This document shows positions 1-64,000 of a DNA stretch of 64,000 bases, one piece after another. The notes beneath the pieces were generated by a model. That model searched no databases and was not told the origin of the DNA. It saw only the letters and a list, made by a program, of their open reading frames with translations. Source of the stretch: a bacterium (GTDB lineage Bacteria > SAR324 > NAC60-12); NCBI GenBank assembly GCA_965233585.1, contig CBDDTI010000747.1:64001-128000 (forward strand), written 5' to 3'. Every line of letters begins with the position of its first letter. Positions within the stretch are counted from its first letter, which is position 1. A program made the position numbers and the translations under genes.

Positions 1-437
1 ATATCTGGAATGTTGTTGTCAATTCCTGCCAGCAAAATAAAGTCTGCATCATCAAGATTGTTGGTCATGCTGATAGGTGTTTGTTCAATACACCTGTGGT
101 CTGTTTCTGCACTGACAATCAATGCTTTGTTGCCAACTCCATCAGGTAATGCTTGATGACGATTGAAGTGATGCCAAAGAGCCTCTCCTGATGTCACCAC
201 ATCATGCACCCACTTTCTAGGGATTTCCAGCCTTTCAATCAACAAACGATTATCTTCTGAACGTCTTCCTGAATTAGAAAGCATCATCACCTGCAAATTC
301 TGAATCTTTTCCAAACATTCTAAAACTCCTGAATAGAGAGCATATCCGTTATGTAAGACACCCCATTGGTCTAGGATGATGGCATCATATTGTGAGATGA
401 TTTGGCTGAGTCCTGATGGATATTGAATTTTGTTCAT
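1..437 (-). CDS. HAD-superfamily hydrolase, subfamily IIA-like (runs off window edge)
   Basis: Manual translation from ATG at 437: MNKIQYPSGLSQIISQYDAIILDQWGVLHNG...MLSNSGRR...VVTSGE; DxxGVL, SNS and TSG motifs of HAD-IIA. Not in the ORF track. Confidence 0.8.
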   Translation of the reverse strand, partial: MNKIQYPSGLSQIISQYDAIILDQWGVLHNGYALYSGVLECLEKIQNLQVMMLSNSGRRSEDNRLLIERLEIPRKWVHDVVTSGEALWHHFNRHQALPDGVGNKALIVSAETDHRCIEQTPISMTNNLDDADFILLAGIDNNIPD

Positions 438-710
438 ACTTGTTGTCCTTTTTTTTCTGATATTTCCTTTGCTAGTGTAATCCAACTAACAAAAAATGAT
501 AACAGAAGTAGATTTTGAAAGCATTCTGCAAAAAGATAGCTTTCAGAATGCTCTTGTTTTTTCAGCAAAGCATGTTATCCTGTTTGGCTATTGTTTTCCA
601 TTAATTCTGTCTCATCAAATTTTCTCTTCAAACTTAATTTTTTTAAAAAACCAATACAGTTTGACCTGCTTTCAATGAGAAGATTTGGAACGTCACATGA
701 ATATTAAGCG

Positions 711-1793
711 ATGAAAAAGCAACCCGTTTCTTCAACAAAAACAGCAGGAGGTCATCACTTGACTCTTGGTTTACTCTGTCAAAAATTGAACCTTGAGTTT
801 GAAGGCACTCCAGACTTACAGCTTCATCAAGTGTGTAGTTTGGAACACATCAAATCTCATAGTGTGGGTTTGATTCTTTCCGACGTTTATTCTCCTCCTG
901 ATGATTCATCTATTGCGTGGGTGATTCCCCAAAAATCTCAACTTCCTCAAAAGCTCAAAAGAAATTGGATTTTTGCAGAGGACGCAAGATACATTCACGC
1001 ACAGATTTGTCAGATCCTGCATCCTTTGCCCCATTATCCCTCGCAAATTCATCACACTGCTATCATTGGAAATCATGTCACTTACGGCAAAGATTGTTTT
1101 ATTGGGGCAAATGTTGTGCTGTATGATGGTGTTTCGTTAGGAGATAGAGTGACAATTCACTCAGGAGTTGTGCTGATGGAAAATGTGTCTTTGGGCAGTG
1201 ATAGTGTGATTTATCCCCAAGTTACAATCTATAGAGACACTGACATTGGTGAAAGATGTATCATTCACGCCAACACTGTCATCGGTACAGATGGCTTTGG
1301 GTTTTTGAAAGATCGGAATGGACACGCTTATAAAATCCCACAAGCGGGGAATGTTGCTATTGGAGATGATGTAGAAATTGGTGCATTGTGTGGTATTGAC
1401 CGTGCGAGATTTGACACGACTACCATAGAACCAAGGGTCAAGTTAGATAATTTGATTCATGTTGGACACAATGTAAGCATTGGTAGCGATACAATGATTT
1501 CGGCTCAAACAGGGATTTCAGGCAGTACCAGCATTGGGAGGCGTTGTATGATAGGAGGTAAAACAGGAATTGTAGATCATCTTCAAATTGGCGATGATGT
1601 GGTCATTTCAAGTTCTAAGGTCACAAAAAATCTTGCCAAATCTGGCACGTTTGGGGCAATGATTCCTGCAATGCCTCTAAAGGAGTGGTGGAAAACGTGG
1701 GCGTACGTTCTTCGGCTGAAAAGCCTATTTCAACGTGTTTCTAATTTAGAAGAATCAATCAAAAGCACAAAGACCCAGCATGACAACGATTAA
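711..1793 (+). CDS. lpxD: UDP-3-O-(3-hydroxyacyl)glucosamine N-acyltransferase
   Basis: Hexapeptide repeats; IGTDGFGF, KIPQAGNV, IDRA, KLDNLIHVGHNV motifs. Confidence 0.95.
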   Translation: MKKQPVSSTKTAGGHHLTLGLLCQKLNLEFEGTPDLQLHQVCSLEHIKSHSVGLILSDVYSPPDDSSIAWVIPQKSQLPQKLKRNWIFAEDARYIHAQICQILHPLPHYPSQIHHTAIIGNHVTYGKDCFIGANVVLYDGVSLGDRVTIHSGVVLMENVSLGSDSVIYPQVTIYRDTDIGERCIIHANTVIGTDGFGFLKDRNGHAYKIPQAGNVAIGDDVEIGALCGIDRARFDTTTIEPRVKLDNLIHVGHNVSIGSDTMISAQTGISGSTSIGRRCMIGGKTGIVDHLQIGDDVVISSSKVTKNLAKSGTFGAMIPAMPLKEWWKTWAYVLRLKSLFQRVSNLEESIKSTKTQHDND

Positions 1794-2061
1794 AGCAGAC
1801 TTGATTCGTTCCCTTCAGCAACAACAAAAAATCCCGCTTGAAGAGGCAGAACATGCGGTTAACATATTACTGGAAGTTTTGAAACAAACGTTGGAAGACG
1901 ATGAGGCAATTTTGATTAATGGATTTGGTAAATTCTCAGTACGTCTCAAAGATGCTAGACCGGGAAGGAATCCTAAAACGAAGGAAGAGTATAAGGTCAG
2001 TGCAAGAAAAACGGTGATCTTTCATGCCTCCAAAGCGTGGAGGCGTCAATTTTATCAGTAA
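1780..2061 (+). CDS. Integration host factor / HU family DNA-binding protein
   Basis: GFGKFSVR..ARPGRNPKT..V.F.AS signature, 93 aa. Confidence 0.93.
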   Translation: MTTIKADLIRSLQQQQKIPLEEAEHAVNILLEVLKQTLEDDEAILINGFGKFSVRLKDARPGRNPKTKEEYKVSARKTVIFHASKAWRRQFYQ

Positions 2062-3231
2062 CTACAGGCGATATTCAAAGTTGCCATGTTCTGTACGTAT
2101 CTCCAATACATTTTCTGCTGATTCATTTTCAATACAACGACCGATGATCTGACAACCCACTCCATGTTGGCTGGCAACTTCTTCTACGATTGGGAAGAGG
2201 TCTTCTTGACCAATGATTTCCATACGATGCCCCATATTGAATGTTTCATACATTTCACGCCATGGAGTGTTAGAGCTTTGTTGAATGGTAGCAAAAAGTG
2301 CGGGGGTTTCAAACAAGTTATCTTTGATATAGCGAATCTTACGACCAGATCGTAAACACTTGGTTTGCCCCCCTCCCGTGCAGTGAATGATTCCAGAAAT
2401 TTTGCTCCTCACAGATTTAAGTAATTGGGTAACAATCGGTGCATATGTTCGGGTGGGTGAGAGTAAGGCTTCCCCTATGTTTAAAGGCGTACCGGGCAAA
2501 GCATCTGTCAGTCTAAACGTCCCGTTATAGCAATATTCTTTTGGAATGTCAGGAGAAAATGTTTCAGGATAACGCAAATAATATTGGTCTAAAAGTTCAT
2601 GGCGAGCAGCAGTGAGACCATTGCTTCCTATGCCACTGTTATAGCTATCTTCATAGTTTGAATTTTGGTCACAAGCCAGTCCAATAATGACATCACCAGC
2701 CGAGATACCTTGGTTGTCTAAAATGTCTTGCCTCTTACATCTAGCAATCATTGAGGCATCAATAAAAGCTGTCCGTGCTAGGTCTCCAACATCTGCTGTT
2801 TCTCCACCTGCAAAAATGATCTCTACCCCTAAATCATTCAGCATGTCAACAGTTCTTTCAAAACCTTGAATCAAATGCTTAATGACCTCACCATTGACTT
2901 TAGAAGCATTACGACCAATGGAGTTTGACAACAAAAAAGGTCCTGTCATTCCAACGCATAGCATGTCATCTAAATTCATGACGATGGCATCTTGTGCAAT
3001 GCCTTCAAAAGCAGAAGGATCACCTTGCTCTTTATAGAGAAGGTAGGCAACAACAGACTTCGTGCCAGCTCCGTCAGTATGCAAAACATTGCAGTATTCA
3101 GGGTCACGGCATAGGGCATCAGGAACTACTTTGCAAAATGCGTTTTCAAAAAGCCCGGGATCAAGCTGCGAAACGGCTAAATGAACATCTTCTTTTGTAG
3201 GAGAGACACCGCGAATACGATACCGACTCAT
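2062..3231 (-). CDS. purM: Phosphoribosylformylglycinamidine cyclo-ligase (AIR synthase)
   Basis: HTDGAGTKS, MNLDD, GGETADVGD, GSNGLT, HCTGGGQTK, FNMGHRME motifs; start moved to ATG at 3231 (MSRYRIRGVS) to avoid overlapping the upstream gene. Confidence 0.88.
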   Translation of the reverse strand: MSRYRIRGVSPTKEDVHLAVSQLDPGLFENAFCKVVPDALCRDPEYCNVLHTDGAGTKSVVAYLLYKEQGDPSAFEGIAQDAIVMNLDDMLCVGMTGPFLLSNSIGRNASKVNGEVIKHLIQGFERTVDMLNDLGVEIIFAGGETADVGDLARTAFIDASMIARCKRQDILDNQGISAGDVIIGLACDQNSNYEDSYNSGIGSNGLTAARHELLDQYYLRYPETFSPDIPKEYCYNGTFRLTDALPGTPLNIGEALLSPTRTYAPIVTQLLKSVRSKISGIIHCTGGGQTKCLRSGRKIRYIKDNLFETPALFATIQQSSNTPWREMYETFNMGHRMEIIGQEDLFPIVEEVASQHGVGCQIIGRCIENESAENVLEIRTEHGNFEYRL

Positions 3232-3244
3232 TTTAGATTCAATC

Positions 3245-3598
3245 TTAGGAAGATTTGGAAGGCATGGAGCATGTCCCCTCAATTTGAGAACCTTCGGCAA
3301 TAATCAAACCACCTTGCGGAGCAATGATGTCTCCAAGTATTTGAGATTCTGGTAAAATTTCCAATAACTCTGATGCTCTCACAGCACCTCTCACAGCACC
3401 TCTCACCATGAGTTTTTGGGAGTAAACAGAGCCTTCAATGCTAGCTTGTGTTTCAAGTGTAACAGAAGACTCTCCAACCACTTGACCTATGATGTGTGCG
3501 TTAATTGTTAGGTCTTCCTTTGAGGTCACTGTGCCTTCAATGACGGTTTGTTCAGACAAATAGCTTGTTTTAAGCGGAACGGAAAGAGGATGAGCCAT
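3245..3598 (-). CDS. Bactofilin (polymer-forming cytoskeletal protein)
   Basis: Short beta-helix pattern (VIEGTV, IIGQV, IEGSV, VRGAV, ILGDI, IEGTCSM); follows an M23 peptidase gene. Confidence 0.88.
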   Translation of the reverse strand: MAHPLSVPLKTSYLSEQTVIEGTVTSKEDLTINAHIIGQVVGESSVTLETQASIEGSVYSQKLMVRGAVRGAVRASELLEILPESQILGDIIAPQGGLIIAEGSQIEGTCSMPSKSS

Positions 3599-3603
3599 AA
3601 ATA

Positions 3604-4932
3604 TTATCTTAAAGGGTCCTTGACAGCAAATGAACGAACGAGAGTCATCGGATTGATATGTTTTCTATTGATAAAGATTTCATAATGCAGGTGAGGTCCT
3701 GTGCTTCTACCAGTGTTACCAACTGTCCCAATCACTTGCCCTCTCTTGACTTTCTCTCCTTGCTTAACAAGGATCTGATGCAAATGCCCATATCTTGTCG
3801 TGTAATTCACCTTGCGTTTTTTATCATAGGACAGCCCTTGTCCATGATGGATTTGAATAAACTTACCGTACCCCCCTTTGACACCTGCAAAGGTCACCCT
3901 ACCATTTGCAGCAACATAAATTTTCGTGCCTGTCTTTTTGGGGAAATCTGTCCCTGCATGGAACTCCCACCTTTTATTAAAAGGGCTAATTCTCTTGCCG
4001 TAATGGTCTGAAATACGTGGGTTAGCAACGGGTATGAAAGTGGGTGTATTTGCCCAAAGTTCTGATTGTTCTTCAACAGAAGAGAAAGCTGACTCAAATG
4101 ACTCAGAAACCACGTTATAATACTTTTCTGTTTGTTCCAAATAGCGATGAAAGTTGTCTGTGTCCATATAATCAATGTTCTGGTATTGATCTTTGGGGTC
4201 GCTACTCGGTCCACCTCTACCACCTCTGCTTCTGCTGGTTAGAAAATAATCTTGCACGGGGACGGTGATTCCTGTTGCTTGCTTGATTTTTTTAGCAAGA
4301 GCCATGATTGCTTGTTCTTTCTTTTTCAGCAATTCAAGGCTAGCGGCAATTTTACGGTCTGTCTTAGCAATTCTTTGTTGAAGCTGTTTAATAGTCAGTT
4401 CTTGCTCTTCTGCTGCAAATTGACGCCGAGCAAATTTTTCAACAAGAACTTGAAACTCGTCAAAATCTTGTCTGGCTCCACTCATCCATAAGATCGCATC
4501 ATCAGGGGACGACAGCTTCGCTGTATCTAGTTCTGGACACTCACGTTTGAGAGTTCCACAAGTTTCCTGGTGTAGCTGCTTCAGTGATTCCAAACTTTGC
4601 TTATAGGCACCAGCATGTGCCTGAAGTTTTTCTAATCGTTTTTCAGCAAGTTCTTTAGATTGTTCTAATGACTCCTTGAGATTAAAAATCGTGGATTCTT
4701 TGCTTTGCAATCTCGCAATTTTTTCCTGCAGTGATTTTTGATACTCTGAATCTTCTGAAAGCATCGCTTCCTGTTTGAGAATCAAGGAGTGCTGTTGGTA
4801 GAAAAAAACGGCCAACCCAGTCAATAGCAAAATCAAGGTTAAAGCTAAGAAATAGAGAGAGCGGTAACTGACAGAATAACATTGAGCTTGGGCATCTGAT
4901 CCCTTGAGCAAAATGAATGAAAAATTCTTCAT
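3604..4932 (-). CDS. M23 family peptidoglycan endopeptidase with N-terminal TM and coiled coil
   Basis: HAGTD (HxxxD), YGHL and STGPHLHYEI motifs. Confidence 0.93.
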   Translation of the reverse strand: MKNFSFILLKGSDAQAQCYSVSYRSLYFLALTLILLLTGLAVFFYQQHSLILKQEAMLSEDSEYQKSLQEKIARLQSKESTIFNLKESLEQSKELAEKRLEKLQAHAGAYKQSLESLKQLHQETCGTLKRECPELDTAKLSSPDDAILWMSGARQDFDEFQVLVEKFARRQFAAEEQELTIKQLQQRIAKTDRKIAASLELLKKKEQAIMALAKKIKQATGITVPVQDYFLTSRSRGGRGGPSSDPKDQYQNIDYMDTDNFHRYLEQTEKYYNVVSESFESAFSSVEEQSELWANTPTFIPVANPRISDHYGKRISPFNKRWEFHAGTDFPKKTGTKIYVAANGRVTFAGVKGGYGKFIQIHHGQGLSYDKKRKVNYTTRYGHLHQILVKQGEKVKRGQVIGTVGNTGRSTGPHLHYEIFINRKHINPMTLVRSFAVKDPLR

Positions 4933-5010
4933 GGCTAAAATAAAAGGTCAACAATTGAATGTAGTTGGTTCAACACAAACGGAGTATTCTGAAGAAAATT
5001 AGCCAAAGCG

Positions 5011-6066
5011 TCAAGTAGTAACTTCATCTCCATCTTTAAAAAAGAGATAATTTGATGTCTTCATCCGAATCTTTTCAGAAGGTTTCCATTCCTGAATAGA
5101 AGGCAAACTCACATTCACCTGATGTTTTGAAGCAAGTGAAATTTGTAAAATCTGATGTTCCCCTGCAAAAATAATCTTTTGAATCGTGCCATCTGCCCGG
5201 CTTTCATCTTTGACTTTATCAAGCTGCCAATGTTCAGGGCGAATCATCACCAATGTTGATGATTCTGGTATTTGAGGAGATTCAGAAGTTTCTCTTAAAA
5301 GATTCCTCACACTTTCAAAAGGCAAAAAGTTAGATTCCCCAATAAACGATGCCACCCAAGCATTGCAAGGGGTGTGATAAATGGAAGCAGGGCTTCCTTC
5401 TTGAATGAGCCTGCCACGTTGAAGCAGTAGGATACGTTCAGCAAAGGCAAAAGAATCATGTTGGTCGTGCGTGACAAAAATGGCACTGGTTTTTTCATTT
5501 TGTAAAATGTCTCTGACTTCATGTCGCAGCTGGACTCTTAATTTTTGGTCAAGATTGCTGAAAGGTTCATCTAGCAAAATCATGCGAGGTGATGGAGCAA
5601 GTGAACGTGCCAGAGCCACCCTTTGTTGTTCTCCCCCTGAAAGCTCATGGGGCATTTTTTTGCTGGCATGAGGCAAACCAATCAACTCCAACATCTGCGT
5701 AATACGTTTTCGTTTATCAGAGGATTGGCCATGTAATCCATAGCCTATGTTGTCAGAAACGTTCATGTGAGGGAACAGTGCAAGGTCTTGAAAGACAATC
5801 CCTATTTTCCTTTTTTCGGGTGCGATTGTCGTGCTTTTTGAAGAAGCACATGTTCCGTCAAGCGCAATTTTTCCGTAGTCCACATTTAAAAAACCACTAA
5901 TTAAATGTAATAAAGTGGTTTTGCCACAACCTGACGAACCTAAGACCGATAGCAACTCTCCACGCCTCATCTCAAAGCTGACATGATCCACAACATTGAT
6001 GCCATTGTATGTTTTACAAACTTCATGACATTTTAAAAGTGGCTGATTTTGTGATGGTGTGTTCAT
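5011..6066 (-). CDS. fbpC: Fe(III) ABC transporter ATP-binding subunit (FbpC-like)
   Basis: Walker A GSSGCGKT, LSGGEQQRVALAR, LLDEPF; operon with permease and binding protein. Confidence 0.88.
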   Translation of the reverse strand: MNTPSQNQPLLKCHEVCKTYNGINVVDHVSFEMRRGELLSVLGSSGCGKTTLLHLISGFLNVDYGKIALDGTCASSKSTTIAPEKRKIGIVFQDLALFPHMNVSDNIGYGLHGQSSDKRKRITQMLELIGLPHASKKMPHELSGGEQQRVALARSLAPSPRMILLDEPFSNLDQKLRVQLRHEVRDILQNEKTSAIFVTHDQHDSFAFAERILLLQRGRLIQEGSPASIYHTPCNAWVASFIGESNFLPFESVRNLLRETSESPQIPESSTLVMIRPEHWQLDKVKDESRADGTIQKIIFAGEHQILQISLASKHQVNVSLPSIQEWKPSEKIRMKTSNYLFFKDGDEVTT

Positions 6067-6078
6067 GCAATGTTTGAC

Positions 6079-7749
6079 CTAAGGCACTTGTCTTTTTGCA
6101 TCAATGGAATAAATCATAATAACAGGAATCATGCCACAAATAACGATTGCTAATGCCCCAAGAGCAGATTCTTCCAACAATCCATCACCTGCGTATTGAT
6201 AAACATAAGTGGCTAACGTATTGAAATTATAGGGTTTGAGAACCATTGTTGTTGACAATTCTTTCATGGTATCCACAAAAATTAAGATTCCTGCAGCAAA
6301 AATACTGTTTCGGATTAAGGGCAAATGAACACGCCATAACGTCTGACGTGCGTTCACCCCTAAAATTTGTGAGGCTTTGTCAAGAGAAGGCTTCACACGC
6401 ATTAAACCAGATTCCACTCCCCCAATTCCCAACGCCATGAATCGGATACAGTAGGCATAAACCAAACCGCCTACACTTCCAGTGATAAGCAACCCCAAAG
6501 GCAAATCAAACAGCTTTCTTGAAAGACCATCAACGAAATTGTCCAACCCTGCCATAGGAATTAAAACCCCCACCGCTAAAGCTGTACCGGGCAGTGCATA
6601 GCCCATCATTGAAAATTGACTGGCTAATGCAAGATTCTTAGATTTTGTCACTCTCACCCCATAGACTAAAAACAAGGCAAAAGTCAATGTTGCCAATGCA
6701 GTTAAGCTAGAGACTGAAAAGGAATTCCACGCAAACTCAAAAAATTCAGATGTCCAGTTAGAATCAAAGTATTGAACCGAATAGCTGAACAAAATACCAA
6801 AAGGCAAGAGAAAACCCAACGTGATAATCGTCAAACAAAATGCGAATGCAAGCCACCCTTTCCAACCAGAAAGTTTAATAGAAATTTCTGCAGGTCTGGA
6901 ATGTGCTGAAAGCTCGTGGTAGGACTTTTTAGCACGACTTCTTTTCTCTAAATAAATTAAAATTGCAACGAACGAAAACATGACAAGAGCAATTTGTGCT
7001 GCCCCGGAGGGAGAATTCATTTCAAACCAAACTTCATAAACTCCTGTGGCTAGAGTATGCACAGCAAAAAAAGAAGCTACTCCAAAATCATTGAGTGTTT
7101 CCATAATGACGATGATGAGACCAATCACGATAGAAACACGAGCCAGAGGTAGAGATAGCCTGAAAAATGTTTGCCAACTGGAATAACCCAAGATGCGAGA
7201 GGCATGCCATAAAGATTGGGATTGGTCAAGAAATGCAGAACGAGCCATCATGTAGACGTAAGGATAGAGAGTCAAAGACATGCAAACGATCGCCCCACCA
7301 AGTGAGCGAATATCAGGAAACCAGTAATCTCTAGCACTTTCCCAGCCAAATAAAAATCGTAAAAAAATTTGAACATTGCCTGCGTATTCTAGTTGGTCTG
7401 TTGCAACGTAGGCAAAAATGTAGGCAGGCATTGCCATTGGCAGTAACAATGCCCATTGAAAGAGATTTCTACAAGGGAAACGGCAAAGTGCCACAAGCCA
7501 TGCGGCAGGAACTCCTAGCAAGATGACCCCTATTGATGTTCCAAGCATCAATAGAAAACTGCGTTTGATCAATCCAAAAAGAATTGTCTCGCTGAGATGC
7601 TTCCAGATTTCTGTCTCTGAGGAAAAAGAAAGGAGAATGACGGAAAAGATAGGCAGGAGGATCAGTGCAACAATCCCCCAACCCAATCCAATCCAGCCAT
7701 TCCAAATAGAACGAGTAGCATGATTCTTCAAAAGAATGCCACGTTCCAT
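6079..7749 (-). CDS. fbpB: Fe(III) ABC transporter permease (FbpB-like)
   Basis: Two fused permease domains; LLLPMAMPAY, LYPYVY, MKEL motifs. Confidence 0.9.
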   Translation of the reverse strand: MERGILLKNHATRSIWNGWIGLGWGIVALILLPIFSVILLSFSSETEIWKHLSETILFGLIKRSFLLMLGTSIGVILLGVPAAWLVALCRFPCRNLFQWALLLPMAMPAYIFAYVATDQLEYAGNVQIFLRFLFGWESARDYWFPDIRSLGGAIVCMSLTLYPYVYMMARSAFLDQSQSLWHASRILGYSSWQTFFRLSLPLARVSIVIGLIIVIMETLNDFGVASFFAVHTLATGVYEVWFEMNSPSGAAQIALVMFSFVAILIYLEKRSRAKKSYHELSAHSRPAEISIKLSGWKGWLAFAFCLTIITLGFLLPFGILFSYSVQYFDSNWTSEFFEFAWNSFSVSSLTALATLTFALFLVYGVRVTKSKNLALASQFSMMGYALPGTALAVGVLIPMAGLDNFVDGLSRKLFDLPLGLLITGSVGGLVYAYCIRFMALGIGGVESGLMRVKPSLDKASQILGVNARQTLWRVHLPLIRNSIFAAGILIFVDTMKELSTTMVLKPYNFNTLATYVYQYAGDGLLEESALGALAIVICGMIPVIMIYSIDAKRQVP

Positions 7750-7761
7750 GTTTGGAGGGAT

Positions 7762-8796
7762 TTAGTCAAGTTCGTTAAAATTAACTTCATTGACCAGCTC
7801 TATTGCTCTCTGACGGTTGTCAGCAATTTTTTGCAACGGAAGGTCATCAGCTTTGAATGTTCCCCATGATTTGACAAGAGAAGACCACTCAACACCGGGC
7901 TTGACAGGGTATTCATGGTTCACTTCTGCATAGATCTGCTGAGCTTCTTCTGAAATCAAAAACTCAATCAATTCAACAGCTCCCTTTTTGTTTGGTGAAT
8001 GTTTTGCGATTGCCGCACCGCTGACGTTCATGTGAGCCCCTTCAAAGTCTTGATTTGGGAAAATGATTTTAGCAGATTGTGCCCACCTGTTTTGAATGGC
8101 ATCCTTACCTGATGCTTCAAGCATTTTACCCATGTAATAAGTATTTCCAAGAGAAAGGTCGCATTGTCCTTCATAAATGGCTTTCACTTGGGCGCGGTCG
8201 TTCCCTTGAGGTTTACGAGCGAGTTGCCCCTTGAGCTGACGAAGGTAGTTTTTTGTGTAGCCTTCACCACGTTTGGCAATGAATGAAGCCCATAATGCAA
8301 GATTATAAGCATTTTTGCCATCACGGATACAAATCTTCCCTTTCCATTTGGGGTCTAGCAAATCATCGTATGTTTGAACCTCTCCATCTTTGACTCGGTC
8401 TTTGGAAGCATAAATGACACGAGAACGGGAAGTTTGAGCAACCCACAATCTGTTGGGGTGACGATATTCTGCAGGAACTAGTTTATTGATTTTAGTAGAA
8501 TTGATTCTTTGTACAAGACGAGATTCTACTAACGTGTTAAGACGCCCAATATCTACCGTTAATACCACATCAGCAGGAGAGTTGACACCTTCTTGCTTGA
8601 TTCTTTGGATATGCGTTTTTTTATCGTACAAGACATTCACCTTATACCCGCTTTTTTCCTCAAATTTTTCCAGCAAAGGCTTGATAAGAAATTCTTGTCT
8701 GTATGAATAGACTGTGACCTCATCTTCCCCTGCCATGAGAGGACTTGCAAAAACCATCACTGAAGCGATGGCACCAATCGTTTTTTTGACTTTCAT
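7762..8796 (-). CDS. fbpA: Fe(III) ABC transporter substrate-binding protein (FbpA/FutA-like)
   Basis: Signal peptide; VYSYRQ, SPADV, GNDRAQ, GNTYY tyrosine-pair, NHEYP motifs. Confidence 0.92.
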   Translation of the reverse strand: MKVKKTIGAIASVMVFASPLMAGEDEVTVYSYRQEFLIKPLLEKFEEKSGYKVNVLYDKKTHIQRIKQEGVNSPADVVLTVDIGRLNTLVESRLVQRINSTKINKLVPAEYRHPNRLWVAQTSRSRVIYASKDRVKDGEVQTYDDLLDPKWKGKICIRDGKNAYNLALWASFIAKRGEGYTKNYLRQLKGQLARKPQGNDRAQVKAIYEGQCDLSLGNTYYMGKMLEASGKDAIQNRWAQSAKIIFPNQDFEGAHMNVSGAAIAKHSPNKKGAVELIEFLISEEAQQIYAEVNHEYPVKPGVEWSSLVKSWGTFKADDLPLQKIADNRQRAIELVNEVNFNELD

Positions 8797-8935
8797 TTTT
8801 TCTCCTTAATAATCAATCAAAAGTTAAATATCAGAACAAAGCACCATTGCCTTGTCCAACCCGGTATTCTACAATCCTAATTTTAGAAAATCAACATAAA
8901 GAATTATTTTTAATTTGCATATAAAAATTGATCAT

Positions 8936-9640
8936 TTAAATAAAACCCTCTAAAACCAAATGGTTTGTGCAAGTGACTAAAATTTGTAGAGATTGTTTTC
9001 TCTCTTGAGCAGACGAGTCTTGTGGAAGGTGTAGGCACAGCGCATAATCTGTTTTACCCCAGTTGCTTAAAACAGGTGCTGACATCGTGTAATCTGAAGC
9101 AGAAAACATACAAAAATAACCTTGCTTATGCGCCTCTTTGACTTCTGACTGAAACTGCAAAAATTCCACTTCATGGCTGTCAAAACATAAATAGTCCTGC
9201 AAAGGTATAAATTTAGAGGCAAAGATTCTACCTACGATAGTTTGAGTGATAGAAAAAGCAACGCCTAAAGGCAAGGCATGAACAGAGTGCTTTGATTCAT
9301 AAATGGTCATGCAAGAAGTCCCTATCAGCTGAACAAGTGAGCAAGTTTGTAAGGTTTCTTTGGCGAGGTCGTTGCAGGCTGACTGAAGCTGACCTAGATA
9401 GCGATGTCTGGAATTGTACAAACTACCACAGGCAAAAAACTTGGGAGAAATAAAGTATTTACCCTTGCATTTAGTTAAAAAATGAAGACCGACCAACTTC
9501 GTTAGTAAACTATGAGTCGTTGACAGTGGAAGACCTGCTTGAAGACTAACCTCTTTGGCATTCATGGGCTGTCTGAAGGAAGCCATGGCATCAAATACTT
9601 TTGACGTATTTTCCAAACTATCTCCACGTTTTAATCCCAT
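8936..9640 (-). CDS. IclR family transcriptional regulator (divergent)
   Basis: N-terminal winged HTH (EVSLQAGLPLSTTHSLLTKL); C-terminal ETLQTCSL, IVGRIF and MSAPV segments resemble the IclR effector domain. Confidence 0.75.
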   Translation of the reverse strand: MGLKRGDSLENTSKVFDAMASFRQPMNAKEVSLQAGLPLSTTHSLLTKLVGLHFLTKCKGKYFISPKFFACGSLYNSRHRYLGQLQSACNDLAKETLQTCSLVQLIGTSCMTIYESKHSVHALPLGVAFSITQTIVGRIFASKFIPLQDYLCFDSHEVEFLQFQSEVKEAHKQGYFCMFSASDYTMSAPVLSNWGKTDYALCLHLPQDSSAQERKQSLQILVTCTNHLVLEGFI

Positions 9641-9750
9641 TCTAGCCTTTCTTTGAGAACTTGTTTGAAAATGGGAATCCTGAAAAGATTGACCTCTTCA
9701 CTTAAAAAACCTTTCCAAGACCCTCTTGACCACACGCAACTTGAATGAGT

Positions 9751-10374
9751 TTATTTCTTTGTAGAGATAGGAGAAGGCGGAAGGATATTTTCTGCAAAGG
9801 CAGGATGCTTTAAACAAAACTCTTCAAATTGCTTCAGTTTTGGCAGAGGGAATGTTTGCATCACTTCTGGAATCGCAACATTGGTAAATTGGAATGCGAC
9901 AAAAACTGCAATATCTGCATGACTCGGGCTTGTCCCATTGACCCAATTGACTTCGGATTTAAAAAATTCTTCAAGAAATTCAAACCCGTTACAAATCTGT
10001 TTCGTTGTGTATTCAATGATTTTAGGAGAACGAAATGGCTCATCACGTCTTGTCAGCTCATAGAATAGACTGACAGCTTTTTCAATGAGAGACACACCAA
10101 TACCCTGTTTTTGCAAAGAGGACAACGCTGTTGGAAACAGAGATGGTGAGAAAGTACGGTTAATCCATTCAACGATAATGGAGGAATCATACAATGACTC
10201 ACCATCTACCTTTAGGACAGGAAGCCTTGCTTGTGGGTGCAACTGTTGTAAACGTTCCTTGCCCCCAGCTGTTCCTAATACTGTTTGTTGATAAGGAACT
10301 TCTAACAGGTCAAATGCTAAAGTCAGCCTCCTTGAAAATGGAGAAAAATTTGAACCAAAAATTTGTAACTGCAT
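9751..10374 (-). CDS. Glutathione S-transferase family protein
   Basis: SPFSRR, P..RLPVL, LYDSSIIVEW, SHADIA motifs. Confidence 0.9.
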   Translation of the reverse strand: MQLQIFGSNFSPFSRRLTLAFDLLEVPYQQTVLGTAGGKERLQQLHPQARLPVLKVDGESLYDSSIIVEWINRTFSPSLFPTALSSLQKQGIGVSLIEKAVSLFYELTRRDEPFRSPKIIEYTTKQICNGFEFLEEFFKSEVNWVNGTSPSHADIAVFVAFQFTNVAIPEVMQTFPLPKLKQFEEFCLKHPAFAENILPPSPISTKK

Positions 10375-10503
10375 CTCAGACTCCAGAATAAATTTAGAAT
10401 TGTATCAACAAACTCCAACAAATTCTAATTTAAAATTCTTGATTTTGTTGCTCTGCCAAGATTAATATCTTCTGTTTTAATTTAAACTGATGAAAGGTGT
10501 AGT

Positions 10504-10845
10504 ATGCGAACGAGAATTGTCAATCAGGATATGGGTTGGATTCAGCACACTGGGGACATTGATGGAGAGACATCTCCAGAGTTGATTCAACACGTTTCAG
10601 ACTTATTAGAGCAAAACGTGGCGTGTATCGTGTTAGATTTGACAACCACAGATTTTATTTCTAGCTCTGGTATTGGAATCATAGCTGTTGCAAGTAAAGA
10701 TGCCAAAAGAAGTGATACAAATTTTGTAATGGTCTGTGCTGAACCAAGATTGTTGTCTCTTTTTGAAATCACAAGTCTCAGTAAAATCATACCTGTTTTT
10801 GAATCGTTTGAAGATGCCCAAACAAGTTTTTCAAACCAAGCTTGA
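10504..10845 (+). CDS. STAS-domain anti-sigma factor antagonist
   Basis: GDID, IVLDL...DFISSSGIG, LFEITSL motifs. Confidence 0.9.
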   Translation: MRTRIVNQDMGWIQHTGDIDGETSPELIQHVSDLLEQNVACIVLDLTTTDFISSSGIGIIAVASKDAKRSDTNFVMVCAEPRLLSLFEITSLSKIIPVFESFEDAQTSFSNQA

Positions 10846-11558
10846 ATCTGCTGACATTTTAATATTAAGGCAAGTGGACTACGGGGAAAGCGACAAAATC
10901 ATCAGCTTTTTAACTCAAGACAAAGGCAAAAAATCTGGTATTTTGCACGGTATAAAGAAAAACAAATCCGTTCACTTTGGTAAAGCAGAACCTCTGACAC
11001 AAGGTCAAATCTTTTATAAAGAACGATCTTCGTCTGACCTTGTGCAAATTAGAAAATTTGAAGTCAATACCAGTTTTTATAGCTTATACTCCAAATATCA
11101 GACGATTGTCTTTGCCTTGTATTGTGCAGAACTTGTGGAGTGCTGTGAGTTTCCTGAACATGAGTCTAGCCAATTTTTTTTTACTTTTACAGCAAACTCT
11201 CAAACAATTTGCGATAAATCCTTCTCCGCAAACTGTCAAAACCATATTTGAGTTAAATCTACTAAACCTTTTAGGCATTGCTCCTAACTTTTCTAGTTGT
11301 TCATGTGGTCAGGGTCTAGGTCAGGTGAAAATTTTTCAGTTAGATTGTGCCTCTGGAACTTTGCGTTGTCCCAAGTGTTTAGCGAATCATCAGTCAGTTG
11401 TTGCGATCAATTCTGACACACTCGTTGCTTTGTCAAATCTTTTGTCTTTGCCTCTCTCGCAAAAAGCGTGCTTCCAATGGGACACAACCTTTGGTGTTTA
11501 TTTTCAATTTCATTACAGACGCTTACCAAAATCTCATAAACTGCTTTTCCACTCATAA
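10814..11558 (+). pseudogene. recO: DNA repair protein RecO, split by a single extra base in a T9 run (11174-11182)
   Basis: N-terminal half ILR..DYGESDKIISFLT..KGK is in one frame; C-terminal half FELNLLNLLGIAPNFSSCSCG...CPKC is in another; T8 would join them. Could be a sequencing error. Confidence 0.8.
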
Positions 11559-11759
11559 TGTGTCCTACAATGCATTCTATCCAAGCAAACCTGTTCTCAA
11601 CAGAATAAATTTAGGGATTAAGTGCAGATTTGGTCTTGTTGCTGTAATCTTGTGCTTTGCTGAAGTTGAGAAGAATTTGAAAATGCAGGTTGAGGGCATG
11701 GCATGATTTTACTTTACTTTTTGGCTCAAAACTCATAGACTAGCCAGTCTTGCTTTTTA

Positions 11760-11833
11760 GCACCCGTAGCTCAACTGGATAGAGCATCTGATTGCGGTTC
11801 AGAAGGTTTCAGGTTCAAACCCTGACGGGTGCG
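11760..11833 (+). tRNA. tRNA-Arg (anticodon GCG), CCA not encoded
   Basis: Acceptor stem GCACCCG/CGGGTGC, D-arm GCTC..GGATAGAGC, anticodon stem TCTGA/TCAGA with loop TTGCGGT, T-loop GTTCAAA. Confidence 0.93.
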
Positions 11834-12795
11834 TTCTTCTTTTGGTTTGTTCTTTCCAGCAAAATCACAATCACTGCCCCACTCATCATCACTGCCAACG
11901 AAACCAGCAAACCAGAATTGATGTCAGGAAAAACATTTTGATCCCTCAACACATATTCCTTATCCCTAATCCATCTTGAGTCTATCACTTCTTTCCAAGG
12001 CCAAACCTTACGCAAAGCACCAATCACTGCTCCTGTTAAAAATGCTAAAATCCATGCCTCAAAAGAATTGAGTGCGAGTTTGAGCAGTCTTGCAAAACTT
12101 AACAAACCAATCAATGCACCTGATGCGAAGACTGCCACGATGATAAAATTTTCTAGTGCAAATGGATTTTTAATGGCTCCAATAATCAATTCATATTTGC
12201 CTAAAATTAACAGCAGAAACGAACCGCTAATACCGGGCAGAATCATTGCGCAGATTGCAATCAAACCACACAAAAAAATAAACCAATAAGATTCAGAGGT
12301 TTGTCTGGGGATAATGCCTGTGAGCCAATAAGCAAAAGCCACACCTGCTGTGAAAAACAGAACATTTTGAACGCTCACTTTCCCTATCTGATTCATCAAA
12401 AATGGGACAGAGCCAAGAATCACTCCAAAGAAAAATGACCATGTTTGTTCAGGATATTGGTCTAAAAAATAGTGAACCACACGGGCTGTACTTAAAACAG
12501 CTAAAACAATACCCAGAAATAATGTGAGTAAAAAACGGAGGTGAACGCAGGCAAGAAAATTCTTGAATTGCAATGCTAGTAAGAATTTAACCGCACGAAC
12601 GTCAAAAGAAGAAAGGGCATTGAGAAGTTGTTGATAAATTCCCGTAATAAATGCAAGCGTCCCCCCTGATACACCGGGAATCAGGTCTGCCACACCCATT
12701 GCAAACCCTTTACAGACTAAAACGAAAGACTCTTTCTTTGTTGTTGGACCTTCCGTTTGAAGCCATGCTTCACGCCAATTCAGATGACCTTTCAT
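11815..12795 (-). CDS. DUF368 family membrane protein (putative undecaprenyl-phosphate translocase)
   Basis: Duplicated motifs ADLIPGVSGGT and AMILPGISGS; KVWPWK. Confidence 0.9.
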   Translation of the reverse strand: MKGHLNWREAWLQTEGPTTKKESFVLVCKGFAMGVADLIPGVSGGTLAFITGIYQQLLNALSSFDVRAVKFLLALQFKNFLACVHLRFLLTLFLGIVLAVLSTARVVHYFLDQYPEQTWSFFFGVILGSVPFLMNQIGKVSVQNVLFFTAGVAFAYWLTGIIPRQTSESYWFIFLCGLIAICAMILPGISGSFLLLILGKYELIIGAIKNPFALENFIIVAVFASGALIGLLSFARLLKLALNSFEAWILAFLTGAVIGALRKVWPWKEVIDSRWIRDKEYVLRDQNVFPDINSGLLVSLAVMMSGAVIVILLERTNQKKNAPVRV

Positions 12796-12801
12796 TGATT
12801 T

Positions 12802-13308
12802 TTACATGACAGATTGACTTTCACTTTCATTGACAAAAAAATAATTCTCGTAAATTTCTGTGATTTCTGTCTGAAATGCTTCCTCGTGCTTGGGATTTGA
12901 AAGTAATTCTGCCAGTGCATCGCAATAGACCCTGACTTTTAGAGAAGACTCTGCATTGGTGCGGATAAATTGATGAGCAAAAACTTGAAGTTCCCAAAGA
13001 AAGTTTTGTAAATTCAAGCCAAGCAACAAACTATCCTGTGCACGTTCGCTGATGATGTAGGAGGCAATATAGTCCACTAATACAAAAAATGACTCTCCCA
13101 AAACATTCAAAGATTGGATTTCATCATCTTTTAGATGGGTACTCAAATTATCCAAAAAGTAACGATATTCAAAGTCTTGATTTTCTGGGTAGATTTCAAA
13201 TAATGCTGAATCCATTTTTCTATTTTTGATAAGGTTGATTCTTCGTTGGATTTGGCTCATATCTATTTTGTGAAGATAACTACAAACCGTCGTAGGTGAG
13301 TCATGCAA
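12802..13308 (-). CDS. Hypothetical protein
   Basis: 168-aa ORF, co-oriented and 6 nt upstream of the DUF368 gene; start uncertain (ATG at 13260 possible). Confidence 0.65.
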   Translation of the reverse strand: MHDSPTTVCSYLHKIDMSQIQRRINLIKNRKMDSALFEIYPENQDFEYRYFLDNLSTHLKDDEIQSLNVLGESFFVLVDYIASYIISERAQDSLLLGLNLQNFLWELQVFAHQFIRTNAESSLKVRVYCDALAELLSNPKHEEAFQTEITEIYENYFFVNESESQSVM

Positions 13309-13517
13309 TGACTATGCAATCAACATGAATTTGATCAAATTTATTTAAGTTTGTATGCCTATATCTGTTGAACTTTTGGCATACCATTCAAAATAACTCC
13401 TGACCATTCTGTCAAATTACAAAAGTTTTTTAAACAAAAATCTTGCGAGTCTTTGAGGGATTGAATAGAATGAGAACTTTTTGTTTTATTTAAAAAATTT
13501 TTGATGGAGCTAGATTT

Positions 13518-15431
13518 ATGATTCAAGCATTTAGAAATCAGACACAAAGCGTTTTCTTTCGTGTCATTTTGTTTTTTGTGGCGCTGACCTTTGTCATTTC
13601 TTTTGGTTGGTTTTCTTCTGAAACTCAAAAAAATGTTGTGGCAACTGTCAACTCTGAAGATATTCTTTTTCAAGATTACGACATTGCTTATAACCAAAGG
13701 TTGGAGCAGTTAAGGCAGACATTTGGAGAGAATGCAGAAGCCCTTGCGAGCCAACTGAATATCAGTCAAAGTGTTTTAGATTCTGTCATTTCCCGACGTT
13801 TGCTGCTCCAAAATGCTAGAAAGCAGGGGATTCTTGTTGCTGATGCCGAAGTGATTGAACAACTCAAATTGGTACCCGTCTTTCAAAAAGACGGTCGGTT
13901 TAGCAAAGAAGTTTATCAACAACTTTTAAGACAAAATAGGGTATCTCCTGAATCTTATGAAAAGTCTGTCAGAGAAGATTTGCTCCTGCAAAAATATCAA
14001 CGACTCTCAACCGCAAGGCAACTATCAACGCAAGCAGAAGTCCAGCGAATCTATGATTATGAGCAACGTGTCATCTCCGTTGAGTACTTAAGGTTCTCTC
14101 CTGAACAATTTTTTGAAGATGTCGTCATCATTGAAGAAAATTTGAAAGAATTTTATGACAACAATTCACAAGATTTCATGAGTTTAAAAAAATATCAGAT
14201 TGAATACTTCACATTCGGCTTTAGCGACCTTGGAACACAAGAAGACCCTAGCGAACGTATGATAGAACGTTACTACGAAACTAACCCTGCAGAGTTTTCA
14301 AATGATGATCAAGTGAAGGCAAGACATATTTTGATGAAAGTGTCATCTGACATGTCTGAAGAAGCACGTGAGGAAAAACGCAAACAACTGGAGAGTCTTT
14401 TGCAAGAAGCACGTGCAGGAGCATCTTTTGAAGAACTGGCTAGGGAAAACTCAGAAGACTTTAGTGCGATAAGAGGAGGAGATTTAGGCTGGTTTTCTGC
14501 TGGTGAGATTGATGAAACTTTGTCAAACGCGGCATTTGGTCTTCAAGTTGGAGAAGTCAGCGAAATTGTTCAAACAGGTTTTGGTTTTCATATCGTCAAA
14601 CTAGAAGGCAAGAAAGATGCTGAAACGAAACCACTGGAAAGCGTCAAAAGTGAAATACGGCAAAAGTTAATTGATACTAGACAGGAACGAAAGCTCAGCC
14701 AGACCTTGGAAACTATTGAAAATCAGTTGACAGAAGGGCAGGCATTGGAAGAGATTGCAACGTCTCTTGATTTACGAGTCAAACAAACAGACTTGTTCCA
14801 AGCAGGAGATGTGATTGACGGCATTGGTTCGGTTGATGATCTAATTTCAGAGTTAGATTCCAAAGCGAAAGATGAGACAGGCAAGTTGTTAAAAAATCCT
14901 GTGCAAGGGCATCTGTTTTTTAAGTTGATTGACGTCAAAGATCCACAGACGTTGCCGTTGGAAGAGGTTAGAGAAGAGATTGAGAGAAAATTTCGCTATG
15001 CAGAATCTGTCAAAATTGCAAAGACAAGCGCTGATGATTTACTCAATGAATTGGAAGCTGGCAAGGATTGGCAAGCTATTGAAATGCCTACACCGCCACA
15101 ATCTGCCAAAGTGAGTGTGTTGACTGCTCAAGTTCAAGGCATAGGTAATGCTCCAACTTTTCAAAGTCAAGCTCTTGAATTGAATGATGCCCAACCCTTT
15201 GCCTCCGTGCAAGTTGGAGATGATTCTTACTTGATTCGTTTCATTTCAAGTGAAATTTCACTTGAAAGAGAAGATGAGAAGATGGAAGAAATTCGTAGAA
15301 GGTTGACTTTCGTATGGAATAACATCATCTTTGAACGAGAAATTGAGCGATTAAGAGCAAAAGCAGACATTGAAATTTTAAACCCAGCACTTGCAGGTGG
15401 AGTTCAAAGTTCTCATGGCAGTCAAATGTAA
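13518..15431 (+). CDS. ppiD: PpiD-like periplasmic chaperone / parvulin PPIase with SurA N-terminal domain
   Basis: N-terminal TM anchor; VKARHIL, FEELARENSED, GGDLGWF, QTGFGFHIVK. Confidence 0.88.
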   Translation: MIQAFRNQTQSVFFRVILFFVALTFVISFGWFSSETQKNVVATVNSEDILFQDYDIAYNQRLEQLRQTFGENAEALASQLNISQSVLDSVISRRLLLQNARKQGILVADAEVIEQLKLVPVFQKDGRFSKEVYQQLLRQNRVSPESYEKSVREDLLLQKYQRLSTARQLSTQAEVQRIYDYEQRVISVEYLRFSPEQFFEDVVIIEENLKEFYDNNSQDFMSLKKYQIEYFTFGFSDLGTQEDPSERMIERYYETNPAEFSNDDQVKARHILMKVSSDMSEEAREEKRKQLESLLQEARAGASFEELARENSEDFSAIRGGDLGWFSAGEIDETLSNAAFGLQVGEVSEIVQTGFGFHIVKLEGKKDAETKPLESVKSEIRQKLIDTRQERKLSQTLETIENQLTEGQALEEIATSLDLRVKQTDLFQAGDVIDGIGSVDDLISELDSKAKDETGKLLKNPVQGHLFFKLIDVKDPQTLPLEEVREEIERKFRYAESVKIAKTSADDLLNELEAGKDWQAIEMPTPPQSAKVSVLTAQVQGIGNAPTFQSQALELNDAQPFASVQVGDDSYLIRFISSEISLEREDEKMEEIRRRLTFVWNNIIFEREIERLRAKADIEILNPALAGGVQSSHGSQM

Positions 15432-15939
15432 GGTTGGGGTTTTCTGTCTTGCTCTAACACTGTTTGCTTCCTATTTCAAGATTAATGTCAATGCACAAGA
15501 TTTTGGTTTTGGTTCGTTCTCAAAAAAACCAAATTTATACTTAACTGCAGGTTTTGAAAAACCATCTACCTCAAAAAACTCTCCTGTCAAATTAATCATT
15601 TATGGTCAGCTTGAAGAAGGTTGGCATCTCTATTCGGTTCAATCACACCCCCATCTTAACATCATTCCCACGTCTGTTGTTTATCAAAATATCTGGTATC
15701 AAAAACAAGGAGGGATTATAGAAAGCCAAACAGAGCTTCTCTTTGATGAGGCTTTGGGAGTAGAAGTCCAAACGCATCGCAAACAATTTCAGTTACAACA
15801 AACTTTGTTGATTCGTAAAGATGCACCTGTGGGAAATTTAGATTTAACAGGTTACGTTCAATACCAAGTCTGTAACCAAAAGGTCTGCTTAGAACCTCAA
15901 CAAACCTCATTTGTTGCCACAATAAAAGTTGTGAAGTGA
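15391..15939 (+). CDS. DsbD N-terminal (DsbD-alpha) domain protein
   Basis: Signal peptide, GWHLYS, YQVCNQKVCLEP (Cx4C); true start may be ATG 15415. Confidence 0.8.
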   Translation: MQVEFKVLMAVKCKVGVFCLALTLFASYFKINVNAQDFGFGSFSKKPNLYLTAGFEKPSTSKNSPVKLIIYGQLEEGWHLYSVQSHPHLNIIPTSVVYQNIWYQKQGGIIESQTELLFDEALGVEVQTHRKQFQLQQTLLIRKDAPVGNLDLTGYVQYQVCNQKVCLEPQQTSFVATIKVVK

Positions 15940-15984
15940 AGACTTCTACTCATTTGGGCTTGTCTCTCAAAAATTTTTCCTTCC

Positions 15985-17523
15985 ATGGGAACTTACCGTA
16001 ACGTTCGCACTATTACTTTTTTTACGTTTCTGTCTCGCATTTTTGGTGCAGCACGTGACCTTGCCATCGCACATGTTTTCGGTGCAGGACTTGCCAGTGA
16101 CGCTTTTTTGCAAGCTTTTGCGATTCCTAACCTCTTCAGACGTTTAACTGCTGAGGGTGCAATGACCTTGGCATTTATTCCAATTTACACGGACGTTCGC
16201 TCTCAGGGTGCTGATACTAAAATTTTTGCAACGCGAGTGTTGGCAGTTGTATTGATTGCTAGCTGTTTCATTGTCAGTTTGGGTATCATTTTTAGCTCTC
16301 AATTAGTCAAAGTCATTGCGTGGGGATTTGAAAATAATTCTGACAAATTTCAGCTGACTGTAGAATTAACTCAAGTGATGTTTCCATTCCTCATTTTGAC
16401 TTCTCTCACAGCATGGGCTTGCGGGGTACTAAATGCGGAAAAGAGATTTACGGAACCCGCTTCAGCTCCTATTTTACTCAACTTCGGTATGTTATTTGGG
16501 GCATTTGTGATAGCACCTGTTTTAGAAGTTCCTATTTTTGCAATGGCTTGGGGTGTTTTATTAGGCGGAATGTTACAACTTCTTTTGCAGATTCTTCCAC
16601 TTTGGAAGTTAAGCCATTCCATCATTCCCAAAAATCCATTTCATGATGAAAATGTAGTCAAGTTGCTTAAGTTGTTTGCTCCTTCTTTATTTGGTGTAGC
16701 GGCATATCAAATTAACATTTTGATTTTACGAATACTGGCAAGTTTTCTTCCAGAAGGTCAACTGACTCACTACTACAATGCGAACCGTTTGACTGAACTT
16801 GCTTTGGGTGTCTTTGCATTTGCATTGACAACTGCTAACTTTCCTGACTTAAGCGAGCAAAGCTCTCATAAAAATTGGCAACAAGCTCAAGCAACATTGC
16901 ATCAAACTTTTAGTTCTATGTTATTTATTATCATACCTGCAACTGCGGGGCTTTTTGCCTTTGCAAAACCCATTGTTGCGATGCTGTATTTGCATGGTCA
17001 ATACACATGGTCTGATGTAGAATCTACCGCTTTAGCTCTGCATGCTTTTGCCTTAGGGATTCCTGCAGTTGCAGGAGTTCGTTTGTTAGTCTCTGCATTT
17101 TATGCGGTCAAAGATTCCAAAACGCCTGTCATTGTTGCATTTTTTGGGGTCATCATCACGGCAATATCAGGTTGGGTTCTGTCACAAGATTATCAGGTGC
17201 TTGGTTTATCTGTCGCTCTTTCTTTGGGTGCTTGGGGTCAATATATGGCGTTACAAATTTTGCTCTTACGCAATCCGATATGGGCATCTCACATTTTTCC
17301 ATTTTTGAAAATCGTGCTGTATGTTTCATGTTCATCAGTCATAGGGTTATTTGCCTACCAAATGTCTAAATTTGGAAGGTGGGAACAAGGAGCATTTTCA
17401 TTACAGAATTGGATTTTGTTCTTGGGAGTCTTGTCAGGTTCTGTCATGTTGTATTGGACTTTAACGCTAGCTTGCAACGATGAACATGCACAGGCAATTC
17501 TTGCGTTTTTGAGGGGGAAATGA
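15985..17523 (+). CDS. murJ: Lipid II flippase MurJ
   Basis: SRIFGAARD, AFAIPNLFRRL.AEGA, YYNANRL.EL motifs. Confidence 0.95.
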   Translation: MGTYRNVRTITFFTFLSRIFGAARDLAIAHVFGAGLASDAFLQAFAIPNLFRRLTAEGAMTLAFIPIYTDVRSQGADTKIFATRVLAVVLIASCFIVSLGIIFSSQLVKVIAWGFENNSDKFQLTVELTQVMFPFLILTSLTAWACGVLNAEKRFTEPASAPILLNFGMLFGAFVIAPVLEVPIFAMAWGVLLGGMLQLLLQILPLWKLSHSIIPKNPFHDENVVKLLKLFAPSLFGVAAYQINILILRILASFLPEGQLTHYYNANRLTELALGVFAFALTTANFPDLSEQSSHKNWQQAQATLHQTFSSMLFIIIPATAGLFAFAKPIVAMLYLHGQYTWSDVESTALALHAFALGIPAVAGVRLLVSAFYAVKDSKTPVIVAFFGVIITAISGWVLSQDYQVLGLSVALSLGAWGQYMALQILLLRNPIWASHIFPFLKIVLYVSCSSVIGLFAYQMSKFGRWEQGAFSLQNWILFLGVLSGSVMLYWTLTLACNDEHAQAILAFLRGK

Positions 17524-17669
17524 ATTTGAGAAAATTGATTAAAAGCATTTGGCTACAAGAAGATGAAGATCGGACATATTTGCCCAACCCTTCTTGGGAA
17601 GTGTGCTACAATCTTAGAATCTGGTAAACAGATTGAAAGAATTTTAAAGAATTTTGCTGAAAAAGTCTG

Positions 17670-18128
17670 ATGACTACTCACTCTCGTTTACGAATCCAAA
17701 TTTATACAGATGGGTCATGTTCTCCTAATCCTGGACAAGGAGGCTGGGCTGCTGTTTTGATTTCTCCCTCTCAAAATCATGCACGTCTTGAAATATCAGG
17801 TGCAGAGGCTCGTTCCACAAATAATAGAATGGAATTGACTGCTGCGATTGAAGGACTTAAAGCAGTTAAAAAACCCTGTGTTGTTGATTTGCATACTGAT
17901 TCAAAATATGTTCAACAAGCCTTTACACAAGGTTGGTTAGAAAATTGGCAGAAAAAAGGCTGGAAAAACCAAAAGCGAGAACCCGTAGCAAATCAAGATT
18001 TATGGCAAGAACTTTTAAAACTTTCAGAAGTGCATCAGATTCATTGGCATTGGGTCAAAGGACATTCTGACTGCACAGAAAACAATCGTTGTGATGAGCT
18101 TGCCAATCAAGCAAGACGTTCATTGTGA
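17670..18128 (+). CDS. rnhA: Ribonuclease HI
   Basis: YTDGSC.PNPG.GGW, STNNRMEL, TDSKY, WVKGH, N.RCDELA. Confidence 0.97.
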   Translation: MTTHSRLRIQIYTDGSCSPNPGQGGWAAVLISPSQNHARLEISGAEARSTNNRMELTAAIEGLKAVKKPCVVDLHTDSKYVQQAFTQGWLENWQKKGWKNQKREPVANQDLWQELLKLSEVHQIHWHWVKGHSDCTENNRCDELANQARRSL

Positions 18129-19155
18129 CACATTTACCAAGTATGATATGATCGTTGGATTTCCTCATCATGCTCCTGAAATTGGAGGACCTGGTACTTT
18201 TCAAACTCATCTTTGCTACAGCCTCCAAAAGAATGGGTACCAAATTGTTTATCCTGAAAATAGAATTTTACCCGATGTGATCTTAGTAGTAGGGGGAACT
18301 AAAAATTTAAATTGGCTTTGGAAATGTAAAAAAAAGGGTGCGAAAATAGTTTTAAGACTTGATGGATTATGGTGGAGCCACCGTCTTTTACATTCAAAAT
18401 TGAGTTTTCATTACTGGAACTGTGAGGCTATCAATATTTTGGTGAAAATCATACGCCAATATCTTGCAGATGCAGTGGTTTATCAAAGTGAATTTATTCA
18501 GAAGTGGTGGCAATTTCGCTATGGGTCATCACGAAAAACTGAGTTTATTGTTTATAATGCAACTGATTTAAAACAGTTCTATCCCACCAACCAAACTAAA
18601 ACTTCTCCTACTCTTTTGTGTGTTGAAGGAACGATACCAGATAATCAAGTCAGTAGAGAAATCTTGTCTCGCATTCCTCCAGCATTGGTAGGTTCTGGAC
18701 TATACGAGCAGTTTAAATTGTACGGACATGCTGACGCAGATTTACTTCATTTCATTAAAAGTATTGATTCAATAAATTATTGTGGGGTAGTGAAAAGACT
18801 TGATATGCCCCAAATTATGAGGTGTGATGGTGTTTTTCTACCACTTGAACTACAACCTCCCTGTCCAAATGCTGTAATTGAAGCTCTGGCATCAGGACTG
18901 GCTGTTGTCAGCTTTAATACAGGTAGTTTGGAGGAACTGATGACTGAAAAAGTAGGAATGCTTGTCCCTTATGGAGGAGATGCTTGGGCAATCAATAAAC
19001 CTGATATTGAAAGTTTAGAGAACGCACTTAAAAAAATTGTCCCCATTCGGTGTCAATATCAGTTGGAGGCTAGAAGGTGGGCAGAAAAACGATTTGACCT
19101 TCAAAGAATGACAGAAAAGTATATGGAAATTATCCAGCAAACAGTATTTTCTTAG
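18091..19155 (+). CDS. Glycosyltransferase family 4 (GT-B)
   Basis: GGPGTF near the N-terminus; CPNAVIEALASGLAVV motif; start may be ATG 18148. Confidence 0.85.
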   Translation: MMSLPIKQDVHCDTFTKYDMIVGFPHHAPEIGGPGTFQTHLCYSLQKNGYQIVYPENRILPDVILVVGGTKNLNWLWKCKKKGAKIVLRLDGLWWSHRLLHSKLSFHYWNCEAINILVKIIRQYLADAVVYQSEFIQKWWQFRYGSSRKTEFIVYNATDLKQFYPTNQTKTSPTLLCVEGTIPDNQVSREILSRIPPALVGSGLYEQFKLYGHADADLLHFIKSIDSINYCGVVKRLDMPQIMRCDGVFLPLELQPPCPNAVIEALASGLAVVSFNTGSLEELMTEKVGMLVPYGGDAWAINKPDIESLENALKKIVPIRCQYQLEARRWAEKRFDLQRMTEKYMEIIQQTVFS

Positions 19156-19179
19156 AGTAAATTAATAAAATTTTAGCGT

Positions 19180-19635
19180 ATGAAATTTGTCTATATCGTT
19201 GGCGTTTTCGTCTTTTTGTTCACAAACTTATCTACTCAAAACGTGTTAGCGAGGCATCGTTGTCCCCAAACACCTGCATCTATTATTTCATCAATTACAA
19301 TGGCTCCCCTTGCAACGATTATTATGACAACGAAAGCATCAAATACTTCAGGTTGCAGAGACGGACACCCTTCAAGCGACTTTTATACTCCACCGTGGGC
19401 AAGGTATTTTGAAGAGTCTTTTGAGCAAATTGTAGAAGAATCCTCGCGGGGAACAAATAGCTATCTCTACGCACTGACAATGCAGCTGGGTTGCCCAACT
19501 TCATCTATTGAAGATTTAAGGCAAGCTGTCAATAAGAATCATCACCTTCTATTGTCCCCCCAAAGCCGCTGGCGCACTTTTGAGTCTATTCTTAAAAAAA
19601 ATTCTGATTTGAGCCAAGTTTGTCAATTATCCTGA
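19180..19635 (+). CDS. Secreted protein, DUF3015-like
   Basis: Signal peptide; SNTSGC ... EESSRG..SYLYAL..QLGC pattern recalls DUF3015. Confidence 0.55.
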   Translation: MKFVYIVGVFVFLFTNLSTQNVLARHRCPQTPASIISSITMAPLATIIMTTKASNTSGCRDGHPSSDFYTPPWARYFEESFEQIVEESSRGTNSYLYALTMQLGCPTSSIEDLRQAVNKNHHLLLSPQSRWRTFESILKKNSDLSQVCQLS

Positions 19636-19689
19636 TGGCTTTGCATTGAGAACAATCTCTTTATCTGTTAGCATAATCCATTTGTTTTC

Positions 19690-20445
19690 ATGCCCCGCCC
19701 CAGACTAGCACCTATTGAAAGGCGGCTATTTGCGTTTTTATTAGATTTTGTTCTTGCCGTTTTAATTGTCAATAGTGCCTTGCAGTTGACCCGACCATTG
19801 AAATGGGATTTGATGGATTCGGTATATGATGAAAAAAGCCTTGTTTCTTATTATTCACTTTTGATTGTGATTCTTTTATTGAAAGACGTAGTTTATGGCG
19901 TCAGTCTAGGCAAATTCTTATTTGGAATGGGCGTCAAACAGGTTCTAAAAATAGAATCCCCGCCTCCTTTGAGCATCAGAATTTTGAGAAATTTAAGTCT
20001 TTTCATTTTACCGATTGAAGCAGTGATTTGCTTTAAAAGCCAGCTTTACCAAAAATTAAGCGATCGGTATTTGGGAGTGTTCGTTTTACAGCTAGAGTCT
20101 CCTGCAAGTTTACTGAAACGTTTAATGTTTGCAAATTTCATATTTTTTGGATTTTTCTTTTTTGCATGGATGACTCAAGATATTCCGATGAAACGGACGG
20201 ACGCTTATCGTGTTGTCAATCAACATCTAGCGTTGAAACAGAGTTTGATTTTTCAAAAAATTGGTGAATTGAAAGACAGACAAGGAGAAGAAATGAGTTT
20301 GGATTTGTCACAGAAAGGGCAGGGGCTTTTTACTGCTGATTTACTAGGAAGCAACGGAAAGACAAAAGTAGAAATTGAACTGGTTTTACTTTCAGTTCCC
20401 GAAAAACATTGGCAGGTGAAACAAATGAATTTTGTACCCCACTAG
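19690..20445 (+). CDS. RDD family membrane protein
   Basis: RRLFAFLLD, SLGKFLFGMGV, ILRN, QKLSDR motifs. Confidence 0.85.
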   Translation: MPRPRLAPIERRLFAFLLDFVLAVLIVNSALQLTRPLKWDLMDSVYDEKSLVSYYSLLIVILLLKDVVYGVSLGKFLFGMGVKQVLKIESPPPLSIRILRNLSLFILPIEAVICFKSQLYQKLSDRYLGVFVLQLESPASLLKRLMFANFIFFGFFFFAWMTQDIPMKRTDAYRVVNQHLALKQSLIFQKIGELKDRQGEEMSLDLSQKGQGLFTADLLGSNGKTKVEIELVLLSVPEKHWQVKQMNFVPH

Positions 20446-21014
20446 TTTTCCTTACCATGATTATCAGGAGTTTGGCAAACTCTCTTAAAATATGGCTATC
20501 GGCATTCTCAATATTTTATTTTCCTGTAAGCAATGTTGCCAATGCCCAACTTACACCAGCCTCCGAAGTCTCTGGTTATGAGCCAACAGTGATACAGTAT
20601 TCATTGGTTGTTGGAGGAATTGAGCGAGGAGATGGATATTCTGTTCCCTCTGTCGCATTCAAAGTTTCTGGAACCCCTGAAAATGGTTGGGAGTTTTCTT
20701 ATGCTCAAGGAGGTTTCAAAATGGGAGATACGTTTTCAGAGAAAGAAACACTCATCACATTGGGAAACAGGTTACAGCTGACAGAAGGAGTCACCAAGTT
20801 CATTGTTGGTATTAATGGTGGTATTGTCCAGACCGAGAACAAAACGCAAACCAAGTCAGATAGTTCTGAGTGGTTTGCAGTTGGCAATTCATTTAGCTTG
20901 GAGTTGCCGATTGCTGGCATTGGTATTCGTGCCGGTATAGATAGTATGCTGGTACCATTACAAATTTCAGTCTTGGGCGTTAGAAGTTTTTGGTATGCAG
21001 GATTTACATTCTGA
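20409..21014 (+). CDS. Hypothetical exported protein, possible small outer-membrane beta-barrel
   Basis: Signal-like ANA-Q cleavage, amphipathic beta-like segments, C-terminal WYAGFTF; start uncertain. Confidence 0.55.
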   Translation: MAGETNEFCTPLVFLTMIIRSLANSLKIWLSAFSIFYFPVSNVANAQLTPASEVSGYEPTVIQYSLVVGGIERGDGYSVPSVAFKVSGTPENGWEFSYAQGGFKMGDTFSEKETLITLGNRLQLTEGVTKFIVGINGGIVQTENKTQTKSDSSEWFAVGNSFSLELPIAGIGIRAGIDSMLVPLQISVLGVRSFWYAGFTF

Positions 21015-21496
21015 TCAAGGAAAAATCGTTCACAAGATTGGAAATGATGAAACTCCTCATTTTTTTGGTATTTATTCAGGTCTTGATTTCTTTTTCAACC
21101 TTTGCTTTACAAATTTCTCTGGAGCCTGAAATACCTACATTTGTCAATTCTTTCACATCGCAAGGGGCAACCGTTAACCTGACTACTGTCAGAGTCAGGG
21201 TCTTTGAAGACTATGAATTAAGTGTTTTTAGATCTTCTGCTGTGTTGGGAGCTAGTTTTGAAATCTTTGAAAACATCAACGACCAATTTTACCTAAAATA
21301 TGGTGCATTGATACCTCTGGGAGTAAGTTTAAGTATGGGCTATATGATCTTCAAAGATTGGTTTTTATTTGAGACCTCCAATTTGAGGTTTGAATATAAA
21401 ACGTCAATGCACTTTGGTCAAAGTGTTTATGGTATAGATGCACCAAGTCCCCGTTTCATTCATTGGGTTTCATTAATGTACTCCTACAGATTTTAA
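20990..21496 (+). CDS. Hypothetical exported protein, possible small outer-membrane beta-barrel
   Basis: MKLLIFLVF..STFA signal peptide from an internal Met; C-terminal MYSYRF. Confidence 0.55.
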   Translation: MVCRIYILIKEKSFTRLEMMKLLIFLVFIQVLISFSTFALQISLEPEIPTFVNSFTSQGATVNLTTVRVRVFEDYELSVFRSSAVLGASFEIFENINDQFYLKYGALIPLGVSLSMGYMIFKDWFLFETSNLRFEYKTSMHFGQSVYGIDAPSPRFIHWVSLMYSYRF

Positions 21497-22458
21497 ATTT
21501 GTTCAAAGTGCCTGCTTTTTCCAAGTTTCAACCTGTCATCGCAGTTGTTGTTGTGTTTCTCACGCAAACAGGGTTCATTGTTTTTAGCACAAGTGGTGGT
21601 GTTTTAAAGTGGGAGGTGAAGCCAGAAGAGACAGTTCCTTTGATTCTTGTGACAGAAAACTGTCAAAAATGTTCTTCCCAACAAGAAGCCATTGAGGCTT
21701 TCAACAATGGCATCAATGCTTGGAATTCGGTGGAAAGTTCTTTTTTTCAGTTTGAGGGGAAAGTAGAAGCTGGAGCAGTAGATGTGGAAGACCAGATCAA
21801 TGTTGTTGGCTTTAGATCTTTGCAAAAAGGGGTGTTAGGGCTAGCTAGGTTTTACGTTCGCAGCGGCTCAATTACGGAAGCTGATATCTCAATAGATCAA
21901 GATATTGAAGTTTCCAAACTGGAGTCTGTTTTAATCCACGAGATAGGACATGCTCTTGGTTTGGGACACGATCATGTAGATTTGAAGTCTATCATGTCCT
22001 ATTTTCGTTTTGACAGCAAATCAGGTCTTGGAGTTGATGATATTGTTGGAGTCAGCTATCTTTACCCCGTTGACAAAGATAGTGAAGTGCAACCCACTTT
22101 TGGCTGTGGTACAATTACGGGTCATCACCCCCCTTTTTTAGGTCAAAACTTCATTAATTTTTTCATACTTTTTGCTCTCACTTTTGGCTGGATTTACATT
22201 TCTTCTCGTCACCCAATTTGGATAAAGCAGCGACTGGCTGGCTTGCGAAAATATAAAATGATGACAGGTTTCTTCTTTTTGGGAGTCATCATGCTTTCAT
22301 GTGGCAGAGGACAACAAACAAACCACGGCATCAATTCACTGCAACTTGAAAATCTTGCAGGACAGACGCAACCTGACGCATACAATTTGCCTCATGTGGA
22401 ACAAACTGGACAAAATTCCTTTGTAGTGACATTCTTTTTTCCAAAAACATGGCATTGA
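21463..22458 (+). CDS. Matrixin/M10-like zinc metalloprotease, membrane anchored
   Basis: HEIGHALGLGH zinc motif, Met-turn SIMSY, DDIVGVSYLY. Confidence 0.88.
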   Translation: MGFINVLLQILNLFKVPAFSKFQPVIAVVVVFLTQTGFIVFSTSGGVLKWEVKPEETVPLILVTENCQKCSSQQEAIEAFNNGINAWNSVESSFFQFEGKVEAGAVDVEDQINVVGFRSLQKGVLGLARFYVRSGSITEADISIDQDIEVSKLESVLIHEIGHALGLGHDHVDLKSIMSYFRFDSKSGLGVDDIVGVSYLYPVDKDSEVQPTFGCGTITGHHPPFLGQNFINFFILFALTFGWIYISSRHPIWIKQRLAGLRKYKMMTGFFFLGVIMLSCGRGQQTNHGINSLQLENLAGQTQPDAYNLPHVEQTGQNSFVVTFFFPKTWH

Positions 22459-23168
22459 TTAGACACTTTCACAGAATTGCTTTTTTGATTATTTCGTTGC
22501 TGGGGTTTTGTTCAACTGCCATCATCTTAAGGCTATTTAACAAATTTGAACGCTCCAGAGCAAATACTTTTCTCAAACTTTATGGTGATTTAGTGGTCAA
22601 AGTCTTTCAAATTCATATAGAATTACAATACCAAAAGCCAATTTCATTGATTCCAAAGACCCCTTACATCATCATGGTCAATCACAATAGCTTGATGGAT
22701 ATTCCTGTTATTTTAAGCACCTTGTTAGGTCCACTGGGAGACACTCGTTTTTTAGCCAAAAAAGAATTGTTTCGTATCCCCATATTTGGTCAAGCACTTC
22801 GTCAAGCCAACATGGTTTCTATTGACCGTCAAAGCATGGAACAAGCCAAAAAAGATTTGCTCATTGCAAAAAAATCTTTGGAAGATGGCATGACATTAGT
22901 TGTCTTTCCAGAAGGGACACGTTCTAACGATGGTCAGTTGCTACCTTTCAAGAAGGGTGCATTCTTTGTCGCTATTGAGATAGGAGCAACGATTATCCCC
23001 GTCCGCTTGAAAGGTGTCTCAAAAATTCTTCCTGCTCGCTCACTTAAAATTCAACCTAAAGGCGATGTTCAAGTGCGTATTGGGGGGCCTATTTGTTGTC
23101 AAGGTTATACTATTGAAGATCGTGAGGATTTAGTTCAAAAAGTTCGTCAAGCCATTTTAGATTTATGA
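22449..23168 (+). CDS. plsC: 1-acyl-sn-glycerol-3-phosphate acyltransferase
   Basis: NHNSLMD (NHxSxxD), FLAKKEL, FPEGTRS, FKKGAF. Confidence 0.93.
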   Translation: MALIRHFHRIAFLIISLLGFCSTAIILRLFNKFERSRANTFLKLYGDLVVKVFQIHIELQYQKPISLIPKTPYIIMVNHNSLMDIPVILSTLLGPLGDTRFLAKKELFRIPIFGQALRQANMVSIDRQSMEQAKKDLLIAKKSLEDGMTLVVFPEGTRSNDGQLLPFKKGAFFVAIEIGATIIPVRLKGVSKILPARSLKIQPKGDVQVRIGGPICCQGYTIEDREDLVQKVRQAILDL

Positions 23169-24361
23169 AAATTTATCGTCTGTTTAAAAATATTTTTTTG
23201 TCATTGATTTTTTGGATATTGCTGACTGGGCAGTTGTCTAACCCCATTGATGATTCTAATGTCGTAGATGGTCAGTCTCAAGATGTCAGTAACTTTTTTC
23301 AATCTTTCAAATCTACTTCTCAGCAAAAGACTCCTACATGGGTTTATATTGTGAGTGTAGTGGCTATTGTTGGTGGAATTTCAGGCATCATTGCATTCCA
23401 GGCTTACACGAAACGTATGAATAAGCTGAGAATGCAAAGAGCAACTGATGAAAAGGCTGCTGTGCATTTTGAAATGTTTTTGAAGAATAAAAAACTTTCT
23501 GATGCTGATACCAAGCTATTAGAACAGATTGCTGGATCTAAAAATCCATCAGATTTATACCTTTTAAGCCAAGAACCAGAAAAATTTGAAGAGAGAGTTG
23601 CACAACTGAAAGAAAACCCCCAAGTTTCCATAGACGCCAAAAAACTTTATAAGTTAAGGCATCGTTTAGGATTTTACTTTTTAAATACTAATGTTCCATT
23701 TGTAGCGACTCAAATGCTGACACCGGGTTTAAAACTGGAATGCCAAATTCCTCATAATGAAAAAAAGATATTGTTTGTTTCTCCCATTTTACGTGTGACA
23801 GAAAATGAAATTATGTTGAGACCTCCAACTATTAAAAAGAAACCTGTGAACTTAAAAAGGTTTCCCCACCTCACCTGCCGTATCAGACGTCAAAACATAG
23901 ACTATGAATTTAATTTATCTATTCTCAATCAAATCAGTGAAAAAAATCATGTCGTTGTAGTAGAACATAACAACATCATCAAAAAACTTTTTGTTCGTAA
24001 TTATGAAAGAGTAGAGTTGAATCTTGTCTCTCAAATTGAATATGTTACATCTGAATACTATGAATCAGTCAAAGGGCAGCTAAACCATCTTGTCGGGTTA
24101 GACTTTTTTGAAGGCACGATTATAGATTTAAGTCTTGGAGGTGTCAAAATAGAAGCATTAGAGATACCTAAGGAGCTTCAGCAAGGTCATATTTTACTTT
24201 TCCATTTAGATGAAGCAAAAATCAGGCAGAAACTCCCTGCAAAACTTTTGAGAATCCATGAACTAGAACAAGGGGTTTCATTACATCTTTCCTTTGTGCA
24301 GATAAGAGAATTGGAACGTATGAAATTAAGAAAATTTGTTTTAAAGCTCCAAGAAACATAA
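23165..24361 (+). CDS. Membrane-anchored PilZ-domain protein (putative c-di-GMP effector)
   Basis: C-terminal RNYER (RxxxR) and DLSLGG (DxSxxG) motifs; N-terminal hydrophobic segments. Confidence 0.8.
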   Translation: MKIYRLFKNIFLSLIFWILLTGQLSNPIDDSNVVDGQSQDVSNFFQSFKSTSQQKTPTWVYIVSVVAIVGGISGIIAFQAYTKRMNKLRMQRATDEKAAVHFEMFLKNKKLSDADTKLLEQIAGSKNPSDLYLLSQEPEKFEERVAQLKENPQVSIDAKKLYKLRHRLGFYFLNTNVPFVATQMLTPGLKLECQIPHNEKKILFVSPILRVTENEIMLRPPTIKKKPVNLKRFPHLTCRIRRQNIDYEFNLSILNQISEKNHVVVVEHNNIIKKLFVRNYERVELNLVSQIEYVTSEYYESVKGQLNHLVGLDFFEGTIIDLSLGGVKIEALEIPKELQQGHILLFHLDEAKIRQKLPAKLLRIHELEQGVSLHLSFVQIRELERMKLRKFVLKLQET

Positions 24362-24376
24362 AAATTATATTGTCTT

Positions 24377-26401
24377 TTGAGTATTTCTTTCATCAGTAAA
24401 CTACTGCTTTTCTATTTCTCTCTTTTTGTAATATCTTCATCGCTTAATCAATATCTAGCCAAAAGATATTCCTTTCAGCTCAAATACCTTCCTAAAGTTT
24501 CTTGGGGATTTTCTGTTTATTTTCTCATTTATATTGTCTCTTTCCAATTAGAATTTTTTATCTGGCAGGTTCATTTAGCATTGACGATAGTCATATTGTT
24601 ATCTATTTGTATTTTTGTCGGTACGTACATGATTTATGGGACTCTTTCTAAATGGCAGTTTCTAGTTCATCTGGTTTTATCCCAAAAAATATTACTGGCT
24701 GCAGGTTTCACTTTAGCAGTAGTGATGGTGATTCAAGGAGTCTACTTAGAGTTTCCTTCTGATCCTGTTCATCATTTACTATTCACACAAGATTGGTCCA
24801 CAGCATTACAATTTGGACAAGAAAGTGTGTATGACAATCTTAAAAAAACAAGCTTTACTTATTTTATCAATAACTGGTTGTTACAAAATAGTGGTCTTGC
24901 AGAAGGAAGTTATAGCGGATTGAATTTGTTGACTGGATTATTAACAGGTCTCTTTTTTTTTCAAATTTTAAAATTTATTTCTCTTTGGATTTCATCTAAA
25001 TCTCTCATTTTACTAGGAGGATTGTCATCATTCTTATTATTTGGCGTGTCAGATTTTAGCTTTTACAAGTATTATACTCTCGCACCTGTTTTTTATACCT
25101 ACTTAATTTTTTTAGAAACTTTAGTATTACTCATCATCTCTATTTTAAAAAATCAATATAAATACCTTGCTTTAACTCCTTTACTCATTTATTTCACGTG
25201 GCAGAATCATAAACAAGAGACGTTATTTATTCTAGTTGCTACTTCTGCATTGATCGCAGTACAAACATTACTTTTCAAAAAAAGAACATCTTATTCTTTT
25301 TATTATTTCAATGCTTCCTTATTTGCTATTGGTGTTTTGATCTTAATGGCACTTCTTCTTCACAACAAAAATACAATTTTTGCTGAAGGTGAACAAGTTT
25401 TGTTCCATTATTTTTCAATAGGGGGCTATATTTTTGAGTGGTTTAAACCAGCCATTAGTTATGACGTTTTAGGAGTTTTAGGAATCACACTATCAATATT
25501 TGCATTTCTATTAATCTTTAAAAAAGAGATACCAAGAAAGTATTTGCTTCTCTTTGGATTGTGTATCACCCCTTTTTTGATTTTGTACTCTGCTTTGTCA
25601 ATAGAGGTTCTGAAAATTCCCATTCCTAATCCTTTCAATTACTACCGTCTTTTTTATGGGGTGCCATATTGGATCATTCTTCCAATATTGAGTATGTTTG
25701 TCTTCTTGATTTTTCAAAAATATGGAATTTTTAGAAAACAATATTTGGTCAGAAAATATTTTATATTTCTTTGTTTCGTGATGCTTTTGTTACCTGTGGT
25801 GATACCTAACAGCAAAGCATTGGGAAGATTGAGGCATTTATTTCTACCATCTCCGCAAGCAGATGGTAGAGAACTAGCCCGAGTCATTCAATATCTGAAT
25901 CAAAACGCAGGTCAAGAATGCACTGACCCTTTCTATGTCAACTCATCTAATGCGAAAAAAAATACAAACCGGAATTTAAGAAGTTACATCATTACTGAAC
26001 CTTATATTGGTCAAGCCTTATCATTTACAGGTTACTTTTACCCTTTGATGACTCGCGAAAATGAAAGTTATTATTTTTTAAATAATGTAGAACCTTCACA
26101 GTTAAAAACCCGTGTTGGTACAACAAACTGGAAGTGGTTAATGGAGACTAACCCATCTGACAGGAATGTCTCACAGTTTGTCTCTCTTCTTAAAAACATA
26201 GAAGCATGTTACCTTGTAGTTTCCACACAGACAGAGTTTCCCACCAGCGTTTTAGGCAAAACAACCCGTCATTGGAACGCAGAGATAAGAAAAGACAGCT
26301 CATATTTTTCTCTCAAGTGGCTTCAATGGATTCGTTTAGCTCCTGATTCTTTTCTTTTAGTCTTTGATGACTCCCCTTTTCAAGTTTACCAAATCAAATA
26401 G
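24377..26401 (+). CDS. Polytopic membrane protein, possible GT-C fold glycosyltransferase
   Basis: Many TM segments, acidic loop motif EFPSDPVHH after the early TMs, soluble C-terminal domain; very T-rich. Confidence 0.55.
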   Translation: MSISFISKLLLFYFSLFVISSSLNQYLAKRYSFQLKYLPKVSWGFSVYFLIYIVSFQLEFFIWQVHLALTIVILLSICIFVGTYMIYGTLSKWQFLVHLVLSQKILLAAGFTLAVVMVIQGVYLEFPSDPVHHLLFTQDWSTALQFGQESVYDNLKKTSFTYFINNWLLQNSGLAEGSYSGLNLLTGLLTGLFFFQILKFISLWISSKSLILLGGLSSFLLFGVSDFSFYKYYTLAPVFYTYLIFLETLVLLIISILKNQYKYLALTPLLIYFTWQNHKQETLFILVATSALIAVQTLLFKKRTSYSFYYFNASLFAIGVLILMALLLHNKNTIFAEGEQVLFHYFSIGGYIFEWFKPAISYDVLGVLGITLSIFAFLLIFKKEIPRKYLLLFGLCITPFLILYSALSIEVLKIPIPNPFNYYRLFYGVPYWIILPILSMFVFLIFQKYGIFRKQYLVRKYFIFLCFVMLLLPVVIPNSKALGRLRHLFLPSPQADGRELARVIQYLNQNAGQECTDPFYVNSSNAKKNTNRNLRSYIITEPYIGQALSFTGYFYPLMTRENESYYFLNNVEPSQLKTRVGTTNWKWLMETNPSDRNVSQFVSLLKNIEACYLVVSTQTEFPTSVLGKTTRHWNAEIRKDSSYFSLKWLQWIRLAPDSFLLVFDDSPFQVYQIK

Positions 26402-26404
26402 TCC

Positions 26405-28162
26405 ATGCAATTCCCTCAAGATTTTGTCAACAAAAAAGATGTATGGTTCCCCAAGGATACAGATGACTCTATTTCATACTCTGACGGGACTGAATCAGAA
26501 AATTACCTTGAGCAGGTGTTCTTATCTTCTAGGGACAAAAGTTATTATTCACAAGAAATCGCAACAGCAATCAGAGACTGGCCTTCTAAATATCACTTGG
26601 ACGTCCGCAGGGCAAACCTTCTCAAACCTCTCAATTTGCAACCGCATCAATCCATTTTAGAACTTGGTGCAGGTTGTGGAGCAATTACTGCCTATTTGGG
26701 AGAACAAGGAAATAATGTTTTTGCAGTGGAAGGAGGAGTGAGGCGTGCAAAAATCAATGCTCTGCGGTGTCAAAACTTTGCAAATGTCAAAGTCATTTGT
26801 GCTAATTTTCAAGGTTTACAGTTTGATCAAAAGTTTGATGTTGTGACGCTTATTGGTGTTTTGGAATATAGCGGCGTTTACCTTGACAGCGCTAAACCAC
26901 ATCTTGAGGCATTGCAACTGGCAAAATCACATCTTAAACCTGATGGAATTTTAATTTTAGCCATTGAAAATAGGTTAGGCTTGAAGTATTTCGCTGGTGC
27001 TTTGGAAGATCACACCGGTCTTTTTGCAGATGGTCTTGAAGGCTATACCAGCGGTACAAAAATTTGTACCTTCGGAAGAAAAGAGTTAACAAAGCTTGTC
27101 AATGACGCAGGCTTTCAGCATCTTAAATTTTTATATCCTTTTCCTGATTACAAACTCCCCCACGTCATTCTGAACCTTGCTGAAGCCAATCATCAACAAA
27201 GCCCTCCGTCGCTTTATCAACAACTTCATTTAGAAGCTAATAACTCCAACGGACAATATCCTCATCATGTTTTCCAAGAATACCTTGTTTCAAAAGAACT
27301 GGAAAAAAATGGACTACTTGCAGATTTCTCAAATTCATTTTTGGTGATAGCAAGTCCATCTTGTCAGTTGGATACCTTTGAAAATCAAGGAATCCTTGCA
27401 TGGCGATATAACACGAATCGTGCAAAAAAGTTTGCAACAGCAATGCAAATCCAACAAGATGACTTAGGAAACAAAAGCATCACTAGACAACATGTTTTTT
27501 TAGATGAATCTATGCAGAACAGACAAACAACTTACTCCCAAAAATTGACTAAGTCAGATGCTTGGTATGAGGGGAAGTTGCTTTCAGAAGAATTACTATT
27601 TGCTATCAAAAGTGATTCATCAGGAAAAAAATTGACTGGATTACTGCAAGAATGGCTTGATTTTCTTAATCAAGTAAAATTGCAAAGAGAGCAACTTGAA
27701 TGTGTCCCTCCAAATTATTTTGATTGTAATCCCAATCATTTAATGAGAAGGAATGACGGCAGTTTACATTATTTTGATGATGAGTGGGTTGCCCCTAATC
27801 CAATAAATATCAAATTTGTCGTCTTTCGTGGTTTGATGCACTTACACCCCGCGTACGCCACTTGGGTCAATGCCTATTGGAAAGCATTGATTCCAAACCC
27901 CTCTGCAAAGTGTTTTATTTCTTGGGTTTTTGCACAGCTTGCTTTGTCATTATCAGATGCAGAAGTTGACACTTTTTTACAGCAGGAAGCTGACTTTCAA
28001 CAGGAAATCATGCTTGCATCACCTGAAACTTATGAAACTTTGAGGCAACATATCTTTTTTAAAAAACATGACAAACCCACTGTTGAAAAAGACTTACTGC
28101 CAGAAACATCACACGAGAAAAGCCTGCTACAAAAAATCAGAGAAAAATTGAAACTTTTCTAG
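26405..28162 (+). CDS. Class I SAM-dependent methyltransferase (surface-glycan-associated type)
   Basis: ILELGAGCGAIT, FDVVTLIGVLEY, LAIENRLGLKYFAG, YPFPDYKLP. Confidence 0.85.
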   Translation: MQFPQDFVNKKDVWFPKDTDDSISYSDGTESENYLEQVFLSSRDKSYYSQEIATAIRDWPSKYHLDVRRANLLKPLNLQPHQSILELGAGCGAITAYLGEQGNNVFAVEGGVRRAKINALRCQNFANVKVICANFQGLQFDQKFDVVTLIGVLEYSGVYLDSAKPHLEALQLAKSHLKPDGILILAIENRLGLKYFAGALEDHTGLFADGLEGYTSGTKICTFGRKELTKLVNDAGFQHLKFLYPFPDYKLPHVILNLAEANHQQSPPSLYQQLHLEANNSNGQYPHHVFQEYLVSKELEKNGLLADFSNSFLVIASPSCQLDTFENQGILAWRYNTNRAKKFATAMQIQQDDLGNKSITRQHVFLDESMQNRQTTYSQKLTKSDAWYEGKLLSEELLFAIKSDSSGKKLTGLLQEWLDFLNQVKLQREQLECVPPNYFDCNPNHLMRRNDGSLHYFDDEWVAPNPINIKFVVFRGLMHLHPAYATWVNAYWKALIPNPSAKCFISWVFAQLALSLSDAEVDTFLQQEADFQQEIMLASPETYETLRQHIFFKKHDKPTVEKDLLPETSHEKSLLQKIREKLKLF

Positions 28163-28219
28163 TCACCATCAACGAATACACTTTTTATCTAGCTAAATTT
28201 AGCTCTGAATGGCACACTC

Positions 28220-31200
28220 TCAAAAGCAAGTTTGGTTGTAAATCTTTTGTAATGGAAGGTGTTTGATTTCTATATTTTTAATTTTTTGAAGTGAGGAGAC
28301 AAAACTCTTTGCCCCTTCCATTGTGGTAAAGTAAGGCAAGTTGTAAAAAAGAGCCAGCCTTCTCAAATGGTTGCTTTCTATCCTTCGCCTACGAGATTCT
28401 GTGGTATTAATCACGAAAGCCACTTCATCTTTCTTGATATAGTCTTCAATATCATTGTCCTCCATTAAACATGTAGTCACATCAATCCCTTCATTTTTCA
28501 AGGTATTTGATGTCCCTTTCGTGGCTAAAATTTTATATCCCAATTCCCCAAGAACTGTTCCGAGTTCTAAAACTTTTGCTTTGTCTTGGTCTAAAACGGC
28601 AATGAAAGCATAGCCTCGTTTCGCAATATCATGGTACACCGCTAGTTGTGATTTGTAATAGGCTTGTGCAAAGTTGTTTCCAAGACCCATCACCTCACCT
28701 GTAGATAGCATTTCTGGTCCCAAAGTAGTGTCAGAACCTTCAAATTTGGTAAAGGGGAAGACGGTCTCTTTGACAGCATAATGCGGTAAGTTACTCCATT
28801 GATACCCAACCTGCTCCAAAGTTTCACCAAGCATCAGACGTGTTGCATATTTGATAAATGACACACCACGTGCCTTGCTGATAAATGGTGCTGTTCGCGA
28901 TGCGCGCGGGTTGACTTCTATCACATAAACTTCATGACCTCTGACTGCAAATTGCAGATTCATCAAGCCGATAACATGTAACTCCTTCGCTAAATCGCAG
29001 CTTTGTTGACGAATTTTCTCTTGCAGTTCACCAGATAAACTGTAAGGAGGCACGACGCAAGCACTATCTCCAGAATGAACCCCTGCTAACTCTATATGTT
29101 CCATCACTCCACAAACCGTCGCCTTCTCTCCATCACAAATGACATCAACATCAACTTCAGTGGCATCATTTAAAAACTTATCAATGAGGACAGGGGCTTC
29201 TTCAGAAACTTCAATCTCACTTGCAAAATATTGGCTGAGTTCCTCTATGTTTTGAATGATTGCCATAGCACGCCCACCCAAAACATAAGAAGGACGAACT
29301 AACACAGGAAAACCGATTTTCTCTACAATTTCTTTGGCTGATTCTTCAGAGTGAGCCATGCCATTTGCGGGCTGGTAAAATCCTAATTGATTGAGAAGCT
29401 CAACAAATCTCTGCCTATCCTCACAACGATCCACGCTGTCAAATGAGGTTCCTAAAATGGGAACACCAGCATTTGACAACTGTTTTGCAAGTTTCAGTGG
29501 AGTTTGTCCGCCTAGCTGGATGATGATTCCATCAGGATTTTCCAACTCTATGATGTGCATGACATCTTCAAATGTAATGGGTTCAAAATAGAGGCGATTT
29601 GACACATCATAATCTGTGCTGACAGTTTCAGGGTTGCAGTTCACCATGATGGCTTCATAGCCTTTTTCCTGCAACGCCATTGAGGCATGAACGCAACAAT
29701 AATCAAATTCAATACCTTGACCTATTCGGTTTGGTCCACTGCCAAGAATGACAACTTTTTTGTGTTTTGATGGAATAGATTCATTTTCTTGTGCATAAGT
29801 AGAATAGAAGTAAGATGTTTCAGAAGGGAACTCTGCCGCACAAGTGTCCACTTGTTTAAAGACAGGCAACACTTTCAACTGATTCCGCTTTTCCCTCACT
29901 TGAGCTTCAGAACAGTCTAATAATTGGGAAAGTCTGCAGTCTGAAAACCCTGACTTTTTCCATGATGCTATTTGGCTTTTTGCCACTGATGATAAAGAAG
30001 TGTTGCGAATTTCATCTTCCATTTCCAAGATCATTCCAATCTGCCTGATGAACCAGGGGTCAATTTTTGACCACTCGTAAACAGCACTTTCTTTCCAGCC
30101 ACGTCTTAGCGCATCAGCAAGATACCATAGCCTGTCACAAGTGGGTCGTGTCAGCTTTGCACGAATGACCTCCTCCATGTCATCTTGGTTGAAGTAATCA
30201 GGTTCTTCAAAACCTGCTGACCCAACTTCTAGCGACCTCAATGCTTTTTGCAATGCCTCACGAAAATTTCCGCCAATAGCCATCACTTCTCCAACGGATT
30301 TCATTTGTGTTGTTAGCTCTGGGTTGGAGTGTGGAAATTTTTCAAAGGCAAAGCGTGGAATTTTGACAACCACATAATCAAGAGTTGGTTCAAAACAAGC
30401 AGGTGTTTGCTTGGTAATATCATTTGGCAACTCGTCAAGCGTGTATCCAACAGCCAATTTTGCAGCAATTTTGGCAATAGGAAATCCGGTTGCCTTGGAG
30501 GCAAGAGCGGAACTCCTTGACACTCTGGGATTCATCTCAATCACAATAAATTCTCCCGTTTTGGGATTCACTGCAAATTGAATATTTGAGCCACCTGTTG
30601 CCACTCCGATTTCTCTGATAATGGCAATGGAGGCATCACGCAATGCTTGATATTCACCATCGGCTAAAGTTTGTGCGGGTGCTACCGTGATGCTGTCGCC
30701 AGTGTGTACTCCCATTGGGTCAAGGTTTTCTACTGAGCAAATAATGGCAACGTTATCACAAGAATCCCTTATGACCTCATACTCGTATTCTTTCCAACCT
30801 AAAACTGACTCTTCTAACAAAGCACTTTGAGAAGGCGACGCTTTGAGGGCGTGTTCAACAATTTTTTGTAGCTGGTCTCGGGTTTCAGCCACTCCTCCAC
30901 CTGTTCCTCCTAATGTAAAGGAGGGACGCACAATGATTGGTAAACCTATCAAATCCATTGCTTGTTCTGCTTCTTGCCATGAATGCACTAAACGGCTTTT
31001 AGCAACACGCAATCCAATTTTTGCCATGGAATCGTTAAACTTTTGCCTGTCTTCTGCCTTTTGAATGGACTGAATAGACGCCCCAATCAACTCAATCTTG
31101 TATTTAGCAAGAATCCCTTTGGCATCAAGTTGCATGGCTAAGTTCAGTGCGGTTTGTCCACCCATTGTTGGGAGAATAGCATCAGGTTTTTCTTGCTGAA

Positions 31201-31432
31201 TGATTTTTTCCAGACTTTCAACAGTCATTGGCTCAATATATGTCGCATCAACAAGGTCTGGGTCTGTCATAATCGTTGCTGGATTACTATTGAGCAACAC
31301 AATGCGGTATCCTTCTTCTTTCAACGCTTTACATGCTTGAGTTCCGCTGTAATCAAATTCACATGCTTGTCCGATGACAATCGGACCTGATCCAATCAAT
31401 AAAATAGTTTGTATGTCTGTTCGTTTAGGCAT
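28220..31432 (-). CDS. carB: Carbamoyl-phosphate synthase large subunit
   Basis: [57 protein letters not shown]. Confidence 0.99.
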
Positions 31433-31701
31433 AATGATTCAGTAAGTGATAAGGTAAGAACCTTGCTAGTATCAAGGAATTGATAAAACTTGGAAGATAT
31501 TTTAAATTTTGTGGAAGAGACGAAGAATCAATCATCTATGGGGCTATTTGGAGCAAGAGACCTGATACACCATCGCTGATTTTTGTTCTTTCAGAGAAGG
31601 AGATATTGTATCAAATGTATTGTGAATAGAGAAGAACACCCTGTATCTTTCTATCTGATGAGTTTGTCAGTGTTTAATTTCATACTTCAAAATCAACAAA
31701 C

Positions 31702-31977
31702 ATGAAAAGAATTGTCTTTGATAAAAGCATTCCCAAAGAATTGCTAGAATGTTCTTTGTGTAAAGGAGACTCCATGCTCATTTTTTCATCGGTGGAAGTG
31801 GGAGGCTATTTTTTATTGGAATGCAGGGAGTGTGGGGCATATTCCGAAGTGATGGACTCAGAGGTTTTAGAAAAACACTTGCACCAACCACCCAAAAAAA
31901 TTGGTGACGGTCAGGCACGTTGGGTTTCACAAATCTCTACAAAAATCAAAATGAAGCATAAACTGAAATTCAAATAA
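31702..31977 (+). CDS. Small zinc-ribbon-like hypothetical protein
   Basis: Two CxxC pairs (CSLC, CREC) in a 91-aa ORF. Confidence 0.6.
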   Translation: MKRIVFDKSIPKELLECSLCKGDSMLIFSSVEVGGYFLLECRECGAYSEVMDSEVLEKHLHQPPKKIGDGQARWVSQISTKIKMKHKLKFK

Positions 31978-32039
31978 TATCAGTGATGATTGAATCTACT
32001 TCTTAAAAAAGCAGGCTTCATTTTTGAATTTTTTATCAA

Positions 32040-34157
32040 TTAGAATGAAATGATTCCACCATACTCTACAAAGAATGGCACGAAAACAAGACTTAAAATT
32101 GCAGAGAGTTTAATCAGGACATTTAAAGAAGGACCTGACGTGTCTTTGAGGGGGTCACCTACGGTGTCTCCCACGACTGCAGCTTTGTGATTTTCTGAAC
32201 CCTTTCCTCCAAGATTTCCCGCCTCAATGTATTTCTTGGCATTATCCCATGCTCCTCCAGAGTTTGCAGAGGCAATGGCAAGCACACCACCTGCTGTTAA
32301 TGCTCCAATCAAGACACCTGCTAATGCCTGAACACCAAGCAAGAATCCAATGACTAGGGGAGTACCGATAATCAATGCACCGGGCATCATCATTTCACGC
32401 AGCGCTGCTTGTGTGGAGATGGCAACGCATCTTTTATAATCAGGCTCTGCCTTGCCTTCCATCAAGCCTGTAATTTCTCTAAACTGTTTTCTCACTTCCT
32501 CAATCATATCCCCTGCGGCTTTGCTAACAGATTGCATCGTCATAGCAGAAAAAGAAAATGGCAATACTGCTCCGATAAAAATGCCTGCCAAAACAAGTGG
32601 GTCAAGTAAGTTAATTTTTTCAAGAATTTGGGCATCAGGGTCTAGCGAATTAGCACGGGTCAAGAATGCGGCAAATAATGCAAGTGCGGTCAAGATAGCA
32701 GAACCAATCGCAAATCCTTTTCCGATTGCCGCCGTTGTGTTCCCTGCAGCGTCAAGGTGGTCTGTGCGTGAGCGGATTTCTGAGCCAAGCCCTGTCATTT
32801 CTGCAATCCCTCCTGCATTGTCTGCGACTGGACCATACGCATCTATTGTTAATGCAATAGCAAGAGTTCCAAGAGTTCCAAGCGAGGCAATAGCAACCCC
32901 ATACATTCCGCCAAAAGTAAACGAGGCAAAAATCACTGCTGCAATCACTAAAGTTGGTCCCAATGCACTATGATAACCAAGAGCAAGCCCTGAAATGATC
33001 GTTGTTGCCGCACCTGTGTCAGAAGATTGTGCAACATGCCTCACCGGCTTATAGTCGTGCGAAGTAAAGTATTCTGTTAAAAGTCCAATGAGCAAACCAC
33101 CCACTAAACCAAAGAGAAAGCAAAGATAAACTCCTATTCTTGTGTATTCACTGCCATTGATGACAAATTGTTCAGGCAACACCCAAAGGCTCACAAAAAG
33201 TGCTACAACTCCCATCAAAACGCTGGAAACCACAAGCATTTTTTTAAGGGCGGGATTGACGTCATCAGCACTTTTGACCTTGACTGTAAGAATTGTTAGA
33301 AAACTGACAGGAATTCCAGCCGCAATCAATAGAATAGGATAAAGCAAAGCATTCATGCTGGAAGCAAAAACAGTTGCACCAATCACAAGAGCGGCACAGG
33401 CACTTTCTGCACATGAACCAAACAAATCTGCTCCCATGCCTGCAACGTCTCCAACATTATCTCCAACATTATCAGCAATGACAGCAGGATTGCGGGGGTC
33501 ATCTTCAGGAATGCCTTGCTCCACCTTACCTACTAAATCCGCACCAACATCCGCCGCTTTGGTATAAATTCCACCACCGACACGAGCAAAAAGGGCGATT
33601 GAAGATCCACCCAGACCAAAGCCTGCAATGATTTCCATCAAAATATGAGTTTCAACATCACTCAACAAAGCCTGCATGATAACAAAAATGGCAATCAATC
33701 CCAAAGTTGCCAGACTGACCAAAGCAAACCCCATGACTGCACCAGATTTCAAGGCAACATCAAATGCTTTTTCAATGGAAGACCTTGCCGCTGTCGTTGT
33801 ACGAACATTGCCAATAGTCGCAATCTTCATTCCAATAAAGCCAGACAAGATAGAAATGACGCAACCCACAACGAAGGCAATCGCCGTGTAGATTCCTGTA
33901 CCTGCAACATGAGGGTCGCTCACCAACAGACCTATCACAGCTGCAAACGCTATCACGAAAATTGTGAGATAGCGATACTCTTGCACCAAAAATGCGATAG
34001 CTCCATCTGCAATCGCTTGGTGAATAGATTTGAGTTTACGAGATTCTTCAGCATTCTCTGCCCCTTGATCCACAGGAATTGCAGAAACTTGTTTTGAGTA
34101 AAATAACGCGACTGCAACGCCAAACAAACCACATGCAGTGATAATTGCTGTTACCAT
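32040..34157 (-). CDS. hppA: Membrane-bound cation-translocating pyrophosphatase (K+-dependent type)
   Basis: [56 protein letters not shown]. Confidence 0.97.
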
Positions 34158-34210
34158 AAAATAGATTCCTTTACAAATAATTGGGTTTGAGTTTCAAGAA
34201 AAATACGGAC

Positions 34211-34284
34211 TGGGTCTACCTGGACTTGAACCAGGGACCAACCGATTATGAGTCGGCCGCTCTAACCAACTGAGCTATAGACCC
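34211..34284 (-). tRNA. tRNA with CAT anticodon, most likely tRNA-Ile2 (lysidine type); CCA not encoded
   Basis: Reverse complement GGGTCTATAGCTCAGTTGGTTAGAGCGGCCGACTCATAATCGGTTGGTCCCTGGTTCAAGTCCAGGTAGACCCA; lacks initiator GGG/CCC anticodon pairs; Ile2 versus elongator Met judged by resemblance only. Confidence 0.88.
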
Positions 34285-34383
34285 AAACAAAACTGGACAT
34301 GCTAACATGAAGCCCTCTAAGCACGCAAGAGATTTTTTGAAAGCGAGATTTTAGCACCTGTGAAATAGAGTGGCTAGAATGAC

Positions 34384-34412
34384 TTGACAAATGAAATTGA
34401 GCCAATTATCCT
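34384..34412 (+). promoter_or_regulatory. Sigma70-type promoter of tRNA-Gly
   Basis: TTGACA (34384-34389), 17-nt spacer, TATCCT (34407-34412), 18 nt before the tRNA. Confidence 0.7.
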
Positions 34413-34430
34413 ATTTTGTCATTCTTTGGT

Positions 34431-34506
34431 GCGAAAGTAGCTCAGCTGGTAGAGTCCCACCTTGCCAAGGTGGATGTCGCGGGTTCGAACCCCGTCTTTC
34501 GCTCCA
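34431..34506 (+). tRNA. tRNA-Gly (GCC), CCA encoded
   Basis: GCGAAAG/CTTTCGC acceptor stem, anticodon loop TTGCCAA, GGTTCGAA T-loop, ends TCCA. Confidence 0.96.
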
Positions 34507-34696
34507 TTTCCTCTAGTCTAACACTTCAACTCTATTACTTTTCCTTTTTGATTGCAGTCTCAAGCCAACTTCCCTAACCTCATTTTTAACAAAATCGGTC
34601 GCTTTCTGGAAGAGACACAAACTTACTTGCACTTGTCTCATCGGTTTAGTAAATTGGCTGATGAGTCCAATTTGAATCATCAATTTTTGGTATGAC

Positions 34697-35008
34697 ATGG
34701 ATTCTTTTGATGTTTTACTTGGCTATTTTTTACTAGGTGCATTTTTTCTTTGTCTTTTGATTCTACTTTCTCCACTCATTGCTTTTGTTTTGTTGATTTT
34801 TCCTATCATTTATTTTTTTGATGATGGACTAGCAACGGAGATCAATACAATATTGTTGCCTTTCATTCCTGAACCTATGATCCCTTTGACGATGCCTCTT
34901 GTCTCTTTTGTTGCCCTTGTGATACTTATCAAAGTAGGTAGGTGGTCACAAAAAGATGTTGAAAAATGGGAAAAGATTTTTGATCGTCTGAAGCAGAAAT
35001 ATTTGTAA
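34697..35008 (+). CDS. Small hypothetical membrane protein
   Basis: 103 aa, two hydrophobic segments, basic C-terminus. Confidence 0.55.
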   Translation: MDSFDVLLGYFLLGAFFLCLLILLSPLIAFVLLIFPIIYFFDDGLATEINTILLPFIPEPMIPLTMPLVSFVALVILIKVGRWSQKDVEKWEKIFDRLKQKYL

Positions 35009-35092
35009 GCACTAACTCCCGCCAAAAGCCTGATTGATGCCTGATGCGATGGCAGTTTGCATGTTTTTCCAAAAATCTTGTTCGTGTTAGTT

Positions 35093-36100
35093 TTAACAAC
35101 TTTTACGAATCACAAACTGCCCTTGTGAAAGCCTTCTTAAACCAAATAGATTTTGTTCTAAATAGAGTCTCATCAACTCAAAGGCTTCTTCTGACATGAG
35201 ACGTGTCCTTTGACGAATGGTGGAAAGTTGATAAGAGTCCCAAGAAGCCATTGGAATATCGTCAAAACCAAAGACAGCCATTTCTTCAGGGACACTCACG
35301 TCCAGTTGATGTCTCAACGCATCTAATGCTCCCAGTGCTATCAAATCGTTTCCTCCAATGACGGCTGTCACTCCCCTTTCTCTTAAAGCAAACTGATGAT
35401 CCACAACCACTTGGTAAGCATCACGATAATTTTGCTGACACTTCAGGATTAAAAGTTCAGGAAGTCCTGCTTGCTTCAAATAATCCTGCACACCATTCAA
35501 ACGGTCTTCAAATGTTGGAATTTCAGAATGGCTCGTAATGAATGCAAACTGACTATGATTTTTGTGATGAAGAAATTTTGCAACTTGGTAAGCAGATTCT
35601 TGGTTATCGCATGCTACTGCAGAAACATTGAGGAACTTTGTTGGACGATTGATTAGCACCAATGCCATTCCAAATTGAGAGCAGAGATTGGGCAAAGTGC
35701 TATTTGGTGAGATAGAAGCAGCAAAAATACCTCTGACTTGATCTTTTTTTAACGCTGTCAGTAATGCTTTGAGCTTCGTTGGGGTTTCATTTTCCAAAAT
35801 GTGTATGGAAAGCAGATGATATTTTTTGCCTTCCATCATGTGTGAAAAATCCTTCATCAAACTGCTAAAAAAAGGGTTGTGCATCTCTCCTACAACGAAT
35901 GCAAGCCTCGTCTGTTCTTCCTCCAACAAAATTTTTTTTGCTTGGTCTTGCTTGTATCCCATCTCTATTGATTTTTCCAAAATCAATTTTCTTTTAGCAG
36001 ATGAAATGGGTGATTCTCTGTGAAATGCCCTAGAGATAGAAGGCTGTGAAACGTTCAAGGCATGAGCAACATCTGTTGCTGTCATTTTCTTTCTTCTCAT
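35093..36100 (-). CDS. LacI family transcriptional regulator
   Basis: HTH TATDVAHALNVSQPSISRAF; NDLIALG, VPEEMAVFGFDD, LSTIRQ; divergent from the catabolic cluster. Confidence 0.93.
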   Translation of the reverse strand: MRRKKMTATDVAHALNVSQPSISRAFHRESPISSAKRKLILEKSIEMGYKQDQAKKILLEEEQTRLAFVVGEMHNPFFSSLMKDFSHMMEGKKYHLLSIHILENETPTKLKALLTALKKDQVRGIFAASISPNSTLPNLCSQFGMALVLINRPTKFLNVSAVACDNQESAYQVAKFLHHKNHSQFAFITSHSEIPTFEDRLNGVQDYLKQAGLPELLILKCQQNYRDAYQVVVDHQFALRERGVTAVIGGNDLIALGALDALRHQLDVSVPEEMAVFGFDDIPMASWDSYQLSTIRQRTRLMSEEAFELMRLYLEQNLFGLRRLSQGQFVIRKSC

Positions 36101-36154
36101 GGTTTCTTTGTATTGAACTTCAATTTTAAATTTGCAAAAAATGCAAAATATGGG

Positions 36155-36183
36155 TTGACATTCATCAAGAACTGGTTTTTAAT
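36155..36183 (+). promoter_or_regulatory. Sigma70-type promoter of the catabolic cluster
   Basis: TTGACA (36155-36160), 17-nt spacer, TTTAAT (36178-36183). Confidence 0.6.
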
Positions 36184-36246
36184 GAATGGAATTTATATTT
36201 TATTCAAAATGATGAATAAATCAACCCCTTAATTCTTAAATACAAT

Positions 36247-37530
36247 ATGAAAATTATTAAGCAAGGTTTGACTGATACTGCCAAACAAGAGCGAAATGCC
36301 CAAGTGAGAGAAGTTGTTGAAAATGCTTTGCAGGAGATTGAAAGCAAAGGAGATGAGGCAGTGCGTGCCATGTCTCAAAAATTTGACAAATGGTCTCCTG
36401 AAAGTTTTAGAGTGTCAGCCAAGCAAATTGAAGAATCTTACCAGCAACTGACCAAGCAGAACATAGAGGATATTCAGTTTGCACAAAAACAAATTCGCAA
36501 TTTTGCACAAATCCAAAGGGATAGCATGAAAGATGTGGAAGTAGAAACGCTGCCCGGTGTGATTTTAGGTCATAAACATTTAGCCATTGAAGCAGTTGGT
36601 TGCTACATTCCGGGTGGCAAGTATCCTCTGGTTGCCTCTGCTCACATGGGAGTTGTCACGGCAAAAGTTGCAGGTTGTAAACGCGTGATTGCATGTGCGC
36701 CTCCTTATCAAGGCAAACCTAGTGCGCCAATTGTGGTGGCGATGGATTTAGCAGGAGCAGATGAGATTTACTGCCTTGGAGGCATTCAAGCAGTTGGGGC
36801 AATGGCAATTGGAACAGAATCTATTGCACCTGTGGACATGCTTGTTGGACCGGGCAATGCTTTTGTCGCAGAAGCTAAACGTCAGTTGTTTGGAAGAGTG
36901 GGAATTGACCTTTTTGCAGGACCAACAGAAACATTGGTGATTTGTGATGACGCAGTGGACGCAGAACTTGTGGCAACAGATTTGTTGGGACAAGCAGAAC
37001 ATGGAACAAACTCTCCTGCGATTTGTTTAACAACCTCTCAAAAAATTGCTGATGAGCTTCCCCAAGAGATTGAAAAACAACTTAAAACATTGGAAACTGC
37101 TGATATTGCAGGGGTGGCATGGAAAGAGTGCGGGGGAATCATTCTTTGTGAGAATCATCAAGAAATGTTGCAGGTTGCTGATGAAATTGCATCAGAACAC
37201 GTACAAGTGATGACCAGCAATGATGATTATTTTTTGAATAATATGCAAAATTTTGGTGCATTGTTTGTGGGAGAAGAGACCAATGTTTCATACGGTGATA
37301 AGGTCATTGGCACAAATCACACGCTTCCAACAAACAAAGCGGCAAGATATACAGGCGGGCTTTGGGTAGGAAAGTTTATCAAAACTTGCACTTACCAACG
37401 CATCACAAAAGAAGCCTCTGTCATGGTAGGACAATACTGCTCTAGGCTTTGTGCATTAGAAGGCTTTATGGGGCATAAGGCGCAAGCAGATATTCGTGTG
37501 AAACGTTATAGCAAGGAGCGTCATCAATGA
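36247..37530 (+). CDS. Histidinol dehydrogenase-family paralog (HpsN-like), probably catabolic
   Basis: [46 protein letters not shown] (GDK rather than HisD GDY); no his genes nearby. Confidence 0.85.
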
Positions 37531-38255
37531 GTCAATATGCGTTAGTTACAGGAGCAACAGGAGGCATCGGTCAAGCGATTGCTCGTGCCTTAGCTGAACA
37601 TGGGTATTCCGTAGCTATTGGCTACAACCAAAAACAGCAAAAAGCCCAAAACATTGTCAATTCTCTTGCAGGCAAAGGACATCTGGCACTGCAATGTTCA
37701 GTAGATCAAACTAGTTCTATCAAGCAAGCCTCTCAAACGATTCAAGAGACTTTTGGAAGTCTTGACATTTTAGTCAACTGTGCAGGATTCACTCAATTTA
37801 TAGAGCATTCTCAAATTCAAGAATTATCTGATGATTTGATAGATTCCATTTTTCAAACACATGTCAGAGGAACGTTTGCCTGCATCAGAGAATTTGAATA
37901 TTTATTCAATCAAAATGCGTGTGTTGTGAATATAACTTCTATTGCAGGAGAAAGTGCAATGGGTAGCAACATCGCCTATTGTGCGGCAAAAGCCGCAGTG
38001 GACAACATGACCAAATCACTCGCTAGAGCGTTAGCCCCTAAGATTCGTGTGATGGCAGTCGCGCCAGGTCTTGTGGATACAGAATTTGTCAAGGACATAG
38101 ACCCCAAATGGCGTCATACTCAAGAACAAAGCACAACGTTAAAACGTCTAGCCAATCCCAAAGAGGTGGCAGAGGCTGTCATTGCATGTGCTAAAATCTT
38201 AACTTTTTCAACAGGTCGTACCATCTACATTGATGGGGGGAGACATTTAGGTTAG
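37527..38255 (+). CDS. Short-chain dehydrogenase/reductase
   Basis: [19 protein letters not shown] catalytic motif. Confidence 0.93.
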
Positions 38256-38278
38256 TTTGTAATTTTTAAAAAGACAAT

Positions 38279-39430
38279 ATGAAACAAGGACAAAATTACT
38301 CTCCATTGAGAGAAGACAATATTTCTCCCAAAGGAACACTACACGGGCGGTCTTATACTTATGCAGATGTCATGGCATTATCCCGTGAAAGAGAGGAATC
38401 ACTCAAAGGTTTTGAAGAGCATTATGGGAGTCTGGTGGACTACATTTTGCGAATCACCTATCGCATCTGGGAAGATAAAAATGTCGGGCTGGTTTACCAA
38501 TACTATGCTGAAAACATTGACCTCTACACTCCTCTTGGCTGTATTGATTCTGCACAAACTGTGGTAGAAGACACCACCCGCACTTTGCAAGCCTTTCCAA
38601 ATCGTCAACTTTATTCACTCAATGTCATTGGTGGTGGGAATGACGCTGACGGCTATCTTTCTTCTCATCTGATACGGAGTGTGATGACCAACACAGGCGA
38701 CAGCATCTTTGGCAAGGCAACGGGTAAAAAAGTTGATGTCTTGACTATTGCAGACTGCCTTTGTCAAGACAATCAAATTGTTCGTGAGTGGCTTGTCCGT
38801 GATAATGGGGACTACGTCAGACAGCTTGGTTTTGATATTGAAAACATTGCAGAACAACTTGCACAAGCAGATTTACAGGCAAATCGTGTTGCTTGGTTTG
38901 AAGACGAAATGCAAGAGAGAGTCAGCCAGAAAAGACAAGCACCTCAAGTGCAGGGGCGTCCTAAAGGTGAGCATCATGTAGAAGAAGTGGTCAAGGCAAT
39001 GTTCTATGATGTTTGGCAGGCACAACATTTTGGAATGGTTGATGATTATTATTTTTTCAACGTGCAAGTGCATGGTCTTGGTGGCAGAAGTCTGTGTGGC
39101 ACACCAAACTTGCAAGAGTTTCTCGCTCAGTTCCATGCGACTTTTAGCAATGCAGATTTTCAAATCCACCATGTGCAAAGTATTGACTCTGATGCAGGAG
39201 CAAATGAAAAATTTGTGCATGTCCGTTGGTCTATTTGCGGAAGTCATGCCTCGTGTGGTCTTTTGGGGATTGGCACAGGGTGTCCATTATACATGATGGG
39301 CATTTCTCATTTTCGTTTAATCAGGGGAAGGATTGCTGAAGAATGGACTCTTTTTGATGAACTTTCGCTTTGGAAGCAAATCAAGCTGGCACAACTCAAA
39401 ATGAAAAAGACAGAAATCAAGAATCAATAA
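38279..39430 (+). CDS. Tandem SnoaL/NTF2-like 'ester cyclase' family protein
   Basis: Two related halves: T..G.SIFGKATGKKV...IVREWLVRD and GSH...GLLGIGTG....GRIAEEWTLFDE. Confidence 0.78.
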   Translation: MKQGQNYSPLREDNISPKGTLHGRSYTYADVMALSREREESLKGFEEHYGSLVDYILRITYRIWEDKNVGLVYQYYAENIDLYTPLGCIDSAQTVVEDTTRTLQAFPNRQLYSLNVIGGGNDADGYLSSHLIRSVMTNTGDSIFGKATGKKVDVLTIADCLCQDNQIVREWLVRDNGDYVRQLGFDIENIAEQLAQADLQANRVAWFEDEMQERVSQKRQAPQVQGRPKGEHHVEEVVKAMFYDVWQAQHFGMVDDYYFFNVQVHGLGGRSLCGTPNLQEFLAQFHATFSNADFQIHHVQSIDSDAGANEKFVHVRWSICGSHASCGLLGIGTGCPLYMMGISHFRLIRGRIAEEWTLFDELSLWKQIKLAQLKMKKTEIKNQ

Positions 39431-39454
39431 ACGCTACTCCAAAATTCACAAGAT

Positions 39455-40210
39455 ATGATGACACTTAAGCAAAAATTTGCAAATTTTAAAAAACCAATTA
39501 TTGGAGGTTGGGCAAGCATCGGGTCAACCTTCAGCGCTGAGATGTTGGGACATGCAGGCTTTGATTGTGTGACTGTTGACATGCAACATGGATTGACAAG
39601 CGATGCTAACGCATTGCAGATGATTCAAGCCATTTCTGCCACACCTGCAGTGCCGATGGTACGTGTTCGTTGGAATGACCCTGCCAGCATCATGCGACTA
39701 CTTGATTTTGGAGCAATGGGTGTCATTTGTCCCATGATCAATACATCACAAGACACACAAAATTTTGTGCAAGCATGTCGCTATGAGCCAAGAGGTTTCC
39801 GCAGTTTTGGACCAATCCGTGCGGCTGTCAAATATCCAAACTATTTTCAAAAGGCAAACGACGCCATTGTCACGTTAGCAATGATTGAGACCAAACAAGC
39901 ATGTGATGATTTAGAACAAATTCTTGCAGTCTATGAACTTGATGGGATTTTTGTTGGTCCTAACGACTTGGGAATCGCCTTGGGCTACGGTGCCATCTTA
40001 GACCAAGACCATCAAGAATTTGATGAAATCATAGAAAATATTGCAAAAGCAGCCAAGAGGTTTGACAAATGGACAGGTATTTTTTGTGGTAGTGCATCAG
40101 GAGCAAAAAAAAGAATCGCACAAGGCTATCAATATGTGGTAGTGGGTAATGACAACATCTATCTCAAAAACGCATCAAAACAAGCCATAGACCAGATGCG
40201 AGACATATAG
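39455..40210 (+). CDS. HpcH/HpaI family class II pyruvate aldolase
   Basis: VDMQHG, VRVRWND, LDFGAMGVICPMI, AMIET, FVGPNDL. Confidence 0.92.
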   Translation: MMTLKQKFANFKKPIIGGWASIGSTFSAEMLGHAGFDCVTVDMQHGLTSDANALQMIQAISATPAVPMVRVRWNDPASIMRLLDFGAMGVICPMINTSQDTQNFVQACRYEPRGFRSFGPIRAAVKYPNYFQKANDAIVTLAMIETKQACDDLEQILAVYELDGIFVGPNDLGIALGYGAILDQDHQEFDEIIENIAKAAKRFDKWTGIFCGSASGAKKRIAQGYQYVVVGNDNIYLKNASKQAIDQMRDI

Positions 40211-40253
40211 GTCATCATTCAGATTTCAGTAAATCTTAAAATGAAGTGAGAAT

Positions 40254-40961
40254 ATGAAAACTCTAGTCTGCTTGTCTGGTCTACTTTGTGATGAAAGACT
40301 ATGGAAAGACCAACAAAAAGCACTACAAGGGACGTATCAGTGCTTGTTTCCGTCTATCAGCACGCATGAAAGCGTTCAAGATTTAGCAAGCTCCATTTTA
40401 GAAACGACACCAGAACGTTTTTGCCTTGCTGGCATGTCTGCTGGCTCAGTTGTGGCATTGGAGATGTTGCGACAGACTGAAAAATCTGCTGACAAGCAGA
40501 TTGAAAAATTAGCCTTAATTGCCGCAAATCCTCATGCTTTGACTGACGAAATCAAAAACTCCATGTTACAAAGCATAGCGACCATTGAAACAACGGGTAT
40601 GGAACAGTTTGTCATGCAAGACCTTTTGCCTCACGGTTTAGGTCAGGCAAGCCAAAACAATCATCGCATCAGATCCTTGATTGTGGAAATGGCAAAGAGT
40701 GTGGGACTCAAAGCGTATAAAAACCAAGTAGCAATGCTCAATACAAGGTCTGGTGCGCTGGAACTTTTAGCAAGAACTGATGTTCCCATTTTGGCAGTCT
40801 GTGGAAAAGAAGACCGAAAATGCCCTCCCGCATTCCATGAAATCATTGCCCAAACAGCACCTCATGGCAGTCTCGTCTCCCTAGAAAAAACTGGACATTA
40901 CATCAATTTAGAAAATCCTGAATCTTTAAATCATGCACTTCTTCAATTCTTGACTAGCTAA
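40254..40961 (+). CDS. Alpha/beta-fold hydrolase
   Basis: GMSAG nucleophile elbow, G.ED acid, GHYINLENP catalytic His. Confidence 0.88.
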   Translation: MKTLVCLSGLLCDERLWKDQQKALQGTYQCLFPSISTHESVQDLASSILETTPERFCLAGMSAGSVVALEMLRQTEKSADKQIEKLALIAANPHALTDEIKNSMLQSIATIETTGMEQFVMQDLLPHGLGQASQNNHRIRSLIVEMAKSVGLKAYKNQVAMLNTRSGALELLARTDVPILAVCGKEDRKCPPAFHEIIAQTAPHGSLVSLEKTGHYINLENPESLNHALLQFLTS

Positions 40962-41048
40962 AAACTCACATGCTAGATAGTTTGACCCTCAATCATTAGG
41001 AAATCTTGACAACAGAAGCAAAAAACTATCGTCAAAGCCAATTATTCT

Positions 41049-42041
41049 ATGCAGAATTTAAAGGTGAGAAGCCAAACCAATAAGGTTTTGAAAAACCAAG
41101 TCATCTGTGGAGATGCCCTAGAATTGCTTGATGAGTTAGAGGACAACTCTATTGATGCTGTCTTAACAGACCCTCCGTATTTTTTAGATAGATTGGGAAG
41201 TGATTGGAATGTCAAGAAAGTTCATAACCAAAAAAATTTAAAGGTTGTGCAATCCTTACCTGCGGGAATGAAGTTTGACCGAGAACAAGGGCAACAGCTT
41301 TACAAGTGGTATCTTCAAATTTCCAAAAAACTTTTTAGAGTTTTGAAGACAGGGGGCTTTTTCTTTTCATTTTCAAGTCCAAGACTTTATCATCGTTTGG
41401 CATGTGCAGTGGACGATGCAGGCTTTGAAATCAGGGATTGCTTCATCTGGCTTTACACTCAAAATCAAGCCAAAGCCATGAGTCTTAACCATTTTATAGA
41501 TAAGCTAGACATTGCAGAACGGGAAAAAGTACAATTAAAAAATCAATTAGAAGGCTGGAAGACTCCGCAACTGAAAAGTTGTTTTGAACCCATTGTTGTT
41601 GCTCAAAAACCTGTTGACCAAACTTACTTGAATAACATGATAAATCATCAAGTCGGCTTGCTTAATTCTCATGCTAAAACTCATCAAAAAATGTTCCCTT
41701 CCAATGTCATGTCCACTGATGAAATTTGTGACTTGATTGACAAAACATTTCTGGTTTCAAAACCAACAGCCAAAGAAAAAGGAACGTACAATCATCACAA
41801 AACTGTCAAACCTTTAGACTTGTGTAAACATCTTTTAAACTTATCGGTGTTTCATCAAGACGCAGTCGTTTTAGACCCTTTTGCAGGCAGTGGCACAACA
41901 TTAGTTGCATCAAAGGAGTTAGGATTCAACTACGTCGGTTTTGAATTAAACCAAGCCTACGTAGACATCACTCAAAAAAGACTAAAGTCTTTGGATGTTG
42001 AAGAATCCCCTCTTTTTCAATCACACGCTTCAAACACTTAA
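41049..42041 (+). CDS. Orphan N4/N6 DNA methyltransferase (beta-class motif order)
   Basis: TDPPY (motif IV) precedes H.TVKP and LDPFAGSGTT (motif I). Confidence 0.92.
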   Translation: MQNLKVRSQTNKVLKNQVICGDALELLDELEDNSIDAVLTDPPYFLDRLGSDWNVKKVHNQKNLKVVQSLPAGMKFDREQGQQLYKWYLQISKKLFRVLKTGGFFFSFSSPRLYHRLACAVDDAGFEIRDCFIWLYTQNQAKAMSLNHFIDKLDIAEREKVQLKNQLEGWKTPQLKSCFEPIVVAQKPVDQTYLNNMINHQVGLLNSHAKTHQKMFPSNVMSTDEICDLIDKTFLVSKPTAKEKGTYNHHKTVKPLDLCKHLLNLSVFHQDAVVLDPFAGSGTTLVASKELGFNYVGFELNQAYVDITQKRLKSLDVEESPLFQSHASNT

Positions 42042-42066
42042 AACTTTTTATTCCACTTACAACATT

Positions 42067-43197
42067 ATGACAACAATCACACAAGAACAATTAGACCGCT
42101 ACACTATCCGCTCCAGCCAATTTGTTTCATGTAACCAAGCCTTTGTAGATTGCCGAACACCGGGATCTGACAAAAAAGAAAATTATTCATTCATTGGTCC
42201 GGGCGTCAGCCAGTCAGCAGACCAGTTTGTGAACTTAAAAGAACGGCACGGCTTTAATATCGGAGCCGCTGCCATGCCCAAAGGTTGTGTCAATAGTCTG
42301 CACACTCATTTTACTGCAGAAGTGTTTTACATCTACAAAGGAGATTGGGAGTTTAAATGGGGAAACAAGGGAGAACATACAGCAGTCTTGCCTGAAAAGG
42401 CAGTCTTTTCCCCAATGACGTGGATGTTTCGCGGCTTCCGTAATGTTGGGGTAGATGATGGCTTCATTTTCACAGTGCTTGGAGGTGATGAAACGGGGGG
42501 GATTATTTGGCATCCTGATGTTTTGAAAGAGGCGGCAACTCATGGATTATTCCTGTCTGTTGACAATCAGCTTTTGGATACTGTGGAAAATCCTGATGCT
42601 CTCAATGGCGTCCAATTATTTGAGCCACTGACAGAAGACCAGATGCAACAAACCATGCACCAAATCTCTCCTGAAGAGATGAAACAACGTATTGTGCTTT
42701 TTGAGGATTTGGTTTGGTCAGATGAGGCGTTGCTCTGTTCTAAAATTGATGAGCATCAATGCAGTGTCGCTCCCGTGATTGGCTGGGGAATGAGTGAAGA
42801 CAAAAACCACGTGCCTCCCATTTATACACCACATACTTTTTCGGTAGAGTGGCTCAAAATTCCTGTTGGCAATTCTGTTGCCATGCACCGACTTGCAGAA
42901 CACCAAGTTTTAAAGTTGCATCAAGGGACTTTAGAGGTTGTTCTCAATACGCAAGACGAAGGTCAAGTCTCCAACACCATTCAATCCAAAGACATTCTTT
43001 CTGTGCCTCCTCATTCATGGCGGACTTTCAAAAATGTTGGAAATGAGGACGTTTGCGTGATGGTCGTTTTAGAAGGCGATGCCCCTAAACATATTGAATG
43101 GTCAACAGAAGTCATTCAACAGGCACAAGACCAAAACTATGCACTAGATCATTGTGGATACATCACTTTGCACTCTCTGGTCAAACACGCCAAATAA
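42067..43197 (+). CDS. Tandem cupin-domain protein
   Basis: SLHTHFTAEVF...FRGFRNVG and MHRL..HQV...SVPPHSWRTFKNVG cupin motifs; start set to ATG 42067 (MTTITQ). Confidence 0.82.
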   Translation: MTTITQEQLDRYTIRSSQFVSCNQAFVDCRTPGSDKKENYSFIGPGVSQSADQFVNLKERHGFNIGAAAMPKGCVNSLHTHFTAEVFYIYKGDWEFKWGNKGEHTAVLPEKAVFSPMTWMFRGFRNVGVDDGFIFTVLGGDETGGIIWHPDVLKEAATHGLFLSVDNQLLDTVENPDALNGVQLFEPLTEDQMQQTMHQISPEEMKQRIVLFEDLVWSDEALLCSKIDEHQCSVAPVIGWGMSEDKNHVPPIYTPHTFSVEWLKIPVGNSVAMHRLAEHQVLKLHQGTLEVVLNTQDEGQVSNTIQSKDILSVPPHSWRTFKNVGNEDVCVMVVLEGDAPKHIEWSTEVIQQAQDQNYALDHCGYITLHSLVKHAK

Positions 43198-43300
43198 AAC
43201 ATGAAAGCAGAAAATAAAAAAATCAGTTAAGCAGTGAAGAAATAAGTCATCTAACAATGGAACATAGAAAAAATAAATCAGTTTTATAAAATTCAAAAAA

Positions 43301-45448
43301 ATGAATCATCAAAATTTTAAAAAACATATAGAAGATATTTTAAAAGCAGATACAAGACTTTGGTATCAAGAAACCCACGAAGACGGAACTAAAACCACCA
43401 AATTAGACCAAATCTTACTCATTGATTTAGCTGAAAAACATGATGCAAGAATCTTGTCTTTGCTCTTTGCTGATGAAACTTTAAAAGAAAAGTTTTTTGT
43501 CAAAATAGGAGAAAGTTATGTGTTTAGAAATAGAGACTTTCAATTCTTTTTAGAAGAAAACAAAGTGGATAATTCTTATACAAAATATAAAAACCGTATT
43601 GGTTTAAGTGATGGCAAAAGGTTCTTAAAAGACAATAAAGAAGTCGTTTTAAATTTTCCTTTTAAGGATTGCACTTTAGAAGGTGGACAATCAACAGAAG
43701 AAGGACAAGATAGCTATTTTGAGATTGCGGGTCAAGCCCGCAATGACGGTCACAGTCATTCCGCACTTGATGCGGAATCTCCAGAGATTTATAACCAAAA
43801 ACAAGCCAAACGCAAAGAAATCTTTTTTAATGAAATTTTAGCAGCCGATGAGATAGACCGATTAAAAGATGAAAAAGCCTTAGTGAATTGGCAACGGTTT
43901 GATGTTGATGATAAAAATGTAGGGACAGACCCACGTGTCTGTCCAAATGAAAACGGACAAACAAATTTACACGATGGACAAACACATAGGTTTGTCCCTA
44001 CGGAAATAAAACGAGACCAAAACGGCACGATTAAAGAAAATCTTATCATTAAAGGCAATAACCTTTTGGCTTTGTATTCTCTCAAAAAACAATTTGCTAA
44101 GAAAATCAAACTCATTTACATTGACCCACCTTATAACACAGGAGGCGATGCCAATATTTTTACTTATAATAATAATTTTAACCATTCTACTTGGTTAACC
44201 TTTATGAAAAATAGATTAGAGGTAGCAAGGGAATTATTGAGGGAAGACGGATTTATTGCCATTGCCATAGACCATTGTGAACTTGGCTATTTGATTGTTC
44301 TAGCTGATGAGATTTTTGGAAGAGAAAATAGATTAGGGATTATTACTGTTGTGCATAATGCTGGTGGTAGACCTGATGCAACTTTTTTCTCTGTTTCAAA
44401 TGAGTATATGCTTGTTTACGCTAAGAATAAAAGCTATGCTAAACTTAAAAATTTTGATTTGCCAGATGAAAAATCTAAAAAATATAGATATAAAGATGAT
44501 AAAGGTTTTTATAAATTAGATATTTTTCACAGAGCAAGTCATAATTCTAATAGAGAAGATAGACCAAATTTATTTTATCCAATTTTTTACAGCAAAGAAA
44601 AAAATATACTTTCTACTATCAAGAAAGAAAATTTTATAGAAATTTATCCAATAGATAATCATGGAAATGAAAAATGTTGGAGATGGAGTAAAGAAAGAAC
44701 ACAAGAAAATATAGAAGAATTAGTTATAAAAAAAATAAAAAATCAGTATAGAATTTTTGCTAAAAGCAGATTAGAAAACAATAAAGGAGATAAACCAAGA
44801 ACTTTTTGGAACGATAGTAAATATTCTGGAAGCAGTGGAAGTATTTTATTAAGTAAACTATTAGGACACTCTAAACCACTTTCATTTCCCAAATCCCTTT
44901 ACACTATTTTAGACACTCTCAAACTAACAACAGAAAAGGACGACATTATTTTAGATTTTCATGCAGGTTCTGGAACAACGGGGCATGCTGTTTTGGCTTT
45001 GAATAAAGAGGATGGAGGAAACAGGAAATTTATTTTAGTAGAGCAGTTAGACCAGCATATAGACATTTGCAAAGAACGAATACAGAAAGTATTAGAAAAA
45101 GAAAATATTAATGATTCTTTTGTCTACTGTGAAATTGCCAAATGGAACGAACAAGCGAGGGAGCAAATATTAGCTTGTCAAAGTTTAGAACAACTAAAAA
45201 CTTTTTTTAGTGAAATGGTAGATAAATATTTTCTCAATTACAACCTGAAAATAAAAGAGTTTCAAGAAAAAGTTTTGCAAGAAGATGAATTTAAAAACTT
45301 ACCTTTGAACAAACAAAAAGAAATATTTATCACGATGCTAGATAATAATCAAATGTATGTGTGTAGAAGTGAGATGGAAGACGCAAAGTTTGGCATTAGT
45401 GAGGAGGACATTGAGATGACGAGGGAGTTTTATGGCAATAATAATTAA
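43301..45448 (+). CDS. mod: Type III restriction-modification methyltransferase (Mod) carrying two in-frame palindromic insertions
   Basis: NLIIKGNNL, IYIDPPYN (motif IV), variable central TRD, FPKS, LDFHAGSGTTGHA (motif I). Confidence 0.93.
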   Translation: MNHQNFKKHIEDILKADTRLWYQETHEDGTKTTKLDQILLIDLAEKHDARILSLLFADETLKEKFFVKIGESYVFRNRDFQFFLEENKVDNSYTKYKNRIGLSDGKRFLKDNKEVVLNFPFKDCTLEGGQSTEEGQDSYFEIAGQARNDGHSHSALDAESPEIYNQKQAKRKEIFFNEILAADEIDRLKDEKALVNWQRFDVDDKNVGTDPRVCPNENGQTNLHDGQTHRFVPTEIKRDQNGTIKENLIIKGNNLLALYSLKKQFAKKIKLIYIDPPYNTGGDANIFTYNNNFNHSTWLTFMKNRLEVARELLREDGFIAIAIDHCELGYLIVLADEIFGRENRLGIITVVHNAGGRPDATFFSVSNEYMLVYAKNKSYAKLKNFDLPDEKSKKYRYKDDKGFYKLDIFHRASHNSNREDRPNLFYPIFYSKEKNILSTIKKENFIEIYPIDNHGNEKCWRWSKERTQENIEELVIKKIKNQYRIFAKSRLENNKGDKPRTFWNDSKYSGSSGSILLSKLLGHSKPLSFPKSLYTILDTLKLTTEKDDIILDFHAGSGTTGHAVLALNKEDGGNRKFILVEQLDQHIDICKERIQKVLEKENINDSFVYCEIAKWNEQAREQILACQSLEQLKTFFSEMVDKYFLNYNLKIKEFQEKVLQEDEFKNLPLNKQKEIFITMLDNNQMYVCRSEMEDAKFGISEEDIEMTREFYGNNN
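43721..43781. repeat. Inverted doublet of 27-nt GTC-tagged hairpins, in-frame in mod
   Basis: GAGATTGCGGG-TCAAG-CCCGCAATGAC, 7-nt spacer, GTCATTCCGCA-CTTGA-TGCGGAATCTC; each arm has a perfect 8-bp stem and the same loop (TCAAG/CTTGA). Confidence 0.9.
43919..44001. repeat. GTAG-family REP doublet (REPIN-like), in-frame in mod
   Basis: GTAG-GGACAGAC-CCACGT-GTCTGTCC (43919-43944) and inverted GGACAAAC-ACATAG-GTTTGTCC-CTAC (43976-44001). Confidence 0.93.
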
Positions 45449-45471
45449 AAATTTTAATAAAGGATAAGAAT

Positions 45472-48027
45472 ATGAAAAATGAATTAAAAATATTTATAAG
45501 TTATTCACATCAAGATGAGGAATATGTTACTGGATTTGAAAAATATTTTGAACCGATAAAGAATAAATATAATTTGAAGTTATGGCATGATACAAAAAAT
45601 AAAGCAGGCGATAAATTTCAGCAAAAAATAGATAAGAATCTAAATGATTCAGATATTATTCTTTTATTTGTTTCTGCTAATTTTTTTTCATCTGATGCTT
45701 GTAAAAAAGAATTAAAAGAATCTTTAAAATTAAGAAATGAGAAAAATGCTATTATTGTTCCTATCATTTTATCTACTTGTGCATGGAAAGAAACAGAATT
45801 AAAAGATTTATTATGTGTTCCAAAAGATGGAAAACCTGTATCAGATTTTGAAGACAAAAATAAAGCATGGGAGGATGTTAGTAACTCAATTAAAAAACAT
45901 ATTGAAGAATTGAATCAAATAAACAATTTAAAAATAGAAGACAGTTTTAAAAAATTTTTAGAAAGCTGTGAAATTTTGGAAAAGGCTCATCAAAATAAAC
46001 AAAATGTTTCATTAGAAGATATTTTTGTTTCTCCTCAATTAGAATGTTTTGATGAACTTAGAGAATCTGAAGAGACAACTATTAATTATCAGGAACTAGA
46101 AGAAAATATTACTGATTACAAAGCTATTGTTATAGCAGGAGATGACCAATCTGGAAAAACTACTCTATGTAAAAGATTATTTTTAGCACTAAAACAAAAA
46201 AGATATTTACCAGTTTATATTTTTGATAAAGATAAAAAATTACAAGGAAAAATAAAGAATAAAATTGAAAAGGAATTTAAAGAACAATATAACTCTGAAA
46301 ATATAGAATATTCAAAAATTATGAATAGGATTATCCCTATAATAGATAATTTTTACTTGGCTAAACAAAAAGAAAATCATATAAAAAATCTATCTGAATT
46401 TAAATTTTCTATTCTTATCATAGATGATATTTACGGTTTAAATATCAAAGACAAAGATATTATCAAAAAACATAAGCATTTTAGAATAAAAGAGTTTTTG
46501 CCTACTTTAAGAAATGATTTAATTCAAAAGTGGTTGCAATTAACAGATAAAGATAGTCATAATAACGATTCTTATAAAGAATTAGATGAAAAGACAAAAT
46601 TAATAGATACAACTTTAGGAAAGATTATAGGTAATGGAATTGTTCCATCATATCCATTTTTTATATTAACTATCCTTAGCACTTACGAAACAGTTAAACC
46701 TTTAGATGAAAACATTACTTCTCAAGGGCATTGCTATCAAGCATTGATTTACATTGCTTTAAGAAAAGAAATTGATAATAAGGATATAGATATTTATCTT
46801 AATTTTATGAATGTGATTGCTTATAAGTTCTTTGAAACTCAAAAAAAAGAATTTAATGAAGAGGAATTAAATAGTTTCATAACTGAATATAAAGAAAAGT
46901 ATAATCTTCCTTTTCAAGAAGACAATTTACTTTCCAAATTAATCAGAGTAAATATTTTGAAGAAAGATTCTTTTGGCAACATTAGTTTTAAATACGATTA
47001 TTTATATTTTTATTTTGTAGCAAAATATATTGCGGAGCATATTGATGAAAACAAAAAAACTATTGATAATATCATCGCTAATCTCCACAAAAACGAAAAT
47101 GCTTATATTACTATATTTATATCTCATCATTCTAAAGATAATTATGTTCTTGATGAAGTAGTTTTAAATGCTATGTGTTTATTTGATAAATATGAATCTG
47201 CAACTTTAGAAAAAAAGGAAATCAGCTTTTTGGATAATGAAGTAAAAAATATTATTGATGCTTCACTCCCTAAACCAGATGAAAGTTCAGAACAACATAG
47301 AGCGAAACAATTAGAAATAGAAAGTCAAATTGAAGAGTCAAAAAATAAAAAACCTTTAAATGAAGATGAACAAGATATAGACCCGCTTGATTTAGAAATA
47401 AGACGAAGTATTAAAACGGTAGAAGTTATGGGTAGAATTATCCGAAACCGTGCTGGTTCTTTAGAAAATGATAGATTAAAACAAATTTTTGAAAATGGAA
47501 TGAATGTTCATCTAAGATTCTTAAAATTATTTTTAGAGTTGATGAAAGATAAAGATCAACAAGAATTTATTATAGATTTTATACGAGATAGATTAAATAA
47601 AACAGTTAAAGAATCTAAAGAGAAGATATCAGAACAAGAATTAAAAAAAATAGCTGAAAAAATATTTTGGAATTTAAATTTTCAATTCTTATATGTTGTT
47701 ATCAATAAAACAATACATTCATTAGGATCAGATAATTTAACAAATATTACTAACAATGTGTGTGATAAAATAAATACTCCTGCTTCTTTTTTAATCAAAC
47801 ACGGTATTTTAATGTGGTATTCTAAAAATCTTCAAATTGATAGTCTTTATAAAAAAACAACAGAAAAGACGTTTTCAGATACAGCAAAAAAATTAATAAA
47901 TTATTTTATTGTATCTTATTGTTATATGCACAAAATAAATTATAAAGATAGACAAAAATTAGAACAAAATTTTGGCTTTTCATCTAAAAAATTACTTCTT
48001 AATAAACCTCAAAAACCAACGCAATAA
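45472..48027 (+). CDS. TIR-domain + STAND/NACHT-like P-loop NTPase, putative anti-phage protein
   Basis: N-terminal TIR (IFISYSHQD, LWHD, AGD, SANFFSSDACKKEL, IVPIIL); Walker A VIAGDDQSGKTT; helical C-terminus; extremely AT-rich. Confidence 0.85.
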   Translation: MKNELKIFISYSHQDEEYVTGFEKYFEPIKNKYNLKLWHDTKNKAGDKFQQKIDKNLNDSDIILLFVSANFFSSDACKKELKESLKLRNEKNAIIVPIILSTCAWKETELKDLLCVPKDGKPVSDFEDKNKAWEDVSNSIKKHIEELNQINNLKIEDSFKKFLESCEILEKAHQNKQNVSLEDIFVSPQLECFDELRESEETTINYQELEENITDYKAIVIAGDDQSGKTTLCKRLFLALKQKRYLPVYIFDKDKKLQGKIKNKIEKEFKEQYNSENIEYSKIMNRIIPIIDNFYLAKQKENHIKNLSEFKFSILIIDDIYGLNIKDKDIIKKHKHFRIKEFLPTLRNDLIQKWLQLTDKDSHNNDSYKELDEKTKLIDTTLGKIIGNGIVPSYPFFILTILSTYETVKPLDENITSQGHCYQALIYIALRKEIDNKDIDIYLNFMNVIAYKFFETQKKEFNEEELNSFITEYKEKYNLPFQEDNLLSKLIRVNILKKDSFGNISFKYDYLYFYFVAKYIAEHIDENKKTIDNIIANLHKNENAYITIFISHHSKDNYVLDEVVLNAMCLFDKYESATLEKKEISFLDNEVKNIIDASLPKPDESSEQHRAKQLEIESQIEESKNKKPLNEDEQDIDPLDLEIRRSIKTVEVMGRIIRNRAGSLENDRLKQIFENGMNVHLRFLKLFLELMKDKDQQEFIIDFIRDRLNKTVKESKEKISEQELKKIAEKIFWNLNFQFLYVVINKTIHSLGSDNLTNITNNVCDKINTPASFLIKHGILMWYSKNLQIDSLYKKTTEKTFSDTAKKLINYFIVSYCYMHKINYKDRQKLEQNFGFSSKKLLLNKPQKPTQ

Positions 48028-48707
48028 TGACCCCTAATCCCACAATCAAATCCCGCAAGCCCAACCGATTAAAAGGTTATGGTTATTCTAAGGAAGGTTA
48101 TTATTTTGTTACGATTTGTGTTCAAAATAGGTTGTGTTTGTTTGGGGATATTATAGGTGGCAAGATGGTTTTGAACAGTGCAGGAGAGATGATTAAAAAA
48201 TGGTGGTTAAAATTGCCTGAGAAATTTGAAAATATTTGTTTTGAAGATGTATTTGTTGTCATGCCAAACCATATTCATGGAATTATCATTATTGAAAATA
48301 ATAAACCCATAAGGACAAATCCATGTGTCAATGTAGGGACAGACCCACGTGTCTGTCCAGAAGATAAAAATATCAATTCAACAGACCCATCCGTCAATGT
48401 AGGGACAGACCCACGTGTCTGTCCAGAAGATAAAAATATCAATTCAGCAGAGGACAAACACGCGGGTTTGTCCCTACAAGGTTTGTCATTATCAGAAATG
48501 ATGCAATGGTTTAAAACCATGACCACAAATGAATATATCAAAGGGGTAAAAAATCAAAATTGGCAGGGTTTTGACAAAAAATTATGGCAAAGATCATTTT
48601 ATGACCATGTCATTAGAGATGAAAAAGCATTATTCAATATCCAAAATTACATTATTGAGAACCCGTTAAAATGGGAAAATGACGATTATAATTTAAATAA
48701 GATATGA
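48027..48707 (+). mobile_element. REP-associated tyrosine transposase (RAYT, IS200/Y1 HUH family)
   Basis: RLKGYGYS.EGYYFVTIC, FVVMPNHIHGII (HUH), LWQRSFYDHVIRDE, YIIENP (catalytic Tyr); no tnpB; GTAG palindromes associated. Confidence 0.92.
48309..48477. repeat. Cluster of GTAG-family REPs inside the RAYT coding sequence (66-nt period duplication plus inverted copy)
   Basis: Identical 26-nt REPs at 48333-48358 and 48399-48424; inverted variant at 48452-48477; degenerate remnants at 48309-48329 and 48381-48395. Confidence 0.93.
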
Positions 48708-51478
48708 CTCCAACTAACAACCTACACCAAACCATCTCCACTCAAAAACAAGCACTTAAAAACTTTCAACCTGAAATTTTTGAGATACCGAAATACATTA
48801 CTGATAATCTCAAACATTCTTTTTTTGATTGGCAGAGAGAGGCATTTGAAAATTTATTATTTTACGAACATCCAAATTCCAAGCTAAAAAAATCCCCCAC
48901 TCACTTAATGTTTAATATGGCAACAGGAACGGGAAAAACACTGCTGATGGCAGCAAGCATTTTGTATTATTACAAGCAAGGTTATAGACATTTTATATTT
49001 TTTGTCAATCAAAATAACATCATAGACAAAACAGAAAATAATTTTATAGAAAATACCCACAACAAATATTTGTTTACAGAGAAAGTCATTATAGAAGATA
49101 AAATTATCCCGATTGAAAAGGTCAATGTTTTTAGTGATGAACCGCAGGGCATAGAAATCAAATTTACCTCTATTCAAAAGCTCTATAATGATATTCACCT
49201 ACAAAGAGAAAACCAAACAACTTTAGACGATTTACAAAGCAGAAATATTGTGATGCTTGCCGATGAAGCACATCATCTCAATGCGAATACTAAAAAAAAT
49301 GAACAAGAAAGTTTGATACACACAGAACTAAAAGGGAACACAGGAAAAGAAATAGTAGAGAGAAAAGGTTGGGAACATACGGTTATAGAGTTGATATTAA
49401 ACAAGCAAGGTTATCAAGGACAGGAACAAAATAAAAATGTATTATTAGAATTTACAGCAACCATTCCTGATAATAAACAAGTAGCCAATAAATACCAAGA
49501 CAAAATCATTTATCAATTCACCTTAAAAGAATTTCTACAAGCAGGTTATACCAAAGAGATTAATCTTATCTCTTCTACTTTGGATAAAAAAGAAAGGGTT
49601 TTACAGGCATTACTTTTTCAGTGGTATAGGCATCAAATTGCACTTAAAAACAAGATTGCTAATTTTAAACCTGTGATTTTGTTTAGAAGCAAAACCATTG
49701 AAGAATCTAAACAAGATTATGAAGAATTTTTAACTTGTATAGAAGATTTAGAAAGTAAAGATTTTGATTTTTGTCAAACCATAGCAAGTAAAATTCATCA
49801 AGCTCATAAAACTAACCCAAATGAAATCGGAAAATCCAGAACAGAGCAGGTTTTAAACTATATCCAAAAAAATAATATTCAATTTGTAGAGATTAGCGAT
49901 TGGATAAAACAAAACTTTAAAGAACAAAATACCATTATCACTAATTCTAAAACCAACACAACCAAAAAGGAAAAAACAGAAGAAGAGACAGAGAAATTGC
50001 TTAATTCTTTAGAAGATAAAAACAACCATATCCGAGCTATTTTTACGGTAGATAGATTGACAGAAGGTTGGGATGTGCTGAACCTTTTTGATATTGTGCG
50101 GCTGTATCAAGGGCAAAATACAGGGGGAAGCACGAAAAAGACCCCTGAAGCTACTACCAAAGAAAAACAGTTGATAGGTAGAGGGGTACGGTATTTTCCT
50201 TTTCAATTTCAAGATCAACAAGTCAACAAAAGAAAATTTGATAATGATTTAAACGATGAACTTAGGATTTTAGAAGAATTGTTTTATTATACCTATGATG
50301 AAGATTCAAAATATATTTCACACTTAAAAGCAGAATTGAAAAAAGATGGTTATATAAAAGACGATAGAACCATTAAAACCTTTGATTTAAAAAGTGATTT
50401 TAAACAAAGTTGTTTTTATAAAGAAACTATTATTTGGTATAATGAACAAAGAGATAACCCAGAGAGAAAAAAGAAGGATTTACAAAATATCAAACAAGAT
50501 TTTAGCTTTGAATATAAAATTCAAGACTTAGAGCTAACAGAGCAAAAAGGTATTTTAGATAAAACAGAAAGTCAAGAATCATTACAAATAGCTGAACAGA
50601 GAAATAAAAGAATTAGTAAAAAATTTAGTGAGATTGAAAAACATATTTTTTACAAAGCAATCAACATCAAAGCAAAAGCAGAGGGTTCTCTTTTTCAATT
50701 TGAGAATTTAAGAAAGGAATTAGCCATTACAAGTATAGATGATTTAAGGAAAGATGAATTTTTAGGGAATTTGGAACTCAAAATAATTACCAATACGAAT
50801 TATGAAGAGATAAGCAATAAAGATAAATTAGATTTAACATTAAAATTTTTAGATAAAGCTATCAATCAACTAAAAGAACATATTCACCCCAAAATAGGCA
50901 GCGAGTTTAAAGCAGGCAATTTTGATACATTTTTTAAACATCCAAAAAGGAAAAGTATTGAACAAAACAATTTAGATCTAACTATTCCAAAAGACAATCA
51001 ATGGTATGTTTTGGATACTTTTGTTGGAACAAACGAAGAAAAAGAACTTGTGCAATTCATCAAAAATAGCATCAGCAATTTGGAGGAAACCTATCAAGAG
51101 ATTTATCTTTTAAAAAATGAAGAAGTCTATAAAATTTATAACTTTAAAGATGGAAAAGGCTTTGCCCCAGACTTTCTTTTATTCCTGAAAACAAAGGACA
51201 AACAAAACACAGGCGTTGCCAGCACAGAAATTTATTACCAAATTTTTATAGAACCAAAAGGGGATCAATTCAAAGATTTGGAAGGTGGCTTTAGAAACTC
51301 TAAAGAAAGTTGGAAAGAGGAGTTTTTAGAACAAATCACCAAAAAATATGGTTTTGGTAAGGTAATAAAGGCAGAAAATCCAAATTATAGATTGATAGGT
51401 CTGCCTTTTTATAACAAAGCAAGTCAACAAATCTTTGAAGAGGAATACAACAAACTTTTAAAATCTGATGAGTTTTGA
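48704..51478 (+). CDS. res: Type III restriction endonuclease subunit (Res; SF2 helicase-like ATPase + PD-(D/E)xK nuclease)
   Basis: FNMATGTGKT, LADEAHH, FTAT, EGWDV, QLIGRGVR, FAPDF...FIEPKG. Confidence 0.93.
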   Translation: MTPTNNLHQTISTQKQALKNFQPEIFEIPKYITDNLKHSFFDWQREAFENLLFYEHPNSKLKKSPTHLMFNMATGTGKTLLMAASILYYYKQGYRHFIFFVNQNNIIDKTENNFIENTHNKYLFTEKVIIEDKIIPIEKVNVFSDEPQGIEIKFTSIQKLYNDIHLQRENQTTLDDLQSRNIVMLADEAHHLNANTKKNEQESLIHTELKGNTGKEIVERKGWEHTVIELILNKQGYQGQEQNKNVLLEFTATIPDNKQVANKYQDKIIYQFTLKEFLQAGYTKEINLISSTLDKKERVLQALLFQWYRHQIALKNKIANFKPVILFRSKTIEESKQDYEEFLTCIEDLESKDFDFCQTIASKIHQAHKTNPNEIGKSRTEQVLNYIQKNNIQFVEISDWIKQNFKEQNTIITNSKTNTTKKEKTEEETEKLLNSLEDKNNHIRAIFTVDRLTEGWDVLNLFDIVRLYQGQNTGGSTKKTPEATTKEKQLIGRGVRYFPFQFQDQQVNKRKFDNDLNDELRILEELFYYTYDEDSKYISHLKAELKKDGYIKDDRTIKTFDLKSDFKQSCFYKETIIWYNEQRDNPERKKKDLQNIKQDFSFEYKIQDLELTEQKGILDKTESQESLQIAEQRNKRISKKFSEIEKHIFYKAINIKAKAEGSLFQFENLRKELAITSIDDLRKDEFLGNLELKIITNTNYEEISNKDKLDLTLKFLDKAINQLKEHIHPKIGSEFKAGNFDTFFKHPKRKSIEQNNLDLTIPKDNQWYVLDTFVGTNEEKELVQFIKNSISNLEETYQEIYLLKNEEVYKIYNFKDGKGFAPDFLLFLKTKDKQNTGVASTEIYYQIFIEPKGDQFKDLEGGFRNSKESWKEEFLEQITKKYGFGKVIKAENPNYRLIGLPFYNKASQQIFEEEYNKLLKSDEF

Positions 51479-52220
51479 GATTTGGCAACTTGCTTTACTT
51501 GGTGGTGTAGGAATTTTTGCAGGCTGGCTGAATGTGCTGGCAGGTGGGGGGTCTTTAATGACTATTCCAATCATGCTGTTTATGGGGATTCCTGCTCCTG
51601 TTGCTAATGGAACAAACCGCATTGGCATTTTGTTTCAAAACCTTGCTGCAATCTATGGTTTTTTTCAAAAAGGACTTCATCAGGTGAAGTTAAGTTTAAG
51701 TTTGGCAGCATGTGCAACGTTTGGGGCAATCATCGGTGCTTCTTTGGGTGTTCAAATCACAGGCAAGTTGTTTGATTATTTGTTAGCGGCAGTCATGCTG
51801 GCGGTGATGTTACTCACAGCACTAGGGAACAAAAGTGAAAGCCGTGACCAGTTAGGTAACCCAAAAAATTTGATGCTAGGACACTTCTGCATGATTGGTG
51901 CGGGGGTTTGGGGCGGAATGATTCAAATCGGCATAGGGTTTATCTTAATGCCTATTCTCAATCGCATCATGGGCTTCAACTTGGTTCACACGAACATGCA
52001 CAAGGTCACAATCGTTGCCTGTTACACGTCAGCAGCATTGATTGTGTTTGCTATTCACATACAAATTCTCTGGCTACCGGGAATCATCTTGGCAATAGGG
52101 ACAAGCACGGGGGCTTATCTGGGTGTCCACACAACGACTTTAAAGAAAGGAGAATATTGGATTAAATGGGTGCTTTACCTCACTATCACTGCTTTTATTG
52201 TCAAACTCTTGCTTTTCTAA
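51468..52220 (+). CDS. TauE/SafE family (sulfite exporter-like) membrane protein
   Basis: AGWLNVLAGGGSL.TIP, ANGTNR, GVWGGMIQIGIG duplicated-half motifs. Confidence 0.9.
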   Translation: MSFEIWQLALLGGVGIFAGWLNVLAGGGSLMTIPIMLFMGIPAPVANGTNRIGILFQNLAAIYGFFQKGLHQVKLSLSLAACATFGAIIGASLGVQITGKLFDYLLAAVMLAVMLLTALGNKSESRDQLGNPKNLMLGHFCMIGAGVWGGMIQIGIGFILMPILNRIMGFNLVHTNMHKVTIVACYTSAALIVFAIHIQILWLPGIILAIGTSTGAYLGVHTTTLKKGEYWIKWVLYLTITAFIVKLLLF

Positions 52221-52273
52221 CTCATTCATATTAAAGTCTCTGGTCAATGTAAACCTGCACTTATGAAAAGACA

Positions 52274-53338
52274 ATGGCACGTATAGAGTTAAAAAATTTG
52301 ACAAAACGTTGGGGGAGTTTTGAAGCGGTGAAAGAGACTAGCATTGACATTCAAGACAAAGAATTTTTAGTCTTGCTTGGGCCCAGCGGTTGTGGAAAGA
52401 CAACAACAATGCGAATGGTGGCAGGGTTAGAGTCACCCACGTCAGGAGAAATCCTAATAGATGGGAAGTTGGTCAATGACTTAGAACCCAAAGACCGCAA
52501 TGTGGCAATGGTCTTTCAATCCTATGCACTTTATGCACATCTCACCGTTTATGAAAACATTTGCTTCCCCTTAAAAGTCAGACGCATTCCCAAAAAACAA
52601 TGGAAAGATGCCGCTTTGAAAGCTGCAAAGATGGTAGAGTTAGACCATCTTTTAGAAAGATACCCCAAAGAGCTTTCAGGGGGGCAACGTCAGCGAGTTG
52701 CTTTGGCAAGAGCCATTGTTAGGCAAAAGCCAAGCTGTTTTTTGATGGACGAGCCTCTTTCTAACTTAGATGCCAAGCTTCGTGTCACCATGAGAACAGA
52801 AATCAAACATTTACAAGAACAACTTCAAGTGACGACAATTTACGTCACACATGACCAAATAGAAGCTATGACTTTGGCAGACCGTGTGGCACTCATTAAA
52901 CATGGCGTCATACAACAGCTTGGAACGCCCCAAGAAATTTACAACAATCCCCAAACTCTCTTTGTTGCAGGCTTTATTGGCAATCCTGCTATGAATTTGA
53001 TTCATGGTGAGCTAGTTGATGGCAAGTTTCGCTCCGATGGTATCCAAGCAAAAATGACTGATGGTCTTTCCAAAAGCAATGTCATTTTGGGAGTTCGTGC
53101 AGAAGATTTGCAACTGCAAGCCCCTGGAGAAGGTGACATACAAGGACAAGTCTATGCCTTTGAACAATTAGGCGAGTGCAATATGGTTGTCATGGTGCTA
53201 GGAGAAGGCAGGTTGTCTGCCAAAGTAGATAAAAACCAGTTCTTTAAAACGGGCGATGCAGTCTCTTTTTCTGCACCTCAAAATGCTTACTATCTCTTTG
53301 ATGGTGAAACTGAACAAAGAATCTATTTAAAAGATTGA
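52274..53338 (+). CDS. Carbohydrate (CUT1) ABC transporter ATPase, MalK/UgpC-like
   Basis: GPSGCGKT, AMVFQSYALY, LSGGQRQR, MDEPLSNLDAKLR, YVTHDQ.EAM. Confidence 0.95.
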   Translation: MARIELKNLTKRWGSFEAVKETSIDIQDKEFLVLLGPSGCGKTTTMRMVAGLESPTSGEILIDGKLVNDLEPKDRNVAMVFQSYALYAHLTVYENICFPLKVRRIPKKQWKDAALKAAKMVELDHLLERYPKELSGGQRQRVALARAIVRQKPSCFLMDEPLSNLDAKLRVTMRTEIKHLQEQLQVTTIYVTHDQIEAMTLADRVALIKHGVIQQLGTPQEIYNNPQTLFVAGFIGNPAMNLIHGELVDGKFRSDGIQAKMTDGLSKSNVILGVRAEDLQLQAPGEGDIQGQVYAFEQLGECNMVVMVLGEGRLSAKVDKNQFFKTGDAVSFSAPQNAYYLFDGETEQRIYLKD

Positions 53339-54345
53339 TGTCAAATTTTCAAGCCAACAAACAACTTGTCTTAGATTTATATCGCGAGTTAGAAAAAGCA
53401 CAGGGAGATGAGCTAAAATCTGTGTTCTGTCGTTACGCAAGCCAAGATTACCATTGGCGGGGAATGCACCCTTTTCACGAGCAGCAAGGCATTGATGCTG
53501 TTTGCGAGGTCTTTTGGAAGCCATTGAAAATGTCATTCACTTCTTTACAAAGGCGTCCTGATGTCTTGATGGCAGGGTTAAACGATGTGGACAATGGGCA
53601 AACCGAGTGGGTTTGTAGCATGGGGCATTTGATGGGATTGTTTGACCAAGCATGGCTAGGTATTCCACCAACAAAAAAGATGGCATTCTTCCGTTATGCC
53701 GAATTTCATTGCATTCAGAAACAAAAAATCACTGAAACAGCTTTGTTCTTTGACGTCATTAGCATCATGCAACAAGCAGGGCATTATCCCTTACCTCCGC
53801 AAACAGGGGCATTTTTCATTCACCCAGGACCCAAAACGCATGACGGATTGCTGTTTGACAAACAAGCCTCTGATGAGTCCCAAAAAACTTTAGACCTAGT
53901 TAAAACAATGTGTTCTCATTTGGCTGACCTAAATGAAAGTAACGAACGTTGCCCCCCTGAATTATTAGCACAAACTTGGCATGATGACATGGTCTGGTAT
54001 GGTCCTGCTGGAATTGGTGCAACCTATACCATTCCTAGATACCAAAAACAACACCAATACCCGTTCCGTGACCATCTTAAAAACAAAGTGTTTAATGGTC
54101 ATGTCTGCCGTTTTGCAGAAGGGAAGTATGCGGGTTTTTTTGGCTGGGCTAATTTAACGAATACACCCACAGGGGGCTTTTTAGGGTTACCTGCTAATGA
54201 AACACGTGCCGATATGAGAGTCGTAGATATTTACAGACGAGAAGGAAACAAACTTGCAGAAAATTGGGTGTTCATGGACTTGCTGCATTACCTCAATATG
54301 CAAGGCTTGGATCTTTTGAAACGTCTCAAAGACCTCACTGGCTAA
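53335..54345 (+). CDS. Tandem SnoaL/NTF2-like 'ester cyclase' family protein
   Basis: FWKPL, WLGIPPT, WHDDMVWYGPAGIG, MRVVDIYR...KLAENWVFMDL. Confidence 0.8.
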   Translation: MMSNFQANKQLVLDLYRELEKAQGDELKSVFCRYASQDYHWRGMHPFHEQQGIDAVCEVFWKPLKMSFTSLQRRPDVLMAGLNDVDNGQTEWVCSMGHLMGLFDQAWLGIPPTKKMAFFRYAEFHCIQKQKITETALFFDVISIMQQAGHYPLPPQTGAFFIHPGPKTHDGLLFDKQASDESQKTLDLVKTMCSHLADLNESNERCPPELLAQTWHDDMVWYGPAGIGATYTIPRYQKQHQYPFRDHLKNKVFNGHVCRFAEGKYAGFFGWANLTNTPTGGFLGLPANETRADMRVVDIYRREGNKLAENWVFMDLLHYLNMQGLDLLKRLKDLTG

Positions 54346-54385
54346 AACTTGACCAAACCTATAAACCTCTAATTAAAGATACAAA

Positions 54386-55468
54386 ATGATGACGGAACAA
54401 TCCCCAATCGCATTGATTCACAACTACACTCAAGAAGCCATTCAATGCCCCACTGAAGAGGTGTTGCAAAAATACTTTGCACCCGATTTCAAGTTTCATG
54501 CAGGGTATCCCATTGATGATTTGCTCACTCTGACTGATGTTGCCACAAAATTTTGGCAACCTTTGAAAGATGCTTTTGAGGGCTTAAAACGGATTGAACA
54601 TATTGCACTTGATGGAACTTGTGCGATTGACGGCAAGACATGGGTTGCTTGCACAGGTCGCTACGTTGGGAACTTCACCAAGCCTTTGCTTAGCATTCCT
54701 GCAAATCAATCTTCTGCACACCTGCGTTTTGGTGAATTTTATTGCATAGAAGCTGGCAAGATTGTTGAAGTGTATACGTTGTTGGATTATGTGCATTTGA
54801 TGAAAGATGTAGGTGTGTCTGCCCTCCCCAAAACGCTTGGCTCTGACGAAGATGTCCCACCTCCCCAAACATCAGATGGCTTGCAGTATGGTGATGCTGA
54901 CCCAAAAATGAGTCAGCAAAGTCTGTCATTAGTGATGTGCATGCTTGCCGAGTTACTGGTTGATCGTCAAACCTCCAGTCAACAAAGAAGCTATTGGGCA
55001 GATGACATGGTTTGGTATGGACCCTCAGGGATTGGGACTTTTCGCAGCCTCAAGTCTTTTGCTCTCTATCGGAGTGCTTTTTTAAATACTTTCCCAGACC
55101 GTGATTATGGCAATCATCATGGCGTCATCTCAAAAAATGCTTATGTTGCAGTAGTCGGGTGGAAGGGAGTGCATGCAACGCATCAAGGTTCAGGTTGGTT
55201 TGGACTTGCTCCAACAGGTCAAAAAATTACATTGAGACTCATGGATTTTTGGAGGCTGGAACAAAACCTGATTCAAGAAAATTGGGTTTTGATTGACATT
55301 CCTCATTTTTTCACGCAATTAGGGATTGACCTGTTTAGATGTATTAATTATCTTTACCTGAAATCTCCGTTTGAAGTGCCTCAATCTTCTGGCAAATCTC
55401 CTATTGAAACCCGTGAAGATGCGCAATTCAAACAATTTTTAACCAAATGTTACCAAGAATCGCTGTGA
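54386..55468 (+). CDS. Tandem SnoaL/NTF2-like 'ester cyclase' family protein (paralog of the upstream gene)
   Basis: FWQPL, LLSIPAN, WADDMVWYGPSGIG, LRLMDFWR...IQENWVLIDI. Confidence 0.8.
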   Translation: MMTEQSPIALIHNYTQEAIQCPTEEVLQKYFAPDFKFHAGYPIDDLLTLTDVATKFWQPLKDAFEGLKRIEHIALDGTCAIDGKTWVACTGRYVGNFTKPLLSIPANQSSAHLRFGEFYCIEAGKIVEVYTLLDYVHLMKDVGVSALPKTLGSDEDVPPPQTSDGLQYGDADPKMSQQSLSLVMCMLAELLVDRQTSSQQRSYWADDMVWYGPSGIGTFRSLKSFALYRSAFLNTFPDRDYGNHHGVISKNAYVAVVGWKGVHATHQGSGWFGLAPTGQKITLRLMDFWRLEQNLIQENWVLIDIPHFFTQLGIDLFRCINYLYLKSPFEVPQSSGKSPIETREDAQFKQFLTKCYQESL

Positions 55469-55510
55469 TAACATGGTGACGTTTTTATCTTTAAATCAAA
55501 AGGAATCAAA

Positions 55511-56752
55511 ATGAAAAATTATTTTAAAACAATGATGATGGCTTCTTTAGGAAGCGTGATGGGTGCAAGTGTTGCGTTGGCAGACAAGTGTGACGTCAGT
55601 GCCAGCGGAACGTATGGGTTTATTTCAAACTCTACTCCTCTGTTTGTGGACTTTGGAAAAGAATTGAAATCAAATTGCGATGTTGATGTGCAATGGAAGG
55701 CGTTGGTTGAAAATAATCCTCCAACGTTAGAAGGATTGTCTGTTCCCAAGTCGCCATTTGCAGGTGTGGTGTTGTCTAATAGTCAATTTGGAGATTACAA
55801 CTCTCAAGGATTGTTGAGACCTTTAGATGATTTGTTGAAAAAATATCGCAGTCAGTATTCATTTTTGACAGACAATATGTTGATTAAGGTTGATGGGAAA
55901 GTCTATGCGATTGCCTTTAAATCTAATCTGCAACACTTGATTTATCGTAAAGATTTGTTTCAAAAATACGGAATTGAAGAACCCCAAACCTTTGATGAAG
56001 TCATTGCTGCTGCCAAAAAGTTACGTGGTAAAAAAGACGTAGATTATGCTTTTGGCGCAGCATTTAAATCAGGTTGGAACTTAGCAACAGAATTTACAAA
56101 CTTGTATCTTTCTACTGGCGATGAGTTTTTTAAATCAGGTTTTCAACCAAACCTTTACAGAAACAAAAATGCCTCTCGTGCCTTAAAAACACTAAAGAAA
56201 CTCTATGGGTATTCTTCCCCGAATAGTCTTGCTTTAGCGTCTGGAGACGTCACGTCGTTGTTTCAAAGTGGTCAGATTGGGATCATGCAAATCTGGGCAA
56301 CACGTGCTTCTGCTACTGAAGACCCTAAACTTTCTAAAGTGATTGGAAAAGTTGAGATAGGAAGTGCAGCAAAACTTTCTGCAAGTGACCCCTACACTGC
56401 CTCTGCTTTATGGTGGGACGGCTTTGCTATTCCCAAAACAACAACCAACGACCCAGAAACCACTTTTAAGTTATTCATGGAACTTTTGGATAAAGAAACA
56501 GTGTCTAAATCATCTGACAAAGCAGTTTGGATTTCTCCTTACTACAAGGCTGGTCAATATTCAAAAGGAGTCACTAAAACGATTGCCAATCAAGTAAGAG
56601 TCTGGCCCAATGAACCCCAATTTTCCATTTTACATAGTGCTTTGGGTAAATACTTGCCTGACTATCTGCATGGTTCTCGTACCTTAACCCAGACTATGAA
56701 AAGGGTAGAAGCTGAATACAAAAAAGTAGCTAAAGAAAAAGGCTTCCTTTAA
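55511..56752 (+). CDS. Carbohydrate ABC transporter substrate-binding protein (family 1)
   Basis: RBS AAGGA, signal peptide (ALA-D), LRPLDD, DGKVYAI, LIYRKDLF..YGI..PQTFDE. Confidence 0.9.
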   Translation: MKNYFKTMMMASLGSVMGASVALADKCDVSASGTYGFISNSTPLFVDFGKELKSNCDVDVQWKALVENNPPTLEGLSVPKSPFAGVVLSNSQFGDYNSQGLLRPLDDLLKKYRSQYSFLTDNMLIKVDGKVYAIAFKSNLQHLIYRKDLFQKYGIEEPQTFDEVIAAAKKLRGKKDVDYAFGAAFKSGWNLATEFTNLYLSTGDEFFKSGFQPNLYRNKNASRALKTLKKLYGYSSPNSLALASGDVTSLFQSGQIGIMQIWATRASATEDPKLSKVIGKVEIGSAAKLSASDPYTASALWWDGFAIPKTTTNDPETTFKLFMELLDKETVSKSSDKAVWISPYYKAGQYSKGVTKTIANQVRVWPNEPQFSILHSALGKYLPDYLHGSRTLTQTMKRVEAEYKKVAKEKGFL

Positions 56753-56844
56753 TCCGTCTAATCCATTCAAAAAGACATTGCAACGTTTTTTGAACTTCAC
56801 AATGTCTTTTCTTCTCATATCTTCAATTTTCAAGCCCATCAACT

Positions 56845-57876
56845 ATGGATCGCAAGACATTCCTCATCTTTATCGCACCAACTTTAGTAGCAATGACCAT
56901 TTTGATTGCATTGCCACTGGTGGGGGTCGTGTACATCAGCACCTTAAATTCTTATGTTAAGACAGAGCTGAAGGAAGTAGAAGAGACCAATCCCCTGTTG
57001 GGCACTGTGAAAAAAACAATCTCTCAACCTGTTTTAGATGAGAACGGGAATGCCATCAGGATTTGGGAAGATGTGGGAATAGACAATTACAAAAGTTTGA
57101 TAGGGCTAGAGGCGATTTTAGAGGCAGTGTCGGAAGAAAAAGAAGATGGGTTGAATGTTTTTGGGTGGCTGTATCAAATCATCTCAGATGTCGCTTTTTT
57201 GAGTGCCTTAGAATTTACAATCTTATATGTTTTGGTGACCACTCCTTTTGTGCTGGTCTTGGGCTTTTTAAGTGCCTTAGCAGTCAACAAAATGACTCGC
57301 TTTTTAAAAGCCATCTTTATCCCCGCAACGCTCTTGCCATTTATCATCACTCCCGTCGTTGGAGCATTATCTATTAAATGGCTGTTTATAGACAATGCTG
57401 TCATCACAGTCATGTTAGAAAATATTGGATTGGGCAAAATTTATTTTCTTGAAAGCAAATGGACTACACGTTTCTTAATCATACTTTATGGAGTGTGGCA
57501 CATGACCCCTTTTGCCTTTGTGGTGTTATATGCAGGATTACAAACCATTTCAGAAGATGCACTAGAAGCCGCTAGAGTTGATGGGGCATCAAAATTTCAG
57601 TGCGTTTGGTATGTAGTGATTCCGTCATTAGTCCCGTTGTTTGTTTTTATTTTGTTGATTCATGTCATGGATGCTTACCGAGTGTTTGAGCCTGTGTTGG
57701 TGTTTTCTGGAGGCAATAATGCAACCTCACTCCAATTCTTGACCTATGATATTTTGGCAACAGAAAGCAACTTTTTTAAAGCGTCAGCTGCTGCAGTTGC
57801 GACAATAGTTGGAGTGATTTTGTTGCTTTCTCCAATGATTGTGCGCACCTATCGTGAATATCGTAGAGGTCTTTAA
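56845..57876 (+). CDS. Carbohydrate ABC transporter permease (MalF-like)
   Basis: VGIDNY, W.MTPF, AGLQTI...LEAARVDGA (EAA loop). Confidence 0.92.
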   Translation: MDRKTFLIFIAPTLVAMTILIALPLVGVVYISTLNSYVKTELKEVEETNPLLGTVKKTISQPVLDENGNAIRIWEDVGIDNYKSLIGLEAILEAVSEEKEDGLNVFGWLYQIISDVAFLSALEFTILYVLVTTPFVLVLGFLSALAVNKMTRFLKAIFIPATLLPFIITPVVGALSIKWLFIDNAVITVMLENIGLGKIYFLESKWTTRFLIILYGVWHMTPFAFVVLYAGLQTISEDALEAARVDGASKFQCVWYVVIPSLVPLFVFILLIHVMDAYRVFEPVLVFSGGNNATSLQFLTYDILATESNFFKASAAAVATIVGVILLLSPMIVRTYREYRRGL

Positions 57877-58715
57877 TGTTGCAAAAACTCAATCCTTTCA
57901 TCTCTAAAACTGCCCTGTCCACTTTGTTAATGGCATGGCTCATCGTGGGGGTCTTTCCGTTCTTGTGGATGACGATTATTTCATTTCGCCTGCCTGTTGA
58001 TGCCTTTTCAAGTTCTCCGACTTTGTTCACTTCTTATACTTTAGAAAATTTTTATAAAGTTTGGGTAGAAGATGCGTTTTACTGGAATTTTTTGAACACC
58101 ATCATTGTTACTGCTGGCGTAACTTGTATTTCTTTAGCATTAGGTTGTTTGGGCGGCTATGCACTTTCTCGCTATACAGGGAGCTTGGGTTTTTGGATTT
58201 TGTTAGTGGCTCTCATCTTTCGTGCCTTACCATATACTTCATTATTGCCTGCCTACAAATTAGTCTTTCACGAGCTGGGAATCATCAATCGCTATGAAAC
58301 GATTATTCTTGTGTTGGTGGTGTTAAACCAACCGTTTACTTTGTGGATGTTGCGTTCTTTCTTTGTAGGGATTCCCAAAGACCTAGATGAGGCGGCATTA
58401 GTAGATGGATGCGGTAGGATTAGTGCTTTTTTTAGAGTGATTATGCCAGTCATGTGGCCTGGGGTTGTCACAACAGGTCTTTTTTCTTTGCTGTTGGCAT
58501 ACAATGATTTTGTCATCTCCAGTCAGCTTTTGGTAGGAGACAAGCAAACAGTGGTCTCTGCATTGAGTATCTACATGAACGCAGATGATGACCAGTATTT
58601 ATTGATGCAGGGGATTGCAGGTGCAGTCTCTGTAATGATTCCCCTCGTGGTTCTTGTCATCTTCTTTCAAAGACGCATCGTTGCAGGGTTAGTGCAAGGT
58701 GCTGTCAAAGGTTAG
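57876..58715 (+). CDS. Carbohydrate ABC transporter permease (MalG-like)
   Basis: TLENF, IPKDLDEAALVDG (EAA loop), QRRIVAGL..GAVKG. Confidence 0.93.
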   Translation: MLQKLNPFISKTALSTLLMAWLIVGVFPFLWMTIISFRLPVDAFSSSPTLFTSYTLENFYKVWVEDAFYWNFLNTIIVTAGVTCISLALGCLGGYALSRYTGSLGFWILLVALIFRALPYTSLLPAYKLVFHELGIINRYETIILVLVVLNQPFTLWMLRSFFVGIPKDLDEAALVDGCGRISAFFRVIMPVMWPGVVTTGLFSLLLAYNDFVISSQLLVGDKQTVVSALSIYMNADDDQYLLMQGIAGAVSVMIPLVVLVIFFQRRIVAGLVQGAVKG

Positions 58716-58775
58716 CAGGTTGATTTTTTGACCTGCTCTTGTCATCTTACAAAGTCTTCTTAAGACTCCTTTTTT
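58714..58775 (+). terminator. Candidate terminator hairpins at the end of the catabolic cluster
   Basis: AGCAGGT-N10-ACCTGCT (58714-58737), then AGTCTT-CTT-AAGACT followed by CCTTTTTT. Confidence 0.35.
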
Positions 58776-58863
58776 AGCTTGGTCTAAGCCATTGAGATTG
58801 GCTCACTCATTGAGATTAAGCCACTTCATTCAAAAATCAGTTTTTAGATTTTCTGGAAAAACG

Positions 58864-59919
58864 ATGTTAAAAGTCATGTTCACAGGAGGGGGTTCAGGAG
58901 GTCCAACAATCCCTTTGATTTGTGTATATGAAACACTACAAAACAAATTAGGCAAGGACAAGGTTGATGCTTTGTTTTTGGGAACGTATGGTGGGGTGGA
59001 AAAACCTTTGGTGGAGGAGGCAGGTCTTCGGTTTGAGCCAATTCCTTCTGGCAAATTAAGGAGGTATTGGAGCTGGCAAAATTTGCGTGATCCTTTTTAT
59101 ATCGTGGCAGGTTTTTTTGTGGGATTGCTCAAACTGATTCAGTTTCGTCCAAATGTTGTGGTGTCAGCAGGCAGTTTTGCAAGCGTCCCTGTGGCATACG
59201 CCTCAAAAATGCTGGGCATTCCTCATCTCATTTTACAGATGGATGTCAAGGCAGGTTTAGCAAATCGTTTGATGAAATTGGCAAGCGTCGCCGTGGCACA
59301 TTGGTTTGAATCGTCTGCCAAGCAATTTCAAGGGATTCCAACGTACCAGATTGGAATGATTGCACGGCAAGCAGTTAAAAATGGAAGCCCTCATCGTGCT
59401 AACGAATGCTTTGGCTTAAAACCTGACCAACCATTGCTTTTGATTACAGGGGGCGGACAAGGTGCGTTAGGACTCAACTTGGCACTGGAGAAGGTTTTGA
59501 CGTTTTTACTTGAATCATTTCAAATCATACATCTGACAGGCAAGTCTTATCAGCCAAAAACTTACGAAGGCTATCAAACTTTTGAATTGATGACAACACA
59601 GATGGGAGATTTGCTGGCACGTGCGGACTTAGTCATCACACGTGCTGGAATGAGTGCCATTGCAGAGTTAGTGAGTTTGCAAAAGGATATGATTGTCGTA
59701 CCACTGCCTCATTCACACCAAGAAGACAATGCCAGACAAATCCAAGAAGGTGCTTTTTATTTGGCTCAAGAGGACATCAGCCTCCAGTGGTTTCAAGATT
59801 TTTTAAAATCTTATCAAAAAGGTAAAATCAAAAACCTTTCAACACTTACAAATGGTGAAGAAGCCTTTGCCTCTCTCATCTTAAAATATGCAAAAGGCAA
59901 CACTCTAAAAACTGCATGA
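58864..59919 (+). CDS. murG: MurG family undecaprenyl-PP-MurNAc-pentapeptide GlcNAc transferase
   Basis: FTGGGSGG, SGKLRRY, GSFASVP, GLANR, TGGGQGA, ITRAG...EL, HQEDNA; start set to ATG 58864. Confidence 0.88.
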   Translation: MLKVMFTGGGSGGPTIPLICVYETLQNKLGKDKVDALFLGTYGGVEKPLVEEAGLRFEPIPSGKLRRYWSWQNLRDPFYIVAGFFVGLLKLIQFRPNVVVSAGSFASVPVAYASKMLGIPHLILQMDVKAGLANRLMKLASVAVAHWFESSAKQFQGIPTYQIGMIARQAVKNGSPHRANECFGLKPDQPLLLITGGGQGALGLNLALEKVLTFLLESFQIIHLTGKSYQPKTYEGYQTFELMTTQMGDLLARADLVITRAGMSAIAELVSLQKDMIVVPLPHSHQEDNARQIQEGAFYLAQEDISLQWFQDFLKSYQKGKIKNLSTLTNGEEAFASLILKYAKGNTLKTA

Positions 59920-59943
59920 GCTTCATCAAAAAAGCATGTGCTG

Positions 59944-60939
59944 CTACAAATCTTCAAAGGCTTCAAAATTTCCATAACCAAAGGGGCTATATACCCTGAT
60001 TTTGACGATGGTTTGAGTGGTTAATAATTTTTGGTCTTCCAACTTCAAAGAAAACGTAGTCGTCTCCCCGTTCAGCATTTTGATTGGTTCTCTTCCCCTG
60101 TCAACAGACATAAAAAAGATGGGTTCATCGTTTGCGGCAAAGAAGACTAGCAAAGGAGTCAAGTCAAAATCCCCTTCTTCAATATTTTCGTTGTGTACAT
60201 GTTTGTTAGTCCAAAGACTCAATTCACGCTCTGGGGCATCGTTTTTTAGTTCAGTGTGCTTAAAATCTACATCAAGTTTGACAATACTATTAAAATCATC
60301 TACTGCTAGGTTTCTGATAGCAGTTGGTCGGACAGCTACCTCGGGTTGATAGTATTTTCGTTTGTCATAGGAAATAGACTGAATGATAAAACGTAGACTA
60401 GCAAAATCATTAGGGTCTCCACTCAGTGTTAAAGAGGCTCTAATATACCCTGTTTCTCCTTTTGCCAAACATGAGTTTGACCCCGTTTCTAAAAAGCCAA
60501 AACTTCCCAAGATAGGAATACGATTTTTCTCCTGATTTGATGGACTATCGCCATACTTGGTTGCCAAATTCAAAACTCCAATCCAACAATAGCCTTGATT
60601 TCCCACATTTTTAATGGGAATGGTCACATAACCCTGTGTAATTCCTAACCCAACAAGAGGGACATACAATGTTGCATTTTGGACGTTGAAGTCAGACGTC
60701 GGGTTGGTGACAGAAACTGGCACATTACGCCTCAAAGACCCTCTAAAACCTGCATTGCTGAGTGTCACAGCAGACACTTGGTTGGCTGGAAAATCTTGAT
60801 AGTTATTACCTGCCTTAAATTCTTCATCTTGTGGCATTTGATCATCAAACTCATTTTGATTCTTCTCAGCACAGCCTGTTGCGATGAGCAATAGCATCAC
60901 AAGACAAAACCTAAACAACCAAGAGACTTGTTTCAACAT
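59944..60939 (-). CDS. Hypothetical lipoprotein
   Basis: Signal peptide with lipobox-like IATG-C. Confidence 0.7.
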   Translation of the reverse strand: MLKQVSWLFRFCLVMLLLIATGCAEKNQNEFDDQMPQDEEFKAGNNYQDFPANQVSAVTLSNAGFRGSLRRNVPVSVTNPTSDFNVQNATLYVPLVGLGITQGYVTIPIKNVGNQGYCWIGVLNLATKYGDSPSNQEKNRIPILGSFGFLETGSNSCLAKGETGYIRASLTLSGDPNDFASLRFIIQSISYDKRKYYQPEVAVRPTAIRNLAVDDFNSIVKLDVDFKHTELKNDAPERELSLWTNKHVHNENIEEGDFDLTPLLVFFAANDEPIFFMSVDRGREPIKMLNGETTTFSLKLEDQKLLTTQTIVKIRVYSPFGYGNFEAFEDL

Positions 60940-61096
60940 AAATTCCTCTGATAAAAATTGTATTTTTTGATTTCTTGCTTCGGTTAATGATTTTTCTCAC
61001 TTGGTGCTTGGCTCTGCACTGAAACAAATGAAAAATCATCAAGCATCTTCAACGTTTGCGTTATATTGATTTTGTAAAACTGCATTACAAGATCAA

Positions 61097-61393
61097 TTAT
61101 TTATTTTTATAATTTTCTCCTAAATTTTTTAATAAATCATAAACTTTATCTCTTTTTTCAATTACAAATATAAATATAAAATCATTTTCTACTTTATATT
61201 CATAAATAATTCTATAAAAATTAACTCTTACACGATATAAAAAATATCCTTTTAATCTAATACAAGAATCAGGTAAAGGTTCATCAGTAAGTTCTTTTAT
61301 TTTTTGAGAAATATCTTTTGCAACCTTTACGTCTCCTTTTTCTAAAAATTTTAACTTTTTTGTAGCCTGTTTAGAAAATCTTAAATTAAGCAT
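61097..61393 (-). CDS. RelE/ParE family type II toxin (RelE-like)
   Basis: FSKQATKKL, P.PDS..RLKG..LYRVRV..YRIIY, IEKRDKVY. Confidence 0.9.
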   Translation of the reverse strand: MLNLRFSKQATKKLKFLEKGDVKVAKDISQKIKELTDEPLPDSCIRLKGYFLYRVRVNFYRIIYEYKVENDFIFIFVIEKRDKVYDLLKNLGENYKNK

Positions 61394-61604
61394 TTTGAAT
61401 GCGGTTTAACAATTCAATAGATTCCTCATGACCTATGCTATCTTCTTTCATTGCTTGAGATGCAAGTTCTCCCCATGCTCTATCTTCCAACTCTCCAAAA
61501 TCACGAAGAATATCTAATATGCAATTATTTAAACTTTTTCCTCTTGCTTCTGCTAACTCTTGCAAATCTTCTTCTAATTCCTTTGGTAAATCTAATGTAA
61601 CCAT
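61386..61604 (-). CDS. Ribbon-helix-helix antitoxin (RelB/CopG-like)
   Basis: VTLDLPKELEEDLQELA..RGKS N-terminus, acidic C-terminus; overlaps toxin start by 8 nt. Confidence 0.8.
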   Translation of the reverse strand: MVTLDLPKELEEDLQELAEARGKSLNNCILDILRDFGELEDRAWGELASQAMKEDSIGHEESIELLNRIQNA

Positions 61605-61725
61605 AATTTAACTCCTAAAAAATAAAATAATTAAACAAATCAATCATAACCATAAATTTATAAAAATCAAATTTTTTACCCTCTAAATCAAAATCCCTTT
61701 CATATTCTTGATGATTTAGAATAGA

Positions 61726-63018
61726 TTAAAAAGGGTTACCAAAAAAGGCAGTCAGTTGCTCGCCCTCTTCTCCTGTTGCATAATCCAAACGCAAGATGAC
61801 TCCGCCTAAAATGATACGGAAGCCAAGACCTGCTGAATATTTAAACTCTTTAAATTCTTGTGTTCTGGAGACACTTCCTACATCAAGAAAAGTGGCAAGT
61901 TGCAAAGCATTGAACAATCCCTTCTCAATCACCCAATCAAAATCCCGACTGCTTTCTGCAAAATAAAATCGGTATTCCATGCCAAAGAAGGCAGTGTTAG
62001 AGTCCCAAAACCTTCCGACTGGGTAGCTCCTTAAACGTCTGGCACCACCAAGAGTTGTTGACCCCATCGTGTCATTTTTTTCCAGCCTCAAATAACGGTC
62101 TATTCCTGCATTGTGAACTAAACAGAACTCAAGGGGTGTCATCGTTTCAGGGTCATATCCTTCTTCTTCCTCTTTGCCTGTCTCTATGTTTGAGATACAT
62201 TGATTGACGTCACGTTCTTGGTCGCTGCTAAAAAAACGATGGTCTTTTTGAGAAGACACGGCTTCAGAAAAAAAGAGATTATACACAAAAACATCTTGCT
62301 TGTTATTCATGTCAATAAAATGAGTCCATGAATAATCATTGATAGTGAAGTTAAAAACGTCTTCCATAAAACCTGATGTGTATTGTTCAAACCCTACGGT
62401 AAAGCCTTCTCGTGGGTCAACAGCATCGTCAGTATTGTCCCACTTCGCACCAGCTCGTTTGATGACGGGTTTAAACACATTCAGAATCTTGTACAGGTTA
62501 GCATCTTGACTCACAGCCTCTGAGAACGACTCAACTTTGCGTTCTTTGATAGATTTGACTTTGAAAACGTTGGCAGAATATCCAAAATAAAATTGCAACT
62601 GCCTTTCCCAAAAATACAGCGATAACTCTGCACCAAGTAGCTGTGAGCTTTCTAACTCAACATCAAGAATCGGTTCTTCAGAAGAATCTATCCCGCGGTC
62701 ATACATGGTAAACGTTCCTCTGTCTATCGTGGCTCCCGCAAACGAGAACGTAAAATGTTTTGTAAAAAGAGGAATATCAATCAATGCCACCGATGTAAAA
62801 TCCCATTCTCCCTGAATCTTCACCACCGAAAAATTGAAATCACTGTACAACCAACTAAAACCTGCACCATATCCTGTGCCAACACCGGGCACCGTGTAAA
62901 CAACAGGATAAAGAAAATATGAGACGTCGTCATTCTCTTTTGCTGGACGATCCACGATAATATCTGCAAAAGCACTGCTGACCACCAACAAATGAAACCA
63001 AAAAAATAAATATTTCAT
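61726..63018 (-). CDS. Omp85/BamA-TamA family outer-membrane protein (barrel only, no obvious POTRA)
   Basis: D...DPREG, LGGARRLRSYP.GRF (VRGY-like loop), EYRF, FLDVG, GLGFR, RLDYA, C-terminal Phe. Confidence 0.78.
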   Translation of the reverse strand: MKYLFFWFHLLVVSSAFADIIVDRPAKENDDVSYFLYPVVYTVPGVGTGYGAGFSWLYSDFNFSVVKIQGEWDFTSVALIDIPLFTKHFTFSFAGATIDRGTFTMYDRGIDSSEEPILDVELESSQLLGAELSLYFWERQLQFYFGYSANVFKVKSIKERKVESFSEAVSQDANLYKILNVFKPVIKRAGAKWDNTDDAVDPREGFTVGFEQYTSGFMEDVFNFTINDYSWTHFIDMNNKQDVFVYNLFFSEAVSSQKDHRFFSSDQERDVNQCISNIETGKEEEEGYDPETMTPLEFCLVHNAGIDRYLRLEKNDTMGSTTLGGARRLRSYPVGRFWDSNTAFFGMEYRFYFAESSRDFDWVIEKGLFNALQLATFLDVGSVSRTQEFKEFKYSAGLGFRIILGGVILRLDYATGEEGEQLTAFFGNPF

Positions 63019-63273
63019 CTAAGAATATCATTCAAATTAAGTTGATAGATTGAAGGACGCAAGAATTAACCTCTTTGGACAAAGAAAACCATTTAAACAC
63101 GAAAATTGAGCAAAGCAAGAATCAGCCCTTTTTTGAACAAAAAGCTGAAACAAAAAACTTTTAGAAATTGACCATCAAAAATATTGAAGACATCAATATA
63201 AAGTGATGAATTAAGAAATGCAATAATAATTACTTTTTAGTAAACTAAACTTAAAATAAAAAATATTAAAAAC

Positions 63274-63302
63274 TTGACATCATAAGAAACTTTTTTTAAA
63301 AT
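63274..63302 (+). promoter_or_regulatory. Sigma70-type promoter with AT-rich upstream tract
   Basis: TTGACA (63274-63279), 17-nt spacer, TAAAAT (63297-63302). Confidence 0.65.
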
Positions 63303-63347
63303 GCTCTGTTAAATAAATTTTTACCACCTTAACCAATGGTCTTTATT

Positions 63348-64000
63348 ATGAAGAAGTTTTTAGCTTGTGCAGTTTTGCCTTTGACTCTTGCTGCTTGTGG
63401 AGAAATAGCTGTGGAAGAAAAACAGACTGAAAAGCCTGAAGAAATAAAGGTCACAGAAGCAACCTATCATGTTTCAGACAATCTTTTAACGTTGGTAGGC
63501 TCAAACCTTGACCAAGCAACAGATAGTCAGATTGAAGACCTCAAACTCAGTTGGCAGTCTTTTCAAAAAGAGTTAACCGATGGTCAGTATTCTGCGACAG
63601 GAAACAATGAAGAAATAGCATCAGCAACAGATGCTGATGATTTGGAACAAGGTCAGTATGCTTATAGAGAGACTCACAAAGATCAACTATGGGTTAAACT
63701 TGCAAACAGCGATGCTTTGGCTTTTGAAGACTTTGCAGCGAATGAAATTTTGGAATTAGCTCAAGGCAATACTTCAGCAGTGAAGCTAGGCGTTGGTTCA
63801 AATGCTTGGGGAGGGTTAAGCACTGACGCTACCATGAAAGTCACTATCAGGTTAGGCAATCCCTCACCCAAAAAGAAGCCCTCCAATCCACCGAAACAAG
63901 AACTTAATCCTGAGATACCTCAAAAGAAACCTTCCAATCCTCCAAAACAACAATCTAGCCCCAAACAGTCTCAACCCAACAAGGCAAAGCCCCAAGCAAA
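63348..64000 (+). CDS. Hypothetical lipoprotein with Pro/Lys/Gln-rich linker (runs off window edge)
   Basis: Manual translation MKKFLACAVLPLTLAA-CGE (lipobox LAAC); the same frame near the edge reads KKPSNPPKQ twice. Not in the ORF track. Confidence 0.75.
   Translation, partial: MKKFLACAVLPLTLAACGEIAVEEKQTEKPEEIKVTEATYHVSDNLLTLVGSNLDQATDSQIEDLKLSWQSFQKELTDGQYSATGNNEEIASATDADDLEQGQYAYRETHKDQLWVKLANSDALAFEDFAANEILELAQGNTSAVKLGVGSNAWGGLSTDATMKVTIRLGNPSPKKKPSNPPKQELNPEIPQKKPSNPPKQQSSPKQSQPNKAKPQA

Follow-up and report, generated by a model that had tools for sequence, protein, structure and literature searches.

The Rickettsia palindromic elements (RPEs) are palindromic insertions that lie in frame within protein genes (Ogata et al., 2000, as related in PMC3733652 and PMC3184786); RPE-1 has a length of 105–146 nt, and the short RPEs bear a CGTC tag. 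REPs with a GTAG or a CGTC tag have likewise been catalogued in frame within genes, and more than half of them form dimers or groups encoding 20–30 aa (Di Nocera, De Gregorio, Rocco, 2013; PMC3733652). That catalogue reports that some genes were hit twice, lists in the supplement an N-6 DNA methylase, Oter_3011, with a GTAG dimer, and mentions an insertion site in common for just one gene, recB, in two Xanthomonas species. With respect to the enzymes, TnpA-REP cuts and rejoins single-stranded REP DNA, and the binding and cleavage of single-stranded REP by the cognate TnpA-REP are known from other groups; the account covers tests of groups 2 and 3, not of subclass 2.4 (PMC8266576). The latter subclass has in-frame REPs inside its gene between HuH and Y as its unique mark, according to Quentin et al. 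(2018; PMC6006769). The further literature used on the question of what is known or new was PMC3184786 and PMC5581495.

Here, we analyzed a bacterial DNA stretch of 64,000 nt (the window), in which an intact type III R-M mod gene carries an 83-base, GTAG-tagged REP doublet in frame (Table 1). Similarly to the intragenic REPs of PMC3733652, this is a tagged in-frame dimer encoding 20–30 aa in a gene that was hit twice, and because intragenic GTAG dimers are already catalogued there, the event is of a published kind and changes little by itself. Unlike the cases in the same source, the mod gene of the window holds two different REP superfamilies, and one of its loops has been used repeatedly in distant homologues. 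The initial annotation had compared the doublet with the RPEs, as a non-autonomous palindrome that creates new protein sequence, and this likeness holds for the in-frame insertion itself, which adds about 25 aa in a predicted loop. Unlike the RPEs, the mod doublet is GTAG-tagged, 83 nt long and accompanied by an adjacent candidate transposase, so it does not belong among them; a CGTC doublet in the same gene (site A) is the closer RPE analogue. Our preferred reading, to which we assign a probability of roughly two in three, is that the doublet was copied by the REP-associated tyrosine transposase (RAYT/TnpA-REP) encoded 4 kb downstream and persists as a neutral passenger in a predicted surface loop, probably because this loop tolerates insertions.

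Table 1. Features of the mod–res operon, with positions counted from the first base of the window.
Feature	Position	Strand	Remarks
Type III R-M Mod methyltransferase, 715 aa	43301-45448	+	PF12564 + PF01555; PADLOC MTase_III E 1.7e-158
CGTC-type REP, first unit of site A doublet	43721-43747	-	Residues 141-149; 60 exact assembly copies
CGTC-type REP, second unit of site A doublet	43755-43781	+	Residues 152-160; 44 exact assembly copies
GTAG-tagged REP1, 8-bp stem	43919-43944	+	Residues 207-215 of Mod
31-nt spacer between REP1 and REP2	43945-43975	+	Holds partial REP arm
GTAG-tagged REP2, facing REP1	43976-44001	-	Residues 226-234 of Mod
TIR + STAND-NTPase gene between mod and res	45472-48027	+	PF13676, PF24406
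RAYT/TnpA-REP, 226 aa	48027-48707	+	PF01797 25.7 bits, cut-off 23
REP in RAYT gene	48333-48358	+	Same as REP1 over 30 nt, flanks included
REP in RAYT gene, second identical copy	48399-48424	+	66-nt tandem duplication
Inverted REP in RAYT gene	48452-48477	-	Convergent with 48399 copy
Type III Res subunit, 924 aa	48704-51478	+	PF04851; PADLOC REase_III E 5e-101; helicase + nuclease motifs

Two REP doublets in frame in a type III mod gene

The mod gene has an open frame with the DPPY motif at residues 275–278 and the FHAGSG motif at residues 553–558, and this beta-class order (DPPY before FxGxG), together with the linked res gene, identifies its product as a type III Mod. Its structure model matched 6K0W, the EcoP15I Mod 4ZCF and the Mbo45V protein 7DSU, and with these type III Mod subunits it shares the same beta-class methyltransferase core in both sequence and fold; the sequence matches to the solved Mod structures start at residue 246–247, and the PF12564 region with both inserts lies outside them. 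A second, stand-alone N6/N4 methyltransferase gene (PF01555) is located 1.3 kb upstream of mod, at 41049–42041.

Each unit of the GTAG doublet consists of 26 nt with an 8-bp stem and an unpaired GTAG foot, within the 20–40 nt range of this class. The coordinates, the orientation of the units, the 31-nt spacer and the partial arm within it (GGACAAAC, 43955–43962, 21 nt ahead of the matching start of REP2) were found as the initial annotation had given them. It had also placed the translated doublet just before the NLIIKG block, and this was confirmed: the doublet is read in phase 0 and ends 12 residues short of that block (residues 247–252). The REP1 pattern had four matches in the window at ≤3 mismatches and none in 100 shuffled sequences. 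Two of the three frames of REP1 are open, and for the whole doublet on this strand the used frame alone is open. The remark that this reading avoids the TAG stop was thus correct as to the frame, but any surviving insert must keep an open frame, so the avoidance indicates survival only. Furthermore, the covarying stem pair that had been described is real, being A–T in 37 and G–C in 7 of the 44 full-length genomic copies and mismatched in none, but the claim drawn from it, that the hairpin is kept rather than the peptide, did not hold, as the covariation separates REP subtypes genome-wide. Since the covariation is a subtype trait and REP1 equals the copies in the RAYT gene, nothing in it shows selection at the mod site.

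For the comparison of the loop that contains the GTAG doublet (site B), 222 proteins were gathered, of which 209 could be parsed at this position. The loop measures 45 aa in the Mod of the window and 20 aa in 168 of the 209 homologues, i.e., there is an excess of about 25 aa, where 25–30 aa had been expected. Homologues that keep the peptide without the palindrome, which would have spoken against an insertion, were not among them: no homologue has the peptide. The net gain is 75 nt for an element of 83 nt, which implies either the loss of a few bases or a different ancestral loop. The best Mod homologue is only 64% identical, and the search revealed no empty allele above about 64% protein identity; likewise, we found no empty-site orthologue in 40 relatives or in 87 other genomes of the phylum, where the best matches were ~58–67% identical and covered part of the gene. 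AlphaFold2 with a 147-sequence alignment (mean pLDDT 80.7; a single-sequence model with a pLDDT of 33.6 was discarded) placed the segment outside the catalytic core, in a loop modelled with low confidence, much as the initial annotation had anticipated. The pLDDT was <50 at residues 208–229, between a predicted strand (194–201) and a block with a pLDDT of 88, and mostly >90 in the core; because the segment has no alignment depth, a low pLDDT is expected there, and the floppy loop is to be read as a prediction. This loop belongs to the N-terminal part and precedes DPPY by about 40 residues, and methylation is predicted from the model to be unaffected.

Absent from the initial annotation were the downstream RAYT, the repeated use of the loop and the second doublet in mod. 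This site A doublet (43721–43781) is in frame and lies in a predicted strand-loop-strand, with pLDDT <50 at residues 146–161; no single unitig bridges it, because the graph breaks at high-copy units. Among relatives, the length of the site A loop varies (9, 28, 39–40 or 53 aa). P0224, which is 63% identical to the window Mod and forms a clade with it and P0002 (support 0.90), has an insert similar to the window's at site A, and its site B holds a module resembling the CGTC type; in P0002, neither site has a clear insert. This pattern suggests that site A may be older and that the filling of site B was a separate event. For the CGTC family, no GIY-YIG partner was evident on the six bacterial contigs, which held one of 45 matches.

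A RAYT gene in the same operon

The genes are arranged in the order mod, TIR/STAND, RAYT and intact res, and this block has a GC content of 24–34%, compared with 42% in the flanks. The TIR/STAND gene scored 464 bits with NF053861 (DS8), below the cut-off of 790, and matched PDC-S60 in PADLOC with an E of 2.8e-72; it is related to DS-8 and PDC-S60, but its TIR is N-terminal. Judged by its sequence, it is a candidate anti-phage gene. The RAYT gene translationally overlaps both neighboring genes, which leaves no space for REPs on its flanks. The number of promoter-like sites was about that expected by chance (13 versus 10.4), and the terminator-like matches at REPs were on the opposite strand. 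In Res, a loop within the nuclease motif (51119–51280) is 7 residues longer than in most homologues (34 versus 27 aa); the longer loop is common to five close relatives and has no hairpin.

The RAYT scored 65 bits with NF047646, below the cut-off of 80. It has NHIH at residues 81–84 and WQ at residue 187, in agreement with the NH[IFV]H and WQ of subclass 2.4, and in its tyrosine motif, YIIENP (208–213), the Tyr and NP are present, with E for the first N of YIxNNP. Three in-frame REPs lie between HuH and Y (residues 103–150), as in subclass 2.4, and the copies at 48333 and 48399 make REP1 a REP associated with a RAYT that carries the same REP. The likeness to TnpA-REP subclass 2.4 (RAYT Group 4), as this is described in PMC6006769, thus comprises NHIH, WQ, in-gene REPs and long GTAG REPs with a G–C foot, along with a tyrosine motif that partly resembles YIxNNP, and on these features we call the enzyme subclass-2.4-like. 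Unlike the subclass as described there, the RAYT of the window sits within a type III R-M operon, has the motif YIIENP, and contains a REP variant that is otherwise found in mod alone.

The exact sequence of REP1 has three copies in the assembly, one in mod and two in the RAYT gene; a different, majority variant accounts for 27 of the 44 full-length copies. Convergent GTAG doublets among the 50 copies were confined to mod and the RAYT gene, and the remaining 12 close pairs were direct repeats. REP2 differs from the inverted copy in the RAYT gene at 3 of 26 bases. Homology between the spacers of the two doublets was rejected, as they showed no significant likeness (p 0.38). A tblastn search of the assembly with the RAYT returned only itself, and a plasmid search gave three weak RAYT matches. 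The Pfam search of the genome missed even the RAYT of the window, and since this enzyme is also under the NCBIfam cut-off, another mobilizer could be missed as well. By analogy with published TnpA-REP biochemistry, the HUH/Tyr enzyme would bind a folded single-stranded REP via the GTAG foot and would cut and rejoin single-stranded DNA, so that REP copies would be deposited. Most landings in genes would presumably kill the cell or be purged, with survival limited to those that preserve the frame within a tolerant loop.

Unrelated palindromes at the same loop of other mod genes

In scattered homologues, including a paralogue in this genome, the same loop is taken up by palindromes of unrelated families. 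A tagged-hairpin scan of 144,014 nt of mod genes from 77 loci gave five matches: canonical CGTC-type REPs at site B in three loci (L008, L056, and L062), and two matches elsewhere in ordinary sequence. By eye, L059 also has an imperfect CGTC-type hairpin at site B, and on C295 a CGTC REP directly precedes the same conserved block in a mod fragment. In the genome of the window, two tandem mod paralogues on C746 differ at site B, one being empty and one having a C-run/G-run hairpin. These two type III genes (L091:1039-2898 and 3610-5517; G000 C746) have different middles and lie ahead of a single res. Ten further proteins have peptides at the loop that look REP-like at the protein level. In a tree of loop-excised cores, the 14 labelled tips among 190 needed 14 changes, i.e., the REP-like tips were scattered; most of these labels are peptide look-alikes without DNA, P0135, P0201, and L062 were lost from the tree at parsing, and P0121 and P0128 may represent one event. 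About 2–4 of the 144 parsed representatives of 50% clusters have a REP-derived look at the loop, which is therefore a recurrent but minority target.

Other scans added little. A peptide-motif scan placed 14 of its 17 matches at sites A and B, a circular result since the motifs were modelled on those sites. A metagenome pattern scan for longer loops returned five loci, of which three were ordinary length variants. L097 and L099 have a repeat-like peptide at the loop, but their DNA folds weakly and they were not counted as palindromes; the repeat-like insert at the same loop in L099 (1501-1578) contains an in-frame TAG, where L097 has a sense codon.

No RAYT homologue was found at the 77 other mod loci, many of which are incomplete, so a neighboring RAYT is not needed for insertions at the loop. 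Inserts at such loci are what would be seen if the insertion in the window, although real, had been made by another mobilizer or by recombination with an older REP at the site, the identity with the RAYT copies being the result of later conversion. Three close relatives with GTAG-like peptides at the loop (P0003, P0121, and P0128) and three proteins whose loops end in PT[AE]IKRD like that of the window (P0002, P0044, and P0169) point in the same direction, as does P0224, whose site B module looks like a copy of the one at its site A. However, P0224 is among the nearest relatives and carries a different family at site B, and the RAYT gene is the only other place with the exact variant and the convergent layout. 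We consider this origin unlikely, and prefer copying by the RAYT of the operon.

REPs and R-M genes in the genome

The REPs lie on six gene-dense contigs (2.96 Mb in total); the other 9 Mb have a low ORF density and contain no copies. About 9 of the 12 Mb of the G000 assembly are apparently not part of the bacterium. In the census of the six contigs, 19 of 584 REPs were located in ORFs ≥200 aa, compared with 454 expected. By peptide listing, the GTAG REPs are multicopy and mainly extragenic, and at most 7 of their 44–50 copies lie in ORFs ≥200 aa or the RAYT (5 in mod and the RAYT). Ten of the 19 intragenic REPs are in R-M-like genes, which make up 3% of the long-ORF bases. REPs occurred in 3 of 42 R-M-like genes and in 6 of 1756 others (Fisher p 9e-4), a post hoc comparison in which copies within a gene are non-independent and a Res fragment was added to the R-M list by hand. 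One match of the census, in RF1, has three mismatches and is probably due to chance. REPs of the CGTC type also lie in frame in lipoprotein-like genes with no R-M relation (L100:1269-2972 and L092:736-3669). REP arrays flank a 22-member coiled-coil family with a nuclease-like C-terminus, at G000 C746 88540-93393, with five members in tandem, and at about 20 other places; large secreted or lipoprotein genes are often REP-flanked too.

Two of the three REP-bearing R-M genes are damaged, so relaxed selection explains part of the enrichment. The mod operon itself might accordingly be under relaxed selection or decaying, with REPs accumulating in it as they have in the other damaged R-M genes of this genome, i.e., a type ISP gene with four REPs that is frameshifted at both ends and a Res fragment with two REPs that sits among IS pieces. 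The 26 PF01555 matches in the genome would add redundancy. Nevertheless, mod and res have their full length and intact motifs, and both mod inserts are in frame, in loops of varying length among relatives; relaxed selection on the operon or its decay is thus quite improbable. The type ISP gene (L088:341-5656; G000 C747) has REPs of the CGTC type, and its 3' frameshift is close to the last of them.

RAYT homologues were present in 12 of the 88 genomes of the phylum, that of the window included, and 5 of 15 RAYT loci (L109, L115, L117, L123, and L125; three genomes) were flanked by type I R-M genes. Together with the 10 of 19 intragenic REPs in R-M-like genes and the strong RNA hairpin formed by the doublet (-35.3 kcal/mol, z -7.3), these five loci could be taken to mean that the insertion was selected, either as an RNA hairpin tuning the translation or mRNA decay of mod against res, or with the loop as a recombination or regulatory site. 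Most homologues have no insert, and the inserts that do occur differ in family, frame and length with no conserved sequence among them, which makes selection for the insertion highly improbable.

At the level of the reads, one 4602-nt unitig (43755–48356) in runs X1 and X2 and one 1934-nt unitig (43755–45688) in run X3 span the doublet and its unique flanks with no differences. An assembly chimera with the RAYT repeat, an objection raised in the initial annotation and suggested by one X1 contig (depth 2, 28-nt side) that joins 43945 to 48328 at 85% likeness, has next to no probability given these difference-free unitigs from three runs, the uniqueness of REP2 and the spacer, and the lack of any variant or joint at the doublet in a narrower lay of the reads, which excludes the RAYT side. 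X1, X2, and X3 represent a single sample, from which the assembly may itself derive; they rule out a mis-join but give no independent support. In run X4, a second sample, the cover over mod is too low to reveal an empty allele.

With copying by the neighboring RAYT as the preferred origin of the doublet, the window offers a tidy test case, in which a probable donor and a target with the exact repeat lie within one 8-kb operon, and the subclass that the donor resembles, 2.4, is biochemically unstudied in the literature consulted. With this loop, a widespread Mod family has a site that naturally tolerates insertions. The open lead is the association between RAYTs and R-M genes. Our literature search, with subscription journals mostly outside its scope, found no reports of R-M genes as REP hotspots or of RAYTs nested in R-M operons. 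A broader and doubtful proposal is that subclass 2.4 RAYTs have their home niche in R-M operons, where the enzyme would reside inside mod-res and hsdS-hsdR, seed its repeats at fixed loops of the R-M proteins and be retained for a service to the defence locus; this service may be single-strand cutting, or the moving and diversifying of the cassette. If this were true, the window would be a case caught in the act, with donor and target in one operon. If RAYTs regularly nest in R-M operons, this would bear on why bacteria keep single-copy transposases.

Follow-up and report, generated by a model that had tools for sequence, protein, structure and literature searches.

A REP-encoding RAYT gene and an in-frame REP doublet in an interrupted Type III restriction-modification operon

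We analysed a 64-kb stretch of bacterial DNA (hereafter the window) that contains an 8-kb, low-GC region in which the intact mod and res genes of a Type III restriction-modification (R-M) system are separated by a TIR-STAND gene and a RAYT gene. We read the region as a defence island in which mod and res have been split by two lodgers, the REP copies lying in coding sequence are passive insertions, and the RAYT is a passenger; we assign this joint reading a probability of about 0.78. What is found here is mostly an ordinary phenomenon that has already been described.

Layout of the island and its defence genes

Four open reading frames, all on the + strand, follow each other in the order given in the first-pass annotation: mod (43301-45448), a TIR-STAND NTPase gene (45472-48027), the RAYT gene (48027-48707), and res (48704-51478). 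Domain searches agreed with the identities assigned from the open reading frames, and the stop/start overlaps reported earlier are present in the sequence, with TIR-STAND and RAYT joined by TAATG (48025-48029) and RAYT and res by ATGA (48704-48707). Mod and res lie 3.2 kb apart because two genes sit between them. The GC content of the island is 24-34%, as against 42-43% in the flanks, and horizontal acquisition of a low-GC defence island is the best explanation for the 8-kb stretch.

Mod (715 aa) carries the Pfam domains TypeIII_RM_meth (residues 48-102) and N6_N4_Mtase (269-591), matches the PADLOC model MTase_III (PDLC03635) over profile positions 5-701 of 708 (E 1.7e-158), and matches by profile the solved Type III Mods 7dsu, 6k0w, and 4zcf. 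Res (924 aa) has a ResIII domain at residues 38-255 and matches PADLOC REase_III over positions 19-856 of 873 (E 5e-101). With an N-terminal Type III domain and an N6/N4 MTase core in one subunit, a ResIII domain in the other, and both genes in one operon, the pair is a Type III R-M system.

The first lodger would be a stand-alone TIR-STAND defence gene. Its 851-aa product contains the Pfam domains TIR_2 and nSTAND_NTPase4 and was matched in PADLOC by PDC-S60 (242 bits) and a ThsB-like TIR. Against NCBIfam DS8_antiphage (NF053861) it scored 464 bits, below the cutoff of 790, and aligned with profile positions 281-993 only; the first 280 positions had no match, the N-terminus being occupied by the TIR domain instead. 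Full-length membership of DS-8 or PDC-S60 above the curated cutoff was not obtained. The gene has a GC content of 0.237 (GC3 0.137), compared with about 0.30 for mod and res, and its plasmid relatives occur as single genes. It probably represents an independent defence module of one gene that came to lie between mod and res. A literature search for PDC-S60, DS-8, or TIR genes inside Type III R-M systems returned nothing.

The RAYT and the REP hairpins that it encodes

The second lodger appears to be a RAYT (TnpA_REP, a Y1 HUH nuclease) of a known kind, in which GTAG-tagged REP hairpins, present in both orientations, encode the beta3/alphaC loop that connects the HUH strand with the helix after it. 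The earlier call of an HUH-type RAYT is well supported for this 226-aa protein. Its HUH motif (N81-H82-I83-H84, with H82 and H84 invariant in 40 sequences) aligns with HMH of 4er8 and lies on strand E82-89 of the AlphaFold model, while Y208, also invariant in the 40 sequences, is located in helix 199-218 and aligns with Y115 of 4er8, which we take to be the catalytic tyrosine. The top Foldseek match was 4er8_A (E 6.3e-5, TM 0.61 on the target), followed by IS200/IS605 TnpA structures, and 4er8 was also the only PDB profile match (E 2.8e-5). The protein reached 25.7 bits against Pfam Y1_Tnp (PF01797, cutoff 23), over its C-terminal half only, and 65 bits against NCBIfam REP_Tyr_transpos (NF047646, cutoff 80), where the insert divides the match in two; no PADLOC model matched it. 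In the AlphaFold model, the core blocks have pLDDT values of 80-98, whereas within the segment encoded by the REP array (residues about 90-150) pLDDT falls below 50 at 104-120 and 125-150.

The resemblance to E. coli TnpA_REP (4ER8) extends beyond the HUH motif and the C-terminal tyrosine. W187, Q188, Y192, D193, H194, and R197 align with E. coli W94, Q95, W99, E100, H101, and R104, which the legend of Quentin Fig. S11 names as GTAG-binding (PMC6006769); four of the six are identical and the other two conservative. On the other hand, the two proteins share 17% identity when aligned by structure, the HUH-to-WQ spacing is about 27 residues in the E. coli protein and about 98 here, and the E. coli REPs flank the gene. 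By analogy with the family, the RAYT would bind a REP hairpin on single-stranded DNA, read its GTAG foot, and cut and rejoin the DNA via the HUH/Tyr site. Candidate substrates lie close at hand, in the form of five GTAG-tagged hairpin units with an 8-bp stem, located within the gene and 4.4 kb away.

A 30-nt string, first reported as occurring once in mod and twice in the RAYT gene, was indeed found in exact copies at 43916, 48330, and 48396, all on the + strand (0 expected); none of 100 dinucleotide shuffles contained a match, even with 3 mismatches. The identification of these copies as REPs was right, but their inverted partners had been overlooked: the degenerate pattern GTAGGGACARAC-N6-GTYTGTCC has five matches in the 64 kb, not three (0 expected), and both genes contain a REPIN-like doublet. 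In mod, units at 43919-43944(+) and 43976-44001(-) form an in-frame doublet (43916-44001, +), the left unit being read as VGTDPRVCP and the right as GQTHRFVPT. In the RAYT gene, units at 48333-48358(+), 48399-48424(+), and 48452-48477(-) belong to an in-frame array spanning 48294-48477, whose extra unit stems from a 66-nt tandem duplication (48294-48359 and 48360-48425). Besides these five units, the 64 kb held no other REP copy and no other GTAGGGAC; the pattern search gave no match in TIR-STAND or res and, in agreement with the initial observation, no intergenic copy anywhere in the window.

Folded as single-stranded DNA, a single unit forms an 8-bp stem with a 6-nt loop (z about -3.6). The doublets form hairpins of -17.6 kcal/mol in mod (z -5.19) and -22.9 kcal/mol in the RAYT gene (z -6.74), folds matched by 0 of 200 shuffles. 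Their inverted arms are 27 nt long, 85-89% complementary, and 27-29 nt apart. A REPIN, as reportedly described by Bertels and Rainey in 2011, is a REP doublet that forms a hairpin, and both doublets resemble one in giving a single long imperfect hairpin from two inverted REPs; unlike REPINs, they are coding rather than extragenic, and the two clusters found in the 64 kb both lie in the island.

REPs inside a RAYT gene had initially been regarded as an anomaly, and this view did not hold, as they are the rule in the subfamily and published as such. Among the best 120 of 7342 RAYT homologues, the left-arm motif occurs in 105, the right-arm motif in 88, and both in 79; the array keeps a constant place and constant reading frames, and the HUH-to-WFK spacer ranges from 14 to 161 aa. 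According to passages of Quentin 2018 (PMC6006769) and the legend of its Fig. S10, REPs kept in frame in the segment that separates the HUH motif from the Tyr motif are a hallmark of TnpA_REP subclass 2.4, which corresponds to RAYT group 4 (PMC6006769; Bertels et al. 2017, PMC5581495). Judged from sequence, the RAYT here would be a subclass 2.4-like protein, an already described kind: it shares with subclass 2.4/group 4 the Y1 HUH architecture, a length-variable beta3-alphaC insertion made of frame-keeping REPs, relatives across many phyla, and the lack of a C-terminal extension after the core, the protein stopping 18 residues past Y208. It differs in sitting inside a Type III R-M operon and in the foot of the stem, which has two G-C pairs followed by A-T where subclass 2.4 has three G-C pairs. 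REPs flanking the gene, a further subclass 2.4 feature, were absent from the 64 kb, because the RAYT gene overlaps both neighbours. At five REP-encoded residues (V103, G104, D106, V109, and P111), conservation reaches 90% or more among 40 sequences that are about 50% identical overall, which counts against a neutral loop. Insert-free relatives also exist, namely P0080 and a Leptolinea gene that has flanking REPs instead. A peptide search of the literature found nothing on REP-encoded peptides.

The REP doublet in mod and REP copies elsewhere

The doublet in mod is an insertion and lies in an inter-domain linker, a placement drawn from the alignment of homologues and the profile match to solved structures. 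All of the 119 closest Mod homologues lack a REP-like peptide, alignment occupancy at Mod residues about 204-218 and 223-232 is at most 0.16, and homology to the solved Type III Mods begins directly after the doublet. Mod with the insert retains its reading frame and a full-length family match. Since the insert lies on the N-terminal side of the methyltransferase core, which begins near residue 240, and well ahead of the variable stretch of Mod (residues 380-500), a change in Mod specificity is not expected.

The left units of the mod and RAYT copies are identical at 30 of 30 nt, including the loop, the sequence of which differs among the other genomes inspected; this match points to a common origin of the copies. 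We infer that one doublet was copied from the RAYT array into mod, 4.4 kb upstream, with strand and orientation unchanged. Its survival in mod may be put down to the REP unit being open in five of six reading frames and to its landing in a variable linker before the methyltransferase core.

Copies of this REP pattern were recorded in at least 62 assemblies and at least 121 loci, all outside the genome of the window and seldom within confirmed genes. The in-frame copies among them lie in the body of genes of a housekeeping type rather than in defence genes, namely those for UvrC, UvrA, MetRS, a GATase, a TPR protein, and a radical-SAM protein. Among the matches listed, a Mod-like gene was found in the flanks of 1 of 121 REP loci, and a Res or TIR-STAND relative in the flanks of none. 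The proposal that the module writes cassettes into defence genes is therefore not borne out. In-frame REPs in unrelated genes have been described before (Di Nocera 2013, PMC3733652), as singles and dimers of 20-30 codons in functional-looking genes; in the part of that work consulted, hosts include uvrA, uvrB, recB, and tRNA synthetases, and the authors suggest that REPs are tolerated in linkers and loops. The REP pattern found here, present in UvrA, UvrC, and MetRS, behaves like those intragenic GTAG REPs, the differences being that the host gene in the window is a Type III mod and that a donor-like copy lies 4.4 kb off, in the RAYT gene of the same operon. The in-frame REPs would then be passive insertions tolerated in disordered or linker segments, rather than a cassette-writing device aimed at defence genes.

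Two further proposals were rejected. Loci L005 and L009 were considered as unbiased evidence of REP conservation at the DNA level, and both had been found via the pattern itself. A mobile unit reaching from the mod REPIN to the RAYT REPIN would have boundaries that cut two genes.

Passenger or partner: weighing the roles of RAYT and REP array

Of the suggested tie between the RAYT and the R-M system, a linkage that recurs in a very small sample remains. Four insert-bearing RAYT loci had usable context, too few for statistics. Three of them, namely the window, L009, and L123, have the RAYT directly beside a Type III-like mod gene (PF01555) or overlapping it: L009 has the order RAYT-mod with an 11-nt overlap, and L123 the order mod-RAYT remnant-mod-res with an 8-nt overlap. 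The Mods of L009 and L123 are only 29-34% identical to that of the window, and Mod-type neighbours in three unrelated systems are more than would be expected of a pure passenger. The RAYT could accordingly be imagined as a working part of the R-M/defence operon, for example a hairpin-directed nuclease acting on single-stranded stretches of invading or replicating DNA, and the stop/start overlaps that join it to TIR-STAND and res would suit such a role. So would one HsdM-RAYT fusion and one homologue with a DUF1016 part among 20 'longer' RAYT homologues, and a CRISPR-like bait or defence function for RAYTs and REPINs has been floated in the Conclusion of Bertels et al. 2017 (PMC5581495). We nevertheless consider this role improbable. 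The number of loci is very small, and the three include the window itself; the RAYT of L005 adjoins EF-Tu, ribosomal, and repair genes; the L123 copy is without its N-terminal core; and most fusion partners are housekeeping proteins, including TrpF (4 clusters), QueG, and MshO-like pilins (4 clusters). The RAYT matched no PADLOC model, and the literature search brought up no paper that links RAYTs to R-M, the word 'restriction' being absent from the main text of PMC6006769; tblastn with the RAYT found four plasmid records and no match in phages. Most likely, the RAYT is carried along in the island as a co-transcribed passenger.

A role for the REP DNA, as opposed to the enzyme, can be framed in several ways. 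We regard it as very improbable that the RAYT and its REPs serve to diversify defence proteins through the insertion or rearrangement of short in-frame cassettes. One doublet does lie in-frame in mod, and L123 has two tandem mod copies, each with the same REP 15 nt past its stop; the two mod copies differ in their middle part and have the RAYT remnant between them. A precedent may be seen in marine picocyanobacteria, where TnpA_REP repeatedly lies beside procA and is proposed to drive procA diversification (bioRxiv 10.1101/2020.03.09.984088, in the part consulted); the likeness consists in a TnpA_REP repeatedly adjoining one kind of cargo gene, whereas that association involves subclass 2.1, intergenic hairpins, and many gene copies, as against one gene and a few R-M loci here. 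Against diversification stand the position of the mod insert, well away from the variable stretch, the miscellany of other in-gene hosts, the rarity of Mod-like neighbours among the listed REP loci, and TIR-STAND and res, which have no copy. Hairpins between mod and res might instead tune expression through mRNA attenuation or stability, keeping Res low relative to Mod, with the RAYT a mere carrier. In two unrelated systems, mod and res have stable hairpins between them, within the RAYT reading frame in the window and directly ahead of res in L123 (8185(+)/8348(-)), and REPs have been assigned roles in transcription termination and mRNA stabilisation (abstract of PMC3733652; title of Higgins 1982). 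Tuning leaves the copy inside mod itself unexplained, and the array is carried wherever such RAYTs sit, as in L005; we think it unlikely. It is compatible with the island-and-passenger reading, as is a functional array within the RAYT gene, serving as a protected master copy (REP and enzyme co-inherited) or as an autoregulation site. We consider the latter less likely than not. In its favour, the array is near-universal in the subfamily (105 of the best 120 of 7342) and fixed in place and frames, the residues it encodes are strongly conserved, the sole dispersed copy in the 64 kb equals the internal left unit at all 30 nt, and the gene here is without flanking REPs. The insert-free relatives speak against it, and the widely varying copy number fits slippage or repeated insertion.

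It also seems doubtful that insert-bearing RAYTs have repeatedly been integrated into Type III-like R-M operons through overlapping stop/start codons, with the RAYT or its array as an operon-level component. If this were true, the component could be a nuclease that is directed to single-stranded DNA by hairpins and cooperates with the restriction complex, or a device that uses REPs to set the Res to Mod ratio, and there would be a concrete, testable setting for the host function that has long been sought for 'domesticated' RAYTs. If the link between RAYT and Type III-like R-M held, the locus would offer a defined operon for probing RAYT function. On the preferred reading of a defence island with a passenger RAYT, this one operon illustrates two published phenomena, a RAYT that encodes its own REPs and a REP doublet that a second gene tolerates within its reading frame. 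It also carries a warning for annotation: peptides such as VGxDxRVCP or GxHxGxPL mark REP DNA and not protein motifs.

A RAYT gene within a Type III operon

ORF calls and domain searches agree on the gene order proposed by the first-pass annotation, with mod (43301-45448), the TIR-STAND gene (45472-48027), a RAYT-like gene (48027-48707) and res (48704-51478) all on the + strand, and the reported TAATG and ATGA stop/start overlaps can be read in the sequence. Mod (Type III N-terminal domain and N6/N4 methylase core) and Res (ResIII) each matched a PADLOC Type III model over its full length. The TIR-STAND protein combines TIR and STAND NTPase domains; its STAND portion hits NCBIfam DS8_antiphage, below the cutoff of that model, and PADLOC PDC-S60, with the TIR domain in place of their N-terminus, and some plasmid relatives carry a metallophosphoesterase instead of TIR. 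Full-length relatives on three plasmids do not lie within Type III systems and have no adjoining Type III mod or res; one of the three has a short ORF upstream. GC content is 0.31 in mod, 0.34 in the RAYT gene, 0.30 in res and 0.24 in the TIR-STAND gene, whose GC3 of 0.14 makes it far more AT-rich than the surrounding mod and res. In our reading, two genes acquired separately have come to divide a Type III pair.

The R-M/TIR-STAND block (41049-51478) forms a low-GC island (0.24-0.37) within a metabolic cluster, and the genes flanking it have a GC content of 0.42-0.43. Upstream of mod, a Type II-like N6/N4 methylase gene (41049-42041) overlaps that of a 400-aa protein (41995-43197) with a C-terminal cupin match only, and metabolic genes follow further out; these two genes may form another R-M pair whose nuclease has escaped recognition. 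SnoaL-domain genes lie on either side of the island (38279-39430 and 53335-54345), and res overlaps, stop to start, with a TauE exporter gene (51468-52220). As first noted, the ORFs scanned in the window include no integrase.

The small gene encodes a RAYT (TnpA_REP, a Y1 HUH nuclease), with hits to Y1_Tnp and, at a score below the cutoff, to the REP-associated tyrosine transposase model of NCBIfam. An alignment of 40 relatives, comprising 38 of 120 listed homologues, hand-chosen for length diversity, and the L005 and L009 genes from two other genomes, shows no variation at H82, H84 and Y208. AlphaFold predicted the core with confidence (block pLDDT 80-98), with residues 104-120 and 125-150 below 50. 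The top structural match was E. coli TnpA_REP with its REP hairpin (4er8_A), IS200/IS605 transposases ranking next, and 4er8 was the sole match in a profile search over all PDB sequences. At the six GTAG-contacting E. coli positions named in the Fig. S11 legend of Quentin et al. 2018 (PMC6006769), the aligned RAYT has four identities and two conservative changes.

REP units in the RAYT and mod genes

The 30-nt string reported once in mod and twice in the RAYT gene does occur in three exact copies, against 0 expected. The degenerate REP pattern of the first-pass annotation finds five units in the window, so that its three copies stand and two inverted partners, at 43976-44001 and 48452-48477, had been missed. 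Both genes thus hold a REPIN-like doublet of inverted REPs, with one extra unit in the RAYT gene from a 66-nt tandem duplication; folded as single-stranded DNA, the doublets form long hairpins (z -5.2 and -6.7). Degenerate half-REP remnants, read by eye, lie at 48306-48326 and 48381-48395 in the RAYT array, and because they precede each full left unit, they suggest that the 66-nt period derives from older, decayed units. The pattern search over the whole 64-kb window found no further copy, intergenic ones included, as had been claimed; by our own estimate, zero copies in the other 56 kb argue against a density above ~1 per 19 kb. The first-pass annotation has its sequence facts right, at a level far beyond chance.

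Among the best 120 of 7342 RAYT homologues, 14 to 161 residues separate the HUH motif from the QWFKT helix, and this spacer holds VGxDxxVCP-like and GxHxGxPL-like peptides, often repeated. By strict patterns, the former occur in 105, the latter in 88 and both in 79 of these 120; of the six with neither, inspection by eye showed related variants in four, a partial trace in another and nothing in the last (P0080). Both kinds are GTAG hairpins read in two of their open frames. While the peptides themselves had no literature match, the available portions of Quentin et al. 2018 (PMC6006769) describe REP sequences inserted within tnpA_REP genes as a unique feature of subclass 2.4, equated there with RAYT group 4 of Bertels et al. 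2017, and the Fig. S10 legend refers to "REP insertions in coding sequences". RAYT-internal REPs are therefore an already known, published trait.

REP-like peptides are found in 0 of the 119 closest homologues of Mod (48-64% identical), nearly all of which have gaps at residues ~204-218 and 223-232, and resemblance to solved Type III Mods (7dsu, 6k0w, 4zcf) starts directly after the insert. By these alignments, the mod copy is an insertion and lies in a linker. The mod ORF stays whole, and its DPPY and FxGxG-like segments, which we take to be the catalytic and SAM-binding motifs, are invariant or nearly so. The left unit of mod is identical to both RAYT left units at 30/30 nt, loop included. 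Three loop positions distinguish the right units, and alignment between the spacers is poor; we infer that the copies probably share a common, not very recent, origin within the island. In-frame placement in a tolerant linker resembles the intragenic REPs in unrelated genes, tolerated in linkers and loops, that are described in the accessible part of Di Nocera et al. 2013 (PMC3733652). RAYT-encoded REPs and an in-frame REP doublet in another gene are thus both already described phenomena.

Dispersal of the REP in other genomes

A scan of 185,579 species genomes (596 Gb) with the REP pattern yielded at least 121 loci, against ~4 chance matches by our own arithmetic for a pattern of this information content under uniform base composition. 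The loci listed, none of which comes from the window's own genome, span at least 62 assemblies and at least 17 phylum-level labels (hand count of accession prefixes). Coding status was scored among the matches listed on stop-to-stop ORFs of at least 150 aa. At two loci the match lies within a RAYT-like ORF (L005, L009) and a third locus has a RAYT beside it (L117); 28 other ORFs span a match, and all remaining matches listed fall in ORFs below 150 aa or in none. Pfam matches were obtained for 15 of the 28: the REP lies in the gene body of six (UvrC, UvrA, MetRS, GATase, a TPR protein and a radical-SAM protein), within the last 20 codons of one (a TnpB), and in a 5' extension before the matched domain, possibly upstream of the true start, in eight. 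Screening every ORF of 50 aa or longer from the 121 loci listed with the Mod profile, Res and TIR-STAND gave hits in L009 alone. The REP is therefore a widespread, dispersed element with no tie to defence genes in the sample listed.

Several of these loci have features of their own. UvrC, UvrA and MetRS with in-frame REPs come from one Patescibacteria MAG (L047/L048, 973-998 and 2735-2760; L079, 3001-3026); those in the two Uvr genes are doublets, and the UvrA peptide GQTGRFVPTE nearly matches the REP peptide of the window's Mod. Both-strand matches offset by 4 nt at L037 (3001-3030), L038, L042 and L103 mean that each is one hairpin carrying GTAG and CTAC at opposite ends, the "double foot" REP of subclass 2.4 in the available text of Quentin et al. 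(PMC6006769). A Latescibacterota MAG (L063, 3001-3198) carries five head-to-tail copies at 43-nt spacing beside an alpha/beta hydrolase gene. The TnpB ORF (OrfB_IS605 / Cas12f-like TNB) belongs to a Phormidium MAG (L052, 3001-3026), in which an IS605-type element has the REP at its 3' end.

RAYT genes beside restriction-modification genes

Contexts for RAYT genes are few: four insert-bearing loci, the window included. In a Marinamargulisbacteria MAG (L009), the gene of a PF01555 methylase with 29% identity to the window's Mod shares 11 nt with the end of the RAYT gene; a CARF-HTH gene and a pair of DUF1016 nuclease genes lie close by. On the Monoglobus pectinilyticus plasmid NZ_OY725736.1 (L123, 3779-8462), a RAYT remnant that has lost its N-terminal core is flanked by tandem copies of mod, the second of which it overlaps by 8 nt, and res follows. 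The two mod copies show 34% identity to the window's Mod; their ends are nearly identical and their middle parts differ. The same local GTAG REP stands 15 nt past each mod stop, and the region has the look of a specificity-variant duplication bounded by REPs. In an Armatimonadota MAG (L005), the RAYT neighbours are repair, EF-Tu and ribosomal genes.

Three of the four insert-bearing loci, the window itself being one of the three, touch a Type III-like mod. This adjacency is at most suggestive. Two further plasmid RAYTs have neither an internal REP nor an R-M neighbour; that of the Leptolinea plasmid AP024711.1 (L122, 5577-6925), with no internal REP and three GTAG REPs on each side, has the classical REPtron layout, in contrast to the window RAYT. 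Of 20 longer RAYT homologues, one is fused to HsdM and another includes a DUF1016 part; the others with Pfam matches contain TrpF, QueG, pilin-like, PLD, LTD/PKD or AAA domains. Our literature search returned no paper linking RAYTs to R-M operons, although supplements of bioRxiv preprints may hold more; in the portions available, the word "restriction" is absent from PMC6006769 and confined to the reference list in PMC5581495.

The first-pass annotation proposed a domesticated RAYT-REP module that might write cassettes into defence genes. The evidence points away from such a defence-specific mechanism: the REP is dispersed, occurs in frame in UvrA, UvrC, MetRS and others, and shows no defence tie in the loci listed. 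Most likely, a subclass 2.4-like TnpA_REP is carried in a low-GC defence island, where it would be co-transcribed with res, and one copying event would have put its hairpin doublet into a mod linker able to tolerate it. The one lead that deserves a proper survey is the repeated positioning of RAYT genes of this kind next to Type III-like mod genes.
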